A stretch of 64,000 nucleotides of DNA from an uncultured delta proteobacterium (GTDB taxonomy: Bacteria > Myxococcota > Myxococcia > Myxococcales > Myxococcaceae): the NCBI GenBank assembly GCA_963771175.1, contig CAVYSY010000033.1, positions 288,001 through 352,000 on the forward strand, read 5' to 3'. The notes beneath the pieces were generated by a model. The model did not search any database and was not told where the DNA came from. It worked only from the letters and a program-made list of their open reading frames with translations. Shown in pieces: positions 1 through 64,000 of this stretch. A program made the translations under genes and the position numbers. Each line of letters opens with the position of its first letter. Positions within the stretch are counted from its first letter, which is position 1.

Positions 1-1307
1 CGCGCCGCCTGGACCACATCAAGGAGGCGCGCGAGACTCAACCACAAGACGCATCGCCACGGACCCGCGAGCTCAAGCGCTTCGTGAAGGAGAACCAGAC
101 GCAGATGCGGGAGATCCTCTTCCAGCTCGACCCCATCAAGACGAAGCAGGCCGTGGAGCGGCTCCAGCAGCGTGCTGGGCACGCCAGGAGACGGACCTGG
201 GCAAGCTGCTCGCGCGCTTCTTCGACCACGGACGACGCCAACTTCGACGCGCGCTACCAGCTCTTCTACGCCGAGCTGGCGCCGCTGCTCGAGCTGTACC
301 GCGTGCGCATCGGGCGACACCCTCACCATCAAGGCCTTCACCCGCTCCGGCTACGTGCAGAGCGTCAACGTGAAGGTCTACGGCACCTTCCAGTTCAAGG
401 GCCTGGAGAAGTCGACGCTCGCCGGGACGCTCAGCCTGATGGACCTGATGACCTTCCGCGACCTGTACGGCTACCTCACCGCGGACAAGCAGGCCGAGCT
501 GGCCGAAGCTCAAGGAGGCCAGCGGCGCGCAGGAGGTCAAGCGCGAGGACGCCGAGGCCGCGCTCTTCGGCGACGGCGGCGCAGGCCGCCCTGGTGGCCG
601 ACGCCACGCCCGGGCTCATCGACGAGGACAAGCAGCTCGACGGCGTCGCCCAGAAGCTGCGCCGCGAGGACGCTGGCCAACCGCGTCTACACGCAGGAGG
701 AGATCGAGCAGGGCGTGGTGCTCAACGCCGCGGTCATCCTCAAGGACCCGGAGAAGCTGCGAGCAGACGCTGGCCGAGCTGCAGAGCCGCGGCGAAGGAC
801 GCGGGGCTGCACGCTGCAGGTCGTCGCCTGGCAGAAGGCCGCGGGCATCATCGGCCAGTTCGTCCTGGTGGCCGCCTGGTGCTCTACTTCGCCGTCTTCA
901 TCATCTTCGTGCGTCGCGCTGGTCATCATCAACAACGCGATGGTGATGGCCACGCTGCAGCGGGTGCAGCGAGATCGGCACCATGCGGGCCATCGGCGCG
1001 CAGCGCCGCTTCGTGCTGGCGATGGTGCTGGTCGAGACGCTGGTGCTCGGCCTCGTCTTCGGCTCGGTGGGCGCGCGCCGTGGGCGGCGCCATCGTGCGC
1101 TCCTCGGCGCGCGTCGGCATCCCCGCCAGCAACGAGGCGCTGTACTTCTTCTTCTCCGGGCCCCGGCTCTTCCCCAGCCTGACACGCGTCCAACCTCGTG
1201 GTCGCCTTCGTCATCGTGCTCGTGGTGAGCCGCCCTCTCCGCCTTCTACCCGGCGTTCCTCGCCACCCGCGTCACGCCCGCTCGAGGCGATGCAGTCGGA
1301 GGAGTGA
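1..1307 (+). CDS. ABC transporter permease, FtsX/MacB/LolE family (5'-partial, several frameshifts)
   Basis: Pieces across frames give the FtsX C-terminal signature (VIINNAMVMATLQR, GTMRAIGAQRRFVLAMVLVETLVLG, PLEAMQSEE-stop at 1307); the periplasmic part lies in ORF 172..1182. Confidence 0.8.
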   Translation, partial: RRLDHIKEARETQPQDASPRTRELKRFVKENQTQMREILFQLDPIKTKQAVERLQQRAGHARRRTWASCSRASSTTDDANFDARYQLFYAELAPLLELYRVRIGRHPHHQGLHPLRLRAERQREGLRHLPVQGPGEVDARRDAQPDGPDDLPRPVRLPHRGQAGRAGRSSRRPAARRRSSARTPRPRSSATAAQAALVADATPGLIDEDKQLDGVAQKLRREDAGQPRLHAGGDRAGRGAQRRGHPQGPGEAASRRWPSCRAAAKDAGLHAAGRRLAEGRGHHRPVRPGGRLVLYFAVFIIFVRRAGHHQQRDGDGHAAAGAARSAPCGPSARSAASCWRWCWSRRWCSASSSARWARAVGGAIVRSSARVGIPASNEALYFFFSGPRLFPSLTRVQPRGRLRHRARGEPPSPPSTRRSSPPASRPLEAMQSEE

Positions 1308-1312
1308 GCGCC

Positions 1313-2646
1313 ATGCAACAGCTCCTCCTCATCGCCGTCCGCAACCTCGCGCAGCCCACAAGCGCCGCACGCTGCTGCTGGGCGGCGCCATCGCCGGCGT
1401 CACCGCGCTGCTCGTCGTGCTCATGGGCGCTCGTCCGACGGCATGCAGGCGACGATGCTCGAGTCCGGCCACCACGCTGATGACCGGCCACGTCAACGTC
1501 GGCGGCTTCTACAAGGTCGACCGCCGGGCCAGTCCGCGCCGGTGGTCACCGACTACCCGAAGGTGCTGGAGCAGCTCGACGGCCAGGAGGTGCCCGAGCT
1601 GGACTACGTCGTGCAGCGCGGCCGCGGCTGGGCCAAGCGGTCAGCCGAGACCGGCTCGCATGCAGGTGGGCATGGGCGGCATCGACATGGCGCCGACGAG
1701 CCGGGCTTCCGCAAGGTGGTGCAGGTGCGCGAGGGCACGCTCGACGACCTCGCCCAGCCCAACACCATCGCTGCTCTTCGAGGAGCAGGCCAAGAAGCTC
1801 GGGGTGAAGGTGGGCGACACGCTCACGCTCTCGGCCCCCACCATGCGCGGCATCAACAACACCGTCGACGTGCGCGTGGCGGCCATCGCCACGAACATGG
1901 GCCTGCTGAGCTCCTTCAACGTCTTCATGCCCAACTCCACCGCTGCGCGACCTCTACCAGCTCGACGACGGACACCACCGGCGCCCTGCAGCTCTACCTC
2001 AAGGACATGCCGGCCATCCGCCGCCGGTCGCGGCGCGCCTGCGCAAGGCGCTGCCCGACGCAGGGCTACCAGCTGATGGAGCACGACCCCCAGCCCTTCT
2101 GCATGAAGTTCGAGACGGTCAACCGCGAGGACTGGACCGGCCAGAAGCTCGACGTCACCACCTGGGAGGACGAGATGTCCTTCATCAAGTGGACGCTCGT
2201 CCGCGCTGGATGCGCCTCACCGGCGTCCTCATCTTCGTGCTGCTCGTCATCATCGCGGTGGGCATCATGAACACGCATGTGGATCGCCATCCGCGAGCGC
2301 ACCCGCGAGATCGGCACGCTGCGCGCCATCGGCATGCAGCGCGGCTGCGTGCTGGTGATGTTCCTGCTCGAGGCGCTCGCTGCTCGGGCTGCTCGGCACC
2401 GCCGTGGGCGCGCGCGCTCGGCGTCGGCGCTGTGCGCTCGGCCTCAACGCCGCGCGACATCGCCGTGCCCGGTGGCCGTGCAGATCTTCCTCATGTCCGA
2501 CCACGCTGCACCTCGCCGTGCGACCCGGCTCGGTGCTGGCGCGCCGTCGCTCTTCATCACGCTGTGCACCACCGCTCGTCTCGCTGGTCCCCTCCTTCCG
2601 CGCCGCCCGGCTCAAGCCCGTCACCGCCATGCACCACATCGGGTGA
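1313..2646 (+). CDS. Second ABC transporter permease, FtsX/LolE family (frameshifted)
   Basis: ATG 1313 gives MQQLLLIAVRNL; later pieces RRTLLLGGAIAG, MWIAIRERTREIGTLRAIGMQR and PSFRAARLKPVTAMHHIG-stop at 2646. Confidence 0.8.
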
Positions 2647-2652
2647 TCGACC

Positions 2653-3452
2653 ATGCGCACTCGCGCCACCTCCTCGCCGCGCCGCGCTGGCTCGCGGTGC
2701 TGCTCGCCGCCCGCCGCCGCCGTCGCCCTCGACGCGGCCGCAGGATGACGCAAGCTGCTGCGAGACGCATCGACGACCGCCAGCGCAACAGCGGCGACTA
2801 CAAGTCGCTCGTCCTACATGGAGCAGAAGGAGAAGGACAAGGCCGACGTCGTGCTACGAGGCGGTCGTCTACCGCCGCGACGCCGACGACAAGCTGATGA
2901 TCCTCTTCACTCAAGCCCAAGGCCGAGGCCGGCAAGGGCTACCTGCGCATCGACAAGAACCTGTGGATCTACGACCCCAACGGTGGGCAAGTGGGAGCGG
3001 CGCACCGAGCGCGAGCGCATCGGCGGCACCGACTCGCGCCGCGCACGACTTCGACGAGTCGCGGCTCGCCGAGGAGTACGACCCGACGTACGAGGGCGAG
3101 GAGAAGCTCGGCAAGCCTTCACGGTCCACCAGCTCAAGCTCACGGCCAAGGAGGGCGTCGACGTCGCCTACCCGGTGGTGCAGCTGTGGGTCGACAAGGC
3201 CACCAGCAACATCCTCAAGCGCCAGGAGTTCGCGCTCTCCGGCCGGCTGATGCGCACCGCGCTACTACCCGAAGTGGCAGAAGCTCTTCAGCGAGTCGAA
3301 GAAGGCCGACGTCTGGTACCCGCAGGAGATGCGCTTCTACGACGAGGTCGAGAAGGCCAACTCCACGCTCGTCGCTCATCAAGACGGTGGACCTGCGGCC
3401 GCTCGACGCCAACCTCTTCACCAAGGCCTGGCTCGAGAGCAAGAGCCGATGA
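2653..3452 (+). CDS. Outer-membrane lipoprotein-sorting (LolA-like) protein (frameshifted)
   Basis: Signal-peptide-like start; pieces RERIGGTDSR, DFDESRLAEEY, VAYPVVQLWVDK, FALSGRLMRT, LDANLFTKAWLESKSR; typical position after a permease pair. Confidence 0.7.
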
Positions 3453-5025
3453 GCGCGCTCGCCACCTCGCGGCCTCGCCGCTGGCCGCGGCGCCTCGTCC
3501 GCGCCTGCCCGCGCTCGCCCAGGAGCGGCCCGACGAGGAGCGACCTCTTCGGCGGCGACCGCCCGACGCGCAGCCCGCCCGCCGAGCCGAGGCCCCGCGC
3601 CGACGAGCGCCGGCGACGAGCGCCGCCGGCGTCCGACGCGGCCCCGCCCCGAGCCGGCGACGCCGCGACCGACGCCGAGGCCGCGCGCTCGAGCAGAGGC
3701 GAGCCCGGCCGGCGGCCCGCGCCAGAGCGCCTTCGACACGGAGGAGGCCACCGAGGACCCGCTGCAAGATCGGCGGCCAGCTTCTACCTGCGCGCCACTC
3801 ACCCAGGGCGAGCGAGGGGCGTGTCCTTCGGCAGACACCTCCTTCTCCGCGCCGACGCTGGTGGACGGCTACTTCGACGCCCGCCCCACCGACCGGGTGC
3901 GCGGCTTCGTCCTCGGCCGGCTCACCTACGACCCGACGCCGCCGAGCTCGGGCGGCCTCACCGCTCGGGCACGACGTCCAGCCGCCGCCGAATCCGCGCG
4001 TGCTCGCTCGACCAGCTCTGGCTGCGCTTCGACGTCGGCCGCACGGTCGTTCGTCACCGCCGGCAAGCAGCACGTGAAGTGGGGCACCTCGCGCTTCTGG
4101 AACCCCACCGACTTCCTCAGCCCGCAGCGCAGGGATCCGCTCGCGCTCTTCGACGCGCGCACCGGCGCCACCATGCTCAAGCTGCACGTGCCCTGGGAGG
4201 CCAGGGGCTGGAACTTCTACGCCATCGGCCTGCTCGACAACGCCGGCCCCGCCAACACGCTGGGCCGCGTCGGCGGCGCGGCGCGCGCCGAGGTGGTGCT
4301 GGGTCAGACGGAGTTGGGGGTGGAGCGCGTGCTCCAGCGCGGCCGCAAGCCCCGCTTCGGCCTCGACCTCTCCTCGGCCCTCGGCCCCATCGACGTCTAC
4401 GGCGAGGTGGCGCTCAAGAAGGGCTCGGACACGCCCCTCTACCGCCTGCCCGGGGACGTCTCCATTGGACGACCTGCTCGGACAGGTGCAGGGCAACGGC
4501 GGCATGCCTCCGGACCTGAGCGCACTGCCCATCGAGCAGTACTACCCGGAGGGCTACACCCCGCAGGTGAGCGGCGGCGCTACCTGGACGTTCGCCTACA
4601 CCGACAACGACACCGCCACCGTGGGCGTCGAGTACTTCTACAACTCGACGGGCTACCCCACCTCCCTGGCCTACCCGTACCTCATCCTCCAGGGGCAGTT
4701 CCAGCCCTTCTACCTCGGCCGGCACTACGCCGCCCTCTACGGCCTGCTCGCCGGGCCGGGCTCCTGGGACAACACCAACTTCATCCTCTCCAACCTGGGC
4801 AACCTCTCCGACCGCTCCTTCATCACCCGCCTGGACGTGACGCACCGGGCGCTGCGCTACCTGAGCGTCGAGGCCTACGTCGCCGTCAACTACGGCCAGA
4901 AGGGCGGCGAGTTCCGCTTCGCGCTCGATCTGCCCGCCATGAGCATGGGCGGGCAGCCAATTCCTCCCATTGTCGTCGCCCCCCCGACCGTCCAGGCGGG
5001 CCTGGGTCTGCGCATCGACATCTGA
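3449..5025 (+). CDS. Putative outer-membrane beta-barrel partner of the ABC/LolA-like module (frameshifted)
   Basis: ATGA overlap with the upstream gene; LDQLWLRFDVG, TAGKQHVKWGTSRFWNPTDFL, alternating aromatic strands, C-terminal AGLGLRIDI. Confidence 0.6.
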
Positions 5026-5052
5026 AGCCGCGGGCGTGCCCATGGAAGAGGC

Positions 5053-6435
5053 ATGGACTGCTCTTCCGACGTGGTCATCCTGGGGGCCGGGGCCGCGGGG
5101 CTCGCCGCAGCGGATGGACTGGCCCGCGCCGGCCTCCAGGTGGTTGTACTGGAGGCCCGCGAGCGCCCCGGAGGCCGGCTGGGCACCGTGCATGACTCCG
5201 TGGACGGCGTGCCCCTCGAGCTGGGCGCGGAGTTCATCCACGGACAGCCTCCCGTCCTCATGAAGCTGGTCCGGCGCGCCCGGGTGAAGGTGCGCGTGTG
5301 CAACGACTCGCACGCCCTGCTCCGGCGCGGCGGGTTGGTGGACGGAGGCCCGGAGTTCGACTTCGTGGAGGATCTCGCCGCCGCCGAGCCCCCGGACCAA
5401 CCCGTGGGCCAGTGGATCGCCGAGCGCGCCCGCGTCGGCCGCTGGCCCGAGCGAAAGGTCCGCATGGCCCAGGCCTATGTGGAGGGCTTCTACGCGGCCA
5501 CCGTGGAGACGGCCAGCGCGCTCGCCATCGCCCGCATGGAGCGCGCGTCGATGGGGCTCGGAGGCATCGCGCCCTCACGCGCGCTGCAGGGCTACGACCG
5601 GGTGCTGGAGCCGCTCGTCCACGGGTTGCGGCGCCGGCCGGGGACCCTCTTCTTCAACGCCGTGGCCGAGCAGGTGCGGTGGTCGCCTCGGGGCGTCGAG
5701 GTACGCGCGAGGACCCGCGAGGGCTCACCCCTGGGCACCTTCCGCGCTCGGCGCGCCGTGGTGACACTGCCCGTGGGCGTGCTCAAGGCCGCGCCTCCCG
5801 AGCCAGGAGCGGTGAGGTTCATCCCTCGCATCCCGGAGAAGGAGCGCGCCCTGGCCCGGCTCGAGATGGGGCCCCTGGTGAAGGTCTTCCTGCGCTTCCG
5901 CACTCCCTTCTGGGAGGAGCGCGAGGAGACCCGGCGCTACGGCTTCTTCCATGCCCCCGAGCTGCCCATCCCCACCTGGTGGACGCTCTCGCCCCTGCAT
6001 TCGCGCTACCTCGTGGGCTGGGCCGGCGGTCCCGAGGCCGAGGCCCTCTCCCGGCTTCGCGAGGAGGAGGTGCTGCGACAGTCGATGGAGGTGCTCGCGC
6101 GGCTCTTCAGGCGCTCCCGGCGAGAACTCCAGGAGCAGCTCGAGAGCTGGCGCGTCCAGGACTGGCAACGCGAGCCGTTCACCCGCGGCGGGTACTGCGT
6201 CATTCCGTGGGGAGCGGTGGATGCCATGGAGGTCCTGGCACAACCGGTGCTGGGCACCCTGTTCTTCGCCGGTGAGGCCACCCACCTCGACGGAGAGGAG
6301 GGCACGGTGCATGGAGCGCTGGCCACCGGGCTCCGCGCGGCTCGGGAGGTGCTCGGAGCGACTCAGGGGGTCGGCAGGCCTACTCGAGGCTGGCGCGGTG
6401 CTGGAGATGCTCCTCGAAGGACGAGAGTTCGGTGA
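5053..6435 (+). CDS. Flavin monoamine oxidase family FAD-dependent oxidoreductase
   Basis: GAGAAG dinucleotide-binding motif, EARERPGGR, ELGAEFIHG, FFAGEAT, GTVHGALATG. Confidence 0.88.
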   Translation: MDCSSDVVILGAGAAGLAAADGLARAGLQVVVLEARERPGGRLGTVHDSVDGVPLELGAEFIHGQPPVLMKLVRRARVKVRVCNDSHALLRRGGLVDGGPEFDFVEDLAAAEPPDQPVGQWIAERARVGRWPERKVRMAQAYVEGFYAATVETASALAIARMERASMGLGGIAPSRALQGYDRVLEPLVHGLRRRPGTLFFNAVAEQVRWSPRGVEVRARTREGSPLGTFRARRAVVTLPVGVLKAAPPEPGAVRFIPRIPEKERALARLEMGPLVKVFLRFRTPFWEEREETRRYGFFHAPELPIPTWWTLSPLHSRYLVGWAGGPEAEALSRLREEEVLRQSMEVLARLFRRSRRELQEQLESWRVQDWQREPFTRGGYCVIPWGAVDAMEVLAQPVLGTLFFAGEATHLDGEEGTVHGALATGLRAAREVLGATQGVGRPTRGWRGAGDAPRRTRVR

Positions 6436-8314
6436 GCTCGAACCCCTGGGCGCGCAGCCCCCCCAGCGCCTGACGCGCCAGCTCGACATCGCCGTAGAAG
6501 ACGAGGAACCCCGCACCGCGCTTGCGCTGCTCGGGGGTCGCATCGGGCGCCCGCACCACTGCGGCCCAATAGCGGCTGGCCTCCGCGGGCGCACCGAGCT
6601 CATCCGCCACGACCGCCCGCTGGGCGGTGATCTCCGCGGGCTCTCCTTCGCGCTCGGGAGGAAGCGCGGCGAGCGTCTGCCGGGCGCGGAGGATGAACTC
6701 CCGCATCTTCTGCACCGTCTGCTTGTCGAGCACCTCCACGGAGTCGAGCTGCCGCTCGGCCTCGTCCCAGCGATGGGCGCGTGCGTAGACCATGGCCAGG
6801 TTGAGGCGAGCGCGGTGCCACTTCGGCATCCTGGCCACCATGTCCTCGAGGATGGCGATGGACTCCGCGTGACGCCCGAGCTTGCTGAGCGTCACGGCCA
6901 GGTTGTTGTAGGAGCGGGTCTCGGGAAACGCGGCCTCCTCGCGCACGCCCTGCTCGATGTAGCGCAGCGCCTGCGCGTAGCGGCCCTCGTCCATGAGGTA
7001 CCCCGCCAGGCCCTGCAGCACCTGCGTGTTGCCGGGGCTGCGCTCCTCGACCGCCGACTTCCACAACAGGTACTCGTCGACCCAGACACGGTTGCGCAGG
7101 TGGGTTGCGCCCACGAAGGCCACCAACAGCACCGCGAAGCCGCAGAGCGCCGCACGGGGAGCACGCCCGACCCCGTGCTCCACCGGACGCACGAACGCGA
7201 TGGCTCCCATCGCGAGCGGCACATAGAGGAAGCGATCCGCCGCGACCACCTTGATGTCCAGCGGGACGAGGTGGAGGACCATGACCAACGCCGTCATGCC
7301 CGCCACGAGCGCCCCCACCTGCACGGGAGTCAGGTGCGCGCGCCAGCGCCATGCCGCCAGGGCCACGCCGACGAGCAGGACACCTCCCAGGAGCCCCATG
7401 CCGACCCCCAGATGAAACAGGTCCCCGATCTGAAGCTCGGGCCTGAGCGGATCCACCAACATGCGGGCATAATGCGCGATCGCGACCAGACCCGCGCCGA
7501 GCCGGTGCACCAGCGGCAAGCGGATGCCAGGCTCGCCCTCGAACGCCGCATCCGCGAAGTGCGCATGCGCCCGGAACGCGCCATAGACGGCCACGGCCAC
7601 CACGAACGGCAGGATGTGCACCGCCACCCCAAGCAGCGGGCGCCTGTCGCGTCGCGCCTCGGCCACCTCCAGCGCCACGATGCCCACGAGAACCGCCGCG
7701 GCAACCTCCTTGCAAAACAGTCCGAGCAGGAGCGCGAGGGCCGCGAGCCCACGCCGCGCGTGTGCCCGGGGTGCCGTGCTGTAGAACAGCCACGCGCCAA
7801 GGGCGAAGAGTGCGGAAAGGAGATCCGTCCTCCCGGAGATCCAGCTCACGTTCTCGGTGAGCCGGGGGAACGTCCCGAAGAGCGCGGCGGCGACCGCGGC
7901 CGCGAGTGGCGAGCCTCCCGCCCTCCGGCACGCCGCGAAGACGAGCAGCGTGACGCCGAGGTGCAGCAGCAGGTTGGTCAGATGGAAGCCACCCGGCTGG
8001 CCGTTCCACGCCTGCCACTCGAGCGCATAGCTCCACGTCACGAGCGGGCGATAGAAGTTGCGTGACACCTTCAGCTTCAGCGAGTCGCTCCAGAACATCC
8101 GCTCGAAGTACGTGCTCAGCGGCGCCAGCTCGCGAACGATCTCCTGCTCCTCGATGAGCGAGTGGTCGTCCCAGGCGAAGCCGCCATCCAGCGCGTTCGC
8201 ATAGGCGGCGAGCACGGCGATGAGCGGGATGCAAAACACCCAGCGCCAGAGCCTGGCCGAGCGCGTGGGGAGCTGCTGCTCCGATGAGGAGGGATGGACC
8301 ACCGGGGTGCTCAT
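6380..8314 (-). CDS. Polytopic membrane protein with C-terminal TPRs (TMTC-like / GT-C fold glycosyltransferase)
   Basis: YANALDGGFAWDD loop, FYRPL, FHLTNLLLH, ENVSWISGRTD, ADRFLYVP, RNRVW, then TPR motifs (YNNLAVTL, ARLNLAMVY); start taken at ATG 8314. Confidence 0.75.
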   Translation of the reverse strand: MSTPVVHPSSSEQQLPTRSARLWRWVFCIPLIAVLAAYANALDGGFAWDDHSLIEEQEIVRELAPLSTYFERMFWSDSLKLKVSRNFYRPLVTWSYALEWQAWNGQPGGFHLTNLLLHLGVTLLVFAACRRAGGSPLAAAVAAALFGTFPRLTENVSWISGRTDLLSALFALGAWLFYSTAPRAHARRGLAALALLLGLFCKEVAAAVLVGIVALEVAEARRDRRPLLGVAVHILPFVVAVAVYGAFRAHAHFADAAFEGEPGIRLPLVHRLGAGLVAIAHYARMLVDPLRPELQIGDLFHLGVGMGLLGGVLLVGVALAAWRWRAHLTPVQVGALVAGMTALVMVLHLVPLDIKVVAADRFLYVPLAMGAIAFVRPVEHGVGRAPRAALCGFAVLLVAFVGATHLRNRVWVDEYLLWKSAVEERSPGNTQVLQGLAGYLMDEGRYAQALRYIEQGVREEAAFPETRSYNNLAVTLSKLGRHAESIAILEDMVARMPKWHRARLNLAMVYARAHRWDEAERQLDSVEVLDKQTVQKMREFILRARQTLAALPPEREGEPAEITAQRAVVADELGAPAEASRYWAAVVRAPDATPEQRKRGAGFLVFYGDVELARQALGGLRAQGFELTELSSFEEHLQHRASLE

Positions 8315-8476
8315 GGGGGAACTTCTATCGCGGCTCCCGCGGGATTCGGTAGCACTCCGGAAACCAGGCCCCGCATCCAGACTCGCGGGCCTGCTCGCTC
8401 GCCCAGGAGACGGGTTCCAGGGCCCCATCCTTCCCGTGTGTGCCGGAACGTCCCCCGGTGGACACGTTTGCGGGAG

Positions 8477-9046
8477 ATGAATGGCTGGCTCTCCATCTCC
8501 CTGACCCTGTTGCTCGGACAGACCCCCACGACCGCGCCCACCGAGGAGGAGCGACGCGCCGCCCAGGAGCTGGAGCTGAGGGAGCTCCAACTCCAGGTCG
8601 AGACCCTGCGGACCGAGACGGAGGCTCAACAGCAGGAGGACCAGAGCCGCATCCAGGCCCTGCAGCAGCAACAGGCCCTCCAGCAGGAGCGCGCGGGCGA
8701 GCTGGAGCAGCTCCGGCGGCAGCGCCTGGTGAGCCTGCAACGCGCCTACGACTGGCTCATCACCGCGGACCAGCTCCTCGAGAGCGGGGAGTTCGCCGTC
8801 GGCTCGCCCATCGCCTCCGCGCAGCAGGAGATCTCCAACGCCCTCTCCACCGCCTCCGACACCGGCCGTGGACAGACCGTGCGCCTCATGCAGAGCGCAC
8901 AGCAGCGGCTCTCCACCGTCAACGTCGCCGTGGCCCAGCGCGACATCTACCCGGCGCGACGGGAGATCCAGGCCGCTGGAGCCGAATTGCACGAGGCCTG
9001 GCGGCTCACCCTCAACCGCCCCGGCACCACGATCGTCAATCAGTGA
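8477..9046 (+). CDS. Hypothetical secreted coiled-coil protein
   Basis: GGGAG before ATG 8477, short hydrophobic N-terminus, Q/E-rich helical body. Confidence 0.6.
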   Translation: MNGWLSISLTLLLGQTPTTAPTEEERRAAQELELRELQLQVETLRTETEAQQQEDQSRIQALQQQQALQQERAGELEQLRRQRLVSLQRAYDWLITADQLLESGEFAVGSPIASAQQEISNALSTASDTGRGQTVRLMQSAQQRLSTVNVAVAQRDIYPARREIQAAGAELHEAWRLTLNRPGTTIVNQ

Positions 9047-10142
9047 AGGTGAAGTGCGGCGTGGCGCTGGTCGGCGGGCTCGCCGGCCTCGCGATCAGGT
9101 AGCCCTGCACGAAGTCCACCCCGTGCGAGCGCACCCAGCCCAGCTCCTCCGGCGTCTCGATGCCTTCGGCCACCGTGAGGATGCCCAGCTTCTGCGCCAG
9201 CTCCAGCAGCTTCTCCGTGATGGACGCCTTGTATGGATCCTGGTGGATGCCCCGGATGAGCTCCATGTCCAGCTTCATGATGTCCGGCCGGAGCTGGTGG
9301 ATGAGGTTCAGCGACGAGAACCCCGCTCCCAGGTCGTCCAGCGCCACCCGGAAGCCCGCCTGCCGGTAGTAGGCGATCAGCGACTTGAGGTGGTTGGCGT
9401 CCGGCGTGTGGTCCGACTCGATGATCTCGAACACCACGTGGCCCGGCGGGATGCCCAGCTCCGAGATGGCCGCCACCGTCGAGCGCAGGCAGAACGCCGG
9501 ATCGTAGATGGCCGTGGGCGTGAAGTTGATGAAGATGGGGACATTCAGCCCCAGCCGCGCCGCCTCGCGCACCGCCGACAGCCGCGCCGCCAGGTCCAGC
9601 TGGAAGAGCATGTCCGCGTCGCGCGCCAGCGTCAGCATCTTCCCCGGGAACACCAGCGACCCATCCCGCTCGAGGCCGCGCAGCAGTGCCTCGTAGGCGT
9701 ACACCTGGCGCGTGTCCTTCGCGTTGACGATGGGCTGGTAGTGGCTGGTGACCCGCTTCTCGGCCAGCATGTCCACCAACCACCCCGCCCGCGACATGGT
9801 GAGGAACTGCGTCAGCGAGCCCACCCGCGGGAAGTCCATCAGGCCGGGCTCCCCGTCACCCTGGAGGAAGAGCGCGCGCGTCGCCCGGGCCTCCTCGCCC
9901 GTCAGCGAGCCCACCACGTCCGCCACGAAGTTGCCCAGATGCGCACCCTCCAGCCGCACCGCCACGCACTGCGCCTCCGGCGTCACCTGGAACTGACGCC
10001 CGGAGTCGCCCAGCACGCGCACCAGCTTGCCAAAGCTGTGGCCCAGCGGCAGCCAGAGGAAGAGTCGGCCCAGGCCCTCCATCTCCAGCTTCTCCGGGAG
10101 GGACTCGCACCTCACACATGGCTTCGAAACGCTCTGAGTCAT
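9036..10142 (-). CDS. EAL-domain c-di-GMP phosphodiesterase with an N-terminal CxxC-containing domain
   Basis: HYQPIV, YEALLR, FIN, FEIIE, ALDDLGAGFSS, KLD, AEGIE, QGY motifs all present. Confidence 0.9.
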   Translation of the reverse strand: MTQSVSKPCVRCESLPEKLEMEGLGRLFLWLPLGHSFGKLVRVLGDSGRQFQVTPEAQCVAVRLEGAHLGNFVADVVGSLTGEEARATRALFLQGDGEPGLMDFPRVGSLTQFLTMSRAGWLVDMLAEKRVTSHYQPIVNAKDTRQVYAYEALLRGLERDGSLVFPGKMLTLARDADMLFQLDLAARLSAVREAARLGLNVPIFINFTPTAIYDPAFCLRSTVAAISELGIPPGHVVFEIIESDHTPDANHLKSLIAYYRQAGFRVALDDLGAGFSSLNLIHQLRPDIMKLDMELIRGIHQDPYKASITEKLLELAQKLGILTVAEGIETPEELGWVRSHGVDFVQGYLIARPASPPTSATPHFTFTD

Positions 10143-10160
10143 GCTTCCACTCAACCCTGG

Positions 10161-11615
10161 TCACGGAAGCTCACGAAAGATGAGCAGCCCGCGCGATGTG
10201 TCCGTCGCGTAGATGAAACCATCACCCGGCACCTTCGCATCGCCGAGCCCATCCAGGAAGAAGCGTCCCCGGCCCGGGTCCGTCTCCCGCCAGCTATTGT
10301 ACCAGCCCGCCTGTCGGAGCGTGTTCGGGTCGGACACATCCAGCACTCTCAGTCCGTCCTGGTTGTGCGCCACGTACAACTTCGTCCCCACCAGCGTCAG
10401 TCCGCTCACGGTGGATTCCGGCCGCAGCGTGAAGTGGCCCAACTCCTTGATGTTCTTGGGATCCGTCACGTCCAGCGCGCGCACGCTCGAGCCCCACCCC
10501 TCGCTGGACTCGAAGACGACGGTGCGATCTCCCACGACCCCCACCGCCACCGACCGGCTGGTGGCCTTGTCATAGGCGAAGCGCCCCTCCGCCACCGGCT
10601 TGCTCGGATCCTTCACGTCCGCCACCGCCAGCCCGTACCGCCAGTGGCCGATGTAGAGCCGATCCCCAAGGGCCGCCGCTTCCACCGGGTTCTCCCCCGA
10701 ATCGGGCAGGCTGTCCTCCACGATGTAGCGAGACAGCAGCGTGGGCGACGCTGGCGTCTTCACGTCGTAGATGAGGACCTCGGCACGAGGCACCGGAGAG
10801 ACGGCGTAGAGCCGGTCCTGGTCCACGTATAGCCCCCAGACCGAGATGGCGACGCCCGAGCCCGGCAGCGTCTTGAGCCGCTTGGGGAGCGACGGAGTGC
10901 TCACGTCATACACGAGGATGCCCTCCGCCTCGCTCGCGATGAAGAGCGTCTGGTCCTTCACCCAGACCTGGCGCCAGACGTCGTTCCTCAGGGCGACCTC
11001 GCCCACCTTCTGGGGGTTCGCCGGGTCCCTCACGTCGAAGACGAAGAGGCCATTGGCCAGCGCCGTCACGTAGGCGTACCCGTTCGCCACGAAGAGGTCC
11101 GTCGCCACCGCCCCATTCGGCAGGGCCAGCTCGGACACGAGCTCCACCTTGGACGCCTCCGCCTCACCGGCCTGCCGCGTGACGCGCACCGCCTCGAAGG
11201 AGCCCTTGAGGTCGGCCTCGCCCCCCGAGCACCGGCGGAACTCGCCCTTCACCCGGTCCGGCGCGGTCGCCTGGCATCCCGCGAGCGCGAAGCGCATGGG
11301 CGCGAAGCCCGCCTCCTGGAAGTCACTGGCCAGGAAGAACGTGTCCCCCCCCGCCTGGCGCTCGGTGAGCGGCGAGCCGAAGATCACCCCGTTCTCGGCC
11401 GCGAGGTTCATCGCGCCCGGCGTTTCGGAGGAGTCCTCCAGGGTGACGTTCAGGTGCCAGACTCCCTCCGCCGTCACGGCGGCCAGCCCCGACCGGTCAC
11501 AGGCGGACAGATCGAAGGCCTCGAGCTGGCACTCCTTCTTCTCGGGCTCCTCCGTGTTCGTACAGCCGGTGGCCAGGAGCAGGGCCCCCGCGGTGGCGAG
11601 GAGAAAACGATTCAT
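10161..11615 (-). CDS. LVIVD-repeat beta-propeller lipoprotein
   Basis: Lipobox LLLATGC; repeated GLxVxDVxDPxxP units. Confidence 0.8.
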   Translation of the reverse strand: MNRFLLATAGALLLATGCTNTEEPEKKECQLEAFDLSACDRSGLAAVTAEGVWHLNVTLEDSSETPGAMNLAAENGVIFGSPLTERQAGGDTFFLASDFQEAGFAPMRFALAGCQATAPDRVKGEFRRCSGGEADLKGSFEAVRVTRQAGEAEASKVELVSELALPNGAVATDLFVANGYAYVTALANGLFVFDVRDPANPQKVGEVALRNDVWRQVWVKDQTLFIASEAEGILVYDVSTPSLPKRLKTLPGSGVAISVWGLYVDQDRLYAVSPVPRAEVLIYDVKTPASPTLLSRYIVEDSLPDSGENPVEAAALGDRLYIGHWRYGLAVADVKDPSKPVAEGRFAYDKATSRSVAVGVVGDRTVVFESSEGWGSSVRALDVTDPKNIKELGHFTLRPESTVSGLTLVGTKLYVAHNQDGLRVLDVSDPNTLRQAGWYNSWRETDPGRGRFFLDGLGDAKVPGDGFIYATDTSRGLLIFRELP

Positions 11616-11795
11616 GCGCCATCCATACCGGGGGCTGGCGCAAGACGAAAGCATTGGTTCACCCAACACCCAGAGGCGTGGGGACGTGTACCGCTGAGCA
11701 ATCAGGTTGCGGCGCTCGGCCGTCCACTCGCCTATATCAAAGAGCCTGCCTAGGTTCGGTCAGTCCCTCGTCTCCCCATCCGGGAGGTCGTCCCT

Positions 11796-14700
11796 GTGAA
11801 TCACCGTCTTCTGATTGCCGCCTTGCTCGCCGCCCTCCTCCCGGAGGCAGCCCTGGCGCAGACCTATGTCGTCCCGCGTCGGGCCTACCGGTCACCGGTA
11901 CGCACCTACGAATTCGAGTGGCGGCACCTGGACATCCTCGTCGGCCCCCAGGCCGAGGGCGTCGCCGCGCCGCCCGCTCACCGGGCCCATACCCAACCGC
12001 CCGGTGCTCCGGGTGGCCCCACCCCCGCTACGCCCGCCCAGTCGCAGATGCGCTCGCCGGGAGTGACCACCCAGGACACGAAGACGATTCCCCCGTCCTC
12101 CGCCGTGGTCCAGGGGGAATCGGACAAGCAGCAGCGGGGCACCGGCGGCAGCTCCATCGAGGCCATCGAGCCGGGGAGCCCCACCCCCGTGGTGGACAAG
12201 CCGGACGGCGGCACGGCCGTCTCCGAGTCCCCGGCCTCCGGGAGCGACCTCTACGTCCCCATCGCCCTGTCCACGGATGGCGGCACCCCGGATGCCGGCC
12301 CCGCCTATGCCACGTCGCTCGGCGTCAAGAGCGGCGGCGTGCGCTTCTTCTTCTACGAGAGCGAGCGGAACGTGGCCCAGTACGCCGCGCCCCAGCTCGA
12401 GGACGCCTACCGCTACCTCGTCGACCGCTTCAAGTTCGTCCCCACGCAGACCTTCCCCTACATCCTCTACAGCAGCTACCAGGAGTTCCTGCAGACCAAC
12501 GTCTTCCCGATCTCGGAGGGCACCCTCGGCGTCACCAGCACCCAGGGTGACCTGGAGCTGACCCTGCCCTACCTGGGTGACCACCGCCTCTTCGGGGAGA
12601 TCAGCACCCACGAGATGGCGCACCAGTTCACCATCCAGAAGGTCCGGTTCCTCGCCGAGCAGCGCCAAGGTGGCGGGGGATCCGCTCAACGGGATTCCGC
12701 TCTGGTTCATCGAGGGTCTCGCCGAGTTCTACGCCAAGGGAGGGTTGGACCCCGAGGGCGAGATGATGGTGCGCGACCTCCTCATCAACCCGGACCTGAT
12801 GCGCGGGTACGCCTTCCTCGACTTCTGGTCCCCCGGGCCCTACGGCTTCCTGTGGATCTACAAGGTGGGCCAGGCGCGCTGCCAGTTCCTGGAGGAGACG
12901 TACGGGGGCGGCATCATCCAGAAGATCCTCGAGAACTCGCCCAAGCTCATCTCCGGCACGGGCACCACGCCCAACCTGCAATTCGAGGGGCTGGTGGAGC
13001 TGCTCACCGGGGACGAGCCGCCGAAGGTCGCCGCCAAGTTCGAGGCGTGGCTGAAGCAGCGCGCCTACCGCACCTACCTCAAGGCCGAGCAGGCCACTCC
13101 CTCGCTGGAGCTGCTGCGCGAGCGCAAGGGCATCGTCACCGCGCTCAACAGCTCCCCGGATGGGCGGGTGCTGCTGTACCGGAGCATCATCCCGGAGACG
13201 GGGGAGAGCCAGCTCATCATGCTGGACCCGCGCGCTCCGCTGGATCACGTGAAGGTGCAGGGGGACGGCGTGCCCGGCTACGAGTCGCTGCACCCCATCT
13301 TCGGACGCAACTTCGCCCTCACCGGGGACCGGCTGGCCTTCATCGCCGAGTCCCTGTCGCGCGACATCATCTATATCCAGTCCTACAAGCACACCGCCGA
13401 GCCCATCACCACCTTCGGTGGAACACTGGTGCCCGGGGGCCGCAGCCCCTACATGGCCACCGCCACCGGATTGCAGAAGGGGCCATCGGTCAAGGTGCGC
13501 TTCAAGATGGGCGAGCGCGTGGCCTACAAGCTGGCCGACCACGGACTCATCGCCGCGTACTCGCCGGTCTTCTCGCCGGATGGCAAGCAGCTCGCCTTCA
13601 TCGGCCTGAGCGAGACGGGCACGCGCGACGTGTACGTGATTCCGCTGGACCAGGGCATGGAGGTGGAGCCCCAGCAGCTCACCCATGACGTGTACGCCGA
13701 GCGCCAGCTCACCTGGGGCCAGGCCGGCCTCGTCTACAGCTCGGATGCCACCTCGCACGGCTACTACAACCTCTTCCGGCTGAAGCCGGAGAACCCCAGC
13801 CAGGTGGAGCGCCTCACCACCGAGGCGAGGGATCATCAAGATCCCATGGTGATGCCGGACGGCCGCCTCTTCTTCGTGGCCTACGACAAGAGCCGCTCGG
13901 ACCTGTACGAGTACACCGGCGGCGGCGGCCTCGTGCGGCGCACGGACGTGACCACCGGCCTCTTCGAGCCGAGCCCCGCGCCCGAGGGCAACCTGTGGAC
14001 GCTCTACCACCTGTCCGGTGAGCGAAAGCCGGCCCTGCTGCGCTCCAACCAGCTCATGTCCTTCGAGGTGGCCGACACGATGAAGGTCGCGGCCGCGCCG
14101 CCCAACCCCCTGCCCCAGCGCTCGCTGGTGGGCGCCGAGCCCTACAAGCCCTTCACCCAGGAGAACATCGACCTGGGGCCGATCATGGGCTTCGCCGGCG
14201 CGGGCGGCGGCGGCTTCTACGGCCAGCTCTTCGCCTCCGCCACGGATCGGCTGCGCAACCACGCCGCGCTCTTCCAGGTGGCCGTCTACGGCTCGCTGGA
14301 GCTGACCGATGGCTTCCTGATCTACCTCAACCAGAAGAACCGCCTGACGTGGGGCGGCGGCCTCTTCCAGTCCCTGCGCTTCCGCGTGGACGAGTCGCTG
14401 CGCCACAACGGCAGCAATCTGCCCTACTACGCGCTCACCTCCGGCGAGCGGTTCTTCGGCGCCACCGGTATCACCCGCTACCCGCTCAGCACCTTCACCT
14501 TCCTGGAGGCCAACCTGAGCATCGGCGGCGTGTCGTACTTCCTCGATCCGTACACCGCCTTCGTGCTCAACCTGGAGGAGATCAACAAGATCGGCGACCT
14601 GTACACCCCGTGGCGAGAGGCCAACCAGGGCCTACGATTCCAGACGGAGGGTTCCGTGGCGTGGGGCTACAACACCCTGCGCTACCACTATACGGGAGTC

Positions 14701-15345
14701 CCGCTGTCCGGCAGCTCGGTGCTGACGGAGCTCACCACCGGCGTGCAGCCCTTCCACGACCAGATCTTCGGCAACGTGCGCGTGGACGCCGAGCGCTACT
14801 TCCCGCTCTTCCTGGGCAGCACCCACCTGATGCTGCGCGGCGGCGCGGGCCTCACCTTCGGTGGACGCTTCGCCCGCTCCTTCTACCTGTCCAGCTTCGA
14901 CACCATCCGCGGCGCGCAGTTCGGCGACGAGGAGTGGCTGCTCGGCCAGCACTACGGGTACTCCACGCTGGAGCTGCGCGTGCCGCTCGACGCGCTCATC
15001 CGCATCGCCTTCCTCAACACCCTCATGGGCGTGGCGGGCTTCGACTTCGGCGGTGTGGGCAACTCGGGCCGCGACCTGTGGGACCACCGCGTCCTCGATG
15101 CCGCCGTGGGCGTCAACGTCGGCCTCGGGCCCCTGCTCCTGCGCCTGCACTTCGCCTACCCGTTCGACATCGGTGCTCCCGCCGGCCGCCCCTCCAACGA
15201 GTGGGTAACCCAGTTCTCCATCGGTCTCGCCGGACTCGAAGGCTACCTGTTCAAGGGGCACGGCAAGTCCACGCCGGGCGCCAAGGCGCCCCCCTCTCCT
15301 CCCGTGAGCCTCGGCGGCATGGGAATGCGGGTCGGCGGGAACTGA
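11796..15345 (+). CDS. Secreted fusion of zinc-peptidase (MA-like) domain, TolB/PD40 beta-propeller and Omp85-like barrel (one frameshift near 12660)
   Basis: Signal peptide; HEMAH (HExxH) followed by PLWFIEGLAE; YSPVFSPDGKQLAF (PD40); C-terminal IRG..ELRVPL..LRLHFAYPF barrel pattern. Confidence 0.7.
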
Positions 15346-15355
15346 GTTCGTGAGT

Positions 15356-15388
15356 CCGGGGTGGGGCGAGCGGTTGCCCCCACCCCGG
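15356..15388. terminator. GC-rich hairpin between convergent genes
   Basis: ccggggtgggg (15356-66) pairs with ccccaccccgg (15378-88). Confidence 0.55.
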
Positions 15389-15402
15389 CTGGAAGAGATG
15401 GC

Positions 15403-15873
15403 TCAGGACTGGGCGGCCACCAGCGCGGCGTTGGCCCTCGCCAGCGGGCCTCCCTCGTGAGGGATTCGCTCGAAGTCGCCTCGCAGCGCCTTGAGGGCGA
15501 ACTTCTCCAGGTCGATCTCCCGCCGGGTCCTCACGCCCATCAACCGCACCAACTCCGCCAGCGGGCCAAAGCCGAGCAGGCCATGCTGCAGCAGCAGCCC
15601 CGCCGCCACCCCGCTCACCACCCGCCAGGCCTTCCCGTCCCTCGCCCCCAGCACCAGCCCGAGCACCGAGAGCGCGGACGCCGCCACCGTCACCATCCGG
15701 TTCAGGTCCCACTCGTGCTCCAGCTTGTCCAGGTAGTGGGTGATGGCCGCGCGATCATGCTGCTCCGCCATGTGTCGGACGCACGCCTCCACCCGGGCAT
15801 CAATCCGCCGGTTCAGCCCGTCCGCCGTGTGCGTACGTACCGCGTCGCTCGACATCCGGTTCCACGACTCCAT
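15403..15873 (-). CDS. Hypothetical membrane protein (DUF2892-like hairpin)
   Basis: GGAGG before ATG 15873; EWDLNR, two hydrophobic segments, LLQHGLLG, GVRTRREIDLEKFALKALRGDF. Confidence 0.6.
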   Translation of the reverse strand: MESWNRMSSDAVRTHTADGLNRRIDARVEACVRHMAEQHDRAAITHYLDKLEHEWDLNRMVTVAASALSVLGLVLGARDGKAWRVVSGVAAGLLLQHGLLGFGPLAELVRLMGVRTRREIDLEKFALKALRGDFERIPHEGGPLARANAALVAAQS

Positions 15874-16011
15874 CGCGCCTCCCTCCATACTGGCAGGCCA
15901 TCTCTCCAAAGGTAGGGATGGGGGCGGGACCCGGGCACATCAGCCAGCCGGGCACGGCCGCCTGCCTGCCTGCACCCACTCGCCTCGGTGCACTGCGCGG
16001 GCAGCGGGCGG

Positions 16012-17289
16012 ATGCCTAGCTTGCGCGGCGTGAATCGCTTCCCTCGCCTGCTGCTTGCATGCCTGCTCGCCAGCACGGCCTGCGTCCACCGCAACCATCC
16101 CCAACAGCTCCGCATCCATCAGGATCTGCCCGACTCGGGGCCGGAGCTGTCGTTCGCCCTCTATCAGTCGGTGGGCGTGGGGCTTCGCCCGGGCCATGTG
16201 GTGGAACTGGTGCAGGACGAGCGCATCCTCGAGTCCCTCGAAGCGGAGATCCGCCAGACTCGCGAGTCGCTCCACCTGCTCACCTCGAGCTGGTGGCCCG
16301 GCGAGGTCTCGGAGCGTCTCATCCACGCGCTCGAGAGGCGCCCACCGGGGGTGATCTGCCGGGTCCTGGTGGACGCGCTCAACAGCCCGGGCTTCACGGA
16401 GAACGTGGAGCCGAGACTCGTCCAGGCCGGGTGCGAGGTGCGCACCTTCCGCCCGTTCATCGGCGCCACGGTGGTGTTCGCCGACGAGCGGCTGGAGGCG
16501 CGCAACCACCGCCAGCTCGTCATCCGCGATGGCCGCAGTGGCCTCACCGGTGGCTCCGGCGTGGGGCCAGCCTGGCGCCGCGAGCAGGGTCCGGCGGAGG
16601 CCTGGCGGGACACCTACGTCCGCGTGGTGGGCCCGGCCGTGCGCCAGTTGCAGCGGGCCTTCGCAGAGAGCTGGCAGGAGGCGGGCGGCGGACTGCTCCC
16701 GGACTCGGCCTTCCCTCAGCCCGAGCCCCAGGGCGAGGCCCGCGCCGGCTTCATCGCAAGCACCGGCTCGCCCGCGCTCAGCGACTCCGAGCGCATGGTG
16801 CAGGTGCTCATCGCCTCGGCCCGGCGCAGGCTGTGGCTCACCAACGCCTGCTTCGTGCCCACCACCGCCACCATGGACATGCTCATCCGCAAGGCCCGCG
16901 AGGGCGTGGACGTGCGCATCCTCTTGCCCGGCCCGCGCCACGGAGGCCCCCACGAGGTGATCGCCGCGCAGCGCGCCACCTATGACCGGCTGCTGGAGAA
17001 CGGCGTCCGCATCTGGGAGTACCAGCTCGCGCCCCTGCACGCCCGCACCATTCTCGTGGACGACAGGCTGGCGGCCGTGGGCTCCACGAACCTGGAGGTG
17101 AACTCGAGCGCAATGCTCCTGGAGGGCTCCCTCGTCGTCGAGGATGCCCAGTTCGCCCGCGCGCTCGCCGTCACCTTCGAGCGCGACCTGATGCACGCGG
17201 TGGAGATCCGCTGGGAGAGGTGGCGGCGGCGCGGGTTGCTCGAGCGCTTCGCCTACCAGCGCCCTCGCTCCACCCCCGGCTGCCTCTGA
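16012..17289 (+). CDS. Phospholipase D / cardiolipin synthase-like lipoprotein with degenerate HKD motifs
   Basis: Lipobox-like STAC; RNHRQLVIRDG and LHARTILVDD at the two HxKxxxxD positions; WRDT and VGSTN conserved. Confidence 0.8.
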   Translation: MPSLRGVNRFPRLLLACLLASTACVHRNHPQQLRIHQDLPDSGPELSFALYQSVGVGLRPGHVVELVQDERILESLEAEIRQTRESLHLLTSSWWPGEVSERLIHALERRPPGVICRVLVDALNSPGFTENVEPRLVQAGCEVRTFRPFIGATVVFADERLEARNHRQLVIRDGRSGLTGGSGVGPAWRREQGPAEAWRDTYVRVVGPAVRQLQRAFAESWQEAGGGLLPDSAFPQPEPQGEARAGFIASTGSPALSDSERMVQVLIASARRRLWLTNACFVPTTATMDMLIRKAREGVDVRILLPGPRHGGPHEVIAAQRATYDRLLENGVRIWEYQLAPLHARTILVDDRLAAVGSTNLEVNSSAMLLEGSLVVEDAQFARALAVTFERDLMHAVEIRWERWRRRGLLERFAYQRPRSTPGCL

Positions 17290-17429
17290 GCGGGCACACA
17301 GGAGCCCACGACGGACAACGGCGGACCCTTCCGGAAGCGTGAGTTTCCCATCCACGGGGCCCCCAGCATCGACCAGCGGACAGAGCTGCCCCGGAGGACC
17401 AGGCATCCTCCTTGCTCCAGCAGGAGGCG

Positions 17430-19202
17430 ATGAGCTTCGCACGTCTGCTGTGCTCCCTGTCCGTTGCCGTCCTGCTCGCCTGTGAACCCGAGCACCCTGC
17501 ACCCGCCCCGGGGGGTGAGGGACAGACCCCCGTCCAGGAGGAGCCCCAACCCCCTCCCCCGCCGCCCGCGCCGCAGCCGCCCGCGCCGCAACCGCCCGCG
17601 CCGCCACCACCTCCTCCACGACCACCACCGGAGCCCGAGGCGCAACGCCCCTTCGTCCTGCCGCCGGTGCAGCAGTCCCTGCAGGATTACGAGCTGGTGC
17701 TGCCCCCGGGGGTGCTGGCGCGGTTCCTCGCCGACAAGAACACGCCGGAGCAGGACGCTGTCTTCCGCTGCAATGGCGTGAGCTATCCGGTGAAGGTGCG
17801 CCTGCGAGGGGCCTCCGCCCGCGACTTCCCGAAGAAGAGCTGGAACGTGAAGTTCGAGGGCAATGCCCGCTTCGAGGGACGAAAGTCGCTCAACCTCGTC
17901 GCCGAATACGCGGACGCCACGATGCTGGCGGAGAAACTCGCCTATGACGTGTTGGCCGCGCTGCGCGTGCCGGCCCCGCACGCGAAGTACGTCCGGCTGC
18001 GCCTCAATGGTCGCGATGAGGGCGTCTTCCTGGACATCGAGCAGGTCGACAAGTCCTTCCTGAAGGCCCATGAGTTCCCGGACCGGGACGCCACCATCTA
18101 CCGCGCCGGCTGGAAGGACACCGAGCTCAAGCTGCGCTCGTGGAAGGTGCCCTACCAGGGGAACTGGAGCCAGAAGACGAACGAGCAGAAGCCCGACGAT
18201 GCCGCTCTCGACGAGGTGCTGTACGTCATCAACCGCACCCCCGAGCCGGAGTTGCCCGGCGCGCTCGAACGACACATGGAGTTGGAAGGCTACCTGCGCT
18301 CCATGGTCATGGACGCGCTCATGGCCAACAACTTCATCGAGGACTCGGAGAGCTACTTCATCCACGACCGGGTGACGGGCCGCTGGGTGTACGTGGCGTG
18401 GGACCTCAACAACGTGGACGCGCGCTGGTGGTACCTGAATCCCCTCTCCCCGGAGCTGCAGCCCACCTACCGCCACCCGCTCTTCTCCTTCACCCTCACC
18501 GACGCGGTGGTGGCCAAACGGTACGCGGAGCGCATGGTCATCCACCCGGGCTACCTGCCCGTCTTCTCCAACCTGGGCACCCGCGTGGTGATGAACCCGG
18601 AGCTGCGCGCCCGCCTGGTGGCCCGCCTCGAGAAGGCCCTGGACGAGCTCTTCACCCCGGAAGTGATGGGGGCCCACATCGACAAGCTGCACGCGCTCAT
18701 CGCCTCGTCCATGGCCAATGATCCGTACATGGACTTCGCGAAGTTCCAGGCGGGCCGCGCCTTCATGAAGCAGTTCGTCAGCAAGCGGCGCGACCTGGTC
18801 CAGAAGGAGCTGAAGCGCTACCGCGAGCAGAGGCCCGGACTGGTGCTGGAGGCCGTGGACGCCCGCGAGGGCTGGGTGGAGCTGCGCAACCGGGGCCAGG
18901 AGACCGTGTCCCTCGGCGGGATGGTGCTCACCACGCACCTGCGGCGGAGCATCCCCAGCCTGCTGCGGCCCGAGAGTGGCCCGCCCGTGGGCGTCGTCCT
19001 ACCAAAGGTCACGCTGGCCCAGGGCGAGCGCGTGCGCTTCACCGCCGCCGAGCTGGGTCTCACCTTCACGCCCGATGGGGAGCTCGGCGTCTTCGATGGC
19101 CAGTCCGTGGTGGGGATGAAGGACATCCTCTTCTACGGGCCGCTGCCGGTCGGGATGCACTACGAGCGCACCGAGGACGATGGGAGCTGGCGGGTGCGCT
19201 GA
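17430..19202 (+). CDS. CotH kinase family lipoprotein with Pro-rich linker and lamin-tail-like C-terminus
   Basis: GGAGG RBS; lipobox LLAC; VRLRGASAR, PKKSWNVKF, LNGRDEGVFLDIEQVD, AWDLN; late WVELRN. Confidence 0.85.
   Translation: MSFARLLCSLSVAVLLACEPEHPAPAPGGEGQTPVQEEPQPPPPPPAPQPPAPQPPAPPPPPPRPPPEPEAQRPFVLPPVQQSLQDYELVLPPGVLARFLADKNTPEQDAVFRCNGVSYPVKVRLRGASARDFPKKSWNVKFEGNARFEGRKSLNLVAEYADATMLAEKLAYDVLAALRVPAPHAKYVRLRLNGRDEGVFLDIEQVDKSFLKAHEFPDRDATIYRAGWKDTELKLRSWKVPYQGNWSQKTNEQKPDDAALDEVLYVINRTPEPELPGALERHMELEGYLRSMVMDALMANNFIEDSESYFIHDRVTGRWVYVAWDLNNVDARWWYLNPLSPELQPTYRHPLFSFTLTDAVVAKRYAERMVIHPGYLPVFSNLGTRVVMNPELRARLVARLEKALDELFTPEVMGAHIDKLHALIASSMANDPYMDFAKFQAGRAFMKQFVSKRRDLVQKELKRYREQRPGLVLEAVDAREGWVELRNRGQETVSLGGMVLTTHLRRSIPSLLRPESGPPVGVVLPKVTLAQGERVRFTAAELGLTFTPDGELGVFDGQSVVGMKDILFYGPLPVGMHYERTEDDGSWRVR
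17562..17606 (+). repeat. Three 15-bp tandem units encoding PPAPQ/PPAPP in the CotH linker
   Basis: ccgcccgcgccgcag, ccgcccgcgccgcaa, ccgcccgcgccgcca. Confidence 0.85.
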
Positions 19203-19206
19203 AAGC

Positions 19207-19253
19207 CTCGCGCCAGCGAATACGGGTCTGGGGGAACCCGCCGCTGGCGCGAG
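19207..19253. terminator. Long hairpin between convergent cotH and the small precursor gene
   Basis: ctcgcgccagcg (19207-18) pairs with cgctggcgcgag (19242-53), with an inner cgggt/acccg stem. Confidence 0.55.
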
Positions 19254-19283
19254 CCTCCACTGGGGAGGTGGAACCCCGAAGGG

Positions 19284-19451
19284 TCAGTAGCTGCTCGTCT
19301 CCTCCCCCACCGCCATCGTGGTGATCGGGCCGTCGCCCTCCTCGCCCACCGCCAGCGTCGTGACCTGCGAGCGGCCACCGCGGACGTTCTCCAGATCCTT
19401 CGTGGGCAGCTCATAGTCGATGAAGGTCTTCTTCTTGCCTGTCTTGCTCAT
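19284..19451 (-). CDS. Plesiocin-type (TTxxxxEE) graspetide RiPP precursor, 55 aa, absent from the ORF track
   Basis: Manual translation MSKTGKKKTFIDYELPTKDLENVRGG-RSQVTTLAVGEEGDGPITTMAVGEETSSY*; GGGAGAG RBS upstream; double-Gly leader; two TTxAVGEE cores. Confidence 0.85.
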   Translation of the reverse strand: MSKTGKKKTFIDYELPTKDLENVRGGRSQVTTLAVGEEGDGPITTMAVGEETSSY

Positions 19452-19618
19452 TGCGCTCTCCCGTGAGTGCGGCGGTCCATGGAGAGGACGCCGCCGATAC
19501 CGAGGCAGCCTCGGCTCCCTCGGTGCGGATGGAGAGCGCTGTCGCGGCGTGTGATGCCGGACACGACGAGCGCGGCTCAGCTCCGCAGCCCGGAGAGCGA
19601 GCGCCTGGGCTCGCCGCG

Positions 19619-21990
19619 TCAGCGCCGCTCGCGCACCACCAACGTCCGACGCGCGCTGAGTCCCCGGTCATCCGAGACGAGAATCTCGTGGGTGCCCGGC
19701 GAGGGAGCCCACCACACCCGCTCGTCCGCGTGCGCCTTGCCCAGGAAGATCGCCGTCCACGAACCACGTCAGCTCCCCGTCTCCGGCGGCCTCGGCCTCC
19801 AGCGGCACCTCCTGCTGCGTCCGCCGCCACGCCCGGGATGAGCAGCGCCACCTGTCCCTCTCCGGGCGAGATGATCTCCGGCGCCGCCGTGCGCCCCGCA
19901 GGCTCGCAGCCAGGTGCATGAGCGGGGGGCTGGGGCAGCAGGCGGTGCTGCTCGGTCAGCCAGCGCCGGATGCTCGCCGGCCAGGTGAGGTACACGCGCG
20001 ACTCCGTCTGCCTCCCAGCCCGGCACGTGGGGCTCACCGCCAACCCCGTCTTCACGTCCACCTCCACCCGCAGGTGATAGGGACAGGGCACGGTCGGCAC
20101 GTGGCTACGCTTCGCGTACACCCTGCGCCGCTGGGTACACGCCTCGGTGGGCAGGTGACCCGACCAGGCGCAGACCTCCACCTGGGTGAGCTCCGAGGGC
20201 ACCACCGCGTCCGCGTCCTCGAGCCGTCCCCGAGGACCCAGTGCCTCCAGGATGTCGAAGAGGATCGGCCCCGACGCGTCCGCGCCCACCAGGTGCACGC
20301 TGGGGGAGTTGTCGAAGTTGCCCACCCACACCACGGCGGTGTGCCGGGGCCCCGAGCCCGCCGCCCACGCGTCGCGGTGGCCGAAGCTCGTCCCCGTCTT
20401 CCAGTGCACCCGCGGTGGCAGGCCCGTCAGCTTGCGGCGAGCCGGGAAGTCCGGCCGATCCTTCAGGGACAGCGCACGCCGGGTGAGCCATGCCGCCCCG
20501 GGGGAGAAGAGCGCCTGTGCGTCGGCCTCGGACTGGCCCTCCTCCAGCAGCTTCAGCGGGCGCGCGTGGCCGTTCTCGGCGAGGGCCACGTAGACGCCCG
20601 CCACCTCCAGCGGCGTGAGCTCGATGCCGCCCACCGCCGCGGACAGCCCGTAGTGGCCCGGGTCCGGGTGCAGGCTCGTCACTCCGGCCAGCCGCAGCGC
20701 CCCCAGGAAGCGCTCCACCCCGAGCCGCTGCAGCAGCTTCACGAAGGGCAGGTTGAGCGACTGCGAGAGCGCGTCCTCCAGCCGCACCAGCCCCTGGAAG
20801 CGCCCGTCGAAGTTGCGCGGCGCGTAGGTGCCATACGCGACCGGGATGTCCGCCACCAGTTGCTCGGGCCCGGCCAGCCCCTGGTCGATGGCCAGCGCGT
20901 AGATGAGCGGCTTGAGCGCCGAGCCCGGCGAGCGTGTCGTGGCGAAGCCCGGGAGCTGCCCGCCGTGCGCCGTGTCGAAGAAGTCGAAGTTGCCCACCAG
21001 CGCGATCACTTCCGCGCGCTCGCGGTCCACCACCACCGCCGTCCCGTTGTGGATGCCCTTGGCGGCCAGCTCGGGAGCGGCGTCCAGCATCGCCCGCTCC
21101 ACCAGCCGCTGCGCGCCCGCGTCCAGCGTGGTGCGCAGCCGTGCCTGCCCGGGCCGCTGCGCCCGCAGCCATACCGCCGCGTGCGGCGCCTCGCGGGGAA
21201 AGGGCGTGAGCCGCGAAGGCACGGCCGTGGCCCGCACCTCCGCTAGCGCCGCCTCCGGCGTCACCCGAGCCTCCTTCGGACCCAGCGGCAGGGCCTCCTC
21301 GTCGAAGAGCCGCTGCGCCACCTCGTCCCGTGCCGTCTTCAGCCGCGCCGCGTTCTCCGGCGTGGGGAAGCGGCGGTTCGGGTTCTGTGGCACCGCCAGC
21401 AGCGTCGCCATCTCCGCCGGGCTCAGGTGCGTCGCCCGGTGCCCGAAGTACGCCAGTGCCGCCGCCTCCACCCCTTCCACGTTCCGCCCGTAGGGCACGA
21501 ACTGCAGATAGGCCGAGAGGATCTCCCGCTTGGACAGGCGCAGCTCCAACTGCGCTGCCCTCAGGGACTCGATGAACTTGGACGTCAGGGTGCGCGGCCG
21601 GGGCTCCAGCACCCGCACGAGCTGCATGGTCAGCGTGGACGCCCCGGACACCCGCCGGCCCCGCAGCACGTTCGTCACCGCCGCGCGGGCGACGGCGAGC
21701 GGATCCACTCCCACGTGCCAGTGGAAGCGCTTGTCCTCCAGCGCCAGCAACGCCCGGAGGTAGGCCGGGTCCACCTCCTCCAGCACCGTGGGCACCCGCC
21801 ACCGCTCATCCGGCGCCAGGAAGACGTGCGCCGGTGTGCCGTCCCGGTACTCCACCACCACCGAGTTCGGCGAGGAGAGGCGCTCGGGCAGAGGCAACAG
21901 CCAGGCCGCCGCGAGGGCGGCGAGACAGAGGCACAGGAGGAAGAGGGCTCCCTGGAGAACCCTCTTCCGGGAGAGACGAAGTGCCGGCAT
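19619..21990 (-). CDS. pbpC: Penicillin-binding protein 1C (frameshifts near 19750 and 19820)
   Basis: Transglycosylase EDKRF, SGASTLTMQ; transpeptidase SPGSALK, SLN, KTGT; the reframed C-terminus LTWFVDG..GTHEILVSDDRG..VRERR stops at 19619; lies downstream of A2M. Confidence 0.92.
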
Positions 21991-22033
21991 GGAAATCGAA
22001 AACCCCACCAGAGGGGTGACGTGAAGGGCTCGC

Positions 22034-23233
22034 TCAGCCCAACACGAGGGGCAGCGAGGTGTAGCCCAGGCTCACCTGGGCCGCCCGCTGCCGCACCGCG
22101 GCCGCCTCTCCCCGGCCGAGCGTGGGGTAGCGGTCCAGGAAGGCATTCAGGGTGACGCGCGCCTCCAGCCGGGCCAGCGGGGCGCCCAGGCAGAAGTGGG
22201 TGCCCAGCCCGAAGCCCAGGTGCTGGCTATTCGTCGGGCGCTCCGGCCAGAACGTGTCCGGATCCTCGAAGACGGCGGGGTCCCTGTTCGCCGCCCCGTA
22301 GAACATGTCCACCAGCTCGCCCGCGGGGATCTCCACCTCTCCCACCCGCACCGGCCGGGTCGTCACCCGGGGGAAGCGCTGCACGGGGCTCTCGTAGCGC
22401 AACACCTCCTCGAGGATGGGATCCACCAGCGAGCGGTCCTCGCGCGCCCGCTTCCACAGCTCGGGGCGATCCGCGAGCAACGCCATCATGTTGCCAATGA
22501 GGTTGGTCGTCGTCTCATTGCCCGCGATGAGCAGCACCGCGGCGAAGCTGCGGATCTCCGCATCCGCCAGCGAGGCGCCCTCGACCTCGGCCGCGATGAG
22601 CGCCGAGATCAGATCCTCCGTGGGCTGGGCGCGGCGCGCGGCGATGGCTCTATCCAGATAGGCCCCCATCTCCGCCACCCGCCGGCCCCGCTCCTCCGCT
22701 GGCATCCCCGCGTAGGCGATGACGGCCTGGGACCAGAGCCTGAAGGACGGGTAGTCCTCGTCGGCCACCCCGAGCATCCCGGCGATGACCCGCGTCGGCA
22801 GGGGAATGGAGTAGGCCGACATGAGCTCCACCGGGCCCCGCCCGGCACTGTCGAGCAGCTCGCGGACGATCCCAGAGATCCACGACTCGAGCGTGGCGAT
22901 GCGCTGGGGACTGAAAACCTTGCTCACCAGGCGCCGCAGGTGGGTGTGGTGGGGCGGGTCGTCGTGCAGCAGCGAGAGCTTGGGAAGCGTCTTGAGCACC
23001 GACGGGGACTTCGAGGAGTACGTGGCCGGATCTCGAATCGCGGCGAGCACGTCGGCATGGCGGAGCAGTGCCCAGGCATAGAGGGGCTCGGTGCGACCCG
23101 AGATGGGACCCGCGGGCAGGCGCAGGTAACGCACCGGAGAGGACTGCTGGAAGAGGCGGTAGGCCGGATAGGGATTGGCGATACCCTCGGGGGAACCAAG
23201 CACGTCCGGGGACAGCGAGTCGGGCAGGCGCAT
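22034..23233 (-). CDS. Cytochrome P450
   Basis: DPPHHTHLR, AGNETT, EEVLR (ExxR), FGLGTHFCLG heme-Cys motif. Confidence 0.95.
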   Translation of the reverse strand: MRLPDSLSPDVLGSPEGIANPYPAYRLFQQSSPVRYLRLPAGPISGRTEPLYAWALLRHADVLAAIRDPATYSSKSPSVLKTLPKLSLLHDDPPHHTHLRRLVSKVFSPQRIATLESWISGIVRELLDSAGRGPVELMSAYSIPLPTRVIAGMLGVADEDYPSFRLWSQAVIAYAGMPAEERGRRVAEMGAYLDRAIAARRAQPTEDLISALIAAEVEGASLADAEIRSFAAVLLIAGNETTTNLIGNMMALLADRPELWKRAREDRSLVDPILEEVLRYESPVQRFPRVTTRPVRVGEVEIPAGELVDMFYGAANRDPAVFEDPDTFWPERPTNSQHLGFGLGTHFCLGAPLARLEARVTLNAFLDRYPTLGRGEAAAVRQRAAQVSLGYTSLPLVLG

Positions 23234-23291
23234 GGACCGCCATGTTACCAGGACGCTCGTTCGGTCCCGAGGGCCTCGGCCTCCACATGTG

Positions 23292-23320
23292 CCCACTCCC
23301 TCCCCAAGGGAGGGAGCGGG
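23292..23320. terminator. Hairpin next to the duplicated A2M 3' end
   Basis: ctccctccc-caa-gggagggag at 23296-23316. Confidence 0.5.
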
Positions 23321-23331
23321 TGGCTTGAGGC

Positions 23332-23359
23332 CAGCAGGAAGTCCGCCCAGGGGCCGGAG
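23332..23359 (+). repeat. 28-bp direct repeat, copy 1 (duplicate of the A2M 3' end)
   Basis: cagcaggaagtccgcccaggggccggag, identical to 28940-28967. Confidence 0.93.
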
Positions 23360-23587
23360 CGCTCATGGGCGGCACCCACCATGGAGTCCACCCTGTCAAT
23401 CACCAAGCAAGCACTAAGTCGGAAACCGAATACCATCTTGCTCCTACTGTCGTTCCTCTGCCAATAGACGAGCCCAGCACCCCACGAGCGTCCTGGTGAC
23501 CTGACCCGACCCGAAGCCCTGCAGAGAGCCAGGAGAGGTCGCCTCGCCGTCCCGAGGGAGCGCAGATTCCACCGAGGGACAGTCTTC

Positions 23588-26500
23588 ATGGTCGGCATTC
23601 CAGGCTACACGCTCATCGACAAGCTCAAGTCGACTGGCACGAACATCTTGTACCACGCGGTCCGCGATGCCGATCGCCTGCCTGTGATTGTCAAGATGCC
23701 CCTGTCCGCGCACCCCGGTCCGCGAGAGCTCGAGCACTACCGTCGCGAGCACGCCATCCTGCAGCAGCTCCGAGAGGTGCGCGGCGTCACCAGGGTCCTC
23801 GGCTGCGAGCTGAGCAACGGGCGTCCGGTGCTCCTGCTGGAAGGAGATGCGGGAAAGGCCCTGTCCGAGTCCGTGGGACTACCGTTCGAGGTGAGCCACT
23901 TCCTCGAGCTGGCCATCTCCCTGGCGTCGACCCTCGCGGAGCTCCACCGCCACGGCGTCATCCACAAGGACCTCAAGCCCTCCAACATCATCCTCCTGCC
24001 CTCGGGAGAGACGCGCATCATCGACTTCGGGACCGCCACGCACCAGAGCGTCGAGCACGTGGAGGCGGCGCCCGCGAACCTGATCGAAGGAACCCTGGCC
24101 TACATGTCCCCGGAGCAGACCGGGCGCATGAACCGGACGGTGGACTACCGCACCGACCTGTACTCCCTGGGGGTGACGTTCTACGAGCTGCTGACGGGCA
24201 CCCTGCCCTTCCACGGGCGCGACGCGCTGGAATGGTTCCACGCCCACATGGCCCAGGCCCCGAGGCCCCCGCACGAGCGCATTCCGACCGTGCCCCCCAG
24301 CCTGTCCGCCATCGTGATGAAGCTGCTCGCCAAGGTGGCCGAGGAGCGCTACCAGGGCGCCGATGGACTGAAGGCCGATCTCGTGCGGTGCCGGGAGGCG
24401 CTGAGCCGTGGCGAGCGCGAGACGTTCCCCCTGGGAGAGCACGACAGCCCCACCCACTTCCAGATGCCCCAGCGGCTCTACGGGCGCGAGACGCAGGTGG
24501 AAACCCTGCTCCAGGCCTTCGAGCGAATCGCCCGGGGTGGGCGCCGGAGCTCGTCCTGCTCAGCGGCTACTCCGGCGTCGGGAAATCGGCGGTGGTCCAT
24601 GAGCTGTACCGGCCGATCGTGCAGCGGCGCGGTCTCTTCCTGTACGGCAAGTTCGACCAGTTCCAGCGGGACATCCCCTATGCCACCCTGGCCCAGGGCA
24701 TCCGAGGACTGGTGCGGCAGCTCCTGGCCGGCACCGACGCGGAGCTCGAGACGTGGCGCGGGCAACTGCGGGAGGCGTCGGAGGACAACGGACAGCTCCT
24801 CGTGGATCTGGTCCCGCAGCTCGAGCTCGTCGTGGGCAAGCAGCCGGCCCTCCCGGAGCTCCCGCCCACCGAGGCGCAGAACCGCTTCGACCGGGTGTTC
24901 CAGCGCTTCCTCGGGGTCCTCTCCACCCCCGAGCACCCGCTCGTCATCTTCCTGGATGACCTGCAGTGGGCCGACCTGGCCAGCCTCCGGCTCATCCAGC
25001 ACCTCCTCACCCACCCGGATACGCATCCGGTGTTGATGATCGGCGCCTACCGCGACAACGAGGTCAGCCCGTCCCACCCGCTGATGCTGGCGCGGGAGGA
25101 GCTGCTGAAGGGCGGCTCGCGGGTGGCCGACCTCCGGCTCGAGCCACTGAAGCTGGAGCAGCTCCAGCAGATCATCGCGGATGCGCTCCCGGGCGCGGGG
25201 CGGGAGATCGTCGAGCCCCTCGCGGAGCTGGCCCACGAGAAGACCGGGGGCAACCCGTTCTTCTTCCTCCAGCTCATGCGGACGTTGAACCAGGATGGAC
25301 TCCTGACCCGCACGCCCGAGGGCGTCTGGCGGTGGGATGCCGTGGGCGTCCGGGCCAAGGCGTACTCCGACAACGTCGTCGACTTCCTGGTGGGCAAGCT
25401 GCGCCAGCTCCCTCCGGTGACCCAGCACCTGCTGCTCCTGTCGGCGTGCGCGGGGAATGCCTTCCCACTCCAGACGCTGGCCATCATCTCCGACAAGACG
25501 GTGGAAGAGGTGGAACAGGGCCTCGAGCCCGCGCTCCAGGAAGGCCTGGTGATGCGCGGAGGCCAGGAGCAGTACCGGTTCCTCCACGACCGCATCCAAC
25601 AGGCGGCCCACTCCCTCAGCACCGAGGAGGAGCGCAAGGCCATCCACCTGCGCATCGGCCGCCTGCTGCTGGCGAGCCTGCCCCCGGAGGAGGTGCGGGA
25701 GAAGGTCTTCGACGTGGTGAACCAGTTCAACGCCGGGGCGGAGCTGATCCACTCCCCCGAGGAGCGCCAGCACATCGCGCACTTGAACGCCGAGGCCGGC
25801 TGGAAGGCCCAGGCCTCGACCGCGCACCGCTCGGCCATCGCCTATTTCACGGCGGCCCTCCAGCTCCTCCCGGGGGACCCCTGGGAGTTGGATCCCGAGT
25901 GGACCTTCAAGCTGAGCCTCCAGCGGGCGACCAGCGAGTTCATGAGCGGCAACGCGGCCGAGGCGCGCCTCCTCGTGGAGGCACTCCGTGCTCGGGCGCG
26001 CAACCCCTCGGACCTGGCGGCGGTCTCCCGGCTGCTGAACGACATCCACCTCGCCGCCGGAGAGATCCAGGCGGCCGTCACCTGTCTCCTGGAGTGCCTC
26101 GCCTCGCTGGGCATGCCCATGTCACCGCACCCCTCCCAGGAGGAGGTGGCGTCCGCCAACGCGGAGTTGTTGGCCCTCCTGGGGGAGCGCCCCATCGAGA
26201 GCCTCCTCGAGCTGCCCCTCATGACGGACCCGGACATGAAGGTGACGATGAGCGTCCTCGCCGCCCTGTTCACGCCCGCGCTCTTCACCGACAACAACCT
26301 GCTCGTCCTCCACCTCAGCCGGATGGTCCTCCTCTCCCTCCGGCACGGCAACAGCGAGGCCGCCGCGCATGGTTATGCGTGGTACGGCATCGTGCTGGGC
26401 TCCTCCCTCAAGAAGTACCGGGAAGGTCATGCCTTCGGCGAGCTGGCCCTGGCCCTCATCGAGCGCCACGACTTCTCCGCCTCCCGGGCGAAGGTCCTCT

Positions 26501-28901
26501 ACACGCTGGAGTTGCTCAACTTCTGGACGCGGCCCATGGCCCGCTCCCTGGCGCTCATCCGCGAGTCCTTCCAGTACGCGGTTCCGGCGGGTGACTTCCA
26601 GAGCGCCTGCTATTGCTGCAACCACATCGTCACGGATCGCCTCGCCCTGGGGCACGAGCTCGATGAGGTCTACCAGGAGTCGATCGCGCGCCTCGATTTC
26701 GCGCGCAAGGCCGGCTACCAGGCCGTGCAGCAGGTCATCCACCACACCCAGCGCTACGTGCAGCAGCTTCAAGGCCTCTCGCCCTCCTTCTGCTCGCTGA
26801 GCGGTGAGGACTTCGAGGAAGAGGCCTTCGAGGCCGAGCTGTCGGCGAAGAAGCACCTGAGCACCGTGGAGTGCTGGTACTGGGTCCTCAAGATGCAGTC
26901 GCGCTTCATGTGCGGCGCGTACGAGGAGGCACGTCAGGCGTCGGCCAGGGCCGCGGAGTTCCTCTGGTCCTCGTGGGGCCACATCCAACTGCTGGACTTC
27001 CACTTCTATAGCGCCCTGTCCCTGGCCGCCTGCTGCGAGGACGCGACGCCGGAAGCGCGGCGGGAGTACCTCGAGGCCCTGCGGCGGCACCACCAACAGC
27101 TCGAGGAGTGGGCGGGCCACTGCCCCGAGAACTTCCGCGCGCCCGAGCGGATGGTCTCGGCGGAGCTCGCCCGGCTCGAGGGCAGGAGGGACGAGGCGCT
27201 CAACGCCTACGAGGAGGCGCTCCAATCGGCCCGCGAGAACGGCTTCATCCAGAACGTCGGCCTCGCGAGCGAGCTCGCGGCGAGGTTCTGGCAGAAGCGG
27301 CAGGTGCCGACCATCGCCCTGGCCTACGCCCGCGAGGCCCGCGAGGCGTACCGGACGTGGGGAGCCCATGGCAAGGTCCAGCAGTTGGACGACCAGTGGC
27401 CCTTCCACTCGGGACTGGCGAATGGTGCGAGCACCCGCTCCTTCGATACGAGCTCGACGCAGGTCGACGCGCTCACCGTGGTGAAGGCCCAGCAGGCCAT
27501 CTCCGGGGAGATCGTTCAGGAGCAGCTGGTGTCCACGCTGTTGCAGGTGGCCATCGAGAACGCGGGCGCCCAGCGCGGTGCCCTGCTGCGCCCGCACGGC
27601 AACAAGCTCCGACTCGTGGCCATCTCCGGCGACGCGGAGGGCGGCACCGTGGTCCTCCCGGACGAGGGCTCCACCCACGAGCTGCCGTGGTCGCTCCTCG
27701 CCTACGTCAAGCGCTCGCACGAGCACGTGCTCATCGGCGATGCCTCGCGCCCCCATGCCTACGCCTCCGACCGGTACTTCGAGCGCGGCGGGGCCAGGTC
27801 GGTGCTCTGCCTGCCGCTGCTGCGCCAGGAGGAGCTCGTCGGAGTGCTGTACCTGGAGAACAGCCTCGCCACCGATGCCTTCAACCCGGCCCGCATCACG
27901 CTGCTCGGGCACATCGCCTCCCAGGCCGCCATCTCACTCGAGCACGCGCGGCTCTATGCCGACGTCCAGCGCGCCAGGACCGACCTGCGCCACGCCAACG
28001 ATGAGCTGGAGCGGCGGGTGGACGAGCGCACGCACGAGCTGAAGGAAGCCCAGGCCCGGCTCGTGGAGATGGCGCGTGCGGCGGGCATGTCCGAGATCGC
28101 CTCCAACGTGCTGCACAACGTGGGCAACGTCCTCACCAGCGCCGTCGTCAACCTGGAGATGATGCGCCATGCGGTGGGCGCGTCGCGAGTCGTCCGGGTG
28201 AGAGCAGGTGGCCTCCCTGCTCGAGGAGAACCGCGCGGAGCTGGCGGGCTTCCTCACGAAGGATCCGCGGGGCAGCCGCCTGCCCGACTACCTCTCCGCG
28301 CTCGCGACCGAGCTCACCCACGAGCAGACGGTCCTGCAGGAGAACCTGGACGCCATGAACAGGCACCTCGAGCACATCCGGGCCATCGTCCAGGTGCAGC
28401 AGACCTACGCCAAGAGCTCGATCCTCACCGAGGAGTGCAACCTCGCGCAGCTCATCGACGACACCCTGCGCATCCAGTACGCCGCGCTCCAGCGGCACGG
28501 CGTCACCGTCACACGCGAGGTCATCCCCCTCCCCATGGTGCGGCTGGACAAGCACAAGGTGATGCAGATCCTCATCAACCTCATCGGCAACGCCAAGTAC
28601 GCCATGGACGAGATGCCCGAGGGGCAGCGACACCTGCGCGTGCGGCTCACCGCCGAGAAGGGGTGGGCGCGCATCCAGGTGACGGACAGTGGCATGGGCA
28701 TCGCGCCGGAGGTCCGCGGGAAGCTCTTCTCGCACGGCTTCACCACGCGCAAGGAGGGCCACGGCTTCGGCCTGCACTCGAGCGCCTTGGCGGCGAAGAT
28801 GCTGGGGGGCTATCTGACGCTGGAGAGCGAGGGGCCCAACCAGGGGGCCACGGCCACGCTGGAGATTCCGCTCACGCCCGAGAGCCAAGCGGGAGGAGTG
28901 A
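23588..28901 (+). CDS. Trifunctional Ser/Thr kinase - AAA ATPase - GAF - histidine kinase (frameshifts near 24540, 28200 and probably 28890; end approximate)
   Basis: HKDLKPSN, DFG, YMSPEQ; Walker A GYSGVGKS, Walker B LDDLQWAD; GAF GVLYLEN; H-box LHNVGN; NAKYA, DSGMG, GHGFGL. Confidence 0.9.
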
Positions 28902-28902
28902 G

Positions 28903-28924
28903 CCCCCCTCCCGAAGGAGGGGGG
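28903..28924. terminator. Hairpin between the convergent kinase and A2M genes
   Basis: cccccctcc-cgaa-ggagggggg. Confidence 0.6.
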
Positions 28925-28936
28925 AAGGAGTGCGGA

Positions 28937-31900
28937 CTACAGCAGGAAGTCCGCCCAGGGGCCGGAGACCTCGACCGAGCCTCCCGCCTCGCGCGCCCAG
29001 ATGCGCGGGTCGTACATCGCCTCCGCCTCCACCGGCGGCAGCGTGAACTTGCCCGACGTCACCGCGCGCACCGCGTAGACCACCTTCTTCGACTCGCCCG
29101 CGTCGAGGCCGCCGAACACCTCCACCCGGTCGTCCCGGATGTTCACGTAGTCCGCGCTCCACTGGTCATCGGCGGAGGCCCACTCCACCTGGCCTCCGCG
29201 CCCGAGCCGAGCGTTCTCGATCTCCCAGCCCGCCGGCAGCCGGTCCACCAGCGCGATGTTCTGGATGCGCTCGCCGGAGGTGTTCTTCAGCTCCACCTCC
29301 ACGTAGACGAGGTCCGCCAGCTTCACCGACCCGCCCTGCACGTCGAGCACGTTGCCCTCGAGGTCGCGGTAGCGCCGCTCGAGGGTGAGCCCCTCGCCGC
29401 CCGTGCGATACTGCCCATCCACGCGCACGCCGTCGCTCGCGAGCACCAGGTACAGCTTGCCGTCGCCCTTCTCCGGGACCTTCAGGCTCAGGCCCTTGCG
29501 CTCGCTGGCGCGCACCAGCGCCCACGTCCGATCCGAGGCGCGCTGCTTGCTTCCCTGCTGCACGGCGACCTCCTTGCCGTCCGCCGTCAGCACCGGGGGA
29601 GAGAACTTCGAGGCCGCTCCCGCCACGCGCTTGCCCAGGCCGGTGATGCCCCAGACGAGCTCCTGGGTGGTGTAGTAGCCGCTGCGCTCCTGCTTGAGGG
29701 CCTCGGCCACGCGCTGTGCGAGCGGCTCGCCCGCCGCGTCGTTCCCGAACAGGTCCTGGAACGTGCTCAGCATGAAGCCGCGCCGGCGCCGGTCCGAGTA
29801 GAAGGACCAGCTGTTCCACCGCTCGTCCAACACGGCCGAGACGTCCGGGTTGCGCAGGTCCTTCTCGTAGCGGCGGTCCCCGGCCAGATACAGCGCTGCC
29901 TTGAGCATGTACTCCTGCTCGGCGCGCTGGCTGTCGCTGTAGAACTCCTGGCTCCCGAGCTGGTCCACGAGCTTCTGCGCCCGCGCCTTGTGGCCCTTGC
30001 CGGCCATGGACAGCACGTAGTGCATGTAGGCCTCGGCGCCGTCGTTGTAGGAGTCCGAGCCCGAGCGGTTCTCACGGCGAGCCACCTGCTGGTTCATCCA
30101 GCTCAGCGCGTTGTCGATGCGGTCCTGCGGCACCGCGTACTTGAGCTTCTGCGCGTCCAGCAGCATGTGCGTGGCGTAGGCCGTGCCCCACTCCACCGGC
30201 TCGGCGGAGCCCGGCCAGTAGCCGAAGCCGCCCGAGGGCGTCTGCATGGAGAGCACCCGGTTCACGCCCGACATCACCATGTCCTCCAGCTTCGCGTTGG
30301 CCGTGAGCGTCGGGTCCACGCTGTCGATGAGCTCGGAGACGTAGAGCAGCGGGCGGGTGGAGGACGTCGTCTGCTCGATGCAGCCGTGCGGGTATTGCAC
30401 CAGGTACGAGAGGTGCTGGAAGGACTCGGCGTAGGGGTTCGTCGTCACCCAGAACGTCGAGCGCTCGCTGGTGGGCAGCCAGCCCTGGAGGTACTGCGAC
30501 AGGTCCACCGTGCCGGTGGCCAGCTCGAGCCGCTGCACCTTCCGCTCGCGAGGGCCCGAGGGCAGGAAGGGCACGTCGAGCTGCTCGAAGGAGGTGTGTC
30601 CACCGCCCTCGGCCGTCACCTTGAGGCGAGCCGCGCCCACGGCCTGCACCGCCTTGGCTTGGAAGACGAGCGTGGCCGCCTTCCCGTCCTCCAGCTTCAC
30701 CTTGCCCTCGCTCTTGCCGAGCAGTTGCAGCGGCGACGCCATGGAGGCGGGCATCGCCATGCCCGGCACCGCGAGGTTCTCCGCGGTGAGGGACACCTTC
30801 ACGTCCTGCGCCTTGCCGGAGAGGTTGGTGACGAAGACGGGGATTTGAATCTCGTCCCCCTGGCTGAGGAAGCGAGGCAGCGTGGTCTGGAGCACGAGCG
30901 GGTCGCGCACGAGCACCTGCGCGGCGGCGTGGCCGATGCGCTTGGGGCCGCTCGTCACCACCATCACCCGCACCGCGCCGCGGTACTGGGGCAGCTTGAA
31001 GGGAACGCGCAGCTTGCCGTTGGAGGGCACCGGCAGCACGCCACTCCAGAGGGCCACCGGCTTCACCGGCTGCACACGGCCCGCCGCGCCGTCGCCGCCC
31101 TCGTCACCACCCGTGGAGCGGCTGGCACCCGCGGGAGGAATCAACAGCGTCCACCCGAGCGTCTCGTACGTCTGCACGCCGAGGGCCCGCTTGGTGAAGA
31201 GCGCCTGGAGGGGGTCGGGGCTCTGGAAGCGGGTGAGCGAGAGGATGCCCTCGTCCACCACCGCCACGGTGGCGAAGGTAGCCCTTCTCCACGGCGCCCA
31301 GCTCCACGTCCACCGTGAGGGTGTCGTTGGAGCGCACCTCCTTGGGCACGTTGAGGGTGACGGCCTGCGTGTAGTCCACGGGCTCCAGCGTCATGCTGGC
31401 CACGCCGAAAGCGCGGTCCGGCATGAAGGCCTCGGCGGACTCGAGGTGCGGGTCCTTCACCAGGAAGGTGCTGACGTAGACGTTGGGCGCGAAGGCCGAG
31501 GGCTTGAAGCTCCACGACACCTCGCCCGGCTCCACGGCCTTCCACTCGGCGGCCTGCACGCCGTCCGTCTCGGCGGTGAAGAGCATGCGGCCGCGGTAGG
31601 GCGCCTTCACCTTCACGGTGATGGAGTCCCCCACCTTCGCCGAGCGCGGCAGCTCCACCGCGAGCGAGGTGGGCCGCGCCGGCCGGGGCGTCTGGTCCAC
31701 GCGCGAGGAGGACTCGTCCCACCAGTAGTACCGGCCGTGGCCCTCGAGCTGCAGGTCCGTCTGCGCCGCGCCGGACTTCACGCGCACCACGTAGCCGCGC
31801 GGCGTCCATGGACGGCGTCACCTGGAAGGAGAACTTGCCGCCCTCGGGCTTGACGGTGGTGCGGCCCTCGCGCACGGGGCGCAGGTGGCGCTGGTAGCGC

Positions 31901-34651
31901 TCCTCACCGGACTCCTCGTCGTAGAAGTAGCCGTACTCCTCGTCCAGCCGCAGGTACTCCACCTCGAGGGGCTTGAGCGCCTTGCCGTACGCGGCGCCCT
32001 GCCAGTCCACCACCACGCCGGAGACGGTGAAGGGCTGGTTCGCCTTCACCTTGTCCACGTTGGCCTGGAGGCCCACGTAGTACGCCTCCGGGTGCACGGG
32101 CACGGTGGCCTCGCCGAGGGTGGAGCGGCCACTGCCGGCCTCGAAGACGCTGGCCTGCGCCACCAGCTTCGCCGGGCCCTTGAAGCCGCCCGCGTCCTGC
32201 TGGGCCGGGCAGCGCAGCAGCGTGCGCCCCTTCGTGTCCAGCTCGCCCTTCACCTGCCCCAGCACGGAGGCCTTCGCGTCCGAGCCGCTCGGGCGCCACA
32301 CGCCGTAGGCGTACTGGGCATTCTCCTTCGGGCGGAAGACGGACGGCTCCAGCCGGCACGTCACCTCCACCGGACTGCTCTCCGCCGAGCCGCCGAAGAG
32401 GTAGGCCGCCTCCACCGTCACCGGCACCTCCTCGCCCTGCACGTAGCCGGGCTTCTCGGCGCGGGCCGTCACCTTCATGCGCTCGGGGACGAACTCCTCC
32501 ACGTTGAGGCCGTACGAGGCCACCTGATTCTGGGCCACGCTCAGCACCACGCGGTAGGCGCCCGTGTCCTGGTAGGCCTCGAAGGGCACGTCCAGCGACA
32601 CCAGGCCCGCCTCGTTCGTCTTCAGCGTCACCTTCTTCAAGTCTCGCTCGCGCGGGTCCACCACCTTCAGCTCCACCGGCATTCCCTCCGGCGGGGCCAT
32701 GTCGTCCTGGCCGCGCAGCACGGCGACCACATGCGCGGTGTCACCCGGGCGGTACACGCCCCGGTCCGAGTAGAGCGAGGCTCGGTAGGGCTTCTCGGAG
32801 CGGTACGGCTCGCCCTGCACGTCCGAGTTGGCGATGTCCGTCTTCAGCTCGCTGTACTTGAGGTAGGTGAAGTCCTCGCCCTTGCGAGCGATGAGGGCGA
32901 AGGGCTCGGCGGTGTCCTCGCCCGGGGCGGGCACCGTCAGCTTGCAGCCCTCGGCGCCGCCGGTGGTGCAGCGGGCCACCGACTGGCCGCTCTTCTTCAC
33001 CAGGGACACTTCCACGCCCGGACAGCGGCTCGGTGCTCTCCATGCCGAGCGCCCACACCCATACCTCCTCCTTCGCCTCCGAGCCCTTCGGGGCCGCGCC
33101 GCGCTTGGCCACGAGGCTCAGGTCCGTGAGGAGGATGCGCGAGGCGGCCGACTTGTAGCCGCCCGAGGCGGTGAGCTCCACCACGCCCCGGGTGCTGGCG
33201 GGCACGAGGCTCCCCACGTCCAGGTAGGTGGTGGACAGCGTGTCCTGCGCGCCCCGCAGGGGCAGCGTCTTGCGCAACAGCACGTTGGAGGTGCGCTCGT
33301 CGGCGGCCTCCTGGCCGTCGTTGCTCATCCAGAAGATGAGGTTCTCCTGGGGCACGTGGCGCACCACCAGGTCCACCCCGTCCAGGTTGAGGTGGTTGAG
33401 GGGCAGGTTGCGCCAGGCGCTGCGCGGCAGGTAGCGGCCGGTGGTGGCGAAGCTGAGCTGCGGGCTGCGCGCGGAGACGGAGAAGGACGCCTCGTAGGTG
33501 GAGAGCAGCGTGCCGCCCGTCGTCGAGCTGGCGCCCGCGTCGATGCGCATGGCGTAGGAGCCGCGCTTGAAGTCACCGAAGACGCGGAAGCCCCAGCGCG
33601 AGGGCGACACGGAGAACTTCACCGGCGGGTTGAAGTGGATGGCGTCCGCGGCCACGTCGTCGTCGAGGCTGCAGCGGTTACCGCGATTGCCGTAGTACTC
33701 GTAATCCTCCTCGCCCTCGGCCGCGCTGGGCGCTTCGTCACCGCCGACCTCGCGGCAGCGGACTTCCACGTAGTGACCGGTGGAGCCCTCCTGCACGTAG
33801 GCGTTGGTGATGTCGAGGCGCTTGCCCACGAGCAGCTTGAAGGAGCCCTCGCCCGCGGCGGCGGTGGCGGCGTTGCGGCCGGCGGAGGACAGGCCCGACT
33901 TGAGGGTGAAGCGCACCTCGGAGCCCGGCCTGAGACTCGAGCCCCCGAGGGCGGCGGTGACGATGTGGCGCTCCGTGGGGTGGGAGCGCAGCTTCACGTC
34001 GGACAGCGACTTGCCGTCCACGGAGAAGGCGGCGAACCGGCGCACGGCGGCCACGTCCACGGGACCGGAGAAGACGAGGTCCGCCTCCACCTTGCCCTTG
34101 CGCACGTCCATCTGCCGGGGCGAGAGGCGCAGGAAGGAGAAGGCCGACGTGGTGAAGGAGCGGCTCCACTCGCCCGAGGACTTGGGCTTCAGCACGGAGC
34201 CATCACCCAGCTCCAGCGCTTCGAGGGTGACGGTGTACTGGGTATTGAAGGCGAAGCTCTCGCGCGGGGTGAAGACGAGCGTGGAGGGGCTGCGGAAGAG
34301 CAGCGCGCCCGGCACGTCCGGCGACACCGTGACGACGGTGCCCTTCTTCACCTCGTTGCCCTCGGGCGCCACGGCGCGAGGGAACTCCAGCACCACCTCG
34401 CGCGGCACCATGCCCTCGGAGCCGAGCTCACGGATGACGGGGTCGACGGACTCGGCCGAGAGCGGCGCCGGGCTCGTGGCGGACGAGCCGCTGGCCGAGG
34501 AGCCCGCGGTGGAAGTGCCGGACGAGTCCGGAGTGCTCTTGGACTCGTCCTTCTTGCAGCCGGCGAGTGCGCCCACCAGCAGCGCCGCCAGCACCCAGCG
34601 CGCCTTGAGCGAGCGGGACGGCAACGGCATTGGAACTGACCGCGGACCCAT
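28937..34651 (-). CDS. Bacterial alpha-2-macroglobulin lipoprotein, YfhM-like (frameshifts near 31280, 31795, 33020)
   Basis: GGAGG RBS before ATG 34651; lipobox ALAGC; TDLSL, YSDRGVYRPGD, VEEFVPER, AVVDEGIL, thioester YPHGCIEQ, EAMYDP. Confidence 0.92.
28940..28967 (+). repeat. 28-bp direct repeat, copy 2 (last codons SGPWADFLL of A2M)
   Basis: Identical to 23332-23359. Confidence 0.93.
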
Positions 34652-34872
34652 GGTTCCTCCGAGAAGATGACTCGGGTTGTTCATGAGCATCCCCCCCGAG
34701 CGAAATCGCGGGCGACGCTAGGGCGGCTCGCGGGCGGCGGTCAACGCTGGGGACTCGGAGTCACCCACTGAGGGTCAGCGCACCGGCCCGGCTTCCCGCA
34801 TGTGACTCGAAGCGTCCCCCCTCCTCCGGTGGCCCATGAGGTAAGCTGGCGGGGCTCGGAGGTCCAGCACCC

Positions 34873-35934
34873 GTGCCCCTCGCCAACGCAGGCCTCGCCC
34901 ACATCCCCCCTGAAGCCCTCCTGGTCCTCGCGCCCCTGCTGCTGCTCTGGAAGCGGACGCATCGGGTCCTCTTCCGCCTCACGGCCTGGTGCTGCGACTG
35001 GGGTGCCTTCCGCGCCACGCGCGCCCTCGCTGGCTTCCTGGAGATGCTCCCCCTCGCGGATTGGATGCGCTCCCCGCTGTGGCGCCTGAAGCTCTACGCG
35101 CTCTCGGCACTGGGAGAGACCGAGGCGGCCGTCGCGGGCGCTCGCAGCATCGCGAGCCATGCCAGCGCCGACGCCTGCGCGCCTTGCGCCAACTGCGCGA
35201 TCAACCTCTTCATCAACGCGGGCCTCTACCGGGAGGCGCTCGCCATCGAACGGGACTGGCAGGGCCCATCCCATCCCGACGAGCCGTGGATGGCGCGGGA
35301 GTGGACCCTGGTGCGCTTCAACCTCGTCGAGGCCGTCTACAACCTCGGCGGCTGGGAGGCCGCCCGTGCGCGCCTCGCCGCCCTGGAGGAGCCGGCACGC
35401 GCGTACCCCTACCTCTGGAATTTCTTCCCCATTCAACGGGCGTGGATCCTCGCGCACACCGGGCACGGCGAGGAGGCGCTCCGCGCACTGGAACAGGTGG
35501 ACTGGCGGCGCATCTCCCGGGTGTACCGCAGCGAATTCTTCTTCACCCGCGCCGCGGCGCTGCTGGCGCTCCACCGGTACGACGAGGCGCGACGGGCGGC
35601 GGTGGAGGGGCTGGAGCGCGCGCGCCGGGACTCCAGCGCGAGAAACGGGCTGTTCCTGCTCGGGAGGATCGTCCTGGCGGCGGGACGTCTGGAAGAGGCA
35701 CTGCGCTTCTTCGAGGCCGGCGCCTCCCACCCCACCTACAAGGGCCAGGGCGGAGACGCACTGCTGGCGTGGGGAGACTGCCTCGAGAAGCTCGGTCGCC
35801 ATGACGAGGCCCGCGTGGCGTGGGGGCTCGTCCTGGAGCGCGACAAGCAGAGCGGCGCGGCCTGGGAGGCGACCTCGCGGCTGGGTTCCACCGCCCCCGG
35901 CGCGGTCCCGAGGACGCCGGGCAGGACCGGGTAG
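34873..35934 (+). CDS. Tetratricopeptide repeat protein
   Basis: Repeated helical TPR-like units (LGRIVLAAGRLEEALRFFE; WGDCLEKLGRHDEARVAW). Confidence 0.65.
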   Translation: MPLANAGLAHIPPEALLVLAPLLLLWKRTHRVLFRLTAWCCDWGAFRATRALAGFLEMLPLADWMRSPLWRLKLYALSALGETEAAVAGARSIASHASADACAPCANCAINLFINAGLYREALAIERDWQGPSHPDEPWMAREWTLVRFNLVEAVYNLGGWEAARARLAALEEPARAYPYLWNFFPIQRAWILAHTGHGEEALRALEQVDWRRISRVYRSEFFFTRAAALLALHRYDEARRAAVEGLERARRDSSARNGLFLLGRIVLAAGRLEEALRFFEAGASHPTYKGQGGDALLAWGDCLEKLGRHDEARVAWGLVLERDKQSGAAWEATSRLGSTAPGAVPRTPGRTG

Positions 35935-35960
35935 CCGAGTGCCGCGCACGGGGCAGGACG

Positions 35961-36890
35961 TCACCCGCCTCCACGGGCCGGCTCGGGAGCCGTGCCCCAC
36001 TGCTCCGGCGAGTACAGGCACACCCCGTTGCCCTCACCGTCCGTGCCCACACAGAACTTGAGCGCCCCGCAGGAGCCGGGCTGTTGCGTGGAGCAGCGGC
36101 GGCGGCAACGGCCTTCGTGGCAACGGAAGTCTTCCGGGCAGGCCTCGTCCCCCTCCCTCCCACAGGGTTGGACGCAGGACCTCCAGCCCTCGCCCACGAC
36201 GGCGAGAATCGTCTCCGTCTCGCACACCTTGTTCCCGGGACAGGGCTTCTCGTGACAACGGCGCCCCATGACGCTGGCGCATACCGACACGCCCCCCGCG
36301 CGCCGGACGCACTGCTGCCCCTCGGGGCACGCGCGGCCCTCGCACGAGGGCTGGCACACCGGCCCGTCCGGGTCCCCGCGAGCGCAGAAGAAGCCCTCCG
36401 GGCACGTCCCCTCCTTCCCGGGCACGCACCTCCGGCCGCACCACCCGGCAAGCCCGCAGACGAGCCCCTCCCCACAGGCCCATTCCCTCTGGGGTGACAG
36501 CGGCCACCGGAGGCACTGCGCTCCCTCCTCGCGCGTCCCCTCGAAGACACACGCACGCAGCGCCACCCGTTGCCCCGGCAGGGGCATGGACCGGCAGACT
36601 CCATACGGAGAGCACCACTCGTCCGACTCGCACCCCGAGGTCGTGCACCACCGTTGCTGGAAGCGCGGATCGAGAAAGCAGATGAGCCCTGGATCGCACT
36701 GCGCGTCCTCCCGGCAGGGCTGACGGAGGGTGCGCAGGTCGCGAACCTCACCTGGCGACAACCAGGGGATGAAGCGCCAGCCCTCGACCTCCCGCTCCGG
36801 GGGCGCCCGCAGCCAGAGGACGACGAGCAGCATCGCCGGGAGCACCAGCAGCGACCCGGCGAGGACCCCCCACACGACTCTCCACTTCAT
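35961..36890 (-). CDS. Membrane-anchored cysteine-rich repeat protein
   Basis: N-terminal TM helix followed by many CPEGxxC / CxxDxxC modules. Confidence 0.7.
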   Translation of the reverse strand: MKWRVVWGVLAGSLLVLPAMLLVVLWLRAPPEREVEGWRFIPWLSPGEVRDLRTLRQPCREDAQCDPGLICFLDPRFQQRWCTTSGCESDEWCSPYGVCRSMPLPGQRVALRACVFEGTREEGAQCLRWPLSPQREWACGEGLVCGLAGWCGRRCVPGKEGTCPEGFFCARGDPDGPVCQPSCEGRACPEGQQCVRRAGGVSVCASVMGRRCHEKPCPGNKVCETETILAVVGEGWRSCVQPCGREGDEACPEDFRCHEGRCRRRCSTQQPGSCGALKFCVGTDGEGNGVCLYSPEQWGTAPEPARGGG

Positions 36891-37009
36891 GGCGCGCGAG
36901 CCCCTCCGTGCTCCCACCTGCCCGGGTACATGGTGCGGGCCATGCTACCCGCGAGGTCAGCCCGCCGCACGACTTCATCCACCACCAACACCGAAGGTAA
37001 CGTGCGCCC

Positions 37010-37909
37010 ATGCCTTCGCGGAAGATTCGTCTCTCGCCCCAGCGGCGCCGGGCCGCGCTCTCGTTCCTGCTCGCCCTGCTGGCCAGCGTCAGCACCGGCG
37101 GCTGCTATGCCTCGACCGAATGCACCGCGGCGGATACCACCCATTCCTGCTGTTTGAAGAATCACCGGTTGGACCCCTGGTTCTGTGATGGGCTCGAAGG
37201 GGCGGAGGCGGCCACGAGCTTCCGAGAGCCCGCCACCCTCACGCAACAGGGTGCGGCACTGAGCACCAAGGAGGTAGCGGCCATCACCGGAGCCGCGGTG
37301 GGCGGCGCCATCTTCATCCTGATCCAGGGCGATGACGACCAACTCGATGAGCTCCAGGACGAGTTGGACCCACTGATGGAGGAGTGCGCCAGGCGCGCGG
37401 AGCAAACAGTCAACCGCCTGCGCTTGGGAGGCAAGATCCTCGGCCCGGACGAGTGCAACGAGCAGGTGGGTGTGGATAAGAATGGGAAGCCCGTGACACG
37501 AGCCATGGCCCTGGGCAACGAGAAACACGAAAAAGCCTTCGCGTGTGTCGAGGAGACGCTGGGAAGGAGCATCCCCGGATACTTCGTCATCGAGCAGCGC
37601 TATCGCTTCAACAGCAAGACGAGACAGTACGAGCCCATCAGCAAGGAAGAAGTCGAGCGACTCGTGCGGACAGGCCGGACGAAGGAGCTCACGGGCAGTC
37701 TGGAGCCCGATTTGGTCATCCACGCAGGAACCCCCACACACATACGCTTCATCTACGACTTCAAGTTCCCCTGCGCCCAAGACAAGCTTCCGACATGGAG
37801 GGCTTATTCGCGAGGTCCTCATCGGGATCATACCCAAGGGGAAACGTACCAGAAGTCCTTCGGCGTAAAACCAGCTCGGGTGTCGCCAAAAGACGGAGTC
37901 ATTCGATGA
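37010..37909 (+). CDS. Putative lipoprotein polymorphic toxin with PD-(D/E)xK-like nuclease C-terminus
   Basis: Basic plus hydrophobic signal ending TGGC; C..CC..C cluster; LGNEKH, EQRY, EPDLVIH, YDFKFPC; ATGA-coupled to the next gene. Confidence 0.6.
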   Translation: MPSRKIRLSPQRRRAALSFLLALLASVSTGGCYASTECTAADTTHSCCLKNHRLDPWFCDGLEGAEAATSFREPATLTQQGAALSTKEVAAITGAAVGGAIFILIQGDDDQLDELQDELDPLMEECARRAEQTVNRLRLGGKILGPDECNEQVGVDKNGKPVTRAMALGNEKHEKAFACVEETLGRSIPGYFVIEQRYRFNSKTRQYEPISKEEVERLVRTGRTKELTGSLEPDLVIHAGTPTHIRFIYDFKFPCAQDKLPTWRAYSRGPHRDHTQGETYQKSFGVKPARVSPKDGVIR

Positions 37910-38850
37910 GCGAGCACTACCCGCGAGTCCGCCAGTACTCGGAAGATGGACTGCTGACTTTACGCGATGGGCTCATCATCTGCTTCTTCATGCGGCGCCC
38001 ACACGGAGAAATCGGACCAGCCGTCACGCGCGCCCTGGACCTCTATCTCGATGCGATAGGACCCGAGAAGCTGGGCTGGTACGTGGACCTTCAAAGCGAC
38101 TATGACCCCGAGGAGTACAAGGGTGTGGAAGCGGAAATGCGTCCTCTGGACGGCAAGTGGTGGGCAAAGGCTCGCGCCGACCTGAGCGACCCCACCAGCT
38201 GCATCCTCCAACTGGAGGAGCATGCCGATCAGGTGGGGGGATTTCATTTCGAGTATTACGGCAGGCAGCCCGAAACGCTCAACACGCCCACACAGCAGGA
38301 CGTCGTGAGCGCGGTGTCGTTCTGGCTTCCCACGGAGTACCTGGAAGAGCAAGGTCCCGCGCGCGTCAGGGAACTGGCCACCGCAATGGCTCGCGAGCTC
38401 CCCCTCAACTCCGGCTATGTCAGTCTTGCCTTCAACTACCTCGTGCGCTTCAAGGCGGTCGTCCAGGCAGTACACGAGAAGTGCTTCCGCTACCCGGGCC
38501 TGGATGTGCATGACCTGAGCGAAGCGTCCATGGAAACAGGCACGCGGGTGCGAGGGGCCTACTGGCTGAATTTCTACGGGCAGCCGCTGCTCGGGCAACT
38601 CGGAGGCGCGAAAGGTCTTCGCCAGCAGCTCGAATCCCGCGAGGTAGCTGTCGAGACAGTGGGAGAAGAAAAGGTATTGGTCGCCCTGGGAGAATGGCCG
38701 GATTCGGGAGACGTGGAGCGCAAGAGCGAGCTGCGTCCGTATCGTGCCCTGGCTCGGGTTCTGGAGCCGCACCTGTACGAGGAGCGCCACCGCTGGTTCG
38801 GCTTTTCTCGGGAACAACTCCGTCGCTGGCAGCGCCGCTTCCTCGATTGA
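37906..38850 (+). CDS. Putative immunity protein (DUF3396 / TsiV-like)
   Basis: ATGA overlap with the toxin; SFWLPTEYLEE, SGYVSLAFN, RYPGLDV, GAYWLNFYG, YRALARVLEP, WQRRFLD pattern recalled for this family. Confidence 0.7.
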   Translation: MSEHYPRVRQYSEDGLLTLRDGLIICFFMRRPHGEIGPAVTRALDLYLDAIGPEKLGWYVDLQSDYDPEEYKGVEAEMRPLDGKWWAKARADLSDPTSCILQLEEHADQVGGFHFEYYGRQPETLNTPTQQDVVSAVSFWLPTEYLEEQGPARVRELATAMARELPLNSGYVSLAFNYLVRFKAVVQAVHEKCFRYPGLDVHDLSEASMETGTRVRGAYWLNFYGQPLLGQLGGAKGLRQQLESREVAVETVGEEKVLVALGEWPDSGDVERKSELRPYRALARVLEPHLYEERHRWFGFSREQLRRWQRRFLD

Positions 38851-38931
38851 GGAGCGCTGACCTTCCAGGCGCCATTCCTCCCAACACGCGCCCTGCTCGT
38901 TCCCGCGGAAATGCGGCCCAGTCGCCGCTCA

Positions 38932-38994
38932 CTTGTAGACGTCTACAAGCAATGTGCGACAAAACCACACACCGCTTGTAGATATCTACAAGCG
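38932..38994. repeat. Two tandem perfect palindromes (operator-like)
   Basis: cttgtagacgtctacaag (38932-38949) and cgcttgtagatatctacaagcg (38973-38994). Confidence 0.85.
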
Positions 38995-39068
38995 ACACCC
39001 GGGGCGCGCGTCAAAACGGCTGGAGGCAGCCCGACGGCCCTCGCAAGCCACGGTAAGGTGCGCGGCCG

Positions 39069-39785
39069 ATGCCTCTGCCCATCCGACTGGTGTTGCTACG
39101 CCCGCGCAACGCGGAGAACCTGGGTGCCGCCGCCCGGGCCATGAAGAACTGCGGGCTGTCCGAGTGGACCTGGGTCCACCCCGAGGCCGAGGACCTCGCC
39201 CCCGCGCGCCGGCTCGCCGTCCACGCCGAGGACGTGCTGCGGGCCGCTGGCCGCGCGGACTCGCTCGATGCGGCCGTGGCCGACTGCGTGTGGGTGGTGG
39301 GCACCAGCTCGCGCAAGGTGGAGGGCAAGCGGCGGCTGTCCCCCCGGGCCGTGGCGGAGGAGATGGTGCAGCGCGCCGCCCAGGGCCCAGTGGCGCTCGT
39401 CTTCGGGGATGAGCGCAGCGGGCTCACCAACGCCGAGGTCGAGCGGTGTCACGACCTGTCCGCCGTGCCCACCGCTCCCGAGCAGCCCTCCATCAACCTC
39501 GCCCAGGCCGTGCTGCTGTACGCCTACGAGCTCCGGATGGCCACGCTCGCCGCCGAGCCCCACCCGCCGGCTCCCCTCCCCGTCGCGGCCACCGACTCCG
39601 AGCTGTCCCAGGTGGAGTCCGCCCTGGAGGACGCCCTCGTCACCGGCGGGTTCCTCGTGGACAAGCACAGCGGGCGCACCGGGCTGCGCGACCTGTTCGC
39701 CCCGCTCCGCCGCTCCCGGCTCACGCGCAAGGAGGCGAGGCTGTGGCTCGCCGCCCTGCACACCCTGGCCAAGAAGCTGCGCTGA
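39069..39785 (+). CDS. TrmH/TrmJ-family SPOUT RNA methyltransferase
   Basis: ENLGAAARAMKNCG, VFGDERSGL, SINLAQAV. Confidence 0.88.
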   Translation: MPLPIRLVLLRPRNAENLGAAARAMKNCGLSEWTWVHPEAEDLAPARRLAVHAEDVLRAAGRADSLDAAVADCVWVVGTSSRKVEGKRRLSPRAVAEEMVQRAAQGPVALVFGDERSGLTNAEVERCHDLSAVPTAPEQPSINLAQAVLLYAYELRMATLAAEPHPPAPLPVAATDSELSQVESALEDALVTGGFLVDKHSGRTGLRDLFAPLRRSRLTRKEARLWLAALHTLAKKLR

Positions 39786-39788
39786 GTC

Positions 39789-40774
39789 TCAACGCGCGGC
39801 GCCCAGCAGCCGGTTCATCAGCTTCGGGTCCTCCGGCAGCAGCCCCGACCTCGGGAGCCGCTTCAGCAGCTCCTTCCAGCGCGGGTCCGCCTTGTACGTC
39901 TTCTGGAGGAGCGGCAGCGCCTCGTCCACCTTCCCCACGTTGACGAGCGACACCGCGTGCCAGAACACCATCTCCGCGTTGCCCGGCGCCAGCGCCTCGG
40001 CCGAGGAGTAGGCCTTCAGCGCCTCGTCCGTGTCGTTGCGCTCGATGGCCAGGTCGCCCTCGTTCATCAGGTTGTAGGCGCGCTGCAGCGTCACCAGCCG
40101 GCGCAGTTCCTTGAGTGGCACCGGGTGGTCCTCCACCCGCAGGTCGAACCTGCGGTCCGCCCAGGGACGCCCCGTGGACTTGCCGGACACCACGATGAGC
40201 GCCGCGGACTGCTTGCCCCGGATGTCACCGCCCTGCGCCTCCGCGGCCTCGAGCGCCGCCAGCATCCGCTCGGCCAGGTCGCCCTTCGCCTCCCGGTAGG
40301 CCCGCGCCATCGCCGGCCACACGGTGTCCTTCTCCATCATGTTCGCCTGCACGGAGAAGTTCTCTCCGATGCTGTGGCCCGCGGCGGCGATGCACTTGTC
40401 CCCCGTGTGGGCCGCCACCCGGCCCTGCGCATCGATCATCGCCACCTGCCGCACCTGACTGGCGGAGTCGGCGGCCAGCAGTCCGGCGAGGGCCTCGGAG
40501 GCGCTGCGACCCGCGCGCATCAGCTCCAGACCGAGCTTCCCGTAGGACGGGTCCACGAAGGACTGGGTGGCCACCGCGCCCACGCCCGCCTCCGCCCAGG
40601 GCACCGCCGAGCCCACCGAGAACCAGTGGGACTGCACCGCCACGCCCAGCTCACCCGTCTCGGGATCTCGCGCGACGATGGAGTAGGTGTGGACGGGCCG
40701 CCGGGGGCGGGGGCCGGCTCGGCGGCGAGCACCGGCACGGCGAGCAGGACGAGCAGCAGGACGGAACGCACCAT
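39789..40774 (-). CDS. DUF1028 (Ntn-hydrolase-like) protein with C-terminal TPR (frameshift near 40710)
   Basis: Signal peptide MVRSVLLLVLLAVPVLA, then TYSIVARDP, GVGAVATQS, GGDIRGKQSAAL, DLRVEDH. Confidence 0.85.
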
Positions 40775-40935
40775 GGATCCTCCGGAGAGCGGGGCCGGGG
40801 AGCCTGAGCGAGCGGGCACTCGCCTGCAAGCCCACTCCCGCCCGAGCGCCGGGCAAGCGGGGAGGAGAGGCCCGCCGTGCTCCGCGCCGCCGGTCGCTAC
40901 CTTCTCCAGGGAGTCCAATGCGGAAGGAGCTGACC

Positions 40936-41157
40936 ATGTGGCACATGCCCTACGAGCGGATGGCCGTCGGTGACGAGGCCGATGACACCCCGGACAATTA
41001 CGCCCAGCGGGAGGCACCGCCCCAGGGCGAGCCCGGACGCACGCCCGGCCAGGCCGAAGGCGCCGACGGCGAAGAGCGAAAGATGCCCCAAGGCGAGCCC
41101 GGCCCGACGCCCGGCTCGGCCGAGGGTGGTGGTCTCGATGAACCCTCGCGGCATTGA
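40936..41157 (+). CDS. Small acidic protein with two PQGEPGxTPGxAEG repeats
   Basis: AAGGAG RBS before ATG 40936; internal repeat. Confidence 0.55.
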   Translation: MWHMPYERMAVGDEADDTPDNYAQREAPPQGEPGRTPGQAEGADGEERKMPQGEPGPTPGSAEGGGLDEPSRH

Positions 41158-41184
41158 CGCACGACCGTTACAGTGGCCCGAGCC

Positions 41185-42006
41185 ATGTCTCACAAGCCAC
41201 CCCCCCGCAGGTCGTCCTCGCCGCCCCCCTCCGCCAAACACGTTCACCCCGGGAGGTGGGAGGGCAAGCCCAAGCCGGACTGGCTGTCGCGCGCGCTCGC
41301 TCGGGCCGGGGTGCTGGCGAAAGAGGATGCCGAGGAGGCCATCCAGGCGGGCCGCGTCTCGGTGAACGGGCGGGTGGTGAAGCATCCCCTCGCCCCGGTG
41401 CCGCCAGGGGCCAGCGTGCGCCTGGACGGCCTCCCCGTGTCGCTCGAGGCCCCCACCCGGGTGCTGGCCTTCCACAAGCCGGCGGAGCTCCTCACCTCCA
41501 CCGTGAGCCAGCACAAGGTGGGCACCGTCTATGAGGTGCTCCTGCCCCAACTGCCTCCAGAGCTGGCCGGCTACACCTGGCACGCGGTGGGCCGCCTGGA
41601 CCGGGGCACCACCGGGCTGCTCCTCTTCACCAATGACGACAAGCTGGTGACGCACGCGACGTCGCCCGAGACGCTCCTGCCCAAGCGCTACGTGGCCACC
41701 GTCTTCAGCGAGGCGGACGAGGAGAAGGTGGAGCCGCTACGCCAGGGCCTGCAATTGGAGGACGGCCCGACCCGGCCCGCACAGGTGCGGGTGCGCGACG
41801 CGCACACCGTGGAGGTCACGGTCACCGAGGGCCGCAACCACCAGGTGAAGCGGATGCTGGGGGCGGTGGGGCTGCCGGTGCGCGCCCTGCACCGCGAGGC
41901 GGTGGGCGGGGTGGAGCTGGACGTGCCCGAGGGCTCCTTCCGGCTCCTCACCGATAAAGAGGTGGCCGAGGGCCTCCACTACGGCCCCGCCACCTCGGGC
42001 TCATGA
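41185..42006 (+). CDS. RsuA/RluB-family pseudouridine synthase
   Basis: S4-like N-terminus, FHKP, VGRLD catalytic motif, EGRNHQVKRM. Confidence 0.9.
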   Translation: MSHKPPPRRSSSPPPSAKHVHPGRWEGKPKPDWLSRALARAGVLAKEDAEEAIQAGRVSVNGRVVKHPLAPVPPGASVRLDGLPVSLEAPTRVLAFHKPAELLTSTVSQHKVGTVYEVLLPQLPPELAGYTWHAVGRLDRGTTGLLLFTNDDKLVTHATSPETLLPKRYVATVFSEADEEKVEPLRQGLQLEDGPTRPAQVRVRDAHTVEVTVTEGRNHQVKRMLGAVGLPVRALHREAVGGVELDVPEGSFRLLTDKEVAEGLHYGPATSGS

Positions 42007-42348
42007 CTGCCGCTTGAGGCTGCCCACGGTGAAGCCCGCCTGCCGCGGCTGCTCCCGGTTGATCTCATCCGCGTGGGCACGGGCCACCTCCGGCGCGCCG
42101 GAGGAAGAGCGCGAGCCCAGGGTCAGGGCCTCTCGGGGCGCGGCGGGCGCGGCCGGGGAGGCGCTCCGCCCCGCGGCCCCTCCGAGCAGCTCCTGGATGC
42201 GCGCCCAGCGCACCTTCTCCTCGGCCATGAGGCGGGTCAGCTCGTCGCGGGCGCTGGCGTCCTGCAGCTCGCCAGCGGCGGCCGCCACGCGCTCCAGGAA
42301 GGGCATCAGGTAGCCGATGTCCCTGTCGAAACCACTAGGCTTGGCCAT
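42001..42348 (-). CDS. Hypothetical protein
   Basis: GGAGG RBS, 115-aa ORF with plausible codon usage. Confidence 0.6.
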   Translation of the reverse strand: MAKPSGFDRDIGYLMPFLERVAAAAGELQDASARDELTRLMAEEKVRWARIQELLGGAAGRSASPAAPAAPREALTLGSRSSSGAPEVARAHADEINREQPRQAGFTVGSLKRQS

Positions 42349-42672
42349 GTGAATCCTCCGCGGGCAGGGAGACGAGCCCCCCTCCCCCTCATCTACTCCG
42401 GGAACGGCCGTCCGGGCAGCTCTCCCCCCATACCCCCGGAAATCGCCGGGGGCGACAGAAGCTTTTGGGGCGCTTCCTGGTTATGAACGGCGAATGTAGG
42501 CTGGGCTCCTCCAGCAGCCCAGCCGCCGGGGGGGGCTTCCCCTCCGGCCTCAGAATGAGTAGACGGCTCCCCGTCTCCCTGTCGATTTGGCTGGAAACTT
42601 CAAGTGGCGGGAAGTAAGGGCGCCCCCTGCCCTGTTCTCGCAGGACTTCAATCAGCAGAAGGACCGACTCTC

Positions 42673-44787
<2,115 letters not shown>

Positions 44788-44827
44788 TGCCGCGCATGCA
44801 CGGCCTGACAGTTCCAGGCTGTTGAAG

Positions 44828-44861
44828 GAAGGCGCCTCCCCCGGGGGCGCCTTCTTTTTTT
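44828..44861 (+). terminator. Intrinsic terminator after fusA
   Basis: gaaggcgcc...ggcgccttc stem followed by T7. Confidence 0.85.
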
Positions 44862-44931
44862 CCGGGCCCGACGGTTTCCGACGTCTCTTCCGTCCCGGGC
44901 CCTCCGGGGACAAACCCCAACTCGAGTACCT

Positions 44932-46384
44932 ATGACTTTCGAAGATCTGAAGCTCGCCGACACCCTGCTGCGCGCCGTGAAGGCCGAGGGCTACACCACG
45001 CCCACGCCCATCCAGCAGCAGGCCATTCCCCACGTGCTGGCCGGCAAGGACGTGCTCGGCTGCGCGCAGACGGGCACCGGCAAGACGGCGGCCTTCGCGC
45101 TGCCCATCCTGCAGCGGCTCTCCGTGGGCCGCCCGCCCCGCCCGCCCGCGGCCGCCCCATCCGCGCGCTCGTGCTCACCCCCACCCGCGAGCTGGCCGCG
45201 CAGATCGGCGAGAGCTTCCGCACCTACGGCGCGCCACACCGGCCTCACCTCCGCCGTCATCTTCGGCGGCGTGGGCCAGAACGCCGCAGGAGCAGTGCCC
45301 TGCGCCAGGGCGTGGACATGCTCGTGGCCACGCCCGGGCCGCCTGCTCGATCTCATGCAGCAGGGCTTCGTGTCCTACAAGTCGCTCGAGGTGTTCGTCC
45401 TCGACGAGGCCGACCGCATGCTGGACATGGGCTTCATCCACGACGTGAAGCGCGTCATCGCGGCGCTGCCCAAGCAGCGGCAGACGCTCTTCTTCTCGGC
45501 CACCATGCCGCCGGAGATCCAGGCGCTGGCCAACAGCATCCTGACGAATCCGGTGCGCGGTGGAGGTGACGCCCGTGGCCACCACGGCCGAGACCATCGA
45601 CCAGCGGCTGTACTTCGTGGAGAAGGAGCAGAAGCGCGGCCTGCTGGTGCACCTGCTGCAGAACGAGGCGCATCCAGCGGGCGCTCGTCTTCACGCGCAC
45701 CAAGCACGGCGCCAACCGCGTGGCCGAGCAGCTGGAGACGGCGGGCATCGGCGCCGACGCCATCCACGGCAACAAGAGCCAGAACGCGCGCGAGCGGGCG
45801 CTGGCGGACTTCAAGTCCGGCGCCTGCCGGGTGCTGGTGGCCACGGACATCGCCGCGCGCGGCATCGACATCGACGGCATCACGCCACGTCATCAACTTC
45901 GACCTGCCCAACGTCCCCGAGACGTACGTGCACCGCATCGGCCGCACGGGCCGGGCGGGCGCGGCGGGCATCGCCCTCTCGTTCTGCGACACCGAGGAGC
46001 GCGCGTACCTGAAGGACATCGAGCGCACCATCCGCCGGCGCGTGCCGGTGGTGGACGCCCATCCGCACCGCTCGGGCCAACCGGCGCCCTCGCCCACGTC
46101 GCTCGACGCCCCGGCCCAGGCCCAGCGGAGCCCTCGTCAGCCCCAGGGGCAGCCCCGTGCGCGAGCGGGGTGGAGGCAACGGTGGACAGCGCCGTCGGGG
46201 CGGCGGCGGTGGTCGCGGCGGCAACGCCGGGGCCTCCCGGAGCGCGGAGTCGGCGCGTTCCGGCCAGGGCAACCGCTCGGCCACCCAGCAGACCCGCCAG
46301 GGACCGCGTTCCCAGGGAGCGGCTCCGGCCCCGGCGGCAGCGCCCGCCGTTTCCCAGAGGCCTCGCGCGCCCAAGTGGCTGTAG
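44932..46384 (+). CDS. DEAD-box RNA helicase, RhlE-like (several frameshifts)
   Basis: Q motif [45 protein letters not shown] across frames; basic tail ends at 46384. Confidence 0.9.
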
Positions 46385-46429
46385 AAAAGGGCCCGCGACG
46401 AGAACCTCCGTACTGCTTCCGAGATACAC

Positions 46430-48355
46430 GTGACCCTGCTTCGCGCCGCCGATGTCCAACTGTCCTTCGGCAGCCGCACCGTCTTCCAGGGCCTGACGCT
46501 CACCATTGAGGAGGGCGAGCGGGTGGGCCTGGTGGGGGTGAACGGCTCCGGCAAGTCCTCGCTGATGAAGATATTGGCGGGGGTGGCCCGTCCGGACGCG
46601 GGCGAGCTCCAGCTCCGCCGCGGCGCGCGCGTCACCTACCTGCCGCAGGAGCCCGAGTTCGCCCCGGGCGCCACGGTGGCCTCGGAGCTGAGCGTGGCCC
46701 AGGCGCCGCTGAAGGAGGCCCTCGCCGCGCACACGGAGCTGATCCGCAGGCTGGAGTCCATGCCGGCCGAGGCCCAGGGCAAGCCGCTGGAGCAGCTCGC
46801 GGCGCTGTCGGACCGCATCGAGCAGCTCGGCGGCTGGGACACGGAGCACCACGCCAAGACGCTGCTGGACCGGCTGGGCGTGAAGGACTGGGACCGGCCG
46901 GTGGCGGAGCTGTCCGGCGGCCTGCGCAAGCGCGTGGCCATCGCCCGCGCGCTGCTGATGCGGCCGGACCTGCTGATGCTGGACGAGCCCACCAACCACC
47001 TGGACGCGGACACGGTGGACTGGCTCGAGGACGAGCTGGACCAGCTCCCCGGCTCGCTGCTGCTGGTGACGCACGACCGCTACTTCCTCGACGACCTGGT
47101 GGACCGGATCGTGGAGATCCAGCCCGGCGAGGGCGTCATCTCGTACCCGGGCAACTACGAGGCCTACGTGGAGCAGAAGCTGGTGGCCCAGGAGAACGCC
47201 TCCCTCGCGCAGCACAAGCGCGAGCGGTGGATCGCCCAGGAAGTGGCGTGGCTGCGCAAGGGCCCGGAGGCGCGGCGCACCAAGAGCAAGGCGCGCATCG
47301 ACCGGGCGCGGAAGCTGATGGAGGAGAAGGGCTTCCAGCGGCCCAAGGTGGCGGGGCTGCAGGTGATGCAGGCGCCCCGGCTGGGCCACACCGTCATCGA
47401 GGCCGAGGGCGTGCACAAGTCCTACGGCGAGCGCGACGTGCTCAAGGGCGTGGACTTCCTGCTCCAGCGCGGCGAGCGCGTGGGCCTCGTCGGCCCCAAC
47501 GGCGTGGGCAAGACGACCTTCCTGCGGGTGCTGCTCGGCGAGCTGCCGCCGGACTCCGGCAAGGTGGTCATCGGGAAGAACACGAAGGTGGCCTACTACG
47601 ACCAGAAGCGCGCCTCGTTGGACCCGGAGCAGACGGTGTACGAGGCGGCCTCGCCGCGCGGGGAGGACTGGGTGGAGCTGGGCGACCAGCGGGTGGCGCT
47701 GCGCGACTACCTGGATGACCTGCTCTTCCCCGTGCCCATGCAGCGCATGAAGGTGAAGGCGCTGTCGGGCGGCGAGCGCAACCGGCTCCTGCTGGCGCGG
47801 CTCTTCCTGGAGGGCGCCAACGTGCTGGTGCTGGACGAGCCGACGAACGACCTGGACATCGTCACGCTGAACGTCCTCGAGGGGCTGCTGCTGGACTTCG
47901 CCGGCAGCGTGCTGCTGGTGACGCACGACCGGTACTTCCTCGACAAGGTGGCCACCTCCATCCTCTCCTTCGAGGGCGACGGCAAGGTGGTGCGGTACGA
48001 GGGCAACTTCGCGATGTACCGGCGGCTGAAGGAGCAGGCGAAGGCCGCCGCGACGCCCGCCCCCGCTCCGAAGAAGGCGGAGCCCACCCTGGTGGCGGCC
48101 GAGCCAAAGCAAGCGCGCAAGCCGGGCAAGCTCTCGTACAAGGAGCAGCGGGAGCTGGACGGGATGGAGGCGGCCATCGAGGCCGCGGAGACGCGCAAGG
48201 CCGAGCTGGAAGCCCAGCTCGTGGACCCGAGCGTCTACTCCAGCAGCGCCAAGGCAGCCGAAGTGCAGAAGGCGCTGGAGGAGACGGCGGTGGAGGTGGA
48301 GCGCCTCTACTCGCGCTGGCAGGAGCTGCAGAACCTCGCCGCCGGAGCCGCCTGA
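46430..48355 (+). CDS. uup: ABC-F ATPase, Uup-like
   Basis: Two ABC domains ([29 protein letters not shown]), ARRTKSKAR linker, C-terminal [15 protein letters not shown] coiled coil. Confidence 0.85.
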
Positions 48356-48387
48356 CGCTCCCGAGAACCCAACCACTGTGAATGCCC

Positions 48388-48420
48388 CCTCTCCCCTTGG
48401 GGAGAGGACTGGGCTGGGGG
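48388..48420. repeat. REP-like hairpin between the two ABC-F genes
   Basis: cctctccc-cttg-gggagagg followed by a G-rich tail. Confidence 0.4.
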
Positions 48421-48454
48421 ACTCCCCTGCCCTCCTGTATCCTGTAGAGGTCCC

Positions 48455-50078
48455 ATGATTCGTCTCGACAACATCGGCAAGCAGCACGGACAGCAGATCC
48501 TCTTCGTGGAAGCCACCGCCCAGCTCAACAAGGGCGAGAAGATTGGGCTGGTGGGCCCGAACGGAGCGGGAAAGTCGACCCTCTTCCGGATGGTCGTTCA
48601 GCGGGAGCACCCGGACGAGGGACAGGTGTCCGTCGATCGCGGCGTGACGATCGGCTACTTCGACCAGGACGTGGGCGAGATGTCCGGCCAGAGCGCGGTG
48701 GCCGCGGTGATGGACGGCGCCGGGCCGGTGTCCGAGGTGGCCGCGGAGCTCAAGCAGCTCGAGGCGGCCATGGCGGATCCGGACCGCATGGACGAGATGG
48801 ACAAGCTCGTCGAGCGCTTCGGCGTGGTGCAGGGGCGCTACGAGGAGCTGGGCGGGTACGCGCTGGAGGGACGGGCGCGGGAGATCCTCGCCGGCCTCGG
48901 CTTCTCCGAGGAGATGATGGACGGGGACGTGGGGGCCCTCTCGGGCGGGTGGAAGATGCGCGTGGCGCTCGCGCGCATCCTGCTGATGAGCCCGGACGTG
49001 ATGCTGCTGGACGAGCCCAGCAACCACCTGGACCTCGAGTCGCTCATCTGGCTGGAGAACTTCCTCAAGGGCTTCGAGGGCGCGGTGCTGATGACGAGCC
49101 ACGATCGCGAGTTCATGAACCGCATCGTGACGAAGATCATCGAGATCGACGGCGGCGAGCTGACGACGTACTCGGGCGACTACGAGTTCTACGAGCAGCA
49201 GCGGGCGCAGAACGAGAAGCAGCAGCAGGCGCAGTACGAGCGCCAGCAGGCCATGCTCGCCAAGGAGCTGAAGTTCATCGAGCGCTTCAAGGCGCGCGCC
49301 TCCCACGCGGCCCAGGTGCAGAGCCGGGTGAAGAAGCTGGAGAAGATCGAGAAGGTGGAGCCGCCCAAGCGTCGCGAGACGCTGGTCTTCGAGTTCCAGC
49401 CGGCGCCGCGCTCGGGCGACGACGTGGCGAAGCTGGAGCAGGTGGTGAAGGGCTACGGCAAGCGCCGCATCTACAACGGCCTGGACTTCCTCGTGCGACG
49501 CGGAGAGCGCTGGTGCGTGATGGGCGTGAACGGCGCGGGCAAGTCCACGCTGCTCAAGCTGATCGCCGGCGAGTCCAGTCCGGACGATGGGGCCGTGTCG
49601 CTCGGCGGCAGCGTGAAGATGGGCTACTTCGCCCAGCACGCCATGGAGCTGCTGAAGCCGGACCAGACCGTCTTCGACTCGCTGGTGGACAAGCTTCCCC
49701 CGCGCCTCGCAGGGCTCGCTGCGCGCGCTGGCCGGGTGCTTCGGCTTCTCGGGTGACGAGATCGAGAAGAAGTGCAAGGTCCTCTCCGGAGGCGAGAAGG
49801 CACGACTGGTACTGGCGCAGATGCTCTACGATCCGCCAAACTTCCTCGTGCTCGACGAGCCCACCAACCACCTGGACATGGCGACCAAGCAGATGCTCAT
49901 CGCGGCGCTGGCCAACTACGAGGGCACGATGCTCTTCGTGAGCCACGACCGGCACTTCCTGGGCGCGCTGTCCAACCGGGTGCTGGAGCTGACTCCCGAG
50001 GGCATCCACCAGTACGGTGGTGGCTACACGGAGTACGTGGCGCGCACGGGCCACGAGGCGCCTGGCCTGCGAAGCTGA
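48455..50078 (+). CDS. Second ABC-F ATPase (frameshift near 49700)
   Basis: [42 protein letters not shown]; no TM segments. Confidence 0.88.
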
Positions 50079-50092
50079 CCCTGGAACAGCGA

Positions 50093-50959
50093 ATGACCTT
50101 GTTCAAACATCCCGAAGACCGCATCCCCGTCCTGCTGTTCTCGTTGGTGTTCGCGGCCGACCTGGCGATGTACTTCCTGGCGCGGAGCTGGTGGCTGCCC
50201 CTCCTGTGGTTCGGCGTGATGATCATCCCGAAGGGGTGGATCAGCGCGTGGAACCACCACCACCAGCACGTGGCGACATTCCGCTACGCCCTGCCCAACC
50301 GCCTCCTGGAGATCGTCTTCGGCTTCCAGACCGGGGTGACGTCCCACGCGTGGTTCCTGCATCACGTGGTGGGCCATCACCGCAACTACCTGGACCAGAC
50401 GAAGGACGAGTCCACCTGGAAGCGCCCCGATGGCACGACCATGGGCGAGATGGAGTACTCGCTCATGACGGCCCTCACGGCCTACCCGCGGGCCTTCCGC
50501 GTGGGGCGGGAGAAGCATCCCCAGGCGCTGCGCGTCTTCCTGGCCATGTGCGCACTGCATGTGGTGCTGCTCGGCGTGCTGTTCTGGCACAACTGGTACA
50601 ACGCGCTCTTCGTCTTCCTGCTGCCCATGTGCGTGTCGCTCTACGTGACCGCGTGGGCCACCTACTTCCACCACGTGGGGCTCGAGACGACGAAGCACGA
50701 GGAGGCCTCGTACAACATCCTGCACCCTGGCTATAACCTGATGACCGGCAACCTCGGCTACCACACCGCGCACCACACGAAGCACGGGTTGCACTGGTCG
50801 AAGCTGCCGGAGCTGCATGCGAAGATGGCGCGGGACATCCCCCCCACGCTCTACCGCCAGCCAGGCATTCCCTTCGTGTGGAGCGGCTCCGAGGCGAAGC
50901 TGGAGCTGAGCACCGAGGACGTGGAGGCGCTCGCCCAGCGGACCCAGGCGAGCACCTGA
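50093..50959 (+). CDS. Membrane fatty acid desaturase family protein
   Basis: His boxes HHHQH, HHVVGHH, HTAHH plus hydrophobic segments. Confidence 0.85.
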   Translation: MTLFKHPEDRIPVLLFSLVFAADLAMYFLARSWWLPLLWFGVMIIPKGWISAWNHHHQHVATFRYALPNRLLEIVFGFQTGVTSHAWFLHHVVGHHRNYLDQTKDESTWKRPDGTTMGEMEYSLMTALTAYPRAFRVGREKHPQALRVFLAMCALHVVLLGVLFWHNWYNALFVFLLPMCVSLYVTAWATYFHHVGLETTKHEEASYNILHPGYNLMTGNLGYHTAHHTKHGLHWSKLPELHAKMARDIPPTLYRQPGIPFVWSGSEAKLELSTEDVEALAQRTQAST

Positions 50960-50998
50960 TACATGCGGCGGAGCCGTCGGTGGGCTACAACCCTCCGC

Positions 50999-51723
50999 AT
51001 GCTCCGCCACACGTTCCTCGCCATCCTCGGCCTCACGTTGGCAGCCTGCGCCACGCAGCAGGGCAACACCCGTGAGGTGCTCCAGCGCGCCGACACCCGC
51101 TTCTTCGTCCGCGAGCAGTGCCAGCCCAAGGGCACTGCCTCGCTCGCCCGTGACCAGGTCACCGGGCTCGACGAGCTGCCCGGCTCCCTTCGCGACCGCG
51201 TCCTCTCCGACCTCCCCCTGGAAGCCATCGGGAGCAGGCCGTTCATGCAGTGCCAGGATGTCGCGGCCCGGCTCCTCGAGGACCGGCTGCACGCGCTCTG
51301 CTGGCCGGAAGCGCGCGTGACCTCGCAGGCTGCCCCCGCGACCAAGGCCCCCGCGACCAACGCCCCCGCCCAGCCCCGGCTGAACGTCCAGCTCGGGGCG
51401 CGCTACCAGATCGACGCCATCTGGGTCGTCCGGGCAAGAACACGAAGGTGTCCTCGGCAAGCGTCACCAAGGCGGCGAAGAGCGCGCTCCCCAAGGACAA
51501 GGCCTGCACGGCGAAAACGCTCGAGAACATCCGGTCGAGCGTCTCCGAGCTCGGGACGTTCCACCGGGTGCTGGTCGTGCCGGGCCCCCCTCTCGGGGAT
51601 CAGAAGAAGGTGCCCGTGGTCGTCGACATCAGCGAGAAGGCTCCGCCCCCTCCTCCGAAGGCGCAGGAGCCCGGCCAGGTGAAGAAGGAAGGGGCGGCGG
51701 CGGGAACACCCCGCTCGAAATGA
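50999..51723 (+). CDS. Hypothetical lipoprotein (frameshift near 51430)
   Basis: Lipobox LAAC; continuation in the frame of ORF 51250..51723. Confidence 0.5.
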
Positions 51724-51736
51724 GCCGCTCGCTCGG

Positions 51737-53080
51737 TCAAGGACTCCGGGGACAGGGCGGCGAGCTGGGGCAACGCCCCTCGGGGTCCCTGGGCGTCGTT
51801 TCCGTGCACTCCGCGATGCGGGCGAACGTATTCGTCCCCAGGAAGCTCACCCCCGAGGAGCCACTCCACCCCCGCAGGATGCCGTGGCCAGCGCTGTCCT
51901 CGATGCGCGAGTTGGCGATGAAGGGCGCCGTGGGCTCCTGGAAGACGAGAATGGCCGAGCTGACGTCGAATGAACCCGGCAGGTAGTTGCAGCCGTAGCT
52001 CGAGCATTGGCAGGCGCCGCCCGCGTAGCGCACCCATGCGGACTCCAGCCGGCTGCTCGGGTTCAGCCCGTCGAAGCGGATGCCCGCCCAGTCCCCCGCG
52101 GCCGGCAGGGCCAGAGCGGACGTGAAGACCACGGGGCGGGAGGCCGTCCCCGCGACGATGAGCGCGCTCCGGCCGTCATACACACGCAGCGTCGTCCGCG
52201 GCTCGAAGCGCAGCTCGGCACCGGCCTCGATGGTGAGGGTGGCCGCGGTATCGGTGTTGCCCACCTGGAGCCCCCCCACGCGGTAGGGCACGCCCAGGTC
52301 CCTCAAGGTGGCATTCCCGCCAAGAAAGAAGATGCTGGAGGACGCCACGGAGGGGCTGACGAAGATGGCATTGGCGCGGTTGCCCGTATAGGTGCCGGAG
52401 GGCAGCGTGCCCAGCGCGTTGGGGTTGACGGCCAACGGCTCCGGCCCACTGTCGCTGCCCGAATCACGGATGACCAGCGAGGAGGAGCCCTCGGCGAAGC
52501 CGGCCGTGCCATTGAGCACCACGCCCCGGGTGAGCGAGCCTTCGATGGTGACGTTGTCCACGAAGAGCGGGCGCGGCCCGGGAAGCTCCGCGCCAGCATT
52601 CACGCGCACGGTGGCCTCGCCGATGGAGGGATCTCCACCGCCCGATAGCACCGTCCACGCGAGCCGCGCCGAGCCGCCAGCGAAGATAAGGAGCTGGCCC
52701 CACGGCTTGCTCGCATCCAGGCGTTCGAAGCGAATCGGGCGCTCCCGCGTGCCCGAGGCCACGAGCGAGCCGCCGCCCTGAAGGGTGATGGAACGCGCCG
52801 GGCCCACGCGCACGATGGCACAGGGCTGTACCGTCACCGCGGCACGTACCAGCAGGTCCCCGGCGATGACATGAGGGCTGGAAGAGGACCAGGTCTCGGG
52901 TGCGGAGATGGTGCCCTGATGCTCGATGGGCGCCCCCGTGGGCGTGGAGCACCCGGCCTCGGGCTGCCCCGCGTCCGGGGTCCCCGACGGATCCCCCGGA
53001 TCGGAGCCCGAGGAACAACCCAACAAGGTGCCGGCCGTCAGCAGACCCATCAGCATGCATCGTCGAAATGAACCACTCAT
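51737..53080 (-). CDS. Lipoprotein with parallel beta-helix-like repeats
   Basis: GGAG RBS; lipobox LLGC; repeated G..RPI/VVFT..WxGI modules; Cys-rich end. Confidence 0.65.
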   Translation of the reverse strand: MSGSFRRCMLMGLLTAGTLLGCSSGSDPGDPSGTPDAGQPEAGCSTPTGAPIEHQGTISAPETWSSSSPHVIAGDLLVRAAVTVQPCAIVRVGPARSITLQGGGSLVASGTRERPIRFERLDASKPWGQLLIFAGGSARLAWTVLSGGGDPSIGEATVRVNAGAELPGPRPLFVDNVTIEGSLTRGVVLNGTAGFAEGSSSLVIRDSGSDSGPEPLAVNPNALGTLPSGTYTGNRANAIFVSPSVASSSIFFLGGNATLRDLGVPYRVGGLQVGNTDTAATLTIEAGAELRFEPRTTLRVYDGRSALIVAGTASRPVVFTSALALPAAGDWAGIRFDGLNPSSRLESAWVRYAGGACQCSSYGCNYLPGSFDVSSAILVFQEPTAPFIANSRIEDSAGHGILRGWSGSSGVSFLGTNTFARIAECTETTPRDPEGRCPSSPPCPRSP

Positions 53081-53310
53081 GGCGTCAGTCTCCAGGAGGG
53101 AAGATCAACTTCCCCGACCCTGACCATCGCCGCTTCGCACGGAAGTGCCAACGTCCAGGAAGCCGGTGATGAAACCCGAGGGACGTCAGTTCCACTGCTG
53201 CGCGGGGGCGACGAGCTGCTCGCGCAACATGGCCAGCGGCGTCGCCCAGTTGTCCTCCCACCGGAAGCTGGCGAGCTGCCGGGACTGGCTGCCGCTCGTG
53301 GGGGTTCGGG

Positions 53311-54117
53311 TCAGCGCTCACCGTACAGGACGGTGTTCCAGGCCATGAGCCGGACGCCGGGGATTCGGCCGAGGAGGTCGTCCATCCGTGACAGGGGCCG
53401 GATGACGTGTCCGTAGCGCTCCCCGTCGCGGATGACCTTCTTCCAGTAGCGGTCCTCGGACGGCGAGACGCGCTCGCCCAACCAGAAGTAGAGGAAGATA
53501 CCGAGCGAGGCGATCCAGAACTCGCGGTGCTCGGCCCGACTGAACTGGGTGAGGATCCACTGAACGTCCGCACGCTCCAGGGGGCGCTCGTCCTGGGTCC
53601 TCACGTCGGAGGCCAGCCACCGGTACACCCAGATGGCGGGGTTGTAGGCCAGCGGCTCGATGAAGGCGAAACGGCCTCCCGGCTTCAGCACGCGCCGCAT
53701 CTCCGGAATGACGGTCTTGATCTCCACGTGGTGGAGCACGCCGTTGCCGTAGACGATGTCGAACTCCCCGTCCGCGTAGGGAAGCCGCTCGGCGGGGCCA
53801 CAGAACGTCTTCACGTCGAGGCCCTGCGCCTTCGCCGCCTGCTCGAGCACGGCGAGCTGCCCGGGAGAGATGTCCACCGCGCGGACGGAGGCGCCACGCG
53901 AGGCGAAGTACAGGCTGGCCTCGCCCATCCCGGAGCCCAGGTCCAGCACCCGCCGGCCAGACAGGTCTCCGAAGTGGGAGAGGATGAAGCGGTTCTCGAG
54001 TGCCGTGGGGCTCTCGAAGGATTCGCGGACGAGGAGTGTCTCGTCGCGGGTGCTCTCGGCCCAACGGTCGTGGGCCTCGCGCTCACGCCGCTGTCGTTCG
54101 GTCAGTCTGGGATCCAT
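53311..54117 (-). CDS. Class I SAM-dependent methyltransferase
   Basis: VLDLGSGMG, VDIS, LPYADGEFDIV, VLHH, LKPGG. Confidence 0.9.
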   Translation of the reverse strand: MDPRLTERQRREREAHDRWAESTRDETLLVRESFESPTALENRFILSHFGDLSGRRVLDLGSGMGEASLYFASRGASVRAVDISPGQLAVLEQAAKAQGLDVKTFCGPAERLPYADGEFDIVYGNGVLHHVEIKTVIPEMRRVLKPGGRFAFIEPLAYNPAIWVYRWLASDVRTQDERPLERADVQWILTQFSRAEHREFWIASLGIFLYFWLGERVSPSEDRYWKKVIRDGERYGHVIRPLSRMDDLLGRIPGVRLMAWNTVLYGER

Positions 54118-55072
54118 GAGCCGCCTCCTTGGCGTTCGAGCCAACCTGGATGTCCTGCAACAGGTACAGCGGGCGGGCCTTCACCTCGTCGTAGATGCGG
54201 CCCAGGTACTCGCCCACGATGCCCAGACACAGCAGCTGCACGCCGCCCAGGAAGGTGATGGCCACCATGAGCGAGGCCCAGCCGGGGAGCGACTCGCCGG
54301 TGATCACCTTGAGGTACACGGCGTGCACGGCATAGGCGAACGAGAAGAGCGACACGAGAAAGCCGAAGCCGGTGGCGAGCCGCAGCGGGAGGATGGAGAA
54401 CGAAATGATGGCGTCCACCGCGAAGCGCAGCATCTTGGAGAACGGGTACTTCGTCTCCCCGGCGGCCCGGTTCGCCCGCTCGTAGGGCACCCCCACCTGC
54501 CGGAACCCCAGCCACGCCACCAGCCCCCGGACGAAGCGGTTGCGCTCGCGCACGCGCTCGAGGGCATCCACCACCGGCCGCGACATCAGGCGGAAGTCTC
54601 CCGTGTCCGCGGGGATGTCCACTGCGGTGAGCCGCCGGATGAGCCGGTAGAAGAGGGCCGCGGTTCCCCGCTTGAAGAGGCCCTCCCCCTCGCGGCGGGT
54701 GCGTACGCCGTAGACGACGTCGTTGCCCTGCCTCCACAACTCCAGCATCCGGGGGATGAGCTCGGGCGGATCCTGGAGGTCCGCGTCCAGCACCACCACG
54801 GCCTGGCCCCGCGCCTGCTCCAATCCGGCCGTCAGCGCGATCTGGTGGCCGAAGTTGCGCGACAGGCGCACGAGGCTGACGCGCTCGTCCGAGGCGCGCA
54901 GCCCCTGCATGATCTCCCAGGTCTTGTCGGAGCTCCCGTCGTCGATCAGCACCAGCTCGTAGGAATCCTCCGTCGTCGCCATCACCTGGGAGACACGGCG
55001 GTACAGCTCGGGGAGGACCTCCTCCTCGTTGAAGACGGGAACGACGATGCTGCACGTGGGAAGGGCGCTCAT
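54083..55072 (-). CDS. GT2 polyprenyl-phosphate glycosyltransferase (GtrB/ArnC-like)
   Basis: VPVFNEE, DDGSSD, SRNFGHQ, DADLQDPP, TGDFRL, two C-terminal TM helices, GEYLGRIY. Confidence 0.92.
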   Translation of the reverse strand: MSALPTCSIVVPVFNEEEVLPELYRRVSQVMATTEDSYELVLIDDGSSDKTWEIMQGLRASDERVSLVRLSRNFGHQIALTAGLEQARGQAVVVLDADLQDPPELIPRMLELWRQGNDVVYGVRTRREGEGLFKRGTAALFYRLIRRLTAVDIPADTGDFRLMSRPVVDALERVRERNRFVRGLVAWLGFRQVGVPYERANRAAGETKYPFSKMLRFAVDAIISFSILPLRLATGFGFLVSLFSFAYAVHAVYLKVITGESLPGWASLMVAITFLGGVQLLCLGIVGEYLGRIYDEVKARPLYLLQDIQVGSNAKEAAHGSQTDRTTAA

Positions 55073-56557
55073 GGGGTGCGGGGCTCCCGCTGGTAGAGCC
55101 ACCACACGCCGCTCTGGGCGACCAGACGGACCGGCTCGGTGGCCGAGGCGAACAGGCGAGGTCCGGGGTCCTTCTGCGCCCGGAGCACGAAGTAGTCGTA
55201 GTCCCCGTCGAGTTCCCAGCGGAAGCGCTTGGGGTACCAGTACAGGTCTTTCGTCATGCGCGGCTTCTTGCCGGGCCGGAAGCGGACCAGCTGGGGGAAG
55301 AACTCCGCGAACGAGAACCCGGGCCGCCCCCCCTTCTGGACCTGGTACCAGGCGGGGAAGTGCACGAAGGAGGGCGACGGGATGAACGTGTACGGAGTCA
55401 CCAGGAGGAAGCCGAGGGAGAGGACCCGGCGACGAGGCTCCATGTGGGCGCTGATCTCATCGAAGCCCCGGGCATCGGAATCGAAGCTCTGGAAGCGCAG
55501 CGTGAGCACCGTCAGCCAGCCCAGCGTGGCGAGGACGAACCCCGTTCGGAGCACCCGGCGCCACGACTCGCGCGAGGAAGGCAGGAGGACCAGCAGCAGG
55601 GCCGGCAGCGCGAACACGGCGAAGCGCTCGTTGAGGAAGGAGGTACCGAAGGCCCGGTGCGGCGCCAGCAGGTGCACCAGCACCAGGGTCAGCGCGGCCA
55701 GCCAGCGCAGGGGCGCGCGCCTCGGCTTCGCCGACAGCACCAGGGCCAGCAGCAGCAGCCCCCCGACCACCGCCGCCTGCGTGTCCCCCCTGTTCCCCAG
55801 GAGCATCGCCGGCAGCGTGACCAGCCGGGTCAGGGGCCTGAAGTCCCACGTGGCCTCGGCGCGGACATCTCCCTCCGAGTCATGGGTGATGAGCGCCCAG
55901 ACTCCAGGAGAAGAGCACCCCCGGGAGGAAGGGGGCGAGCCGCACGAGCGCGCCGCGAACGCTCCGGCAGCCCTCGAGGACCAGGAAGCCCGCCGCCGCG
56001 CCCACCACCGCGAACACCAGCACGTGGCACAGGCACAACAACACGCCGATGGCCGCGAACGCCCCGCCCCGCCGCCACGTCGGCTCTCGCGCGAAGCCGA
56101 GGGCCGCCACGAGGAAGAGCATGCCCACCGGGAGCGCCACGAGGTAGTTGAGGAAGCCCCAGTAGAAGCTGAAGCCGAACGCCATCGGGTAGCCCAGGAG
56201 CGACCACCACCGGTCTCCGCCCGTCTCGCGCAGCAGCCGGTGCAACGAGAGGGGAAACGCCAGGACGGCCAGCGTCACCACCAACTTGATGGCCTGGAGG
56301 ATGGGGAGGACGCAGGCGGCGAGCCGCACCAGCGTGTACCCGCCCAGGTAGGGCGTGAACCAGTTCAGGACATAGTCCTGAGCGAGGCCCTGCGTCGGGT
56401 CATCGTAATGCTGCCACAGGTAGATCTGCGCAGCGTGCTGCGGCAGATCCACCATCGGCAGATAGCGCACTGTCCACAGGGTCACGAGCACGGCGAGCGC
56501 GCAGAGCGAGTGAGCCGTCCAGTACCGGCGCGTATCAGGGGCGTGGAGGGAATCCAT
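55069..56557 (-). CDS. Polytopic membrane protein, putative GT-C glycosyltransferase (frameshift near 55900)
   Basis: LPMVDLPQH loop after the first TM, WGFLNY, many TM helices; ATGA-coupled to the GT2 gene. Confidence 0.6.
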
Positions 56558-56729
56558 CGGTCGTAGGGGGGACGAGTACACACCGGACCGTCTCCCGGGT
56601 CACGAGATACCTGGGTGCGGCGAATTGCCTGCCAGGTCCCTCCCAAGACGGGCATGAGCACGAACGAGGCCCCGGCTACCCGGAACGCGGAGCGAGGGGC
56701 CCTCGGGTCCCCCACCCGGAGCCCACGCC

Positions 56730-58631
56730 CTACTTCGGCATCATCCCGAAGGCCTTGAGCATCGCCACGGCGATGCCCATGAGGCTCTCGCCAGCGATGA
56801 AGCCCGAGCCCACCGGGCAGCACGGTGGCCTCGGCCAGCTTCGGCTTGAAGCGGCGCAGGCACCTCGGCGATGGCCGCGCCGATGAAGAAGGCAATGGAG
56901 CTGGCGCCCGGAATGACGATGGCCAGTCCCGAAGCCCGCGGCCGACGGGATGAACGGCTTGGCCTTCTTCGGCGCCCAGCGATCCAGCAGCACCAGCGCC
57001 GACGCCCAGCGACAGCGCCGCACAGCGCGCCGATGCGGGCGACTGGTGCAGCGCGCTCACGCCCGTTGACGAGCATCTTCGACACGCCGGCCCACACCAG
57101 CGACGCGGGCGCCGGGAACTCCTCGGTGCCCAGCACGTCCGCGCTCGGCACCAGCAGGTTGAAGGCCGGCACCACCACCGCCGCCCCGGCCACCACGCCG
57201 AAGAGCTGCGCGATGAACTGCTTGCGCGGGTTGGCGCCGAGCAGCCAGCCCGGTCTTGAGGTCCGTCAGCAGGTCCGCCGCGTGCAGGCCCACGCCGCCC
57301 GTGGCATTGGCGCTCATCACGTTGGCGGCGAGGTTGCCGGGCAGCAAGGCCGCCGTAGATGAGCTGCGTCACCGGCCCGAGCGCCTTGGTGGGCGTGGTG
57401 TCCGTCTCGCCGGTGACGCGCGCGGCGATGACGCCCATCACCACCGACAGCGGCAGCGCGAGCACGCCGGCCCACCACGGAATCTGGAAGAGGTACGCCA
57501 TCAGCCCCACCACCACCGGGCCCGAGCACCAGCGAAGCCCAGCGGGAACCAGGTGGGCGGGCACTCGACGTCGGCGAGCGGATCCTTCTCCTCCTCGCCC
57601 TTCTTCCCGAACAGCCCCGAGAGCGCCTGGAAGGATTTGGCCACGCTCCGCCACTGGAAGGCGAAGGACAGCACGCCCGACGAGACGAGCACCGAGGCGC
57701 CCGTCCACAGCGATCCACGCGTTGATGGCCTTGTACGTCACCTCCGGGATGACGCCGCGGCTCGACCATCTCGGGGGCGAGGAAGCCGTAGGTGAAGACG
57801 GCGCCCAGCAGCATGGACCAGCCCGTCTTGAAGCTCACCAGCGCCCCGGCGCCCACCAGCAGCAGGCTCAGGTCGAACGAGAGCGTCCACGCCCCCGCCG
57901 GCTTGCCGCCGAGGGTGAAGGGCAGGCTCAGCTTGGCGGGCAGGTTCCACGCGCAGCCACGAGGCCTTCGCGTCCCGCGCAGAAGGCGATGAGGGCCCCC
58001 ACGAGGCCCGCGATGCCGAGGAAGCGCGCCTTGCCGCGCGAGGCCTCATCCTGCCCGTGGAGCGCCTGGAGCGTCTCGGCGGTGGCCGTGCCCGTGGGGA
58101 ACGGGAGCTGCTCGATGTTGACGAGCTGGCGCTTGATGGGGATGGCGGCGAAGACGCCCATCGCGGACGATCACCGCGAACCACGCCACCAGCCACCCCG
58201 TGGACGGCAGCGCCCCGGTGAGCATCAGCAGCGCGGGCACCGCCGCCATGTTGCCACCGCCCGTCATGTACCCCGCCGCCGAGGCCACCGAGCCCACCGC
58301 GTTGTTCTCCAGCGCGGAGACCTCCGTCTTCACCAGCCCCACGGCCGCGCAGGAGGCCGAAGATCGAGAAGGAGAGGATGCACGCGGTGATGGTGACGCC
58401 CAGGCTCCAACCCGTCTTGAGGATGACGTACAGGTTGGAGAGGCACATCACCGCGCCGATCAGCATGCCGGCGATGACGGCCCGCACGGTGAGCTGGCGC
58501 GCCTCCCCCTTGTAGACGTTCTCCAGCCAGTACCGTTCCGGGTCCTGGGTAGCGGAGGCGGAGCGCCGCAGAGAGTCGGTCTCGGGCGAAATCGGGAGCT
58601 GCTGGGGCGAGGGCGAAGCGGACTGGCTCAT
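56730..58631 (-). CDS. OPT family oligopeptide transporter (many frameshifts)
   Basis: QLTVRAV, LKTGW, LENN, LPFPTGTATAETL, GETDTTP, DLKTG, FPAPA, SGFIAGESLMG across frames. Confidence 0.85.
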
Positions 58632-58697
58632 TGGAGTCGCAACGTTACCGGAACAACCCCTCTGGGACGAGCATCCTTCGCCCTCGCGGCCGCCTGC

Positions 58698-59192
58698 TCA
58701 GTGCTCGTGCCCGTGAGCGCCGCCCGGGCCGTGGGCGTGGCCGTGCTGCTTCTCCTCGTCGGTGGCCGCGCGGACTTCACGCACCGTCACGTCGAAGTGG
58801 AGCGTCTTGCCGGCCATCGGGTGGTTGAGGTCCACCACCACCGAGTCCCCCTTCAGCTCGCGGATGGTGATGGGGATGACGTCCCCGCCCTCCGTCTGCG
58901 CCGAGATGGTCACTCCCGGTTGGATGGGGGCGTTCGGGGGGAACATGTCGCGGGGCACCGTCTGGAGGCCGCGCGGGTCGTGCTCGCCGTAGCCCTGCGA
59001 GGGAGGCACCACCACCAGCTTCGACTCGCCGACGGCCATGCCCTCGAGCTGCCCCTCCAGGCCCGGGACGATCTGCCCCCGACCATGCATGTAGGCGAGC
59101 GGCTGGCCGGGCTCACTCTGATCGACGACTTCCCCATCACCGAGGTGCAACCGGTACTCCAACGAGACGACGCTGTCCTTGGACACCTTCAT
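58698..59192 (-). CDS. slyD: FKBP-type peptidyl-prolyl isomerase SlyD
   Basis: VSLEYRL, GQIVPGLE, DLNHPMAGKTLHF, His-rich tail. Confidence 0.9.
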   Translation of the reverse strand: MKVSKDSVVSLEYRLHLGDGEVVDQSEPGQPLAYMHGRGQIVPGLEGQLEGMAVGESKLVVVPPSQGYGEHDPRGLQTVPRDMFPPNAPIQPGVTISAQTEGGDVIPITIRELKGDSVVVDLNHPMAGKTLHFDVTVREVRAATDEEKQHGHAHGPGGAHGHEH

Positions 59193-59264
59193 GTGGGCTG
59201 CTCCTTCTGTCCTACGGGTATGGGACGGCAATGCGGCCGGGGCAACCCGAGCCTCCTCGGATGC

Positions 59265-60551
59265 TCAGGAGGCGGGCGACTCGGGCTGGAGCGCGACGGG
59301 CTCGGGCTCGGCCTCGAGGGCCGGCTCGCCGCGGGAGACGTAGACGGCGGCGGCCAGGTCTCCCGTCACGTTGAGCGTGGTGCGGCACATGTCGAGGAAG
59401 CGGTCCACGCCCAGCACCAGCGCCAGGCCCTCGGGCGGAATCTTGAAGAGGCCCAGAATCATCGCGATGACGGGGATGGAGCCGGCCGGAACGCCCGCCG
59501 TGCCGATGCCCGCCAGCACGCAGATGAACATGACGATCGCCTGGTCCGACAGGCTGAGCTGCACGCCGAACACCTGCGCCAGGAAGAGCACGGTGACGCC
59601 CTCGAAGAGCGCGGTGCCGTTCTGGTTCATCGCCGAGCCGGCGGTGAGCACGAAGCGCGACACGTTGCGCGGCAGCTTGAGGTTCTCCTCGGCCACCTTC
59701 AGCGCGGTGGGCAGCGTGGCGCTGGAGGACGCGGTGGAGAAGGCGGTGACGATGGCCAGGCGGCTGTCGCGGAAGAAGGCCAGCGGGTTGCGCCCTCCGA
59801 GGAAGCGCACCGACAGCGAGTACACGCCGAACATGTGCAGCCCGAGCGCCAGCAGCACCACGCCCACGTAGGACGCCACCTGCATCAGCACGCCCATGCC
59901 CAGGCGCGCCATCATGCTGAAGAGCAGCGCCCCCACGCCGATGGGCGCCAGCTTCAGCACCCCGTCGATGAGCTTCATCATCACGTCGTAGAGGCCTTGA
60001 ATCGTCTCTCGCAGCCGCTGCGCGCCCTCGGTCGGCGTCAGGGCCAGGCCCAGGCCGAAGATGAGCGAGAAGACGATGAGGGCGATCATGTCCCCGTCCG
60101 CCGCCGCCTTCACCGGGTTGCTGGGGATCATCGCGGCGATCAGCGAGGGCACCGAGGTGCTGCTCGGCGCGGGGGCGGCCTGCACCGAGGTGCCCTTCAT
60201 CGCCAGCGCGCGCGCCTCGTCGCTCAGCCCCACGCCCGGCTTCAGCGTGTTGACCAGCACCAGCCCGATGAGCACCGCGATGCTGGAGATGACCACGGTG
60301 TAGCCCAGGGTCCGCAGACCCAGCCGACCAAGCTGCTTCAGGTCCAGCTCGCACACGCCCATCACCAGCGCGGCGAAGAGCAGCGGCACCACCAGCATCA
60401 GCAGCGCCCGGAGGAAGAGCTGCCCCACCAGCCCGGTGATGTTCGTCACCACCCAGTCGAGCCAGGGCGTACCTCCGGCCAGGAGATTGGCGGCGATACC
60501 CGCCACCGTGCCGATGGCGATGCCCAGGAGCATCTTCTGGTGCTGCTTCAT
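59265..60551 (-). CDS. Dicarboxylate/amino acid:cation symporter (DAACS)
   Basis: AFSTASSSATLP, MNQNGT, GTAGVPAG, DRFLDMCRT. Confidence 0.93.
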   Translation of the reverse strand: MKQHQKMLLGIAIGTVAGIAANLLAGGTPWLDWVVTNITGLVGQLFLRALLMLVVPLLFAALVMGVCELDLKQLGRLGLRTLGYTVVISSIAVLIGLVLVNTLKPGVGLSDEARALAMKGTSVQAAPAPSSTSVPSLIAAMIPSNPVKAAADGDMIALIVFSLIFGLGLALTPTEGAQRLRETIQGLYDVMMKLIDGVLKLAPIGVGALLFSMMARLGMGVLMQVASYVGVVLLALGLHMFGVYSLSVRFLGGRNPLAFFRDSRLAIVTAFSTASSSATLPTALKVAEENLKLPRNVSRFVLTAGSAMNQNGTALFEGVTVLFLAQVFGVQLSLSDQAIVMFICVLAGIGTAGVPAGSIPVIAMILGLFKIPPEGLALVLGVDRFLDMCRTTLNVTGDLAAAVYVSRGEPALEAEPEPVALQPESPAS

Positions 60552-60614
60552 CCGGAAGCCTCTTGCGTGTCGCTGGGGGACGAATCCCCCTGTGGGGACA
60601 GAGGGCCGCTCAGC

Positions 60615-61448
60615 CTACCGGTGATTCACGGTGGCGGATACCTTGTCGTCGGGGGCGGATGTCTCCGGCTGGACCCCAGCTCCCCGAGCCAGCTCACTCG
60701 CCGTCTCCCGGAGCCGACGGGTGACGCGCTCGGCCCACTCGGGCTCCACCTCCAGGCACGCCGCCTTGCGCCCCAGCCGCAGCGCCGCCGACGGCATCGA
60801 GCCACTGCCCGCGAACGGGTCCAACACCCAGTCCCCCGGCCGGCTCCACGTGCGCACCAGGGGCTCCAGCACGGAGAAGGGCTTGTGGTGCGGGTGGTTG
60901 CCCCAGCGCGCCGCCTCGGCGTCATCGTCGTAGCCCCCCACCACTGCCCAGACGGTGGGCAGCCCCGCCGGATCCAACGGCGGCTCGGGCGTGCGCGAGA
61001 GGACGAGCGCCACCTCGTAGACTCGCAGCGTCTGCTCGTTGGCGTTCTTGTCCGTGGTGCGCTTGCCCCAGACGTACTCGCCCCGCAGGTGGCTGAAGCC
61101 CAGCGAGCGCGCCACCGCGAGGATGGGCTCCTTGCCCAGCAGGTTCGTCCAGATGGCCAGCGTCGCGTCCGGCGTCAGGTGCGCCACCGCGCGCGTCATC
61201 CACGCCTCGGTGAAGGCGCGGTAGTCGCGCACCGTCTCGAAGCGCACGATGGGGTTGCGGTCGATCTTCTTGTTCGCGCGGGCATCTCGCAGGTCCCCGC
61301 CCTTGCGACGCCGCGTGAGCAGGCAGTACGGCGGATCCGTGTGCAGGAAGGTGGCCTTCGTCTCCCCCAGCACCGCTCGATAGCCCTGGGGCTCCCGCGC
61401 ATCGGCCCGCTGGCAGCGGAAGGACTCGCTCTCGTCGTGAGGATTCAT
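60615..61448 (-). CDS. Orphan N4/N6 DNA methyltransferase (beta-class motif order)
   Basis: TDPPY catalytic motif precedes HPHHKP and DPFAGSG SAM-binding motif. Confidence 0.8.
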   Translation of the reverse strand: MNPHDESESFRCQRADAREPQGYRAVLGETKATFLHTDPPYCLLTRRRKGGDLRDARANKKIDRNPIVRFETVRDYRAFTEAWMTRAVAHLTPDATLAIWTNLLGKEPILAVARSLGFSHLRGEYVWGKRTTDKNANEQTLRVYEVALVLSRTPEPPLDPAGLPTVWAVVGGYDDDAEAARWGNHPHHKPFSVLEPLVRTWSRPGDWVLDPFAGSGSMPSAALRLGRKAACLEVEPEWAERVTRRLRETASELARGAGVQPETSAPDDKVSATVNHR

Positions 61449-61479
61449 CCGGCGTGCACCCTACCCCAGCCTCCCCGCT

Positions 61480-61737
61480 TCACCACCGCCCTATGAACGG
61501 CCGCCCCATGCGCGGCTCGGCCCGCGTGACGGCGAGGATTTGTCCCACGGACACCCGCTCGTGCGACTTGAAGACGGCGAAGTCGTCCCCCTGCTCGGTG
61601 ACGACGTCCACTACCTCGTCGATGAAGGCCTCGCCCTCGCGGAGCTGGACCGCCACCGACCGGTGCCGCAGGACCGCCTCCTCGAGCACGTCGATGAAGT
61701 CACAGCGACCCACCTCGTCCTGGCATATCCGGGTCAT
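61480..61737 (-). CDS. Small protein resembling the Rho-binding antiterminator Rof/YaeO
   Basis: GGAGG RBS; CDFIDVLEEAV..VAVQLREGE pattern resembles the Rof N-terminus as recalled; similar size. Confidence 0.5.
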   Translation of the reverse strand: MTRICQDEVGRCDFIDVLEEAVLRHRSVAVQLREGEAFIDEVVDVVTEQGDDFAVFKSHERVSVGQILAVTRAEPRMGRPFIGRW

Positions 61738-62007
61738 CGCCTCCCCACCTCCGGCGCAGTCCCTCCGCCGCGCCGCGTCCAGTAAGCGTAATGTCTTCCC
61801 AAGCCCCTCGCCCTCCAGAAAGTCCCGAGGGCTCGTCCGCCCCCTGAATCCGCACTCCAGGCCATAATGTCGGCGGTTGGCCGCATGTCCACCCTTCCCC
61901 GTTGGCTGACGCACACCTCCTGGCCCCGGGTTCCATGTGGGGACGGCCCCGCCTGGGAGGCCAGTGGTAACTCGGACGGAGACCCTCTCCGCAGGAGATT
62001 CCCCGCC

Positions 62008-62400
62008 ATGCGTCCGACCCTGCTCGCGGGCAGTGCGCTGCTCGCCTTCGCCGCCCTCGGCTGTGCCCCCTCGCCAGAGGAGGTATGCCGCAAGATGGTC
62101 GACCAGCTCTGCGAGCGGAACTTCGCGTGCCGGACGGACAAGGACACGGCCGTGTTCAAGTACGCCTACGGCGCCGACGTGAACGAGTGCAAGACGAAGT
62201 TCTACGCCTCCAACGAATGCGGCGAGCGACAGGAGGATGCGCAGAACTGCGTCGGCTCCAACTCGGGCAAGCGCGAGTTCAACGCCAGCAAGTTCGCCGA
62301 CTGCCAGGAGGCCCTCGCCGGGCTCTCCTGCCAGGAGTACGTCAACCAGCAGAACGACCCGAAGCAGACCCCCGCCGTCTGCCAGCAGATCTGCCAGTAG
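62008..62400 (+). CDS. Cysteine-rich lipoprotein
   Basis: AGGAG upstream; lipobox ALGC; ten further Cys residues. Confidence 0.7.
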   Translation: MRPTLLAGSALLAFAALGCAPSPEEVCRKMVDQLCERNFACRTDKDTAVFKYAYGADVNECKTKFYASNECGERQEDAQNCVGSNSGKREFNASKFADCQEALAGLSCQEYVNQQNDPKQTPAVCQQICQ

Positions 62401-62421
62401 GCCCGAGCGTCCGCCCCGGAC

Positions 62422-63612
62422 TCATCTCTTGCGCCGACCCCGCCGCGGGGTGCCGAGCCTCCGGGCCTCCTCCACCCAGCGACCCTGGAGACGCGCCTCG
62501 GTCGCGAGCGACTCGTCCCAGGAGGGCCCGTCCGGCAGCATCCGTTGCGCGTATTCGAGCATGAGCCGCTCCAGCGCGCGCTCCTCGCACACCCGACGCA
62601 GCTCGTGCGCGTCCAGGCCGCAGGCCGCGAGGTAGGCCTCGCGCTCCTTCGGCGGAATGCCCAGGTGCGCCCACCACTCCGTCTCGGCCCGCGCCACCTC
62701 CTCGGGAGTGGGTGCGAGGCCGAGCGTCCGCGCCTGGCCCGCGAGCAACGCCCTCCGCAATCCCGCCTCGGCCAACGCCGCCGCGTCGGGTGACTCGTGC
62801 AGCGCCGCGAGCACCGCCTCCGAGGACACCAGGTCCTCCCCCACCGCGCACAGGCCCTCCACGAGGCGCCGGCGGCGCACATAGGAGGACGGCGCGGCCC
62901 GGCCGGTGCTCGCTCGCATGGGGGCCCGTGCTCCCGAGGCGACGAATGCCGCGGCCGTCTGGATGCAGGCCCGCGCGTCCTCGCGCTTGAGGTCCTCGAG
63001 GCCTCCCGCGGCCCAGGCGTCCCACTTCGCCCGGGTGGCTGGACGCCATGCCTGCGTCACCGCCGCCAGCACCCGGGGCCAGGTGCGGTCCTGGTAGAAG
63101 AGGGCCTCGGCCGCGTCCACCAGCGCCTGGGCCTCGCGAGGGGCGAGCACCCGCGCGAGCCGCGCCAGCCGGGCCGCGTGGCGCACGTTGACGAGTGGTA
63201 CCGTGAAGGCCCGGAAGCCGTGCTCCGCGTCGGCGTGGAGCAGCGCCACCTCGGAGTCGTCCACCAGCTCGCCTCGGCGGTAGGCCTCGAAGATGTGGCC
63301 CACGCCCACCACGCCGTGCTCATGGAGCTCCGCCGCGCGCAGGGCGCCCATGCTGCCCCCGCCGAACACCGCCACCCCGGCATCGAGCGCGGCCAGCAAC
63401 TCGTGGTGCCACACGGAGGGCTGCGCCTCGAAGACGCCGTCCACCAGCGCGATGGCCCTCGGGCGCAGCGAGAGCGCCCGCCACACGTCGCCCTGGCGCG
63501 CGGGCGGCAGCACGCGGCACGGTGCCAGCGCGAGGGCCTCCTCCTCCGGCAACGAGGGGCCGAGGAAGACGACGAGGTCATCGGGACGGGAGGGGGCCGG
63601 ACGGCGTTTCAC
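62422..63612 (-). CDS. TfuA-like protein with C-terminal extension
   Basis: VFLGPSL, PPARQGD, DGVF..SVWHHELL, SMGALRAAEL, DDSEVALLH, PLVNVR; GTGA-coupled to ycaO. Confidence 0.88.
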   Translation of the reverse strand: MKRRPAPSRPDDLVVFLGPSLPEEEALALAPCRVLPPARQGDVWRALSLRPRAIALVDGVFEAQPSVWHHELLAALDAGVAVFGGGSMGALRAAELHEHGVVGVGHIFEAYRRGELVDDSEVALLHADAEHGFRAFTVPLVNVRHAARLARLARVLAPREAQALVDAAEALFYQDRTWPRVLAAVTQAWRPATRAKWDAWAAGGLEDLKREDARACIQTAAAFVASGARAPMRASTGRAAPSSYVRRRRLVEGLCAVGEDLVSSEAVLAALHESPDAAALAEAGLRRALLAGQARTLGLAPTPEEVARAETEWWAHLGIPPKEREAYLAACGLDAHELRRVCEERALERLMLEYAQRMLPDGPSWDESLATEARLQGRWVEEARRLGTPRRGRRKR

Positions 63613-64000
63613 AGCAACTCCGAGACGAGCAGGCCCGGCACCACCACGCGCACCACGTGGAGTCCGGGGAGAGGGGCATCCAGATCGACGGCGGCGGCCC
63701 GGGGGAAGCCCGCCCGAGCGAGCCGGGCCAGCACCTCGCGCACCGCCTCCTCCGGCGAGGACACCTCATGGGAGAGCTCGGGCATGGACTCGATGGATCG
63801 GCGCGGGCGCACCTCGGCACAGGCGGCGGCCAGGGCCAGGGCCGGCTCCCGGTCCGCCGCGGCCACATCCTCACGGGCGCCGTGGATGTCGGTCAGGCGA
63901 GACTGCGCCGCCTCCAGCAGGGCGCCGAGCAGGGCCTGGTCCCGACTCAGTGAACACGCGTAGCCCGCCGCCAGGGGCACGGGGCCCTGCTCCCGGTCCA
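63609..64000 (-). CDS. YcaO-like protein (3' part only)
   Basis: ALLEAAQSRLTDIHGARED and C-terminal VVRVVVPGL; directly upstream of tfuA. Confidence 0.85.
   Translation of the reverse strand, partial: DREQGPVPLAAGYACSLSRDQALLGALLEAAQSRLTDIHGAREDVAAADREPALALAAACAEVRPRRSIESMPELSHEVSSPEEAVREVLARLARAGFPRAAAVDLDAPLPGLHVVRVVVPGLLVSELL

Follow-up and report, generated by a model that had tools for sequence, protein, structure and literature searches.

Does a 55-residue open reading frame on the minus strand of the 64-kb stretch of myxobacterial DNA analysed here (the window) encode a genuine graspetide precursor, and, if so, which enzyme would cyclise its product? TTxxxxEE repeats are the core of plesiocin-class peptides, in which the ATP-grasp ligase PsnB is described as forming two nested Thr-Glu omega-esters per repeat (bioRxiv 10.1101/2021.03.09.434688). 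The original prediction read the frame as a precursor of this type, and translation of 19284-19451 on the minus strand gives exactly the same residues, including both TTxxxxEE cores. Judged by its sequence and its relatives, this interval is a real, conserved plesiocin-type (group 2 graspetide) precursor gene, P0001, with the following parts.

19284..19451, minus strand: orphan group 2 graspetide precursor gene P0001, 55 residues, comprising a 26-residue leader and a 29-residue core region.
19456..19462, minus strand: ribosome-binding site GGGAGAG, its GGAG invariant upstream of 16/16 aligned homologues.
19404..19424, minus strand: leader motif FIDYELP (residues 10-16), common only to the peptide beside the ligase on contig C36 and predicted to bind that ligase.
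19374..19409, minus strand: double-glycine signal for export and cleavage, with L(-12), L(-7), V(-4) and G(-2)G(-1), assigned from 16/16 homologues and the rule in PMC10885120.
19338..19361, minus strand: core 1, TTLAVGEE (T31-E38), from translation and alignment.
19299..19322, minus strand: core 2, TTMAVGEE (T44-E51), likewise from translation and alignment.

The TT pairs are followed by Leu in core 1 and Met in core 2, Cys is absent from the peptide, and the ribosome-binding site of its own that had been expected lies at 19462-19456. No Pfam family matches P0001, NCBIfam returns one sub-threshold bactofencin match only (E 0.027), and a single-sequence PDB search gives nothing better than E 0.44. 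The genome that contains the window (G000; 9.83 Mb, 58 contigs, 81.7% complete) was also searched for other TTxxxxEE reading frames. A single motif occurs in 79 ORFs, and P0001 alone among 169,514 six-frame stop-to-stop ORFs contains two, when about 0.007 close pairs would be expected by chance. Other TTLAVGEE-like matches, at C40:304428 and C45:73738, were set aside as chance occurrences, being leaderless and inside or antisense to longer ORFs.

The gene sits between two neighbours that lie outside the system.

19619..22008, minus strand: pbpC, the upstream neighbour, with its actual stop (TGA) at 19621-19619.
17412..19202, plus strand: CotH-kinase family gene, the convergent neighbour, found beside the precursor in 7/16 genomes.
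19207..19253, minus strand: GC-rich hairpin in the gap that separates the precursor stop from the CotH-kinase gene, with no U-tract.

As it appears in the window, the pbpC ORF (19411-22008) covers the first 41 nt of the precursor. That this is a false read-through masking the precursor start, as had been proposed, is confirmed by comparison with relatives: an intact PbpC aligns with the window across three reading frames, the frame changes falling near 19830 and 19750, and its match stops at 19619, and a contig of run X3, about 98% identical, is free of indels at 19752, 19818, 19885 and 19894. The overlap is thus explained by frameshifts, caused by assembly indels, in pbpC; the same contig shows no indel within the precursor. 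It also carries 886 extra bases at window 19606-19613, approximately the size of a two-gene cassette present there in relatives (a small Cys-motif protein and DUF2243), which seems to have been lost from G000. Further apparent frameshifts at 11796-15345 and 23588-29046 each split a gene and fit assembly indel errors; we take the first of these genes to be TolB/BamA-like, and the second is presumably a kinase-AAA-GAF-histidine kinase. On the other side of the precursor the anticipated hairpin was recovered, with its main stem at 19253-19207. The stretch 3' of the gene folds at -51.8 kcal/mol (z -4.4), a stability matched by 0/200 shuffles, but the stem lacks a U-tract, and a terminator scan returned 0 sites. 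Lying between two convergent stops (the CotH gene ends at 19202), it may serve either the precursor or the CotH gene.

Conservation provides the main argument that the frame is a functional gene. Homologues were collected from 201 genomes of the family, among which a single-sequence search with P0001 gave matches in 35. A profile HMM built from the alignment of 16 full-length homologues (A1) recovered 16/201 genomes at E <= 7e-30, with the next match at 1.4e-17; the profile was made from the same 16 sequences, and its informative outcome is that no further member was gained. The unpublished genome G049 enters these and later counts through denominators only. The 16 genomes span four genera, with 10 in the genus of the window (G000 included) and 4, 1 and 1 in the others, the closest named relatives being Archangium, and in a phylum-wide sample the full-length orphan was found in 4/301 genomes (E <= 7e-30), all of them members of this same family (f1). 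The invariant columns comprise K, F, Y-E-L-P, L and GG in the leader and T, T, A, E, E in the core. In the alignment the ring-forming residues are conserved and the loop and linker residues vary, although the T-T/S..E-E pattern itself served to preselect the sequences of the residue-conservation count. A search of the protein database gives 766 proteins that pass E 0.001; of the best 119 matches listed besides P0001, 108 have the full leader pattern (102 of these contain three cores, 5 contain two and 1 contains four), and members that carry a name are called hypothetical or uncharacterized proteins.

These observations bear directly on whether the orphan is a decaying, functionless leftover of a broken cluster, a reading to which we give very little credence. 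It would account for the two cores of P0001 against three in 15/15 aligned relatives, and the expression data are unconvincing: run X1, labelled as RNA, yields a single contig of 151 nt that covers 19291-19441 without a difference (depth 3), and it was discarded as evidence of expression since the same run holds a piece of pbpC and may contain DNA. Decay is difficult to reconcile, however, with an ORF that is intact in 16 genomes of four genera, which bears out the predicted conservation in related myxobacteria, or with invariant columns of which 13/19 are encoded by several synonymous codons. Variation across the family is highest at third codon positions (0.36 versus 0.27 and 0.18), two-core members with a full leader recur among the best database matches (the 5 noted above), the ribosome-binding site and a promoter-like motif are conserved upstream while the remaining spacer is not, and the orphan is absent where the ligase described below is absent. 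On this comparative evidence the decayed-leftover reading is largely refuted.

The second question is which enzyme could act on the peptide. Domain searches found neither an ATP-grasp nor a C39 domain in the 64-kb window, and tblastn searches of the window and of the surroundings of the other 15 genomes, for which five different ligases and one C39 domain served as queries, gave 0/16 matches; these surroundings extend about 10 kb each side in 12 genomes, and in three the contigs are shorter (4.7, 7.2 and 12 kb). The stated absence of an ATP-grasp ligase and a C39 peptidase-transporter from these 64 kb therefore stands. A canonical group 2 cluster has its precursor adjoining the ligase gene, an arrangement found in 0/16 surroundings, and no dedicated C39 transporter was found in cis within the 16; P0001 is consequently a group 2 precursor, not a canonical cluster. 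Within the genus a phospholipase D gene is found close to the precursor, in most cases together with CotH, pbpC or DUF2243. None of these four is constant, and in the 6 genomes that belong to other genera the precursor has none of them nearby, so that all were rejected as functional partners. The expectation of the same ORF downstream of pbpC in relatives is accordingly upheld for the ORF and fails for its position, as pbpC adjoins it in just 6/16 genomes.

A hunt through the whole genome did locate a PsnB-like ligase, on a different contig and accompanied by a peptide gene of its own.

G000:C36:2361-3317: PsnB-like ATP-grasp ligase P0002, downstream of ruvC-ruvA.
G000:C36:3430-3588 (L050:2567-2725), head-to-head with P0002: unannotated 52-residue one-core peptide, inserted after ruvA.

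The best PDB match of P0002 is PsnB (E 2.1e-39; next 1e-22). Reading the alignment of this match by eye, with a 20-residue tag offset, places R65, R95, K167, T175, R176, R185, V194, F196, R206 and D228-F229-R230 of P0002 opposite the identical PsnB residues R72, R101, K172, T180, R181, R192, V201, F203, R213 and D233-F234-R235, and PsnB Y171, I193 and L196 are replaced by F, L and V. The roles of these residues are taken from the study of PsnB, which describes R101 as kept in group 2a enzymes only (bioRxiv 10.1101/2021.03.09.434688). Across 27 orthologues of P0002, R65, R95, R206 and F196 are invariant and D228-F229-R230 is at least 90% conserved. The marks of a PsnB-type macrocyclase (R72, R213, the DFR loop, R101 and a hydrophobic leader pocket) are thus all found in P0002.

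In the adjoining peptide on C36 the leader reads FIKFELP, the linker is rich in Lys and Pro, there is one core, and a GG signal is lacking. In the genus, 11/11 members with the ligase have such a peptide, with 29-30 residues from Phe to Thr, a linker that is about half Lys/Pro and a single core, in which TS replaces TT in 4. The ligase-adjacent peptide has 8-14 cores in several genera without the orphan, and in other genera the ATP-grasp gene stands head-to-head with longer relatives of the precursor at 11/14 loci (L036-L049). Short adjacent peptides occur also in relatives without the orphan, so the shortening is a clade trait and no proof of a hand-over of function to the orphan.

Several variants were encountered in other genomes. 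Two ligase copies 66% identical to P0002, L119 (G015:C34) and L120 (G139:C370), have no TTxxxxEE peptide within about 6 kb. At L039 (G052:C6) and L043 (G097:C35), a leader and 2-4 TTxAxGEE cores are fused to a C-terminal domain of about 120 residues with no Pfam match, encoded on a contig other than that of the ligase; these fusions are possible protein substrates of the same enzyme. L115 (G042:C62:2667-3377), a precursor-like ORF that has nine cores and a variant leader, likewise lies on a contig other than that of its genome's ligase and adjoining peptide, and is another dispersed substrate. Cyanobacteria (L015, L017) and Thiodiazotropha (L016, L018) have group 2 precursors of great length, containing 14-18 cores, and in the cyanobacterial pair an N-terminal domain of about 110 residues replaces the short leader.

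The distribution of the two genes links the orphan to the remote ligase. All 16/16 orphan genomes carry a ligase 75-100% identical to P0002. A full-length ligase of at least 50% identity is present in 64/201 genomes by hand count, two more having partial copies, and all 55 genomes with any A1 match fall, by hand comparison, among these 64, of which about 48 (also a hand count) are without the orphan family. Within the genus, 10 genomes have both genes, 1 has the ligase only and 7 have neither (Fisher p 2.5e-4, with kin not independent); this count includes the 73% complete G177 and scores G015, whose 66% identical copy has no adjoining peptide, as lacking an orthologue. Because kin are not independent, a gyrB tree was built for 35 genomes, with G177 left out for want of a match. 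On this tree the 10 genomes without either gene fall in about six separate places; with 100% support, G120 (neither gene) is placed beside G102 (both genes) and G145/G152 (neither) beside G138 (both). Nine genomes on the tree have the ligase only and 0 the orphan only. In 8 genomes both genes share one contig, at distances of 53, 92, 153, 669 and 721 kb and 4.7, 5.1 and 7.0 Mb, and with the genes on one contig yet far apart the split is no assembly effect.

A predicted complex of two P0002 copies with P0001 scored 0.49, compared with 0.02 for the best control. The mark for such scores was reached by 116/157 solved and 2/215 mismatched pairs, and marks at scores <=0.60 comprise just 18 of those solved pairs together with both mismatches. 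The model, in which the partner has a pLDDT of about 38 and contact agreement is at least 33%, lends weak support to the pairing. Scores in this low range are frequently wrong, and resemblance to the solved PsnB complex may account for the value obtained.

We think it highly likely that P0001 is a stand-alone substrate gene, matured in trans by the remote plesiocin-branch ligase P0002. What speaks against this pairing is that the ligase has its own local peptide and does not need the orphan. One alternative is that a different enzyme cyclises the orphan, be it the class-2 plesiocin-branch ligase of the genus, a microviridin-type ligase or one missing from the assembly. The DLExVxGG end of the orphan resembles PsnA2 and the class-2 peptides, other peptide ATP-grasp ligases lie on C3, C26 and C27, and at 81.7% completeness another ligase could be unassembled. 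Against this, the class-2 ligase occurs in just 6/16 orphan genomes, was not found in G000 or in the two-contig G159, and is present in 7/8 genus members without the orphan, a distribution by which it was rejected as the partner. The ligases of C3 and C26 own unrelated peptides, all three of the other loci (C3, C26 and C27) were rejected as having other cognate peptides or being broken, and a group 2 precursor is reported to be left unmodified by a group 1 ligase (PMC11626197). A different ligase is therefore improbable, though slightly less so than decay.

These other loci have features of their own. The class-2 system of the genus (L130-L139) has an LFVQDL..GG peptide with one Cys-containing core, and ligase and peptidase-transporter in cis; its peptide family corresponds to cluster5018 in PMC8939145. 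The C26 locus (G000:C26:103-2473, L003) encodes a GG-leader peptide that ends in a core rich in Cys and Asp, an ATP-grasp ligase and a chaperone/PPIase-like partner, a layout that resembles group 21 as described in PMC13097080, and a broken paralogue lies at C27:1800-3800 (L004).

The leader provides a further link between the orphan and the remote ligase. The pattern F[IV]x[YF]ELP occurs 2 times in the 18.6 million six-frame residues of G000, with 0.09 expected, and both sites, one in the orphan and one in the ligase's own peptide, precede a core. A looser pattern has 8 matches, of which again only those in the orphan and the C36 peptide are followed by a core; since the pattern was drawn from the same peptide families, this is a check of specificity within the genome and not a blind test. 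FIxYELP is invariant in A1 and differs from the LFIEDL of PsnA2 in sequence and register, and its binding by the ligase is predicted. The Phe stands at -17 from the GG end in the orphan versus -11 in PsnA2, and the Phe precedes the first Thr by 21 residues in the orphan, a spacing that is 16 for PsnA2 and 29 for the local peptide on C36. The best PDB match of the orphan family profile is PsnA2(14-38), at E 0.0085. The proposed likeness to the plesiocin leader thus holds for the GG end, the putative binding motif being a different one, and with a leader that differs from that of PsnA2, PsnB itself may not accept the orphan.

The second element of the leader, which overlaps the end of the ligase motif, sets the two peptides apart. 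Leaders recognised by C39 peptidase-transporters are described as having a GG end and hydrophobic residues at -4, -7 and -12 (PMC10885120). The predicted agreement with this double-glycine consensus holds in 16/16 orphans, compared with 0/26 ligase-adjacent peptides for the hydrophobic positions before GG (the 26 that were scored among the 30 best ligase loci). The transporter itself could be encoded elsewhere, as there are 5 C39 matches in the rest of G000. A transporter on C25 is a candidate exporter, with an orthologue (at least 77%) in 35/201 genomes, including 15/16 with the orphan, but it sits in a class II lanthipeptide cluster and is found in 18/18 genus genomes, orphan or not; no transporter that tracks the orphan family specifically was found.

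Upstream of the gene lies a further conserved element.

19530..19556, minus strand: bipartite promoter-like element TCACA-N14/15-NCTC, here CATCACAC-N13-TCTCCA, with a putative promoter function.

TCACA-N14/15-NCTC is found 64-117 nt upstream of 16/16 group 2 orphans. A matrix derived from 13 of the 16 orphan sites, with the 99th percentile of random windows as cut-off, scores above that cut-off before 11/15 orphan and 4/15 clustered microviridin-like genes, and before just 2/11 ligase genes and 1/11 local peptides. Co-regulation of the orphan with its ligase through this motif is accordingly unsupported, the element being mostly absent before the ligase. There is no genome-wide enrichment of the motif (41 per Mb versus 77.5 in shuffles), and we regard the short bipartite element as a lead for a promoter common to orphan graspetide genes. 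Further TCACA..CTC elements occur in G000 at C36:29928, C36:82839, C32:293950 and C36:84723, ahead of what we take to be a fragment of a lanthipeptide-type precursor and further genes putatively of peptide pathways, and the sites form a possible regulon of an alternative sigma factor. The second box and spacer differ from the reported ECF41 signature, TGTCACA-n16-CGTC (PMC3426412), and we assign no particular sigma factor.

Dispersal is also seen in a second graspetide class of the same genus. Of 30 fetched loci with microviridin-like precursors (32 matches), 15, in 13/18 genomes, have no ATP-grasp gene within 1.5 kb, and in the single-contig genome G120 the microviridin ligase pair maps to 0.28 Mb, far from the precursor, which maps to 9.63 Mb. 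One such precursor in G000 (G000:C21:35130-35339, L147:5131-5340) has a PFFARLL leader, GG and two TxKFPSD cores with no ligase nearby; its probable partner is the pair of MvdC/MvdD-like ligases on C3, which has another precursor. An unannotated 63-residue GG-leader peptide is encoded at G000:C28:142649-142840 (minus strand), upstream of a 396-residue unknown protein and downstream of a 282-residue ORF, and marks a possible further peptide pathway.

We propose the following mechanism for maturation of the orphan in trans. P0001 would be transcribed from its own promoter, and the FIDYELP leader would dock in the leader pocket of P0002. In PsnB, leader binding is reported to activate the enzyme, Glu is phosphorylated and, of the two Thr-Glu esters, the inner one is made first (bioRxiv 10.1101/2021.03.09.434688). 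With ATP, P0002 would likewise install two nested Thr-Glu esters per TTxxxxEE, four in all, with a loss of 72 Da. A C39 peptidase-transporter borrowed from another cluster would then cut after the GG (G26) and export a 29-residue two-hairpin peptide of 2912.35 Da after the loss of four waters. The calculated monoisotopic masses fall from 2984.39 to 2912.35 Da for this core and from 5920.94 to 5848.89 Da for the untagged precursor that retains its Met. The product would probably be a serine-protease inhibitor, like plesiocin, for which Ki values of 16 nM for elastase and 7.5 nM for chymotrypsin are given in PMC10125368. We are less sure of the export route and the target of the product than of its pairing with P0002.

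It is also conceivable that the orphan is expressed and exported yet acts unmodified or only partly modified, or serves through its leader as a ligase-binding decoy or regulator and not as a product. The leader motif alone would suffice for ligase binding, and the complex model leaves the fold of the peptide uncertain. Conserved ring-forming residues alongside variable loops and linkers are nevertheless the pattern of an ester-forming substrate, and a GG leader implies removal of the part that binds the ligase. We consider such a role unlikely, if marginally more plausible than cyclisation by another ligase, and retain P0001 as a probable substrate of P0002.

The closest characterised system is plesiocin (PsnA2/PsnB, Plesiocystis pacifica, PDB 7DRM), which has the same TTxxxxEE repeats and an xDLxxVxGG leader end, and a ligase whose catalytic, core-binding and leader-pocket residues are kept in P0002. 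The orphan differs in being remote from its ligase, in having two or three cores against the four of plesiocin, and in its FIxYELP motif with Phe at -17 in place of LFIEDL with Phe at -11; in addition, P0002 keeps a second, non-GG peptide beside it. The ligase subfamily and FIxYELP leader also appear in cluster2725 (PMC8939145, supplements 2 and 10), an uncharacterised myxobacterial group 2 locus whose ligase is assigned to Branch_Plesiocin. Its peptide is identical in sequence to the one next to the ligase in L069, and the L069 ligase is 78% identical to P0002. As described in its text, that survey covered the first and second neighbours of ligase genes only; it raises distant precursors as a possibility and, by its own statement, leaves genes in trans aside. 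In its sequence file YELP occurs 5 times, always in cluster2725, and FELP 0 times, so that, judged by these two motifs, the GG-leader orphans are absent from that file.

Prochlorosins offer the nearest parallel in gene layout, with ProcM/SyncM and scattered procA/syncA genes (PMC10783134); like the orphans, their precursors are encoded far from the enzyme and have a leader that is conserved and ends in GG. They differ in having lanthipeptide chemistry and tens of hypervariable cores, as opposed to ester chemistry and one conserved orphan per genome; neither a LanM enzyme nor Cys/Ser/Thr lanthionine chemistry applies to P0001, which has no Cys, and the likeness is one of gene layout only. The Rheinheimera rcp system (RcpA/RcpB/RcpC) also has a group 2 GG-leader precursor, from which a C39 peptidase domain is reported to remove the leader to give a product that inhibits proteases, but there precursor, ligase and transporter are clustered (PMC11626197). 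No report of a remote graspetide precursor was found in the literature searched, which does not extend to two key surveys (Ramesh 2021; Choi and Link 2023). The chemistry, the ligase subfamily and the adjoining peptide are already known; the conserved split layout and the two-purpose leader set this case apart.

The finding provides a conserved, testable case of one ligase with two probable substrates, of which only the distant one carries an export signal. An enzyme tolerant of anything from 15 to 34 residues between leader and core would be a useful cyclisation tool. The usual target of surveys is the precursor beside the ligase, and mining based on neighbours would miss a remote orphan; with microviridin-like precursors dispersed likewise in the genus, myxobacterial peptide inventories may be systematically incomplete. 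More speculatively, and with the balance tilted against it, the graspetide pathways of Archangium-like myxobacteria could be divided between hub enzymes and plug-in substrate genes located at a distance. The ligase-adjacent peptide, shrunk to one, sometimes degenerate, core with a linker rich in Lys and Pro and without an export signal, would then be an intracellular activator or regulator, and the secreted product would come from a distant gene with a leader combining ligase motif and GG, a promoter shared with dispersed microviridin-like genes and a borrowed transporter. If this holds, neighbour-based mining would predict the wrong product for PsnB-like ligases.
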